Part shown: piece after piece, positions 1-25,953 of the stretch | Layout of the letters: every line of letters starts with the position of its first letter | Numbering within the stretch: position 1 is the first letter of the stretch | IMG/VR virus record: IMGVR_UViG_3300025835_000036 | Coordinates: 1 to 25,953 of that record | Direction: 5' to 3' (one strand) | Origin: a virus | Taxonomy: Duplodnaviria; Caudoviricetes | DNA length: 25,953 nt | Program-made: the position numbers and the translations under genes | The notes under the pieces: generated by a model | Databases searched by the model: none | Seen by the model: the letters and a program-made list of their open reading frames with translations, nothing else | Told to the model about the DNA's origin: nothing

Positions 1-194
1 GGTTCTATTTCACAAAATGCTAAGTTTTCATATTGCTCACCAAATACCATCTTGGCAGCAAGAGCAAAACCACCTATTCCACTAAATAAATCTATATGTG
101 TAAAATGGTCGGCAACATAACTCGCAACTGTACCCGACACTAAATTATCTTCGGCGTTTTTATTTTTAAGAGTCTTTTTTATTTGTTCTTTCAT
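1..194 (-). CDS. DNA (cytosine-5) methyltransferase, N-terminal part (runs off the window)
   Basis: Not in the ORF track. Manual translation from ATG at 194: MKEQIKKTLKNKNAEDNLVSGTVASYVADHFTHIDLFSGIGGFALAAKMVFGEQYENLAFCEIE. DLFSGIGG is C5-MTase motif I (FxGxGG); FCEIE fits motif II. Confidence 0.85.
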   Translation of the reverse strand, partial: MKEQIKKTLKNKNAEDNLVSGTVASYVADHFTHIDLFSGIGGFALAAKMVFGEQYENLAFCEIE

Positions 195-240
195 ACTTTT
201 CTTTCTATGCCGTGCGGGTAAGTTGCCACAGCCGTTATAA
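115..240 (+). mobile_element. attC-like recombination hairpin (site A)
   Basis: ACATAAC-TC-GCAACT[G]TACCCG[A]CAC (115-140) pairs with GTG-CGGGTA-AGTTGC-CACAGCC-GTTATAA (212-240). Two unpaired bases 6 bp apart and TAAC...GTTA cores, as in integron attC sites. Confidence 0.7.
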
Positions 241-384
241 TTTAATTGCTAATATTTTTACAAAACTTGGCTTTATCGGATATCGCTTAAAATTTTTTTC
301 CCTATTGGGGTTGTGAATACAATGCCTTGAGCTTGTTTCTTTTGTATTATAAATAAATCCACACCATTTACATTTACGTTTCAT
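235..384 (-). CDS. small hypothetical protein (49 aa, CxxC), cassette-borne
   Basis: Manual translation MKRKCKWCGFIYNTKETSSRHCIHNPNREKNFKRYPIKPSFVKILAIKL*. Its stop TAA is the TAA|C core of site A. Flanked by a perfect 16-bp inverted repeat (234-249 / 394-409). Confidence 0.55.
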   Translation of the reverse strand: MKRKCKWCGFIYNTKETSSRHCIHNPNREKNFKRYPIKPSFVKILAIKL

Positions 385-397
385 TTTATTCTCGCAA

Positions 398-616
398 TTA
401 AATTATAACTAAGCAATTAATTTGACCGATTAGCTCGGTCTGGTTATTAAATTTAGTTTTCAATTCAAGTTCTTTCATTTTATCTTCAATCACTTTATCA
501 ATGTCCGCAAGTTTCACAATAACTCCGACATCAAGCGGACACTTACATGTCGTCCCTGCAATTATTTCTAAATTTTCTGTGGCTTTTATCCCACCACACT
601 TATTACAAGCTTTCAT
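398..616 (-). CDS. hypothetical protein with CxxC...CxC (possible Zn-binding)
   Basis: ORF track, 72 aa; AAGGAG RBS upstream (623-628). Starts inside the loop of site E. Confidence 0.6.
   Translation of the reverse strand: MKACNKCGGIKATENLEIIAGTTCKCPLDVGVIVKLADIDKVIEDKMKELELKTKFNNQTELIGQINCLVII
403..430 (+). mobile_element. attC-like half site (site D; partner arm not found)
   Basis: TTATAAC-TAAGCAA-T-T-AATTTG-A-CCGA has the same spacing as the other arms. Its core is perfectly complementary to the core at 234-249. Confidence 0.4.
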
Positions 617-659
617 ATATTTCTCCTTTTATTTTCGTGCCGTTTATGCAACATTATAA
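517..659 (+). mobile_element. attC-like recombination hairpin, slightly degenerate (site E)
   Basis: CAATAAC-TCCGACA-T[C]AAGCGG[A]CAC (517-542) is a classical attC R''-L'' arm. It pairs with GTGCCGTTTATG (637-648); the distal core reads ATTATAA instead of GTTATAA (653-659). Confidence 0.55.
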
Positions 660-1112
660 ATTTTTCCTTTTAAATAATATATTTCTCATTGTCATCCCCG
701 TAATTTTATATCCTATATTAATCAAATAATTGGGTATGGCTTTTTGAGACGGCAAGATACATTCAGCCAATATCCAGTTGGGATTAAAAGTCATTGTTTT
801 TAATATCTCTAAATCAATTCCGTCAACATCGATATCAAGCAAATCATAATCTTTATAATCTGCGATGCTTATTGTTAACGCTTGTATAAACTTATCTCTT
901 GGTCTAAACAACTTAAACCGTCTAATCTTTCTAATATCAATACAAATTCCACTCCATCCGTTTAGATATAATAGGTAAGTGTTGCTCCCCTTGATCGGTG
1001 TGGAACAACCTATGTCTAAATATTTACCGATGTTTGGCAGTTGTGCTAACATCATTTTATCCTCCCCCTCGCTGCTGCCAAACAGATTTATAAATTTAAT
1101 TATTTTTTTCAT
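654..1112 (-). CDS. FkbM-family SAM-dependent methyltransferase-like protein
   Basis: YLDIGCSTPIKGSNT..LY..GWSGICID and DLLDIDVDGIDLEILK are typical FkbM motifs; the protein is short (152 aa). Confidence 0.7.
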   Translation of the reverse strand: MKKIIKFINLFGSSEGEDKMMLAQLPNIGKYLDIGCSTPIKGSNTYLLYLNGWSGICIDIRKIRRFKLFRPRDKFIQALTISIADYKDYDLLDIDVDGIDLEILKTMTFNPNWILAECILPSQKAIPNYLINIGYKITGMTMRNILFKRKNL

Positions 1113-1284
1113 ATAATATTTTACTAATATATTCTCTTATAATTTGTTTTGCAACAACTCTAAATAACAAACTAACGAAATCTAAGTCTGTTTTATATTT
1201 AAGCTTTTTGATGTTCTCACAATTTTTAACACTCGCCAAGTATTCATCAAACTTAGCGGTTAAACCTTCAGCAATTTTTTGCAT
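1096..1284 (-). CDS. hypothetical protein
   Basis: 62-aa ORF packed between neighbours in the leftward operon. Confidence 0.55.
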   Translation of the reverse strand: MQKIAEGLTAKFDEYLASVKNCENIKKLKYKTDLDFVSLLFRVVAKQIIREYISKILYEKNN

Positions 1285-1286
1285 AA

Positions 1287-1649
1287 CTATTTTTCATTTA
1301 AATATCTATAAATAGATTGCCAACCATTTAGTTGGCTCTCTGTAGTCTTTATATATACGATCAGAGATTTATAGTCCGCTTCAGCTTTGTCTTGATTTAA
1401 CTTTTCGTTAAAGCAAACTCCTTTAGCGACCTTCTCAAGTATAGTCGCTGGCAGTCCCTTAATCTCAATGCCTTCAAATTCACTTATTGTTTCATTGCGA
1501 ATTTTTAGAATAGTTATCGCAAGTTCTTTGTCATAGAGGGCTATGGCTTCTGCTTTTTTACCGCTTCTTTCATTCAAAAACTTTTTAGCTTTTTCAAGCT
1601 CATTGATTTTTTTTTCTATTTCTGATGAGACGGTTATTATGTCCATCAT
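1287..1649 (-). CDS. helical phage protein next to the annealase (UvsY-like mediator is possible)
   Basis: Likely start at MMDII (1649), overlapping the annealase stop, with a GGGG RBS. Coiled-coil-like sequence ending LNGWQSIYRY. Confidence 0.6.
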   Translation of the reverse strand: MMDIITVSSEIEKKINELEKAKKFLNERSGKKAEAIALYDKELAITILKIRNETISEFEGIEIKGLPATILEKVAKGVCFNEKLNQDKAEADYKSLIVYIKTTESQLNGWQSIYRYLNEK

Positions 1650-2383
1650 TCCCCCTTTTCGTTTTCTTTTTTGATTTCCAACTTCCTGTTTTCCTTGATT
1701 GCTTTTGCAATCCTTTTTTCGTTGGGTTTTAGCTGTGACCACCAATGTTGTAATAACTCCGTTTCCTTTATTCTGCTTACTTCTTCTTTAAAATCTCTTT
1801 GTTGCGACCTTTCTTTGGGCGCAGGAATTTCCTCCTGCTTTAATGTCTCTATTTTTTTTGGACCCTGTTCATCTGCCTGTAACATTTCATCATCGCCGTA
1901 AACACCGCTCAAATCTTCCGGCGCCATCATTCTTAAAACGGATTCCTCCGCACACTTCTTAATCATTGTTTGCTTAAATCTATTCCAGAAAGCATTGGGT
2001 GTACCGTCGCTTTTGCGTTGTACATATTCTTCAAAAGGAAGTTCATCATAATATTTTCCTCGATCTTCAGTATCAATTTCACAAATACCGTATAGGTCAT
2101 CGCTCCTTTTTTCCACCCATCTTTTGTAAGATTTAATTTTGCAATTCCTTTGCGCAATCACTCGCATTCCATCAATACCAGCTTGTATGGTATAAGAAGC
2201 AACCCATTTCCCGAAATTATCTTTTGATTTTCTTTCAACTAAATGTATCTGTCTTAACATTGGGTCGAGCTTTTTCTTTTCACAAACGGCAGCAAAAAAA
2301 TCTACTTGTGCCTGCGGACAGCTTGCGGGAATTATTTTGTTTAATTCCAGTAATTTTATTTGATCTTCTGTTAATAACTTCAT
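1646..2383 (-). CDS. single-strand annealing protein, Redbeta/RecT family
   Basis: FFAAVCEKKKLDPMLRQIHLV, IQAGIDGMRVIAQR and W...QTMIKKCAEESVLRMMAPEDLSGVYGDDEM match the Bet/RecT pattern. Confidence 0.85.
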   Translation of the reverse strand: MKLLTEDQIKLLELNKIIPASCPQAQVDFFAAVCEKKKLDPMLRQIHLVERKSKDNFGKWVASYTIQAGIDGMRVIAQRNCKIKSYKRWVEKRSDDLYGICEIDTEDRGKYYDELPFEEYVQRKSDGTPNAFWNRFKQTMIKKCAEESVLRMMAPEDLSGVYGDDEMLQADEQGPKKIETLKQEEIPAPKERSQQRDFKEEVSRIKETELLQHWWSQLKPNEKRIAKAIKENRKLEIKKENEKGE

Positions 2384-2407
2384 TTCATCTCCTTTCTTTT
2401 ATATTAT

Positions 2408-3103
2408 TTATCGACTTGTCAATATTTTTTCAACATTAAATTTAACGCCGGGGATTGCTAATGTTCCTTTTGTAGCCTGTGCAACTTTGTTTAAGGCTGA
2501 TATATTTGCTATTAAGTATTCTCTTGGAATTAAGTTAATATCGATAACCTCTGCACTCCATTGGTCTCTATAACTAACTCCTCTTGGTGTTTCAATCTGC
2601 GGCGCAACCACCGGGGCTATTGTCGGGATAACGGTCTCTTTTTGCATTTGAAGCTCTTCTGCTTTTTCTGTTTTCCCGGATGCTTCCGCTCTCGCTATCT
2701 TTTCATCAAGTATCTTTTTCTGCCTTGCAGCTTCTGCATCGGCAAGTTTTTGTAAACGTGCTTGTTCTTCCCTTGCCTTGCGTTCCTGCACATTTGTATA
2801 GGCAATCATTAAACTTTTAATCTTAGATTCAGCTTTTTCTAATAATTCTAACGGAGTCTTAAACAGCTCCATAACTGTTTTTTTTGCAATATCGATGGGT
2901 TTTGTTATTCCTTTGCGCTGTGAATCAAGTTCTTTATATCTTGATTTTACCTCCTGTAATATGGTTGATGCAGTTTCATAATCTGATTGATTAGAAATTA
3001 CCAATTCTGCTTTTTGGCAAAGTGCCGGAACATCACTTGTTTTTTTTTGTTCCTTTACGGTGTCAATATTTACTAAAATGTTACTCGTTTTAATGTTACT
3101 CAT
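2408..3103 (-). CDS. coiled-coil protein of the phage recombination module
   Basis: Long coiled coil with C-terminal IPREYL...IPGVKF; lies between the exonuclease and the annealase. Confidence 0.7.
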   Translation of the reverse strand: MSNIKTSNILVNIDTVKEQKKTSDVPALCQKAELVISNQSDYETASTILQEVKSRYKELDSQRKGITKPIDIAKKTVMELFKTPLELLEKAESKIKSLMIAYTNVQERKAREEQARLQKLADAEAARQKKILDEKIARAEASGKTEKAEELQMQKETVIPTIAPVVAPQIETPRGVSYRDQWSAEVIDINLIPREYLIANISALNKVAQATKGTLAIPGVKFNVEKILTSR

Positions 3104-3687
3104 TTTACACTCCGCTTATAATTTGTGATTGTTAATGCACTTAAAAATATATTTTTATCATTTATATTTTTGCACTCTTCAACTTTATAGTTATCCTTGT
3201 TTAGATATACAAGATATCTTTTTTTAATTTGATCTTTTTTTGTTTTATCTTGATTATAAAGAAGCTCATAACCCGCTGTCTGGATTGAGCTTACTTTTTG
3301 TTTAGTCCCTGATTTTATATCAACAAGGGCTAAATCATCCCCTAAGCAACCAACACGGTCAATCCTACCTGCAAATTTATACAATTTATGGAAAAGCATA
3401 ATCTCAATATATGTCGGTATAAAATCATAATCATTACGAAATTTAACCCAGCCATTTAAGTAACCACTCAATGTTGGGTGAAGTTCTGCAATGTCTAATG
3501 TCCCTTTGTCATAAAGCTCGGTTGTCTTATGTACTTTGGTACCAAACAAAGCTTTTGCTTTTAGCACTTCTTTATCAACCCATTCAAGGTTGATAAGCCC
3601 TGCTTCTTGTAAGACTTGTGTGACGGAAGGGATTTCAGTTCCGTCTAAAAAATATTTATGGTCTTTTTCGGTAAAATTTTCTTTCAT
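3100..3687 (-). CDS. PD-(D/E)XK exonuclease (Cas4/YqaJ-like phage recombination nuclease)
   Basis: PSVTQVL, GTKVH, AGRIDRV, VDIKSG and QTAGY motifs. Confidence 0.85.
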   Translation of the reverse strand: MKENFTEKDHKYFLDGTEIPSVTQVLQEAGLINLEWVDKEVLKAKALFGTKVHKTTELYDKGTLDIAELHPTLSGYLNGWVKFRNDYDFIPTYIEIMLFHKLYKFAGRIDRVGCLGDDLALVDIKSGTKQKVSSIQTAGYELLYNQDKTKKDQIKKRYLVYLNKDNYKVEECKNINDKNIFLSALTITNYKRSVK

Positions 3688-3765
3688 TTTATTTTTTTTG
3701 GAGGTTTGTGTTTTTTACACTTAAAAATTTCTCTATCTAATTTATTTATAAGATTATCATAAATC

Positions 3766-3969
3766 TTAATTTTCCTTAATCTCTATTTCTTTCGGTTCAG
3801 GAACAGGAACTTTTTTCAGGAAATTCTGATAAAAATCACAAAGGTCTTTTTCAGCACTCTCGAAACTTTTGCCGCAGCAGTAGTGTTTAATCCCTATGTC
3901 AGAGACGCCGCATACCCAAAAAGGATTGTCGTATTGCGGTTGAAATGAATATGTTATTTTAATTTTCAT
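3766..3969 (-). CDS. hypothetical protein
   Basis: 67-aa ORF overlapping its upstream neighbour by 4 nt (ATGA). Confidence 0.6.
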   Translation of the reverse strand: MKIKITYSFQPQYDNPFWVCGVSDIGIKHYCCGKSFESAEKDLCDFYQNFLKKVPVPEPKEIEIKEN

Positions 3970-4379
3970 TTTTTCCCCTTTGCATTTTCAATATACCAGG
4001 CATTTAAAAGGTGCTCTGGATCGAGCAATATTTGATTGGTTTTTAATAACAGGTTCTCTGCTTTATCCAAATCTCCTTCTCTTTCTAAGAGAAAAACCTT
4101 GAATAAGGCAATTTCGTCCTTCATAAGGACGCTTACATCTCGGAGTCTTCGGGATTTGTGTTCTAACTCATCGATCTCCCATTCTCTTCCATTGTTTCCA
4201 CTATAAAAATCTGTGAATAAGGCAATCTCATCTTCCAGGAGCACATTTGCATCCCAGAGGTTTTTGACCCTATATTGTATTTCACTGATTTTCCATTCCC
4301 CTGTATTGCTGCTGGATTTCAGAAGCGCAAACAAAACAACCCCGAGAAAAACACCAATGAAAATTCCTAAAATTAACAT
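3966..4379 (-). CDS. membrane-anchored hypothetical protein with an internal duplication
   Basis: N-terminal hydrophobic helix; two copies of (G/R)EWxIxE...V L(L/M)xDEIALF; AGGAGG RBS. Confidence 0.65.
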   Translation of the reverse strand: MLILGIFIGVFLGVVLFALLKSSSNTGEWKISEIQYRVKNLWDANVLLEDEIALFTDFYSGNNGREWEIDELEHKSRRLRDVSVLMKDEIALFKVFLLEREGDLDKAENLLLKTNQILLDPEHLLNAWYIENAKGKK

Positions 4380-4381
4380 AA

Positions 4382-4573
4382 TTATCCTCCTGAGATTCTA
4401 TTCTCTTTTTTTGTTATGAAGATATTGATTTTATTTGGCAGTGTCGTTTGCGCCGTATCTGGACGCAAGGCATCCCAAATCTGCTGTGGGTGTTTAACTC
4501 GAAAAACACCCGCCAAACTTTTTTGTTTAATTCCAAGTTTTTTTAGTCTTGGGTTTAGATTATAATCGTTCAT
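4382..4573 (-). CDS. Cro-like helix-turn-helix regulator
   Basis: 63 aa; LKKLGIKQKSLAGVF...QQIWDALR HTH pattern; first gene of the leftward unit. Confidence 0.6.
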   Translation of the reverse strand: MNDYNLNPRLKKLGIKQKSLAGVFRVKHPQQIWDALRPDTAQTTLPNKINIFITKKENRISGG

Positions 4574-4601
4574 TTTATCTCCCTATTTTTTTCTTATATT
4601 T

Positions 4602-4681
4602 AACTTAATAAAAAAAATATCATTTGTCAAGATAAAAATAAAAATATTTTTGTTTGTTTTTTGTTTTGTTTTTATTATATT
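4602..4681. promoter_or_regulatory. divergent promoter region
   Basis: Minus strand: TTGACA(4630-4625)-17 nt-TAAGTT. Plus strand: TATATT at 4676-4681 behind a T-rich tract. Sits at the point where gene orientation diverges. Confidence 0.55.
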
Positions 4682-4710
4682 GCCAAGAATTATAATAACC
4701 AGGAAAGACA

Positions 4711-4975
4711 AAATAACGCAGTTGCGGTTAAGCGGTTTGCGAACACAAACAATAACTAATAAAAGGAAATGAAAATATGAACACACCAACATTAGAAGAA
4801 GCCAGAAAATTAATTAACGAATATGGCGTTGATGAAGATGGGTACATAATGAAAAATATTGAGCAAGATATGGATGGAGATAATAGTATAACATTAAGCC
4901 GATATTTTAGAGAATGTATTAACCTTGTTGTAAATGTAGGGATGCAAGCAAATCCGCTTGAACCGCTTGTTATGT
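4711..4975 (-). mobile_element. attC-like recombination hairpin with a ~200-nt coding loop (site B)
   Basis: Minus strand reads ACATAAC-AAGCG-GTT[C]AAGCGG[A]TTTGC ... GCAAACCGCTTAACCGC-AACTGC-GTTATTT, a near-textbook attC arm pair (arms 4711-4740 and 4948-4975). Confidence 0.8.
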
Positions 4976-5124
4976 TGCGCTCTTTAGCTAAACAACTTAA
5001 TAAGTGGGCTGATGAAAGTAAATCAGGCGGATGGAGTACACATCAAGTTAAACCAATGCAAGAAAAAGCAGCAGAGATATATCAATTATTAGATAAAGTA
5101 GAAAGAATCGAAGCGTCAACATAA
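4777..5124 (+). CDS. hypothetical protein, cassette-borne
   Basis: 115 aa. Starts in the site B loop, is translated through the arm (ANPLEPLVML), and stops at TAA|C (5122-5125). Confidence 0.75.
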   Translation: MNTPTLEEARKLINEYGVDEDGYIMKNIEQDMDGDNSITLSRYFRECINLVVNVGMQANPLEPLVMLRSLAKQLNKWADESKSGGWSTHQVKPMQEKAAEIYQLLDKVERIEAST

Positions 5125-5305
5125 CGATTTTGTGGCTAAGCTGCTGCCCAGCACAACAATGATTTATAAAAGTAATTAACTAAAAATATTTAGAACACTT
5201 AATTAGGAGAATACAATGAACAAGAAACTAAAAACGGGACAACAGACCCAAGAATCCAAAATAGCCGAATGCGAAAAAGCAGCCAGCTTGAGGCACGGGT
5301 TATAT
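5119..5305 (-). mobile_element. attC-like recombination hairpin (site C)
   Basis: Minus strand reads ATATAAC-CCGTGCC-T[C]AAGCTG[G]CTGC ... GCAGCAGCTTAGCCAC-AAAATC-GTTATGT (arms 5119-5147 and 5279-5305). Confidence 0.75.
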
Positions 5306-5617
5306 TTTGATGATCTTAAAAAATACTTCCCTAAAAGTTTTAAGTTAGTTATTGATAGTTTCCAGATTGATGATAGTCTTTTAGAAATACGTTACCATTC
5401 AAACGATTGGTTAAGACACGATTTATTTTATTTCTTTGATGCACAAAATATTTATATAGATATATTCACCGATTTTTATATGAATCCAGCAACATTTTGT
5501 TATTCAATCAGGCGAAGGAATAAAAACAGAATTACATCTGGCAATATTATATCAAGACCCAAAGCAGAACAGCTTGCATTTGTAAAGGCTTTTGAAATAC
5601 TTGAACAAAAAATATAA
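5216..5617 (+). CDS. hypothetical protein, cassette-borne
   Basis: 133 aa, AGGAG RBS in the site C loop; stops at TAA|C (5615-5618). Confidence 0.75.
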   Translation: MNKKLKTGQQTQESKIAECEKAASLRHGLYFDDLKKYFPKSFKLVIDSFQIDDSLLEIRYHSNDWLRHDLFYFFDAQNIYIDIFTDFYMNPATFCYSIRRRNKNRITSGNIISRPKAEQLAFVKAFEILEQKI

Positions 5618-5640
5618 CTACTTATTAAGCTGAACTAATT

Positions 5641-5794
5641 TGATTTTTAAATTAATTATTATATATTTGTAATAGGAATTTGAAGCGTAAAAATGAAACC
5701 TAAAACAAGAAAAAAAACAGCCCCTGAGACACAGCCTTTGGCAAACCTATTTGCGCTTTGGATTCCTCTGTATTGACGGGGCTTTTTATTTTGA
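5641..5794 (+). promoter_or_regulatory. promoter plus structured 5' leader, copy 1
   Basis: TATATTTG at 5662-5669. Helices 5675-5687/5754-5766 and 5719-5724/5778-5783, followed by a T tract. uORF 5693-5776. Paralogous to 8095-8241. Confidence 0.55.
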
Positions 5795-5803
5795 GATGTA
5801 CTA

Positions 5804-8086
5804 ATGGCGAACAAAAATCAAGAAAATTATATCGAGTTTCTTAAAACAAAAAAAAGAACTGTAGGAGCTGTTGGTAAGGCTGTTGATCTGAAAGATATAA
5901 ATTCAGTACTCTTTGATTTTCAAAAAGACATAGTCTATTGGGCTACTAAAATTGGTAGATGCGCAATATTCGCTGATACCGGATTGGGGAAAAGTTTTAT
6001 GCAGTTGGAATGGGGACGGTTAATGGGTAATAGCTGTTTGATATTTGCGCCATTATCTGTTGGCAGGCAGACCATAAGAGAAGCAAAGAAAATAAATATT
6101 GCTGTTAAATATATCAGAGATAAAAAAGAAATTACTAAAAATGGAATTTTTATAACTAACTATGAAAATATAGATAAATTCCAGAATATTAAAATAGATA
6201 GTATAGTTTTAGATGAAAGTTCGATACTAAAAGCTATTGACGGGACTACGAGAAAAAAGTTAATTGATTATTTCACAGGCATAAAATATAAATTATGCTG
6301 TACTGCGACCCCATCCCCAAACGATTACACTGAATTAGGAAATCACGCTGAGTTTTTAAATATATGCTCAACAGCTGAAATGCTATCAACTTATTTTGTG
6401 AATGCAAACAAGGAAAGTGAAAGAGTCACCGGTTCGGGTGAAATAATAAGAATCAAACACTCAAATAAAAATGGTACACAGTGGAGATTAAGGCATAACG
6501 CTCATAAAGATTATTTTAGGTGGCTATCATCTTGGGCAATGGCTATAAGGAAGCCATCTGATTTAGGGTACAAAGACGACGGATATGTTTTACCTGAATT
6601 AAACATCATTCCATTGATAGTTAGGTCTGATTATGTTCCTACCGATGAGCTATTCTTTTCGGGGTTAAAGGGGTTGAAAGACCGAGCAGCGATTAGAGAT
6701 TCAAGTGCAATCGGAAAAATTGAAAAGATAAAAGAACTAACAAATAATAAAAATCAATGGGTTATATGGTGTGGATTGGGGAAAGAATCATCATTAGCAA
6801 AACAGAATATTGACGGATCTATTGAAGTTAAGGGAAATGATGATGTGGAATATAAATCTAAAAGTTTTGAAGACTTCCAGGATAATAAAATCAGGGTGCT
6901 TATTACAAAGGGTAAAATAGGTGGGTTTGGAATGAACTTTCAACAATGTAGCAATATAATATTCTTTGGACTAAATGATAGCTGGGAAATGTTCTATCAA
7001 TGTGTGCGGAGATGTTATCGGTTTGGACAGAAAAAAGAAGTAAATGTTTATATAATAATTTCTGAATTAGAATTACAAATTTATGAGAACATAAAAAGGA
7101 AGGGTGAGATGGCGGAAAGAATGATGAACGGACTAATCGAAGAAGTCAAGGGGTATGAGCTTGAAAAACTTGGTAAAAACAAAAATCTAAAAATAGATTC
7201 TAATTATCAAGAGGACACAATCACGACCGATAAATATACTGCTATGCTCGGGGATTCCTGCAAAAGGTTACCCGAAATTAAATCAAAGTCAATTCACCTA
7301 AGCATATTTTCACCCCCCTTTGCAGACCTTTATACATATTCAGCAACAGACCGGGACTTAGGAAACTCAAAAGATTGGGATGAGTTTTTTAAACATTATA
7401 AATATATAGTCAAAGAATTATTAAGGGTTACTATCGATGGTAGAATTAGTTGTGTTCATACATCTGACATTCCGGCAATGCAGGGCAAAGATGGATATAT
7501 TGGTATAAGAAATTTTCCTGGCGCAGTAATTAAATGTCACGAAGAAAATGGATGGATATTTCACGGCAGGGCAATAGTAACAAAAAACCCACAAGCACAA
7601 GCGATAAGGACACATTCAAAGGCTTTATTATTTGCTCAACTTAGGAGAGATTCAAGTGATTCACGTCCTGCATTATTAGACCATATACTTATTTTCAAAA
7701 AACCCGGCAAGCCTGAAATTCCTGTTAATCCAGTTAAAAATGGTGAAGTCGATAATGAGAAATGGATAAATTGGGCAGGTGGTATCTGGACTGGAATAAG
7801 CGAATCAGATACTTTACAATATACAACGGCAAGAGACAAGGACGACGAAAAACATATTTGCCCCTTGCAATTAGGGACTATTGAGAGATGCATAAAATTA
7901 TATTCAAACCCCGGAGAAACTATATTGACTCCATTTATGGGAATTGGTAGTGAAGCATATCAGGCTATTAAGTTTGGTAGAAAAGCAATCGGCATTGAAT
8001 TAAAACCGTCTTATTTTAGAATAGCAAAACAGAACCTTGCAAATATTGAAAACGAGCAAAATCAAGAAACATTATTTTCTATTTAG
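5804..8086 (+). CDS. SF2 (SNF2-like) helicase fused to a beta-class N4/N6 DNA methyltransferase
   Basis: ADTGLGKS, LDESS, TATP and QCVRRCYRFGQ helicase motifs. C-terminal FSPPF (motif IV, typical of m4C enzymes) precedes PFMGIGS (motif I). Confidence 0.9.
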   Translation: MANKNQENYIEFLKTKKRTVGAVGKAVDLKDINSVLFDFQKDIVYWATKIGRCAIFADTGLGKSFMQLEWGRLMGNSCLIFAPLSVGRQTIREAKKINIAVKYIRDKKEITKNGIFITNYENIDKFQNIKIDSIVLDESSILKAIDGTTRKKLIDYFTGIKYKLCCTATPSPNDYTELGNHAEFLNICSTAEMLSTYFVNANKESERVTGSGEIIRIKHSNKNGTQWRLRHNAHKDYFRWLSSWAMAIRKPSDLGYKDDGYVLPELNIIPLIVRSDYVPTDELFFSGLKGLKDRAAIRDSSAIGKIEKIKELTNNKNQWVIWCGLGKESSLAKQNIDGSIEVKGNDDVEYKSKSFEDFQDNKIRVLITKGKIGGFGMNFQQCSNIIFFGLNDSWEMFYQCVRRCYRFGQKKEVNVYIIISELELQIYENIKRKGEMAERMMNGLIEEVKGYELEKLGKNKNLKIDSNYQEDTITTDKYTAMLGDSCKRLPEIKSKSIHLSIFSPPFADLYTYSATDRDLGNSKDWDEFFKHYKYIVKELLRVTIDGRISCVHTSDIPAMQGKDGYIGIRNFPGAVIKCHEENGWIFHGRAIVTKNPQAQAIRTHSKALLFAQLRRDSSDSRPALLDHILIFKKPGKPEIPVNPVKNGEVDNEKWINWAGGIWTGISESDTLQYTTARDKDDEKHICPLQLGTIERCIKLYSNPGETILTPFMGIGSEAYQAIKFGRKAIGIELKPSYFRIAKQNLANIENEQNQETLFSI

Positions 8087-8094
8087 TCCAGTTT

Positions 8095-8241
8095 TGACTT
8101 TTAAGTAAAATATTATATATTTGTAATAGAAGCTCGGGAGAACTTATGAAACCAAAATCAGCCCTTTTAAATTGCAGCCAATTTGAGCATCCTTGCTCTG
8201 CCTGGGCTTCTCTGCATTTATCTGGGCTGAATTATTTTGAG
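8095..8241 (+). promoter_or_regulatory. promoter plus structured 5' leader, copy 2
   Basis: TTGACT..TATATTTG. Helices 8128-8138/8201-8211, CAGCCC/GGGCTG and TGCAG/CTGCA. uORF 8146-8247. Confidence 0.55.
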
Positions 8242-8250
8242 GATTAAATA

Positions 8251-8946
8251 ATGGCTATCTATCGGCAAATCCAAACAACCTACTGGCAGGATAAATTTAT
8301 TTTAACACTAACGCCTGAAGAAAAGTTCTTTTATATCTATTTGCTTACAAACAGTAAAACTAAACAATGCGGAATTTATGAACTTCCAATAAAAATAATT
8401 GAAGTAGAAACCGGCTATAATCGGGAGACGGTTCTTAAATTATTAAACAGATTTATAGACCATAAAAAAATAATGTATGATTGGGAAAACGAAGAAATTG
8501 CTTTAAAAAACTGGTTGAAACATAATAATTATGAAAATAATCCTAAAATACAGAAATGTGTGGAAAAAGAGCTAACAAATGTTAAAAACGAAACATTTTT
8601 TGAGTTTATGGGTTTTCCAGATACCCCTTGTATAGGGTATCACAATAAAAACAAAAATAATAATAATAATAAAAATAAAGAAAATAATAATCATATAGAT
8701 ATACATAAACTCTGGATAAGCACATTCGGAAGAAATCCTAAACTACCAGAAGTAGAGGTGACTGAAGATTTAATAACTAAATTTGGGTACAATAAAGTTT
8801 ACCAAATATTTAAACAAGCTACGCTGGATGGATTTAATAAAATAAAAACTTTAGTTAATTCCTTAGATGAACAAGGAAATATTAAGCCAAAACCAAAAAT
8901 AGAATGGAACAAAAACACTGGGGTGGAAACAATTGACCACATCTAA
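8251..8946 (+). CDS. phage replication initiator (replisome organiser / DnaD-like)
   Basis: MAIYRQIQTTYWQD...LTPEEKFFYIYLLTN...CGIY winged-helix N-terminus, N/K-rich linker, directly upstream of DnaB. Confidence 0.8.
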   Translation: MAIYRQIQTTYWQDKFILTLTPEEKFFYIYLLTNSKTKQCGIYELPIKIIEVETGYNRETVLKLLNRFIDHKKIMYDWENEEIALKNWLKHNNYENNPKIQKCVEKELTNVKNETFFEFMGFPDTPCIGYHNKNKNNNNNKNKENNNHIDIHKLWISTFGRNPKLPEVEVTEDLITKFGYNKVYQIFKQATLDGFNKIKTLVNSLDEQGNIKPKPKIEWNKNTGVETIDHI

Positions 8947-10246
8947 ACTAAACAGCCCGGAGATTGAAACAGAAATATTAGGAATCATTTTATCTAATTC
9001 AAAGTCAATCGAAACAGCAATAGGGTTATTAAACCCGGATTGTTTTTATAGCCTATGTAATAAAACAATTTATCAGGCTATGTTACATCTTTATTCCGAA
9101 AACAAACCGATTGATGTTGTCAATCTTTATGAATACGGAAATAAGTCCAGGCTTAAAAATATACTTGCGATAAGCAGTCTGATATCTTCACCACTTATTA
9201 TGGAAAATCGGTGCAAGATTTTGGTAGAACTTTGGATGAAAAGGCAAATAATAAAATCTTTAAATGAGGCATTAAAAAACGCTAAAGACGAAGACCCTTT
9301 TGAATTATTAAATTCAATGAGCGATACTATTTATAGAATTGAAAATCATTTACAGAGTTTATCAGAAGAAAAAACGATGTATAACGATTTAGATAAAGTT
9401 TTTTCTGATATAATTAAAAAAATGAGAAACAAAGAGCCTGAAGGTTTAATGAGCAAAACATTTCCTTCATTGAACAACGCAACTGGTGGTATAATGCCTA
9501 CAGATTATGTTATAATCTATGGAGCGTACAAGGCTGGCAAATCAACAGTTGCTGAACAGATAATGTTAGATGTTGCGTTAAACACTAAGGCTGTAGGACT
9601 GTTTAGTTTAGAGATGAGCAAAACAGCATTATATCACAAAGCTCTTTCAATGCGTACCGGGATTGATTATATGAAACTTAGAAATCCAAAACACTTTGGA
9701 TTAAGCGATGAAGAACTAAAATCATTTGCAGAAAAGACAAGAGAAGTTTTCAGTAAAACAAAAATTTACATTGCAGATAAAATATTTGATATAGACCAAA
9801 TTATAGCAAAGATGAAATTATGGAAACGCAAATATAAAATTGAACTGTTTGTAGTTGATTACATTGGTCTTTTGGAATCCTCAAGAAATTATGAAAAGAG
9901 ATATTTGGCAATAGGTGACTTTTCACGGAAAATGAAAAACACAGCTAAAATGCTTGAAGTGCCGATTATAGCGGTTTCGCAAGCTAATGACGATAACAAA
10001 ACAGCCGAGAGTAAGAACCCGGCACGAGATGCTGATTTTGTAATTTCGGTTATAAAACCATTTGGAACGCCATTAAAAAACATCAAGAAAAAAAATGGCA
10101 GTCTTTTCACTTTTGATGAGTCGCATTTTTTAATAACATTAGAAAATTCACGGCACGGATTAAACCGACAAAATTTTGTTGCAGGATTTGTAAACAATAA
10201 TTTTGTTGAGTTGGATTTAGAAGGTGTTGATGGATGTTTTATTTAA
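8933..10246 (+). CDS. dnaB: replicative DNA helicase, DnaB family
   Basis: N-terminal DnaB domain (E..ILG...F...KPIDVV), GAYKAGKS, FSLEMS, VVDYIGLL, VSQAN and ARDAD motifs. TTG start is uncertain. Confidence 0.9.
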   Translation: MTTSKLNSPEIETEILGIILSNSKSIETAIGLLNPDCFYSLCNKTIYQAMLHLYSENKPIDVVNLYEYGNKSRLKNILAISSLISSPLIMENRCKILVELWMKRQIIKSLNEALKNAKDEDPFELLNSMSDTIYRIENHLQSLSEEKTMYNDLDKVFSDIIKKMRNKEPEGLMSKTFPSLNNATGGIMPTDYVIIYGAYKAGKSTVAEQIMLDVALNTKAVGLFSLEMSKTALYHKALSMRTGIDYMKLRNPKHFGLSDEELKSFAEKTREVFSKTKIYIADKIFDIDQIIAKMKLWKRKYKIELFVVDYIGLLESSRNYEKRYLAIGDFSRKMKNTAKMLEVPIIAVSQANDDNKTAESKNPARDADFVISVIKPFGTPLKNIKKKNGSLFTFDESHFLITLENSRHGLNRQNFVAGFVNNNFVELDLEGVDGCFI

Positions 10247-10266
10247 ATGAAAAAAGGAGAAAAAAA

Positions 10267-10371
10267 ATGAAAAAACAAGAAAAGAAATACGGTGTACGCT
10301 ATTACCCGTGCCCGCAAATACTTGAACCACAAAAATTTATCCCCCCTCAAGACCTGGAGGAAATTGATTGA
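10267..10371 (+). CDS. small hypothetical protein (34 aa)
   Basis: AGGAG RBS; MKKQEKKYGVRYYPCPQILEPQKFIPPQDLEEID*. Confidence 0.35.
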   Translation: MKKQEKKYGVRYYPCPQILEPQKFIPPQDLEEID

Positions 10372-10417
10372 TGAAATTAGAAAAATTAAAAAAAATATTA
10401 AAAATATGGCAATTTAT

Positions 10418-11257
10418 ATGAGTGAAAAGGAAATAAAGGTAGGGCGTTTTCTTTTTAATCAAATTTATCTTGGTGATAGTTTGGATATTATAAAAGATAT
10501 CCCGACCGCTTCGATTGATTTGATTTTAGAAGATATGCCCCTACCACTGAAGCATACAACAGCGTGCGAATGGGATGTTAAAATTGATTTACAACTTTAT
10601 TGGGAAACGAGACTTAGAATTTTGAAGCCAGCGGGCGTAGTTATTTTAACAGGTAGCCAGCCATTTACAAGTAAATTAGTGATGAGTAATTATAAGATGT
10701 TCTATAAGATGTTTAAGTATGAATTGATTTGGGAAAAGAATTATAGGGGTGGATTTATTTTAGCAAAAAAGCAACCAATGAAATATCACGAAAATATTTT
10801 AATTTTTACGGCTGGCGGAAACACTTACAACCTCCAGTTTGAGGATTATGCGGAAACAACAAAAGTAAGATTTAAGAATGACGGCAAGATCAATAGTAAA
10901 AAAATGCAAGATGTAAATTATAATAATGAAATACAGGGAATAAAAAGAGTGGCTGCCGAGGTTAATTTAGGAAGGGGAGCATACCCCAAAAGCATACAAA
11001 GGTTTAAGGGTGTGCCGAATTGTAATGGATTGCGTAAACATCCAACCCAAAAGCCCGTTGGCTTGTTTGAATATCTTATCCGCACATACACAAATGAAGG
11101 AGATTTAGTGTTTGATGGTTTTGGAGGATCGGGTACAACCGCTATTGCTGCATACAAAAGTAAACGAAATTTTATAGTAATAGAAAAAGAAAAGAAATAT
11201 TTTGATTTAGCTGTGAAACGGTTGGACATCGAACGGGCACAGCACACGATATTTTAA
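10418..11257 (+). CDS. beta-class N6/N4 DNA methyltransferase with a disrupted catalytic motif (possibly inactive)
   Basis: HPTQKPV, YTNEGDLVFDGFGGSGTT and TTACEWD are typical. Motif IV reads DMPLPLKH instead of D(L/P/M)PY. Start chosen at MSEKE; 10406 is also possible. Confidence 0.8.
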   Translation: MSEKEIKVGRFLFNQIYLGDSLDIIKDIPTASIDLILEDMPLPLKHTTACEWDVKIDLQLYWETRLRILKPAGVVILTGSQPFTSKLVMSNYKMFYKMFKYELIWEKNYRGGFILAKKQPMKYHENILIFTAGGNTYNLQFEDYAETTKVRFKNDGKINSKKMQDVNYNNEIQGIKRVAAEVNLGRGAYPKSIQRFKGVPNCNGLRKHPTQKPVGLFEYLIRTYTNEGDLVFDGFGGSGTTAIAAYKSKRNFIVIEKEKKYFDLAVKRLDIERAQHTIF

Positions 11258-11266
11258 TGAGGCATA

Positions 11267-11485
11267 ATGAAAAAAATGGAAACTACAACAAGAATGCATA
11301 TAGAACTTTATCAACAAATGAGAATTGCTCAACATTTTGATTTTGATACTGGATTTGAACTACTAAAAGAATTGTTTGCAATGCGAAAAAAAGTAGCCGT
11401 AGAAATGGATAAAAACTATACAGAAGAATTAAAACAATATTTCCATTATATCAATAATAAAATTGGGTTGTTTTTAGGCGTATAA
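11267..11485 (+). CDS. hypothetical protein
   Basis: 72-aa ORF in the operon with a GAGG RBS. Confidence 0.6.
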   Translation: MKKMETTTRMHIELYQQMRIAQHFDFDTGFELLKELFAMRKKVAVEMDKNYTEELKQYFHYINNKIGLFLGV

Positions 11486-11511
11486 CCACTAATTAAATAG
11501 GAGGAAATAAA

Positions 11512-11883
11512 ATGAAAAGACCTATACGAAGTAACTACAAATACTGGACGGGAACAAACCGGTTTAATGAGATACAGTATGCTAATGATTTGGAAAAATA
11601 TATTTCTGAATTGGAAACAAGGCTGAGCAAGGATGATAAGCTATTAACTGAGAAGTATGAGCCTTACTTTGGCTGGTGCGATGTTAGTGGTTGTAAAAAT
11701 GAAGGCGCAAGCGGTGGATGTTATTGGAAGGAAACAGGCTACTGGAAGATATGCAGTACACACGGTCAAATGGCGATGGAAGGGAAACCACAGCCGGAAA
11801 TGAAACTGAGGGCTGTTAAACGAGAAAATAGCAGAAATAAAGTAACCGGGTATTTACCATTAAAACGCCGATGGAAATTTTAA
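11512..11883 (+). CDS. hypothetical protein with a C-x4-C...C-x2-H putative Zn site
   Basis: 123 aa, AGGAGG RBS; WCDVSGC...ICSTH. Confidence 0.7.
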   Translation: MKRPIRSNYKYWTGTNRFNEIQYANDLEKYISELETRLSKDDKLLTEKYEPYFGWCDVSGCKNEGASGGCYWKETGYWKICSTHGQMAMEGKPQPEMKLRAVKRENSRNKVTGYLPLKRRWKF

Positions 11884-11916
11884 CTAAATATGATGATTTT
11901 TTAAGGAGGATTAAAA

Positions 11917-12330
11917 ATGCAAATTAAATTAGACGCCGCTGACATTGAGTTTTCAAAATACATTAGACTTAGAGATAAAAGGTGTTTGAGATGTGGCTCA
12001 CAAGTTAAAATCAATCCCAGAGGTCTCCCGATTTCTCATCAAGCATCCCATTATTTCGGTAGGGGAAAAGAATCTACAAGATTTGATCCAGAAAATGTAG
12101 ATTGTTTATGTTATGGTTGTCATCAATATTGGGGGTCTGTTGATAGAGAGTCATATAGGGAATTTAAAATAAAACATCTTGGCCAGAACAAATTTAAGCT
12201 CTTAACTCTTAGAGCGAATCAAACGGTGAAAAAAGACCGTAAATTGTCTTTAATAAAAGCAAGTGAGTTGTTAAAAACAGTTCGGCTAAAAACTGCAAAG
12301 TTTACGGTTAATAAAAATATATCTTATTAA
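11917..12330 (+). CDS. ninG: NinG/Rap-family HNH recombination endonuclease
   Basis: FSKYIRLRD..CLRCG, ASHYFGRG..STRFDPENV..LC..CH. Confidence 0.85.
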   Translation: MQIKLDAADIEFSKYIRLRDKRCLRCGSQVKINPRGLPISHQASHYFGRGKESTRFDPENVDCLCYGCHQYWGSVDRESYREFKIKHLGQNKFKLLTLRANQTVKKDRKLSLIKASELLKTVRLKTAKFTVNKNISY

Positions 12331-12347
12331 AATTAAAGAGGTGCAAA

Positions 12348-12563
12348 ATGTCAAAAATTCAAAATGTAATTGACCATTTAAAAAGGTACGGTAAAATAAA
12401 CGGCAAACAAATAGTTTATGATTACCACCTAAACTACCCATCTTGTGTGATTAGGGACATAAGAGAGAGAAAAAACCTTAAAATCAAATCAGTTCCTGTA
12501 GCAGGGACTAAGTTTGTTGATTATTGTTTAATCCGAAATACAGAACTTAATGTGAAATTTTAG
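12348..12563 (+). CDS. small winged-HTH protein
   Basis: QNVIDHLKRYGKI......Y......IRDIR pattern common to small phage HTH proteins; GAGGTG RBS. Confidence 0.6.
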   Translation: MSKIQNVIDHLKRYGKINGKQIVYDYHLNYPSCVIRDIRERKNLKIKSVPVAGTKFVDYCLIRNTELNVKF

Positions 12564-12683
12564 AATAGAGACGATAAGGTGCTAAGAAATTGTGTAAACC
12601 AGAATTTAGGGTTGCACGTTTTGAATTGTGCTATCGGCGCAATACCTGTGGGAACATTATTTGAAAACAAAAGAGGAAGATAA
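12564..12683 (+). pseudogene. probable C-terminal remnant of a C5 DNA methyltransferase
   Basis: Reading frame without a clear start, NRDDKVLRNCVNQNLGLHVLNCAIG...TLF; LRNCV..LG.H.L resembles C5-MTase motif X. Confidence 0.45.
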
Positions 12684-12693
12684 AATATGGACT

Positions 12694-13341
12694 TCAGCCT
12701 GTTTTGCTGATGAGGAATAAACTTATAAATTTAGTGTAAGTTTTTTTCTCCGCAAAAACCCACCCCGTATAAAATTCTGGCAAATTATAGCTCTTCTCAG
12801 AGCTATCAAACCAGCCATATTCCCCAAGCATTTCTTGGCTTGTTTGGTAAAAGAATTCGGGATATTCTTTTATCGAAACCCTTTTAACCTTTTTTGCATT
12901 TGCTTGCAAAAATTTGAGTTTTCTTTCTTCTAAATTTTTCTTTTCTTCTTCAGCATTTTTAGAAGCTGTTTTTGAAAGGTTTAATTTTTCAAGGTAATCA
13001 TTCCAATTAGAAGCAACATCACAAATTTCCTTGGCGTTCAAAAAATAAGTTTTCTTCATTCCACCGCCGTAGGATTTTGGCAGTAATCCGGCGTGATGCC
13101 ATTCCATATTTGGGGTTGCATATTTTATCACCTCCCGGACTGTATCAACATCCAGTCCGGTTGCTTTTTTGAAAAGCTGCGTCGCTTTACCAAGCGTTAG
13201 CTTTCCTTCGTCATCACAAGCATCCTCGTGACGGTTGCTTGCAAACTTCCCCTCATTTAACCCTCCCCCGATGTTGAAATTATCGCACCATTCTATTTTG
13301 TGATAATTTTCATAAATTTTTTTTAATTTTTCTAATTTCAT
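12694..13341 (-). CDS. hypothetical phage protein with an EWHH motif (215 aa)
   Basis: Start trimmed to MKLEKLKK (13341) to avoid overlap with the upstream gene; ASNRH...G and MEWHHAG...KKTYF segments. Confidence 0.7.
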   Translation of the reverse strand: MKLEKLKKIYENYHKIEWCDNFNIGGGLNEGKFASNRHEDACDDEGKLTLGKATQLFKKATGLDVDTVREVIKYATPNMEWHHAGLLPKSYGGGMKKTYFLNAKEICDVASNWNDYLEKLNLSKTASKNAEEEKKNLEERKLKFLQANAKKVKRVSIKEYPEFFYQTSQEMLGEYGWFDSSEKSYNLPEFYTGWVFAEKKTYTKFISLFLISKTG

Positions 13342-13360
13342 TTTTTTTAGTTTAAAATAA

Positions 13361-13383
13361 ATAAGGCAGCATAGCTGCCTTAT
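13361..13383. terminator. perfect intergenic hairpin (terminator, processing or stability element)
   Basis: ATAAGGCAGC-ATA-GCTGCCTTAT, 10-bp stem, followed on the minus strand by TTATTTT. Confidence 0.5.
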
Positions 13384-13384
13384 A

Positions 13385-13732
13385 TCACCTCCATTGCACA
13401 AATTTGAATGTGGAGGTTTTAACTCCATCTTTTTCCTCAACCACTCTTTCGGTGGTTGGGAAAATTGGTTCACGGCCTGCGTTTGACAGGCGTGAAATTA
13501 CAGAACAAGTCAAAGAGTACTCTCCTTGAATTGTTACTGTATGCTCGGGAAAATCCTGAGCAATCTGGCAGATCAAGTCATCTGCCAAATCTATTACTGC
13601 ATCTTTTGATAAAGATGCAGTAATGTCTGGGAACGGAATGTAATCAATTACATCCCATCCCTGTTTCTGATCATCACTCCACTTATCTGGAGGATGATTT
13701 GAAATTACTAAAAGCTTTTCTATTTTTTTCAT
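13385..13732 (-). CDS. Csx20/Unk01-like CRISPR-associated ring-nuclease homologue (115 aa)
   Basis: SNHPPDKWSDDQ, IPFPDI, TIQGEYSLT, PTTERVVEEKDGVKTSTFKFVQWR match the family pattern SNHP..W...Q / FP.I / .GE / TTER...E..G.K.S.F.F..(F/W)R. AAGGAG RBS at 13738-13743. Confidence 0.75.
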   Translation of the reverse strand: MKKIEKLLVISNHPPDKWSDDQKQGWDVIDYIPFPDITASLSKDAVIDLADDLICQIAQDFPEHTVTIQGEYSLTCSVISRLSNAGREPIFPTTERVVEEKDGVKTSTFKFVQWR

Positions 13733-13745
13733 TTTAACTCCTTTT

Positions 13746-13913
13746 TTATTTAATTTCTTTGTAGGTAACTTTGTTAAAATTACCATTTCTATAACTATAT
13801 TCTTTTTCCCCCTCCAAATCAATGGTTTTTATAATTTTTATGAGCTCCCCTTTTCTGTAAACGCCGAAATTTTCTAAGGCGATTACTTTATATTTTTTTT
13901 CTTGTTTTTTCAT
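13746..13913 (-). CDS. small basic hypothetical protein (55 aa)
   Basis: Manual translation MKKQEKKYKVIALENFGVYRKGELIKIIKTIDLEGKKEYSYRNGNFNKVTYKEIK*. Fills the gap between the promoter and the Csx20-like gene. Confidence 0.55.
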   Translation of the reverse strand: MKKQEKKYKVIALENFGVYRKGELIKIIKTIDLEGEKEYSYRNGNFNKVTYKEIK

Positions 13914-13957
13914 TTTAGAACTTCTTTTTTCATTTTCTATTTAATTTCTTTAAACAC

Positions 13958-13986
13958 AATATAACACAAAACAACACAAATGTCAA
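13958..13986 (-). promoter_or_regulatory. strong sigma70-type promoter of the leftward insert
   Basis: TTGACA-17 nt-TATATT on the minus strand, with an A/T-rich upstream region. Confidence 0.75.
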
Positions 13987-14395
13987 GTAAAATCGGTATG
14001 AAAATAAAAAATATTTTGAAAGCGATTTAAGCGAGGATAATATAATTATACTCAATGTGTAAGGTGGTTATGGGTTAGAATTTAAGCTAAATTCACAACA
14101 TTTGAGCAAAAATAGCTTAAAAACGCACTTTTTTGGATGATATAATATATGGGCCGCCTCGAGATCGTGGCTTGTAGTGCATATACGCAAGCCGTATATA
14201 GCTTGTTTTATTAAAATTTTTGTCTTAAAAAGGAAGGCGAGGCAAAAAGTCAATGTTCGGTAGATATTACCGAGAATTATTTGTATCTTAATTTGTATTT
14301 TAATTAAAATTTAATATTTTTGTAAAAAGTAGAATAAGATTCTGCGTTGTTAGTTGTGGTTTGATTTAAAAGATGGAATTAAGAAATTTAATTAA

Positions 14396-14542
14396 ATGAT
14401 AATGAATCAAGGCTCAAAAAATATGATTGCCGATCAGAAACCTGTACGCCTAAAAGTGAGGCAAACAAAAGAAGAAATAAAAAACAAAAAAAGAATATCA
14501 GAAACAATAAAGAAATTTCTGAACAGAAAATTGTATGATTAA
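14396..14542 (+). CDS. small basic hypothetical protein (48 aa)
   Basis: Manual ORF MIMNQGSKNMIADQKPVRLKV...KLYD* overlapping the ParB-N start. Confidence 0.35.
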   Translation: MIMNQGSKNMIADQKPVRLKVRQTKEEIKNKKRISETIKKFLNRKLYD

Positions 14543-15134
14543 TTGGAAACTTAAAAAAATAGCGGTTTCCGATTTAAAAGAGAATTCTAAAAACCCAAGA
14601 AATTTAACAGTTAAAGGTTTAGACGATCTTGAGAAATCTATATCTAAATTTGGAGTTGCCGAACCACTTGTTGTTAATACTGATTTAATAATTTGTGGAG
14701 GACACGGACGCAAAAAAATTTTAGAGAGATTAAATATAAAAGAGGTTGATTGTTATTTTCCTTCAAAGAAGCTTACAAAGAAAGAGTTTGATGAACTAAA
14801 CATAAGATTAAATAAAAATATTGCAGGAAGTTTCAATTTTGATATTCTTGCAAATGAATTTGAACTGCCGGATTTGTTAGAATGGGGATTTGAAAAATTT
14901 GAGTTAGGTATGATTGATGAGATAGGATTTCCCGAATTAAGAGACGGAGACAAAGAACCATTTCAACAAATGACATTCACGCTTGCTGATAAACAGGCCG
15001 AAATAGTTCAGGAAAGCCTAAGGGACGCAAGGGCAAAAGAAGATTTTAATTATTGTGAGACTTATCAGAATGAAAACAGCAACGGTAATGCTTTATATTT
15101 TATAGTGAGCCAATGGTTGACGTTAAGCAAATAA
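14535..15134 (+). CDS. ParB/Srx N-terminal-domain protein
   Basis: LKENSKNPR, SISKFGVAEPLVVN...IICGGHGR, NIRLNKN.AG.F. Such genes commonly precede phage DNA-modification genes and TerS. Confidence 0.85.
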   Translation: MINWKLKKIAVSDLKENSKNPRNLTVKGLDDLEKSISKFGVAEPLVVNTDLIICGGHGRKKILERLNIKEVDCYFPSKKLTKKEFDELNIRLNKNIAGSFNFDILANEFELPDLLEWGFEKFELGMIDEIGFPELRDGDKEPFQQMTFTLADKQAEIVQESLRDARAKEDFNYCETYQNENSNGNALYFIVSQWLTLSK

Positions 15135-15853
15135 TATTGAAGCCGATAGCATCGAAACCGGCAAACGATTTTATTAAAAAACATCATTACTCTGGTAAGG
15201 TTGTTAATAATTCCGTTTTACATTTCGGTTGTTTCTTAGATAATAGGTTGCACGGAGTTTTAAGTTTCGGAAGCAGTCTAGATAAAAGGAAAGTGATAGG
15301 GCTAGTCAAAGGCACAAAGTGGAATGAATTTCTTGAGCTAAACAGAATGGCGTTCGATGAAATATTACCTAAAAATTCGGAATCAAGATGTATTGCTATT
15401 GCTATAATGTTAATTAGAAGAAACTATCCACACATAAAATGGATTATCAGCTTTGCAGATGGGGTTCAATGCGGGGATGGGACAATTTATAGAGCAAGTG
15501 GATTTCGCTTGACTGGAATAAACACAAGTGCGGAATTATTACGGATGCCCGGTGGCGAGGTAAGGCATATGATAGCAATGCACACGGACAAAAAACTTGT
15601 TTTTGAGATGAGTGGTAAAATGGCAAGCATAAAAGAACTTGCAAAACATCTAAATGGAGAAGTTATGAGTGGTAGTCAATTAAGATATGTTTATCTAATA
15701 GATAAGTCTTGCAAAATCACAGTCCCAATATTACCGTTCAGTAAAATCGATGAAATGGGTGCGGGGATGTATAAGGGACAAAAGAGACAAATTAAATGCG
15801 GTAATGTTGTAAAAGAGCATATCTCACCTACCAGTGAGAAGGTGGCAGTGTGA
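15113..15853 (+). CDS. Mom-family (GNAT-fold) adenine hypermodification enzyme
   Basis: KHHYSG, LELNRM...PKNSESR.I, IISFAD..Q..DGTIYRASGF are the Mom-like signature. Confidence 0.8.
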   Translation: MVDVKQIILKPIASKPANDFIKKHHYSGKVVNNSVLHFGCFLDNRLHGVLSFGSSLDKRKVIGLVKGTKWNEFLELNRMAFDEILPKNSESRCIAIAIMLIRRNYPHIKWIISFADGVQCGDGTIYRASGFRLTGINTSAELLRMPGGEVRHMIAMHTDKKLVFEMSGKMASIKELAKHLNGEVMSGSQLRYVYLIDKSCKITVPILPFSKIDEMGAGMYKGQKRQIKCGNVVKEHISPTSEKVAV

Positions 15854-15872
15854 TTCTGACCTTACCGCTCCA
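15798..15872 (+). tRNA. non-canonical tRNA-Gly-like element (ACC in the anticodon loop)
   Basis: 75 nt. Perfect acceptor stem GCGGTAA/TTACCGC with U discriminator and encoded CCA. D-like arm TGTT/AGCA; anticodon stem TCTCAC/GTGAGA with loop CTACCA; T arm GGCAG/CTG[A]CC with loop TGTGATT. Confidence 0.7.
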
Positions 15873-15888
15873 TTATTTAAGATAGATT

Positions 15889-16407
15889 ATGAAAAAACAA
15901 ATAAAAAAGAAAGTTGGCAGACCAAAAACTTTAATAAATGGAAACAATTCCGGAAATCAAACCAAAAATCAAGCCAGAAATCAAACCAAAAATCAAACCA
16001 GAAATCAAACCAAAAACTTAGGTGGTAGACCTCGGATAGTTTTTTCCGAATCTCAATGGAAAGAATTTGAAAGCCTTTGTGCTTTACAATGTACAAAAAT
16101 AGAAATTACAGAATGGTTTAATGTTGACGACAAAACTTTAGAAAATCTTTTAAAAAAACGCTATAAAAGAGGTTTTTCCGAAGTTTTTGCACAAAAAAGG
16201 ACTAAGGGATTAGTATCATTAAGAAGACGGCAATTTCAATTGGCAGAGACTAATCCAGCATTAGCCATCTTTTTGGGTAAGAACTATTTAAGCCAGAGAG
16301 ATAAAACAGAGATAGAGCATTCTGGTAGTCTTGAAGAGCGTATTCGCAATATGACCGAAGAGGATAGGCTTAAACGTATTGCGATATTAAAGCAAAAGAT
16401 TAAATGA
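15889..16407 (+). CDS. terminase small subunit (HTH type)
   Basis: GRP motifs, HTH (CTKIEITEWFNVDDKTL), LRRRQFQLA...LAIFLGKNYLSQRDK.EIEHSG; directly before TerL. Confidence 0.85.
   Translation: MKKQIKKKVGRPKTLINGNNSGNQTKNQARNQTKNQTRNQTKNLGGRPRIVFSESQWKEFESLCALQCTKIEITEWFNVDDKTLENLLKKRYKRGFSEVFAQKRTKGLVSLRRRQFQLAETNPALAIFLGKNYLSQRDKTEIEHSGSLEERIRNMTEEDRLKRIAILKQKIK
15955..16014 (+). repeat. 12-bp in-frame tandem repeat x5 in TerS
   Basis: AATCAARCCARA x5 encoding NQTK-NQAR-NQTK-NQTR-NQTK. Confidence 0.9.
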
Positions 16408-17816
16408 TAGCTGATGAGGAGATCCTTGAGTTAGAAGTTCTTTTACAATTTGAAGAAGCTGGAAAGTGTGTCGATGACTTTTACAGATTTTGCGTTTATA
16501 TGGATGAAGTTTTTTTTACAGAAAAAAAACAATATCTCAGGGATATAGCCATTGCATTACAGGAAGTAGAATCCGGTGGAATAAAGAAATTAATGATTTC
16601 ATTGCCTCCGAGAGCAGGCAAGAGTTATATTAGTTCTTTATTTTGCGCCTGGCTTATAGGTAAACATCCAGATGGGTCTATAATGCGAAACAGTTATGCT
16701 GCAGAGCTTGCAGAGAAATTCAGTTACGATATCAGGGAAATTATAAAATCTGATAAATATTTAGTGATTTTCCCGGATGTTAAATTAAGAAGCGATAAGC
16801 ACGCTGTTAATGATTGGGCAATTACTAAATCCAAGCAGAGCACTTACTTTTGTTCAGGTGTCGGTGGTGCAATAACTGGCAAAGGCTGTAATTTAGTTGC
16901 AATTTTAGACGATCCGATAAAAAATGTTGAAGACGCTTTATCAGAAACAATACTAACTAAAACGTGGCAATGGTATACATCAACACATAAATCAAGAGTT
17001 GAAAAAAACTGTCCCGAAATACACATTGCAACAAGGTGGTCGCAAAGAGATCCGATCGGTATGTTGTTAAAAGAGACTGATGAGGATTGGACTACAATCA
17101 TAGTGCCGGCTTTGAAAGAAAACGGCGAGACTTTTTGTGATGAAATTAAAACGACTGAGGAGTATTTAGAATTAAAAAAAATTACTGACGACTTTATTTG
17201 GGAAGCTGAGTTTATGCAGAATCCTATTGAAGCTAAAGGATTATTGTTTTTAGGTTTAAAAAGATTTACATTAAATGAAATTGAAAAATTTGAAAATCCA
17301 AATACACCAGAAAGATGGGACGGAATATTAAATTATACAGACACAGCAGATGAAGGAACTGATTACTTAGCGTCGGTGACTGGAAAGATAAAGGGGAGAT
17401 ATCTTTTTATAACCGACGTTGTTTTTACGCAAGAAAGCATTGAGATTACAGAGCCTATGGTTGCTCAGATGCTAATTGAAACCAAATGTGACAAAGCTGT
17501 AGTAGAATCTAACTCAGGCGGTAAATCTTTTGCAAAGAATGTAAAGGCTATTATACAGAATGTTAGTAACTGTATAATCAAGTGGAGAGCAAATACACAA
17601 AATAAGGAAACAAGGATATTAATGAAGTCCGGGCAAGTAAAGGAATATTTTAGATTTAGAGAAGACTATGAGATTGGTTCTGATTATGACAAATTTATGA
17701 GGCAGCTTACGAGTTATGTTAAGATGGGTAAAAACAAACACGATGACGCAGCCGATGCAATCACAGGCCTTGCAGAAGAATTTTTCAAGAGTTCAAGTTT
17801 AGAGATATTGAGATAA
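16404..17816 (+). CDS. terminase large subunit
   Basis: PPRAGKS Walker A, ILDDPIKN Walker B, ATRW, YTDTAD..DY and HDDAADA nuclease motifs. Confidence 0.95.
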   Translation: MIADEEILELEVLLQFEEAGKCVDDFYRFCVYMDEVFFTEKKQYLRDIAIALQEVESGGIKKLMISLPPRAGKSYISSLFCAWLIGKHPDGSIMRNSYAAELAEKFSYDIREIIKSDKYLVIFPDVKLRSDKHAVNDWAITKSKQSTYFCSGVGGAITGKGCNLVAILDDPIKNVEDALSETILTKTWQWYTSTHKSRVEKNCPEIHIATRWSQRDPIGMLLKETDEDWTTIIVPALKENGETFCDEIKTTEEYLELKKITDDFIWEAEFMQNPIEAKGLLFLGLKRFTLNEIEKFENPNTPERWDGILNYTDTADEGTDYLASVTGKIKGRYLFITDVVFTQESIEITEPMVAQMLIETKCDKAVVESNSGGKSFAKNVKAIIQNVSNCIIKWRANTQNKETRILMKSGQVKEYFRFREDYEIGSDYDKFMRQLTSYVKMGKNKHDDAADAITGLAEEFFKSSSLEILR

Positions 17817-18012
17817 CATATAACAAAATTTAAGAATCGAGCTTAAAATACCTGAGAGATATTTTAGGATTTGAGAGAGATATGGAGGTATAGGGGAAAT
17901 GAATGGAAGAAATACTCAAAATCATTCCGAGCTATGAAGGATTGGGATGTTATAAATGTGAATCAATAGCAGCTCTCGCTTATAAAAAGTATAAATTAGT
18001 GGGAGGTGTAAT

Positions 18013-19464
18013 ATGAGTTACCTTACTCAACTCGATCTCATCAAAAACAAGTTAGTCATTGATGGTAAGCTCAATACCTCAGCAATGATTAAAGACCTCA
18101 TTGAATCTGACCGAGCCAGTGAGGATAAAAAAGAAATGAATGAAGGGGTGAACTACTATAAAGGGGTTCACGATATTACTAAACGCAAGATTTATTATTA
18201 CAAAAACGGTGTGAAGGTTGTTGACGAAACAAAAACGAATAATAAACTTGTAAATGCTTTCCACAGGCTTCTGGTCGATCAAAAATCCGCTTATATAATT
18301 GGTAAAGGAATCAAATTCACAACCGAAGATGAAGACTTCCAGAATGCAATTAATGATGAGCTTAATGATTGGTTCCAAGATATCCTTGCACAATGGATCA
18401 AGGGAGCATCAAATAAAGGTATTGAATACGTTCATCTTTTTTTAGATGAAAATGGTAAACTCGATTATACTATAATTCCTGGCGAACAGATTATTCCGGT
18501 TTATGATTCGCAATTTCAAAAAGAATTGATGTATATAATTCGTTATTACATAATGGAAGTTCAGAATCAAACATCCGGTAAGTTTGAAATGAGATACAAA
18601 GTTGAATGGTGGGACAATGAGAAGGTAGAATTTTTCATTGAAACAGAAAACGGACATTTTATACTAGATCCGGATGAACCTTTAAATCCACGCTATCACT
18701 GGATTGAATTTAACACAAACAAAGCAGATGAAATAAAATCTAATTCGTGGGGTAAAATTCCTTTTATAGCACTGCCGAATAATGATTACAGTATTAATGA
18801 TCTCAAAGCAATTAAAGCCTTAATCGATGTTTACGATATAGTCGAATCTGATTTTTCTAATAACTTTCAGGATTTACAAGATGCTGTTTATGTTTTAAAA
18901 GGTTATCAGGGAACTGATTTAGGGCAATTTGTAAATGATTTAAGATTTTATAAAGCAGTCAAAACAGATGAGGATGGCGGTGTTGATAGTATTAGTTTTG
19001 AAATTCCTTATCAAGCCAGGAAAGAACTTCTTGATAGAATTGAGAATAATATTTACGAGTTAGGGCAAGGCGTAAATATGAGTGATGAAATAATAGGCAA
19101 TGCCTCCGGTGTTGCCTTAAGATATAAATATTCAGGTTTGGACTTAAAGGCGGGGAACTTGATTCGTAAACTCAAATATGCTCTTAAAGAGTTTATGTGG
19201 TTCTTAACAAAATATATAAATATGCGTGACGGAACGAATTACGATTATGAAGCTATTAGGTTTGATTTTAATTTGTCAATGCTTATAAATGAAGGCGAAC
19301 TAATTGATAATATTACCAAATCGATAGGCCTGGTTAGTAAAGAAACATTATTGAAAAAACATCCATTCGTTGAAGATGTAGGTAAAGAAATGGTTTTAAT
19401 TGAAAAAGAAAATGAGGGGAAAATAGATTTAACGATTCCTGATGATAATCAACCTATAAAATAA
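18013..19464 (+). CDS. portal protein, SPP1 gp6-like
   Basis: YYKGVHDI, NNKLVNAF..LVDQK..Y..G, WGKIPFI, LIDVYD..SD, GNASGVAL. Confidence 0.95.
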   Translation: MSYLTQLDLIKNKLVIDGKLNTSAMIKDLIESDRASEDKKEMNEGVNYYKGVHDITKRKIYYYKNGVKVVDETKTNNKLVNAFHRLLVDQKSAYIIGKGIKFTTEDEDFQNAINDELNDWFQDILAQWIKGASNKGIEYVHLFLDENGKLDYTIIPGEQIIPVYDSQFQKELMYIIRYYIMEVQNQTSGKFEMRYKVEWWDNEKVEFFIETENGHFILDPDEPLNPRYHWIEFNTNKADEIKSNSWGKIPFIALPNNDYSINDLKAIKALIDVYDIVESDFSNNFQDLQDAVYVLKGYQGTDLGQFVNDLRFYKAVKTDEDGGVDSISFEIPYQARKELLDRIENNIYELGQGVNMSDEIIGNASGVALRYKYSGLDLKAGNLIRKLKYALKEFMWFLTKYINMRDGTNYDYEAIRFDFNLSMLINEGELIDNITKSIGLVSKETLLKKHPFVEDVGKEMVLIEKENEGKIDLTIPDDNQPIK

Positions 19465-19473
19465 ACATATTTA

Positions 19474-20388
19474 ATGAATGACAAAATATATAATGATAGG
19501 ATTAGGCAAATTCTTGAAAGGTCAAATAAGATAAACGGTAGAACACTTTTATCATTTGAAAAACAGTTGGTAGAAGCTTATAAAAAGGCACTCAAAGAAA
19601 TACAAGAAGACATAAATAAGTTATTCCTGAAGTTTGAAAATCCAACCTATGCTGATGTAATTAAATTTAATAGATTAACAAATCTTGAGAAAAACATACA
19701 CGATGAAATCCAAAAGTTAACCAATGAATCTGTGAGGATAACAAGAAATTCAATTAAAGAATTATTCTCACAAAATTTCTATTATACTGGGTTCGCTTTA
19801 GAAAGCACAGGATTAAAATTAGGGTTTGGTTTATTAAGTCCTAAGATTATTGAAGCAGCAATATTAAATCCAATGGACAGGATTAAATGGACTGAAAGAT
19901 TAAAAGCGAATCAAATCGTATTTGAAAGGCAGATAAAAGAATCATTAACACAGGGGCTAATACAAGGCAAGGGTTATTTAAAAATAGCCAAGACTGTTAA
20001 AGATAGGGCTGAAATTGGGGTAGTTAAAGTAATGAGGATATTAAGGACAGAGGGGCATAGGGCACAAAATATGGGAAATCTTCAGGGTTATGGAAAATCA
20101 AAATCAGCAGCCAAGAGGTTGGGATTAACAACGATTAAATTATGGGTTCACAGTAATGTTAGAATCCCAAGACCAGATCACGTTGAGATGGATGACCAGC
20201 CCGCTAATGATGAAGGTGTTTTTACTTTACCAAGCGGAGTTACAACCGAAGCTCCGGGGCTTTCAGGCGAGCCAAGCGAAGACATTAATTGCAAATGCAG
20301 CACAAGATTAGAATTCCAGGGTTTCGGTGAAGGCAAGATTCCGCCGATTATGAGTTTCGATGAATGGATGTCATCAAAGAAAAAATAA
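19474..20388 (+). CDS. minor head protein (SPP1 gp7 / Mu gpF-like)
   Basis: RILRTE, K.W....R..RPDH..MD, INCKC; follows the portal. Confidence 0.9.
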   Translation: MNDKIYNDRIRQILERSNKINGRTLLSFEKQLVEAYKKALKEIQEDINKLFLKFENPTYADVIKFNRLTNLEKNIHDEIQKLTNESVRITRNSIKELFSQNFYYTGFALESTGLKLGFGLLSPKIIEAAILNPMDRIKWTERLKANQIVFERQIKESLTQGLIQGKGYLKIAKTVKDRAEIGVVKVMRILRTEGHRAQNMGNLQGYGKSKSAAKRLGLTTIKLWVHSNVRIPRPDHVEMDDQPANDEGVFTLPSGVTTEAPGLSGEPSEDINCKCSTRLEFQGFGEGKIPPIMSFDEWMSSKKK

Positions 20389-20425
20389 ATTATGACAGTA
20401 ATTTTAGGACTTAGTGTTTGAAGCA

Positions 20426-20498
20426 TTTGTAACCTTTAAAAGGTTCTATATTTTGTAACCTTTAAAAGGTTCTGGTTTTGTAACCTTTAAAAGGTTCT
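20426..20498. repeat. three identical 22-bp direct repeats with a palindromic core
   Basis: TTTGTAACCTTTAAAAGGTTCT at 20426, 20452 and 20477; linkers of 4 and 3 nt. Confidence 0.95.
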
Positions 20499-20722
20499 AT
20501 ACACTAAATCGATTTTGGAAGTTATGATAAAGGTTATGGTAATTTATAAAATTTATGCAACCATAATTTTATTAAGAAAAAATAAATTAAAATTTGTTTT
20601 TTAATAAAAAAAATATATATTAGTAAAAGTTAGACACATAGGGATTTGGTATTTCCACCGTAAAGGAAAGACGTTGTAGCAGACGAACTGCGTAATAATC
20701 GTAAACAGAAATAAGGGGAGTT

Positions 20723-21376
20723 ATGAAACTATCAGAAGTTCTTTCTCAGGATGAGTTAAATTTAGTTACAGAAAAATTAGGTGAGGATTTAAAATTAATT
20801 GAATCCAAACTTGAAGGTTTAGTGAAAGAGGATGCAAACAGCATTCCTAAATATCGGTTTGACGAAGTAGTCAAGCAAAAAAATGAATACAAAGCGGAAG
20901 CCGATAATTTTTCTAAAGAGCTAAATAAGATTAAAAAAAGTGCAGGTGATAATGAGGAACTTGCCTCGAAAATTGAAACGCTTCAAAAATCTTTAAAAGA
21001 CAAAGAAGCAGAATTTCAAAACAAGGAAACAGAAATCACAAAAAGATTTGCACTTAGAGAATCATTAAGAGATTCACAGGCAAAATTTCCAGACTTGCTT
21101 GAAGGTAAATTTAATCTTGATGAATTAGAACTCACGCCTGAAGGTAAGATTAAGGACTTTGAAATTAAATTAACTCCGGTAAAAGAAAAGTATAAAGATT
21201 TATTTGGTGAAACAAAAAGAGTAGGTACGCAGCCAAATATGGATGTGAAAAATCCATCAGCTAAAACTGAAATCGAAAGACTAAAAGAACAATTAAAAAT
21301 AGCTCAAGAAAATTATAAAACCGCCGAAGCTATATCAATAAAAAGACAAATAGCGGAGGCAGAAAAAGGGGAATAA
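20723..21376 (+). CDS. capsid scaffolding protein
   Basis: IPKYRFDEV plus a long coiled coil and Y.DLF motif; directly before the MCP. Confidence 0.85.
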   Translation: MKLSEVLSQDELNLVTEKLGEDLKLIESKLEGLVKEDANSIPKYRFDEVVKQKNEYKAEADNFSKELNKIKKSAGDNEELASKIETLQKSLKDKEAEFQNKETEITKRFALRESLRDSQAKFPDLLEGKFNLDELELTPEGKIKDFEIKLTPVKEKYKDLFGETKRVGTQPNMDVKNPSAKTEIERLKEQLKIAQENYKTAEAISIKRQIAEAEKGE

Positions 21377-21379
21377 AAT

Positions 21380-22315
21380 ATGGCAAATGTAGCAGCAGGG
21401 ACAGTATGGAATTTACCTAATTATTTAGGTGAAATTTTTACAGCATCGTTTCTACAAACACCTGTTCTATCAATGGCAGGCGGACTCAATGGAGTTAAAC
21501 AAGTTGATAATTTTGAATTTGCAGTAGATCAAACCTATGCACACGAATCAGCAGCACAGCCTGCAATAACAGAAACAGCATCACTCACAGCACCTACAGC
21601 AATTTCCTATGTAAGAGCACAGGACAAAAATGTATGTCAAATATTTCAAGAACAAGTTTCTATGTCTTATGCAAAACTGTCAACAAGTAAAAGATTATCA
21701 GGCATAGCAACAGCAGGAGAGACAGTGCAGCCAGTTAGTGAATTAGATTGGCAGATAGGAAGAGCACTGGAAAAAATTGCAAGAGATGCAGAGTACACAA
21801 TTATACAAGGGGCATATCAAATAGCAACATCGGCATCGGTTGCAAACAAAACAAGAGGATTGAATGCAGCAGCATCTACCACAATAGATGCAGCAAGTGC
21901 AACTTTAAGTAAAACATTATTAAGTCAATTACTTAAAGCTATGTATGATGCAGGTGCAGTATTTGCTAATCCAGTTGTGATTGGTAATTCATTCCAGAAA
22001 CAACAGTTATCAAATGCTTATGGATATGCACCGACTGATAGAACAGTGGGTGGATTAAATATTAAACAAATAGAAACTGATTTTGCTTCATTAGGCGTTG
22101 TACTTGATCCTTTCCAGGCGCCAGGTACTTTGTTAGTAGCAGATATGAAATTTGTTAATATAGTTTCGCAGCCTGTTCCGAAGAAAGGACATATGTTCTA
22201 CGAGCCTTTATCAAAAACAGGTGCAGGTGAATCTGGACAAGTTTACGGACAATTAGGTTTAGACCACGGGCCTGGTTTTATGCACGGGACAATTACATCA
22301 TTAGCAACATCTTAA
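21380..22315 (+). CDS. major capsid protein (SU10/DUF5309-like)
   Basis: TPVLS, NVCQIF...V, RDAEYTII.G, TRGL, IETDF motifs; position after the scaffold. Confidence 0.9.
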   Translation: MANVAAGTVWNLPNYLGEIFTASFLQTPVLSMAGGLNGVKQVDNFEFAVDQTYAHESAAQPAITETASLTAPTAISYVRAQDKNVCQIFQEQVSMSYAKLSTSKRLSGIATAGETVQPVSELDWQIGRALEKIARDAEYTIIQGAYQIATSASVANKTRGLNAAASTTIDAASATLSKTLLSQLLKAMYDAGAVFANPVVIGNSFQKQQLSNAYGYAPTDRTVGGLNIKQIETDFASLGVVLDPFQAPGTLLVADMKFVNIVSQPVPKKGHMFYEPLSKTGAGESGQVYGQLGLDHGPGFMHGTITSLATS

Positions 22316-22330
22316 ATAAGGGGGCAATAA

Positions 22331-22756
22331 ATGAGTTTAATAAATGATATAGGCAACGCACCTACCTTAAGAGATGAAATTGCTTTAAGAGATAAAGCTC
22401 TTGCTGGAGATTTAGTTTTTGTAGCAACACCTTCAACAGTAGCACCAGCACCGACATCATCGGCTTGGACACGCACTGTGGTGATAGAATTACAAACAGC
22501 AGCTGGAGAAGTTCACACGTGGTATAACAAAGCAATTACAAGCGGTGTTTCAATTGCTGATACTTCAACATTAGGGACAGCGACTATACCATCAACTACT
22601 TTGACATTTACAAATGGCAGAGCGTCAGTGGTAGTTAGTGGAGATGCACAGGCTTGGCTTAATGCTGAGACAGACACATTAACGGTAGCTGAAGCCACAA
22701 TTTTAGGTTATACAGTAACAGCTAAAACATCAGTAGAAACATTCACAACAGCATAA
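22331..22756 (+). CDS. putative capsid decoration protein
   Basis: Thr/Ala/Val-rich beta protein directly after the MCP and before a terminator. Confidence 0.6.
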   Translation: MSLINDIGNAPTLRDEIALRDKALAGDLVFVATPSTVAPAPTSSAWTRTVVIELQTAAGEVHTWYNKAITSGVSIADTSTLGTATIPSTTLTFTNGRASVVVSGDAQAWLNAETDTLTVAEATILGYTVTAKTSVETFTTA

Positions 22757-22761
22757 ACAGG

Positions 22762-22787
22762 GGCGGGATAATACTCGCCACTTTTTT
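22762..22787 (+). terminator. rho-independent terminator after the capsid genes
   Basis: GGCGGG-ATAATA-CTCGCC stem followed by ACTTTTTT. Confidence 0.6.
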
Positions 22788-22797
22788 GGGAGGTTAT

Positions 22798-23043
22798 ATG
22801 GTCTTTAGTTTAGATAAAGAAGAATCAGAACGTTACAGTTATCACGTTTATGATCCAAACACATCAAAAATTATAGCAATTTTTAAGGAAGGTAAGTTTG
22901 AGACTTCTGATAAAGACTTATGCAATAGATTGGTTGAGCTTGGATATAAACCAGAAAAATTAGAAGAAAACCAGATAGAAGAAATCATTGAGGTTGAAAA
23001 TCCACAAGAGAAGAAAGCAAAAGGGAAAATAAAAAAGAAATGA
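22798..23043 (+). CDS. small head-region hypothetical protein
   Basis: ATG at 22798 behind GGAGG; F..GKFET.D..L..RL.ELGY and a charged tail. Confidence 0.7.
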   Translation: MVFSLDKEESERYSYHVYDPNTSKIIAIFKEGKFETSDKDLCNRLVELGYKPEKLEENQIEEIIEVENPQEKKAKGKIKKK

Positions 23044-23432
23044 AAAAATTATATTTGATTTTAGTTTTAGTACTTGCGTTTTTTAGTTTGTCATTTGCAC
23101 AGGGGTATTCGACTGCAACAGTTGACAGCGGATTGGTTGTAAGTGATACTCTAACTATTCCTACTGGGAATGTAGTCCGTTCTTTAATTATTCCGGCAAA
23201 TCTTTCAGATAGCATTAGTATCTATGTGGGTTATAAAGAGAGCGGGGACTTATATCAGCTCTATAATGAAGATGGGACTGCTTATTTGATTGTAGGTGAC
23301 ACAAGCAAGACGATAGCGTATACTCTTCTTTATGATCGTTTAATTCCTTATAGATACATCTCTTTCAGAGGTTCTATTTATGATGATATAACAACAGATA
23401 AAAATATAATCATTATTTATAAAGAAGAATAA
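23040..23432 (+). CDS. hypothetical protein with a Sec signal peptide
   Basis: MKKLYLILVLVLAFFSLSFA|QG has n, h and c regions; translationally coupled on both sides. Confidence 0.75.
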   Translation: MKKLYLILVLVLAFFSLSFAQGYSTATVDSGLVVSDTLTIPTGNVVRSLIIPANLSDSISIYVGYKESGDLYQLYNEDGTAYLIVGDTSKTIAYTLLYDRLIPYRYISFRGSIYDDITTDKNIIIIYKEE

Positions 23433-23980
23433 TGGCAATTATTACACAGGCAGAGGTTAAGACTTTACTCCAGATCAGTGTAACGACCTACGATACGCTT
23501 ATATCTACTTTGATTCCTATTGTACAAGATAAGATTAACAATTATTGCGGCAACTCATTTGTAAAGACTGATATTTATGTTGCGGCGGATACAATAGCAT
23601 TTGTATCGGGGACTCCAGCTACGATAACAGATTCAGATTCTGGATTTGTTACTGGTGGTTTTACAAATTCAATTGACATATCGGTGGTAGGATCAAAACA
23701 GAATGACGGTGTTTATGCAGTTGATACTACTGTTGCTGGTACATTAACTCTTGCAACAGGTGAGACTTTAGTAACCGAAGCAGCTGGAAATGATATAGTT
23801 ATTACGAGAGTGATATTTCCAAAAGGAATTAAAACGGATGTTGCAGATTATATAGGTTATTTAATGATAACCTCTCACGGGGTTTCAAGTGAATCATTAG
23901 GTGATTATTCAGTAACGTATAAATCTGAAAAAGATATTTTAAAAAGATTTAATATTTATAGAGCTGTAAATTTTGAATGA
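23432..23980 (+). CDS. head-tail adaptor (gp6/gp15-like) with an inserted beta domain
   Basis: IITQAEVK..L.I....YD..I..LI......INNYC and GVSSESLGDYSVTY; about 85-aa Thr/Gly-rich insert. Confidence 0.85.
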   Translation: MAIITQAEVKTLLQISVTTYDTLISTLIPIVQDKINNYCGNSFVKTDIYVAADTIAFVSGTPATITDSDSGFVTGGFTNSIDISVVGSKQNDGVYAVDTTVAGTLTLATGETLVTEAAGNDIVITRVIFPKGIKTDVADYIGYLMITSHGVSSESLGDYSVTYKSEKDILKRFNIYRAVNFE

Positions 23981-24300
23981 TAGCACATATTTATAAACCC
24001 GGGATTATTATACAAAGATTCACAAGTGCATCAGATGGAATGGGCGGGTTTACAGATACTTGGGCAACTCACTTAACTATCTCAGGATATATAAGGACTT
24101 TATCAGGTGAAGAGAGATTATCAGGTGATAAACAAACTGTGTATGCAACTAATAGATTGTATTGTGAAAATGCAGATATAACAGAAAAGGATCAAGTTGT
24201 GGATGATTCAAATACATATCAAATAAAATTTATTAATCAAAAACTTGATTTAAAAAGTACGGTTAGATTTTTAGAAATAGATTTATTGAAAATAAATTGA
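23977..24300 (+). CDS. head closure/stopper protein (SPP1 gp16-like)
   Basis: IQR.....DGMGG....W...LSG.E, DITEKD.V...Y.I. Confidence 0.85.
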   Translation: MIAHIYKPGIIIQRFTSASDGMGGFTDTWATHLTISGYIRTLSGEERLSGDKQTVYATNRLYCENADITEKDQVVDDSNTYQIKFINQKLDLKSTVRFLEIDLLKIN

Positions 24301-24405
24301 ATATGAAAATAAATTGAATATGAAAATAAATTGAATATGAAAATAAATTAAATATGAAAATAAATTAAATATGAAAATAAATTAAATATGAAAATAAATT
24401 GAATA
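24287..24405 (+). repeat. 17-bp tandem repeat x7
   Basis: TGAAAATAAATTRAATA, seven copies (R = G,G,G,A,A,A,G). Confidence 0.95.
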
Positions 24406-24776
24406 TCTGGAATATAAAAGAATATCAGAAATATCTTAACCAGACTATTGCTGATAGATTAGTTGTAGCGGGTGAGCTTATAGTTTCTGTGACAAAAAAA
24501 AATATTAAAGGTACTGGTGAGCCGGGTTTGAAAGCTGTTGATACTGGTATGCTTTTAGGTAGTATTGATAAAAGTGAAGTAATAAAAGAAAGTGAAACCG
24601 TGCAAAAGATTGTGGTGGGTACACCAACTGAATATTCGCCTTATGTTTTTTTAGGAACTGTGAAGATGAGGGCAAGACCTTCTTTGCAAAGGGCGTTACT
24701 TGAGAATGGGAAAAAGATTGAAGAATTATTAGGTAAAGCTGGAAGCACGAAAACAACAATTGAGAAACCGCAATGA
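24399..24776 (+). CDS. tail completion protein (HK97 gp10-like)
   Basis: AVDTG.L.GSI, VGTPTEYSPYV.LGT.KMRARP.L; only a TTG start is available. Confidence 0.85.
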   Translation: MNIWNIKEYQKYLNQTIADRLVVAGELIVSVTKKNIKGTGEPGLKAVDTGMLLGSIDKSEVIKESETVQKIVVGTPTEYSPYVFLGTVKMRARPSLQRALLENGKKIEELLGKAGSTKTTIEKPQ

Positions 24777-25174
24777 TAAATGCATTAAAGACTGGTATTT
24801 ATAATAAAGTTACTTCTGCGGGTTCTTTCAATACTGGTATTGGCGGAAGATTTTATTATGAGGTCGCACCGCAGGGGGTAACGTTTCCTTTTTGTACTTA
24901 TCATTTCATAACAGAAACTGAAAGTATAGACTCAGCAACAACATATAAAAATCCAGTTATACAATTTAACATCTACTCTAAAACTTCCGGAACAACAGAA
25001 GTTGGGAATTTAGAAACTTACTTAAAGGCTTTGTTTGATTATGCAAGCTTAACGGTGACAGGTTATTCAAATATTTTAACAAAACCATTTACGGTAAACC
25101 GACTGCCAAAAATAGATGATCAAACAGTATGGCAGACGGTAGTTAGTTATTTAATTTTTTTAGAAAAGAATTAG
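24773..25174 (+). CDS. tail terminator protein (DUF3168 / SPP1 gp17-like)
   Basis: GGRFYY..APQG..FPF..Y, IQFNIYS; position before the tail tube. Confidence 0.8.
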   Translation: MINALKTGIYNKVTSAGSFNTGIGGRFYYEVAPQGVTFPFCTYHFITETESIDSATTYKNPVIQFNIYSKTSGTTEVGNLETYLKALFDYASLTVTGYSNILTKPFTVNRLPKIDDQTVWQTVVSYLIFLEKN

Positions 25175-25184
25175 GGGAAATAAA

Positions 25185-25784
25185 ATGGCAGCAATATCAG
25201 GATCGGCAGGTTATGTAACTTATGGGGCAGCGTTGAATATAACCGGGATTACTAAAGCATCTTCAGCAGTAATCTCAGTTGCTGCAACTGCGGGATTTAC
25301 GGCGGGTGATAGAGTGATCATAAGAGGCGTTGTGGGGATGACAGAAATTAATGGACTTCACGGAACGGTTGTAAGTGTAGTCCTAAATATATCTATTACT
25401 GTTAATATCGACAGCTCAGCATTTACAATTTATACTTCGGGCGGGACTATTACACATACAATCGATGTCACTGGTTTCTCTTATACGGAAACAGCACAGG
25501 TAGCAGATGTAACAGATTCAAGTTCTACAACTTGGAAAGATTTTACCGCATCTGGGTATAAAGGTTTAGATGGTACATTTGAAGGTTTTTTAAAGTCTGG
25601 AATTAATCCGCCATCTTTTGGGTCAGAGATTAGTTTTGGTTTTTATGAAACAGATACGGCGAGTATGACTGGATCGGGTATACTAACGAGTAAGGCAGTA
25701 ACACTCACAGTTGATGGAACAGAAGCGGTTAAAGTTTCTTATTCATTTAAAGGAACGGGAACACAAACAGAAGTAAATTCATAA
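25185..25784 (+). CDS. tail tube protein with an inserted FCCH-like beta domain
   Basis: MAAISG..G, DVTDS...WKDF..G.K...G.FEG tube motifs. Insert ITGITKAS...GDRVII.GV.GMTEING...YTSGG. Confidence 0.8.
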   Translation: MAAISGSAGYVTYGAALNITGITKASSAVISVAATAGFTAGDRVIIRGVVGMTEINGLHGTVVSVVLNISITVNIDSSAFTIYTSGGTITHTIDVTGFSYTETAQVADVTDSSSTTWKDFTASGYKGLDGTFEGFLKSGINPPSFGSEISFGFYETDTASMTGSGILTSKAVTLTVDGTEAVKVSYSFKGTGTQTEVNS

Positions 25785-25803
25785 ATTAAAAAGGGGAATA
25801 TAA

Positions 25804-25953
25804 ATGGCAACTTATTCAGGAAAAGATGGAGCGTTTAGCTACGGCGGGTCAGACTATCCTTGCACAGCTTGGAGCGTAACTCAAACAGCACAGGTAGCTG
25901 ACACAACAGATTCAAGTTCTACAACTTGGAAAGATTTCATTGCGTCCGGATTT
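25804..25953 (+). CDS. second tail tube paralogue (partial, no insert)
   Basis: Manual translation MATYSGKDGAFSYGGSDYPCTAWSVTQTAQVADTTDSSSTTWKDFIASGF; near-identical TAQVAD.TDSSSTTWKDF to the previous gene. Confidence 0.8.
   Translation, partial: MATYSGKDGAFSYGGSDYPCTAWSVTQTAQVADTTDSSSTTWKDFIASGF

What the first reader, a model, noticed from the sequence alone, without database searches (positions are those of the whole stretch)
4711..5635. Phage-borne array of inverted, integron-like gene cassettes whose genes start inside the attC loop
Seen: sites B (4711-4975) and C (5119-5305) are imperfect inverted repeats with TAAC...GTTA cores and two unpaired bases 6 bp apart. On the minus strand B reads ACATAAC-AAGCG-GTT[C]AAGCGG[A], essentially a classical attC R''-L'' arm. 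The cores flanking each cassette body are perfect complements: GTTATGTTG 4969-4977 / CAACATAAC 5117-5125, and GTTATATTTT 5299-5308 / AAAATATAAC 5609-5618. The two cores of each hairpin match less well. Established: this is the footprint left when circular cassettes integrate at G|TT in integrons. Unusual: the cassettes (4717-5124, 5125-5617) are antisense to the normal integron layout. The RBS, start codon and 20-55 codons lie in an oversized hairpin loop, one arm is translated, and the stop codon is the TAA of the crossover. The strand with the extrahelical G/T is the coding strand. Inference: an IntI-like shuffling system supplies self-contained accessory genes just downstream of a phage early promoter. 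No integrase is in this window.
Basis: partly seen in the sequence, partly recalled or inferred. Interest (0 to 1): 0.92.

Follow-up and report, generated by a model that had tools for sequence, protein, structure and literature searches.

The report
Phage integron slot with backward genes
A groundwater phage carries the docking site and folded DNA sites of bacterial integrons (gene-swapping systems) with its own small genes facing the opposite way, and one gene is present, cleanly missing or replaced within one natural sample, so the phage likely borrows its host's gene-shuffling enzyme.

Summary
Confirmed and extended. Sites B and C are real attC hairpins: with a third site (115-240) they are the only detector hits in the window, against 0 in 10 shuffles. 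Site C is up to 84% identical, loop included, to chromosomal attC sites of Ignavibacteriales. Its 179 nt is the normal host length, and its start codon already exists in some host sites. Host cassette genes run in the classical direction; the phage's run the other way. One aquifer run holds three alleles of cassette 1: present, deleted by exactly 408 nt across TAA|C, and replaced. No integrase is in this contig, which is about 40% complete. Host IntI is the likely enzyme, not shown; slippage or RecT could explain the deletion. No circle or empty site was seen, and some relatives swap protein halves at the arm, not at TAA|C. Phage attC clusters are published; I did not find the inverted layout in print. 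This scan has noted it on at least 24 other genomes.

The parts
4653..4683 (+). Putative promoter (TTTG-N19-TATATTGC) that would drive the two cassette genes; inferred
   Evidence: Same geometry as the repeated motif at 5639, 8093 and 14292; 7 matches to the pattern in the window. The TAnnTTTG -7 box is described for Flavobacterium and Bacteroides (PMC7641319, passage); the TTTG upstream box and spacing are recalled. No RNA data.
4711..4975 (+). attC site B; the + strand is the classical bottom strand; 257 nt AAC to GTT; unpaired G and T; predicted cut at 4716|4717
   Evidence: Its right arm matches a Rosettibacter primus site over 17 nt. The loop has no host match.
4717..5124 (+). Cassette 1 (408 nt)
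   Evidence: Deleted exactly, or replaced, in contigs of run X3; cores complementary over 9 nt.
4777..5124 (+). ORF 1, 115 aa; about 55 codons in the loop, then the right arm, then a phage domain (GGWSTHQV motif); stop is the TAA of the crossover
   Evidence: No Pfam or PHROG hit.
5119..5305 (+). attC site C, 179 nt, a host-type attC over its whole length; unpaired G and C
   Evidence: Matches in 177 of 301 genomes of the order of G001, best 84% over 187 nt; alignments.
5125..5617 (+). Cassette 2 (493 nt), next to attI; boundaries inferred
   Evidence: Cores complementary over 10 nt; ends at the attI crossover. No loss or swap seen in 8 runs.
5216..5617 (+). ORF 2, 133 aa; the first 28 codons are host attC read on the bottom strand, the rest is a phage protein family
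   Evidence: host sites encode the same leader; residues 30-133 match clusters that are 90-100% viral; homolog without arms.
5611..5635 (-). attI-like docking site, CAGCTTAA-TAAGTA-G|TT, crossover 5618|5617
   Evidence: Best of 51,866 positions, 16.6 bits, against a profile of 7 host sequences downstream of intI; best background hit 13.1 bits in eight further loci.
115..240 (-). Third attC-like site A (118 nt) in the leftward early genes; upstream ORF 384-235 stops at its TAA|C; a gene starting at 194 in the loop runs off the contig
   Evidence: The gene looks like a cytosine methyltransferase by a recalled motif (DLFSGIGG); no family search was run on it.

Best explanation
This is an integrase-less integron slot in a phage: an attI at 5618 and two attC-bounded cassettes whose genes are written on the attC bottom strand, likely moved in and out by the IntI integrase of an inferred Ignavibacteriales host. 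SHOWN: the sites have attC geometry; site C and the attI match host chromosomal integron sites; host genes use the top strand and phage genes the bottom strand; cassette 1 is present, exactly missing or replaced in one natural sample. INFERRED from established integron chemistry: IntI cuts the folded bottom strand at AA|C, circles enter at attI, and attC x attC recombination removes them. Because attI lies at the downstream end of the phage transcript, a classical host cassette would land antisense and silent; only inverted cassettes are read from the phage promoter at about 4653. INFERRED origin: phage gene fragments became joined behind a host attC whose bottom strand already holds an ATG and an open frame through the arm; the phage added a stronger ribosome-binding site (AGGAG), and in site B the loop was later refilled with other coding DNA. 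INFERRED benefit: with genes co-directional to replication, the recombining strand is the lagging-strand template, the orientation that favours folding and excision.
For: Geometry. Across 11 phage sites, 11 of 13 stem columns show two or more Watson-Crick pair types, and the unpaired bases, which the detector does not select, are G in 9 and T in 9. Host family: 177 of 301 genomes match site C; G001 has an IntI over the TIGR02249 cut-off on the same contig as its sites; 30 of 151 genomes of the class have one. Polarity: a same-strand gene stops at TAA|C at 0 of 44 host sites and 18 of 38 viral sites; an opposite-strand gene stops near the core at 29 of 44 and 5 of 38. attI; in L374 the chosen position is confirmed by a 10-nt complement to the first attC core. 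Mobility: run X3 has alleles at depth 18.6, 9.83 (408-nt loss; joint within ATAACG, which holds AA|C) and 9.03 (484 other letters after 4717). L043 is a 3,134-nt record with terminal repeats made of three such cassettes, cores complementary across the joint. A second phage, L442, has four host-type sites with inverted genes ending at an attI-like site. Latent start: 6 of 31 host sites carry an ATG with an open frame at the same place. Host link: a phage-like contig in G209 shares late genes with this window at 33-49%, and G209 has IntI. Mechanism: PMC5027507 and PMC2727003 (passages), PMC5371416 (section 6 and passages).
Against: The enzyme is not shown. The contig is about 40% complete, so a phage recombinase could lie outside it. 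The deletion was seen in 1 of 8 runs laid; its shorter side is 24 letters, under the 30 at which the tool warns of false joints. The left arms of B and C are 26 of 39 identical and the joint lies in their longest shared block, so slippage or RecT would give the same product. No circle joint, no empty site and no change at cassette 2 were seen. The variable slot is the one far from attI. L001 changes at the inner end of the right arm and has an unpaired left arm, which neither IntI cut explains. The seven host attI sequences were picked by eye from 14 readable loci after I had noticed the phage site. The L442 attI score (11.5 bits) is within background. Eight prophage-like stretches from six host genomes held no sites. 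Whole-site folding is weak. There is no expression evidence either way.
Confidence: 0.78

Rival explanations
1. The sites were captured from host integrons but now act only as shared homology: phage RecT or replication slippage deletes and swaps genes between similar arms, and IntI plays no current part.
For: The window encodes RecT. B and C left arms are 26 of 39 identical. PMC5371416 reports integrase-independent loss of small cassettes between 83%-identical sites (passage). The L001 junction is not at an IntI cut.
Against: It does not explain an intact attI at the exact array end, 9-10 nt core complementarity kept across protein-coding ends, conserved unpaired G/T with compensatory stem changes, or a replacement that begins right after AAC.
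Confidence: 0.12
2. The same cassette system, but driven by a recombinase that the phage itself encodes in its unsequenced part, or by a Xer-like host enzyme as other notes of this scan suggest for Bacteroidota.
For: The contig is about 40% complete. Earlier unchecked notes report Xer-like enzymes beside similar arrays. One cassette-bearing phage (G436) has a tyrosine recombinase.
Against: Here the matching host arrays and attI sit beside a canonical IntI. 0 of 5 cassette-bearing phage records have an IntI over the cut-off, including one estimated complete; the G436 enzyme scores 55 of the 265 bits needed.
Confidence: 0.08
3. The arms are chance inverted repeats, or the alleles are assembly artefacts.
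For: Whole-site folding is no better than shuffles. The joint evidence comes from assembled contigs of one run.
Against: 0 sites in 10 shuffles; E 4e-54 to host attC; the unitig break points at 4718, 5115 and 5121 and their depths fit three alleles.
Confidence: 0.02

Closest known systems
Integrons: IntI, attI and attC cassette arrays, here the chromosomal integrons of Ignavibacteria (complete integrons in Ignavibacteriae are mentioned in PMC9024848, passage)
   Same: attC stem with AAC/GTT cores and two unpaired bases 6 bp apart; attI; one gene per cassette; core complementarity across each cassette; loss across AA|C. Site C is a host attC.
   Different: No intI; genes lie on the bottom strand and point toward attI; start codons lie inside the attC loop and the arm is translated; cassette bodies are phage genes.
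CALINs (attC clusters without integrase) in phages: Qi et al. 2023, PMC9892861 (read parts 2-4 of 7 and searched the supplement)
   Same: attC sites in phage genomes without an integrase; five of six tested sites recombined with IntI1; cassettes often hold methyltransferases.
   Different: In the parts read, that paper describes arrays as typical of bacterial ones, with one case of divergent sites. It does not describe systematic inversion, loop starts, an attI at the downstream end of a phage transcript, or natural alleles.
'Reverse' or inverted-integrase integrons of Treponema (PMC4909258 and PMC4889954, passages)
   Same: The host arrays here also have intI in the same direction as the cassettes.
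   Different: That term concerns intI direction. The phage's inversion is of the gene relative to attC, which the hosts do not show.
Top-strand (wrong-orientation) cassette insertion (PMC5027507) and attG insertion (bioRxiv 10.1101/2022.09.11.507474), passages
   Same: Rare cuts at R'' and insertion at 5'-GWT-3' genome sites offer a route to join attC arms to phage genes.
   Different: Top-strand insertion flips a whole cassette but cannot change gene direction relative to its own attC. PMC5027507 states that cassettes facing the promoter had never been observed.

Membership tests
attC site | RYYYAAC / GTTRRRY cores closing an imperfect hairpin | tested here: met
   TAAC and GTTA at all three sites; 12-13 of 13 stem pairs.
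attC site | Extrahelical G and T, 6-8 nt apart, on the arm opposite AAC of the bottom strand (PMC2727003) | tested here: met
   B has G/T, C has G/C, A has C/T; G in 9 and T in 9 of 11 phage sites; G/T in 41 of 42 host sites.
attC site | Length within the described range (57-141 bp, PMC5371416) | tested here: not met
   257 and 179 nt; but host sites next to IntI are 179-232 nt, so the range is wider in this group.
attC site | Bottom-strand-specific recombination by IntI | not testable with these tools
   The natural deletion spans AA|C and no G|TT-to-G|TT deletion was seen; the enzyme is untested.
Integron cassette | Complementary cores across the cassette | tested here: met
   9 and 10 nt; host control 7-12 nt across bodies (n=22) against mostly 4-5 within sites.
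Integron cassette | Precise gain or loss at the core | tested here: met
   Cassette 1 lost (408 nt) or replaced in 1 of 8 runs. Cassette 2: not seen.
Integron cassette | Free circular form | tested here: inconclusive
   No circle joint for these cassettes in 8 runs of contigs. L043 is a terminal-repeat record of three related cassettes, which may be a circle or an assembly loop.
Integron cassette | Gene on the top strand, upstream of its attC | tested here: not met
   Genes are on the bottom strand; no minus-strand ORF of 45 aa or more lies in either body.
Complete integron | intI gene next to the array | tested here: not met
   No PF00589 match in the contig; the contig is about 40% complete.
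Complete integron | attI at the head of the array on the top strand | tested here: met
   5618|5617, top of 51,866 positions; host leave-one-out scores 8.7-28.7 bits.
Complete integron | Pc promoter upstream of attI reading into the cassettes | tested here: inconclusive
   One weak minus-strand sigma-70-like match at 5684-5655, with 4 matches found against 6.8 expected. The genes could not be read from that side.
CALIN (at least two attC, no nearby intI) | Two or more attC sites without an integrase | tested here: met
   Sites B and C; no integrase. IntegronFinder and HattCI models were not available.

The most novel reading that the evidence does not exclude
Phages run their own mirror-image cassette pool on the host's integrase, and the attC hairpin doubles as a ready-made translation start. 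Any phage gene fragment joined behind the arm becomes an expressed, mobile cassette, and loops and bodies reassort into new chimeric proteins. This would be a visible route by which new integron cassettes are born, with intermediates (host attC with a latent ATG, phage site C, refilled site B) on record.
Probability: 0.35. Interest if true: 0.88.

Novelty: new variant of a known kind. Interest (0 to 1): 0.74.

Why it matters
Integron cassettes are held to have one polarity, set by the attC hairpin, and to serve bacteria. Here a phage holds a host-type attI and host-type attC sites with the polarity reversed, and the slot varies within a natural population. If host IntI drives it, phages use a bacterial adaptation enzyme to reshuffle their own early genes, while host cassettes would be silent in the phage and phage cassettes silent in the host. 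Site C shows how an attC loop can supply the start of a protein, which bears on the open question of how cassettes arise. The parts are short and can be tested with standard integron assays.

Tried and rejected
Whole-site folding gave no signal above shuffles; the ungapped repeat finder did not list the arms among its 25 longest pairs. A 17-nt right-arm pattern in viral contigs gave 20 loci, mostly chance; of the 18 that the script reached before it failed, one was L001's contig and one a short classical-size site. A 14-base left-arm pattern gave a full site in 0 of 119 viral and 1 of 120 genome loci, both partial samples of the collections. Of the 18 viral and 46 metagenome loci with the ORF 1 domain, only L001's contig and the window's own record carried sites; the 21 whose genes I printed are mostly stand-alone 50-70 aa genes. 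No relative with an empty slot was found among 21 helicase-methylase loci. Cassette 1 DNA gave only four short weak matches in 301 host genomes, and the ORF 2 alignment none, with no positive control. Residues 1-40 of ORF 2 found no other bodies. No Pfam or PHROG family for either cassette gene; the Atlas gave only leads under 0.9 for ORF 1. No Rfam match in 1-8300. The sigma-70 scan was at chance level. No RNA holder listed. Seven of 8 runs showed no joint at cassette ends; a joint between 237 and 5292 on opposite strands in X1 and site-A look-alikes in X1 and X2 may be host or other phage copies and were not used. Rejected: that the cassettes are host cassettes inserted backwards (this cannot change gene direction relative to attC, and the bodies are phage proteins); that swaps at G|TT always keep the frame (frames 0, 2 and 1 at B, C and A); my early idea that the hosts also have inverted genes. 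One host site, L384, scored as inverted and five as both; L384 lies near a contig end and was not resolved. Searches that found no paper on the inverted layout; the library lacks most subscription papers, and bioRxiv supplements could not be seen.

Full report
Setting. The window is a whole virus record of 25,953 nt, linear and about 40% complete, with terminase, major head protein, DnaB, RecT and a helicase-methylase. Runs that hold the stretch are groundwater and aquifer metagenomes. The finding lies where the early genes diverge and the GC skew changes sign.

The observation. All quoted motifs are at the stated places. An arm-pairing scan ranks B (-19.9 kcal/mol), C (-16.5) and a third site at 117-238 (-15.6) first; the best of 20 shuffles reached -14.7. 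A detector built on attC geometry, written after I had seen the sites, finds exactly these three and none in 10 shuffles. B matches the aadA7 attC printed in the PMC9892861 supplement in the spacing of its unpaired bases. By the rule in PMC5027507 and PMC2727003 (passages), the + strand of B and C is the bottom strand, which IntI cuts at AA|C. That strand is the coding strand; neither body has a minus-strand ORF of 45 aa or more. Full-length folding is weak.

The sites are host attC sites. One of 120 genome loci from a left-arm pattern was a full site, in Rosettibacter primus (Ignavibacteriales). Its contig carries an IntI of 440 bits (cut-off 265) and three more or less adjacent sites found by the detector. 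Site C matches 177 of 301 genomes of that order, best 84% over 187 nt, loop included. Host sites are mostly 179-184 nt, with a 9-nt spacer in 40 of 42 and unpaired G/T in 41 of 42. So C is a normal-sized host attC. Six of 31 host sites already have an ATG with an open frame to the core at the same place, five of them giving a leader like that of ORF 2. The phage copy has AGGAG before it. B has host-type arms, but its loop matched nothing in host genomes.

Polarity. A same-strand gene stops exactly at TAA|C at 0 of 44 host sites and 18 of 38 sites in viral loci; an opposite-strand gene stops near the right core at 29 of 44 and 5 of 38. Sites within 250 nt of a locus end were dropped from these counts, and most of the viral sites are short ones of other attC families. 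An earlier tally gave 27 canonical, 1 inverted, 5 both and 9 unassigned of 42 host sites. The inversion is thus a phage trait. Earlier notes of this scan pointed me to this contrast; I had expected the hosts to be inverted too.

In the hosts intI points the same way as the array. Seven of 14 readable sequences downstream of intI share CAG-x-x-TAA, six bases, G|TT (chosen by eye). In L374 the position is confirmed by a 10-nt complement to the first attC core. A profile of these seven scores the minus strand at 5618 highest of 51,866 positions (16.6 bits; next 13.0), above the best background hit in eight further loci (13.1). The crossover falls on the stop codon of ORF 2. A second phage, L442, has four host-type sites with bottom-strand genes and ends at a similar site, top in its locus but only 11.5 bits.

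Mobility. In run X3, which is not flagged as a possible source but may be from the same campaign, three contigs leave the same left flank and rejoin at site C. One is the window form (depth 18.6). One skips 408 nt with six letters fitting either side (depth 9.83); 4717-5124 is 408 nt and the six letters are ATAACG. One has 484 other letters after 4717 (depth 9.03). The simplest history is a three-cassette ancestor losing one or both distal cassettes, which is inference. The other 7 runs showed no joint at cassette ends, and no circle or empty site was seen. L043, a 3,134-nt record with a 21-nt terminal repeat, consists of three cassettes of this kind, one being a 74% relative of the helicase-methylase that here lies outside the array. 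It may be an excised circle or an assembly loop.

What does not fit. The left arms of B and C are 26 of 39 identical and the deletion joint is their longest shared block (my note of 27 was a miscount), so slippage or RecT could make it. The C-terminal half of ORF 1 is fused to four other, unrelated N-termini among the nine other proteins found, with the junction at the translated arm, and a distant tenth has a further one. In L001, the one case with DNA, identity starts at the inner end of the right arm and ends just before TAA, and the left arm does not pair. That is neither IntI cut. The same domain is a stand-alone gene without sites in distant phages, and the body of ORF 2 belongs to viral clusters with an armless homolog. 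The bodies are therefore phage genes that were brought under attC control. Eight of 11 phage sites have a loop start, in all three frames relative to GTT.

Enzyme and host. The contig has no tyrosine recombinase, and 0 of 5 cassette-bearing phage records have an IntI over the cut-off. Thirty of 151 genomes of the host class do. A phage-like contig in G209 shares several late genes with the window, and that genome has IntI; none of eight prophage-like stretches held sites. Host and enzyme remain inferred.

Why the inversion may pay (inference). With attI downstream, the phage promoter reads only bottom-strand genes. PMC5371416 (section 6) reports that a bottom strand on the lagging-strand template folds and recombines more, and that 25 of 30 chromosomal integrons avoid this. 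If the phage genes are co-directional with replication, which is untested, inverted cassettes sit in the fast orientation.

Literature. Qi et al. 2023 (PMC9892861; parts 2-4 of 7 read, supplement searched) report 17 CALINs in phages and IntI1 activity for five of six sites, without the inverted layout in the parts read. Searches listed no paper on it; those results were seen as listings only, and most subscription journals are outside the library. Within this scan the layout is recurrent (24 findings; downstream attI and borrowed integrase); those notes are unchecked and are not evidence. This window adds a host family with canonical IntI, a full-length match of site and attI to the host, the latent start codon, and natural alleles.

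Verdict. A real, likely active, integrase-less integron slot with inverted cassettes: a new variant of a known kind. Confidence in the host-IntI mechanism 0.78; interest 0.74.

Noticed in passing
window 115-240 and 1-194 (minus strand): A third attC-like site heads a probable DNA methyltransferase gene cut off by the contig end, so a second inverted array may continue beyond it. Near copies with other flanks occur in runs X1 and X2.
   Followed up: partly
window 5639-5800 and 8093-8250: A duplicated promoter-like motif plus short leader ORF (both start MKPK) flanks the 760-aa helicase-methylase gene, each followed by a GC-rich inverted repeat. The gene may have entered between two copies of this repeat.
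   Followed up: partly
L043 1-3134: A terminal-repeat record made only of three inverted cassettes, one of 2.3 kb encoding the helicase-methylase; a candidate multi-cassette circle.
   Followed up: partly
L442, sites at 1267-2523 and array end near 3541 (oriented to the pattern): A second phage with host-type sites; two cassettes share arms and the start of the body but have unrelated loops and N-termini.
   Followed up: partly
L358 (G001:C1:2367-19422), L374, L392: Ignavibacteria integrons have intI in the same direction as their cassettes, 179-232-nt attC sites with a 9-nt spacer, and a shared attI motif. In G001 an efflux-like gene block sits between intI and the array.
   Followed up: partly
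L414, L417, L419-L422, L433-L435, L437, L438: Many unrelated phages carry long runs of short (47-117 nt) attC sites with genes on the bottom strand, so the inverted layout is not limited to long-loop sites.
   Followed up: partly
window 3830-4280: Runs X4 and X5 hold contigs that join 3830 to 4280 with 29 other letters between, a possible variant of the leftward early genes unrelated to attC sites.
   Followed up: no
window 448-650: Run X2 holds a contig that skips 201 nt, with 32 other letters between, removing most of ORF 616-398.
   Followed up: no
L450 near 9365 (G188:C1): An attI-like sequence (13.1 bits) in a prophage-like stretch without detected attC sites; may be an empty slot or chance.
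   Followed up: no
window about 15950-16010: The small terminase-like ORF 15889-16407 has a tandem run of short repeated units (NQTK-like).
   Followed up: no

Follow-up and report, generated by a model that had tools for sequence, protein, structure and literature searches.

A small stand-alone gene of the Csx20/MJ1673 family, carried by a virus, probably encodes a dimeric cA4 ring nuclease that is made early and keeps the type III CRISPR effectors of the host switched off. Action of such a ring nuclease as an anti-CRISPR, proposed in the initial annotation, is upheld as the most likely role, and the Csx20 family and the viral, stand-alone context are upheld as well. The stretch analysed (the window, 25,953 nucleotides) is a linear virus record estimated to be 40% complete, the remaining genome lying outside view. 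The gene is the middle one of three minus-strand ORFs situated between plus-strand replication and packaging blocks, with the following features:

12694..13341, minus strand: gene for a 215-aa accessory protein (EWHH motif), conserved, of no known family
13361..13383, minus strand: terminator candidate adjoining the csx20 stop, a 10-pair hairpin and then a T-rich run
13385..13732, minus strand: csx20 gene (Csx20/MJ1673 family), 115 aa, putative homodimeric cA4 ring nuclease
13738..13743, minus strand: Shine-Dalgarno-like AAGGAG, 5 nt ahead of the ATG at 13732
13746..13913, minus strand: 55-aa ORF of no known family, the first gene of the cassette, replaced by other genes in related locus L010
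13958..13986, minus strand: sigma-70-like promoter candidate situated 44 nt ahead of the 55-aa ORF, 11/12 consensus with a TG extended -10

The frame at 13385-13732 (minus strand) translates into 115 aa with no internal stop. It contains S11-N12-H13-P14, W18, Q22, F34-P35-D-I37 and Q69-G70-E71, and further on T93-T94-E95-R96, K105, S107, F109, F111 and W114-R115, so that the motifs read earlier in this frame are present, except that three residues, not two, separate SNHP from W. A longer start, TTG at 13822, appears in the ORF list and would give 145 aa. It is unlikely to be used, because AAGGAG stands 5 nt from the ATG and because the ATG at 13732 coincides with the N-termini of most homologues.

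By sequence comparison the gene belongs to the Csx20/MJ1673 family, in agreement with its first identification as Csx20. The PADLOC model PDLC01397 matches over its full length (E 1.7e-19, protein residues 8-115 on model positions 3-112 of 114), the joint Csx15/20 model is matched, and Pfam PF27247, labelled MJ1673 in the Atlas, is found on all 55 homologues accepted from 56 candidates. The window protein itself matched no Pfam family at E 0.01 in the local Pfam library; with the Csx20 models matched instead, the statement that the viral ring nuclease AcrIII-1 (DUF1874) is of a different family holds. The pairing of Csx20 with Unk01 in the initial annotation has to be given up: Unk_01 is apparently unrelated to CARF (PMC12409355), and the accessible part of PMC12830947 equates Unk01 with Crn4, a new fold unrelated to known ring nucleases.

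The NCBIfam equivalog NF040559 (CAS_Csx20) scores the window protein at 31.3 bits, below its 70-bit cut-off. As 11 of 12 cellular copies also fall below it (22-38 bits) and L061 alone passes, this model appears to cover another subfamily. Conserved residues were taken from our own 20-row alignment (8 rows of the window's branch, 12 cellular) and not from a published list. Seven columns are invariant and six nearly so, and the window protein keeps 12 of 12 family-wide conserved residues (N12, H13, W18, Q22, P35, G70, E71, T93, R96, F109, F111 and R115), a pattern (NH, W, Q, P, GE, T..R, F.F..R) common to CRISPR-linked and other copies.

Relatives of other architectures were also encountered. 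Three are tandem two-domain Csx20-Csx20 proteins (P0064, P0162 and P0190), two of them with charged tails, and in P0091 and P0116 Csx20 is fused to domains without known family; the front part of P0091 resembles, by eye, the gene after csx20 in L011. The Atlas cluster of rank 26 is an MJ1673 family, mostly viral, 29% of whose members also have a dihydrouridine synthase domain.

Modelling of the dimer, a check suggested at the outset, predicts that the window protein forms a homodimer. The score was 0.78, against 0.02 for the best of three controls, with at least 97% of contacts common to the model runs and pLDDT of at least 90. Of 30 known homodimers, 20 attain the mark for this score, as does one of 23 single chains, and the run used its own alignment and a ride-along AMP, both of which fall outside the calibration.

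The viral origin of the window is evident from its genes, which include terminase, an SPP1-type portal, capsid, DnaB, RecT, Mom and a methylase; csx20 is thus encoded by a virus record and stands outside a type III cas locus. The absence of nearby cas genes and arrays noted originally was confirmed within this record, itself about 40% complete: PADLOC detected no Cas match in the 39 other ORFs scanned, drawn from 74 mechanical ORFs of at least 50 aa, many of which overlap real genes. No CRISPR array was present among the 20 largest repeat families of the window or in Rfam at gathering thresholds, and a custom finder, a weak one that reported no array in any sequence given to it, returned none in the window. 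Thirteen sequencing runs contain the window or part of it, seven of them at least half of its words; their label is groundwater or aquifer metagenome.

Several genes of the window relate to DNA modification (5804-8086, 10292-11257 and 14535-15853): a SNF2-helicase-methylase fusion, an N6/N4 methylase, and ParB-like and Mom-like genes, a set consistent with anti-restriction. Repeats occur at 15941-16024 (a 12-nt repeat inside the small terminase gene), at 20426-20501 (three 25-nt direct repeats ahead of the scaffold gene) and at 24270-24423 (a 17-nt unit repeated in tandem, situated between head-completion and HK97-gp10-like genes). The tail region at 25185-25953 holds a 199-aa gene with an E1_FCCH-like segment and, after it, the first part of a paralogous ORF (87% over 67 nt).

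The relation of the gene to cellular copies was addressed with a tree. Pattern scans with the protein's own motifs retrieved window-like loci from viruses (2), genomes (3) and metagenomes (32); the sources of cellular copies were 201 genomes of the phylum of genome bin G003 (16 matches), 151 of its class (10 matches) and bin G002. In a tree of 44 rows, 23 window-like proteins separate from 21 cellular ones with split support of 100/99. Ten near-duplicates (L003, L015, L020, L024, L026, L030, L033 and L035-L037), the truncated L034, the partial L031 and L039, the window's own copies, the weak L109 and the long-branch L061, which had fallen on the window's side in a first tree, were left out; L041 came from the genome search and was called window-like once its sequence was inspected. 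In light of this split, the window gene is no fresh capture from the sampled cellular copies. The proposal that the window phage had captured a host-type gene is accordingly not borne out: the branch that holds the protein is diverse and cas-free, and none of the 21 cellular copies falls within it; these represent one phylum, and the tree, being unrooted, gives no direction of transfer.

The two sides differ in their surroundings. For 18 of the 21 cellular copies, a cas or CARF gene is fused to the copy or lies within about 1.5 kb of it. Of the genes around window-like copies 82, a part of the total, were scanned; none matched CARF, Csm or Cmr models, and two matched Cas4-like nucleases. Virion, packaging or lysis genes occur at 6 of the 23 window-like loci, 10 of which are shorter than 3.4 kb and say little on context. 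The window-like copy of L007 is part of a chromosomal contig, and those of L038 and L041 stand beside conjugation-like genes, labelled partly by eye. The branch is marked by a shorter first helix with W26, by Q69 in place of M, by P92 and by the terminal WR. Judged from its sequences it is under purifying selection: of 10 pairs compared, six have dN/dS of 0.04-0.20, and four, including both pairs with the window gene, are saturated at synonymous sites. Cas10 scored above cut-off on another contig in two of three bins with a branch copy, G002 and G003, in which binning may be wrong: G002 has Csm1 and its own Csx1-Csx20 pair in addition to the phage-type copy, and G003 has Cmr2. Broken copies were also seen, at L031:3198-3378 (an internally deleted Csx20 of less than 60 aa, then an HTH-like ORF) and at L034:389-1003 (an N-terminal part of Csx20 fused to other sequence).

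A bolder reading, possible but doubtful, sees in the branch a Csx20 lineage of long standing devoted to anti-defence, in which W26, Q69, P92 and W114-R115 would make the enzyme faster or broader than that of the host. Its carriers would be phages and conjugative elements, bacterial and perhaps also archaeal, and one 115-aa protein would then disarm both cA4-based type III CRISPR and cA3 signalling. A tblastn search of a phage collection with csx20 gave no match.

Locally, csx20 is part of an accessory cassette of variable content. L008, L009 and L010 have the gene without a single letter of difference, while the neighbouring genes vary. In L008 the 3' third of the 215-aa gene has diverged and an extra 55-aa ORF is present; the 84-nt skip of this locus occurs in 3 of 8 sequencing runs examined. 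L010 has different genes upstream of 13763, which have no coverage in the four runs examined, yet the X1 and X5 contigs break at 13760. The arrangement of the window from 13040 to 14009 is bridged by one contig (run X3).

The promoter in front of this cassette is a candidate by its position and not by its score, since the window has 2 sites of that score and shuffled sequence 2.16, so that the score is not above chance. ACACAA occurs three times at 10-nt spacing (13954, 13964 and 13974) across its spacer and -10. Sites with a hairpin and T-run such as the terminator candidate number 7 in 12500-14600 against 1.4 in shuffles.

The 215-aa protein is a neighbour of csx20 and not its fixed partner: its family, with 485 homologues among 770 candidates, occurs at 22 viral loci, and at none of these is Csx20 found within 2.5 kb. 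The protein has no PADLOC or NCBIfam match and no PDB match below E 0.18, and a 203-aa part of it has no match in Pfam or PHROGs. The family is widespread, highly conserved and often found among small accessory genes, and is a candidate for an anti-defence function. Separately, at three loci (L005:7676-8926, L006:9150-10001 and L021:3153-4538) uncharacterised genes related to one another lie just upstream of csx20.

Two mini-ORFs ahead of the methylase, at 10245-10421 on the plus strand, resemble the starts of the cassette genes at 13891-13935 and 13303-13341 on the minus strand. They encode 34 aa from 10267 and 16 aa from 10371, with the same first 8-9 residues as the 55-aa and 215-aa genes; the likeness (87% over 45 nt and 90% over 39 nt) is in A-rich DNA and could be due to chance. 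The mini-ORFs are possibly remnants of an earlier position of the cassette, or leaders in common through which genes are swapped.

A pathway can be envisaged from the promoter-like site, the predicted dimer and the one Csx20 characterized to date, which degrades cA4, and cA3 at tenfold protein, but not cA6 (PMC12409355). The cassette would be expressed early by host polymerase, and the Csx20 protein would dimerise and bind cA4 across the two-fold axis of the dimer. As with the tested Csx20, which is active in EDTA, cA4 would be cut without metal into linear products. By analogy with H13 of Csx15, His13 would take part in catalysis, and Arg96 and Arg115 may hold the phosphates. Removal of cA4 would leave effectors of the Csx1, Can2 or Cam1 type off, with an anti-CRISPR effect.

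The enzyme might instead be an anti-defence nuclease for other or wider cyclic nucleotides (cA3 of CBASS or type III systems, or cA3 and cA4 together) and not mainly for cA4. This is unlikely, given that the tested Csx20 strongly prefers cA4, that the predicted symmetric dimer would suit a two-fold ligand and that, in a fold search with the window protein, SAVED rows were tied with unrelated folds. Slightly less likely again is a sponge, which would bind cA4 and cut it slowly or not at all, like some Csx15 proteins. The accessible part of PMC13148439 describes Csx15 as sponging cA4 well and acting slowly as a nuclease, and the window protein does match the joint Csx15/20 model; every family-wide conserved residue is kept, however, and the same portion of that source states that sponging may be fruitless against a large type III signal and that Csx15 was not seen in phages.

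A cA4 ring nuclease could also serve a resident element or its host instead of lytic infection, damping the type III signalling that transcripts from an integrated prophage or conjugative element set off. The chromosomal copy and the two copies beside conjugation-like genes would fit such a service, as would the RecT and divergent gene layout of the window, which we take to resemble those of temperate phages. Such a service would involve no other chemistry than the favoured explanation does. The record, 40% complete, showed no integrase, and we consider this reading improbable. That csx20 is non-functional cargo from a decayed CRISPR locus is highly improbable: broken branch copies exist (the internally deleted L031; L034, truncated and fused), but the window gene has an intact frame, a ribosome-binding site and the conserved residues, dN/dS is low across the branch, and the branch stands apart from cellular copies. 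The preferred reading remains that of a viral cA4 ring nuclease directed against type III CRISPR.

Csx20 in phages and its proposed counter-defence role are already in print (PMC12409355; accessible part of PMC13551039), and the surprise is therefore limited. Csx20 was reported in 4 of 28,114 phage genomes (PMC12409355), and in five according to the accessible part of the preprint of that work. In its accessible part, PMC13551039 places csx20 homologues in Aca14-regulated operons and proposes them as co-opted counter-defence, the regulator alone having been tested. A search that reached few subscription journals found no published test of a viral Csx20. The contribution of the window locus is evidence for a separate, conserved branch of such copies and against a recent capture. 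The gene is also a good candidate for the missing experiment on a viral Csx20: were the protein to cut cA4 and rescue phage, the published guess that Csx20 is a phage anti-CRISPR would be confirmed, and the viral copies would be shown to make up a lineage of their own, mostly absent from cultured-phage collections. The pairing of phage-type and host-type copies in bin G002 would allow direct comparison of the speed and breadth of the viral enzyme.

To our knowledge, validated viral ring nuclease families are few. AcrIII-1 (Crn2, DUF1874) is a validated viral cA4 ring nuclease that works as an anti-CRISPR. The role proposed for the window protein is alike, that of a small dimeric viral enzyme destroying cA4, but the family is different, and AcrIII-1 is proven whereas the role given here is inferred. 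Crn4 (formerly Unk01) is likewise a small dimeric ring nuclease, phage and plasmid copies of which have been proposed as anti-CRISPRs, but its fold, by the available part of PMC12830947, is unrelated to those of other ring nucleases, whereas the window protein matches Csx20 models. Published phage copies of Csx20 (PMC12409355; the csx20-aca14 operon in the accessible part of PMC13551039) share with the window gene a position outside a CRISPR locus, a small accessory operon and a proposed counter-defence role; unlike in the csx20-aca14 operon, no RHH/Aca14-like gene was identified in the window cassette. The closest likeness is to Csx20 itself (PDLC01397, PF27247, NF040559; PMC12409355), in the full-length profile, the conserved residues, a length of about 115-125 aa and the predicted homodimer. 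Unlike CRISPR-associated Csx20, the window copy is stand-alone in a virus record, on its own branch (100/99) and below the NF040559 cut-off, and it differs from cellular Csx20 in having GW-D, QGE, FPTTER and a terminal WR, with 25-37% identity to the 12 cellular copies aligned.
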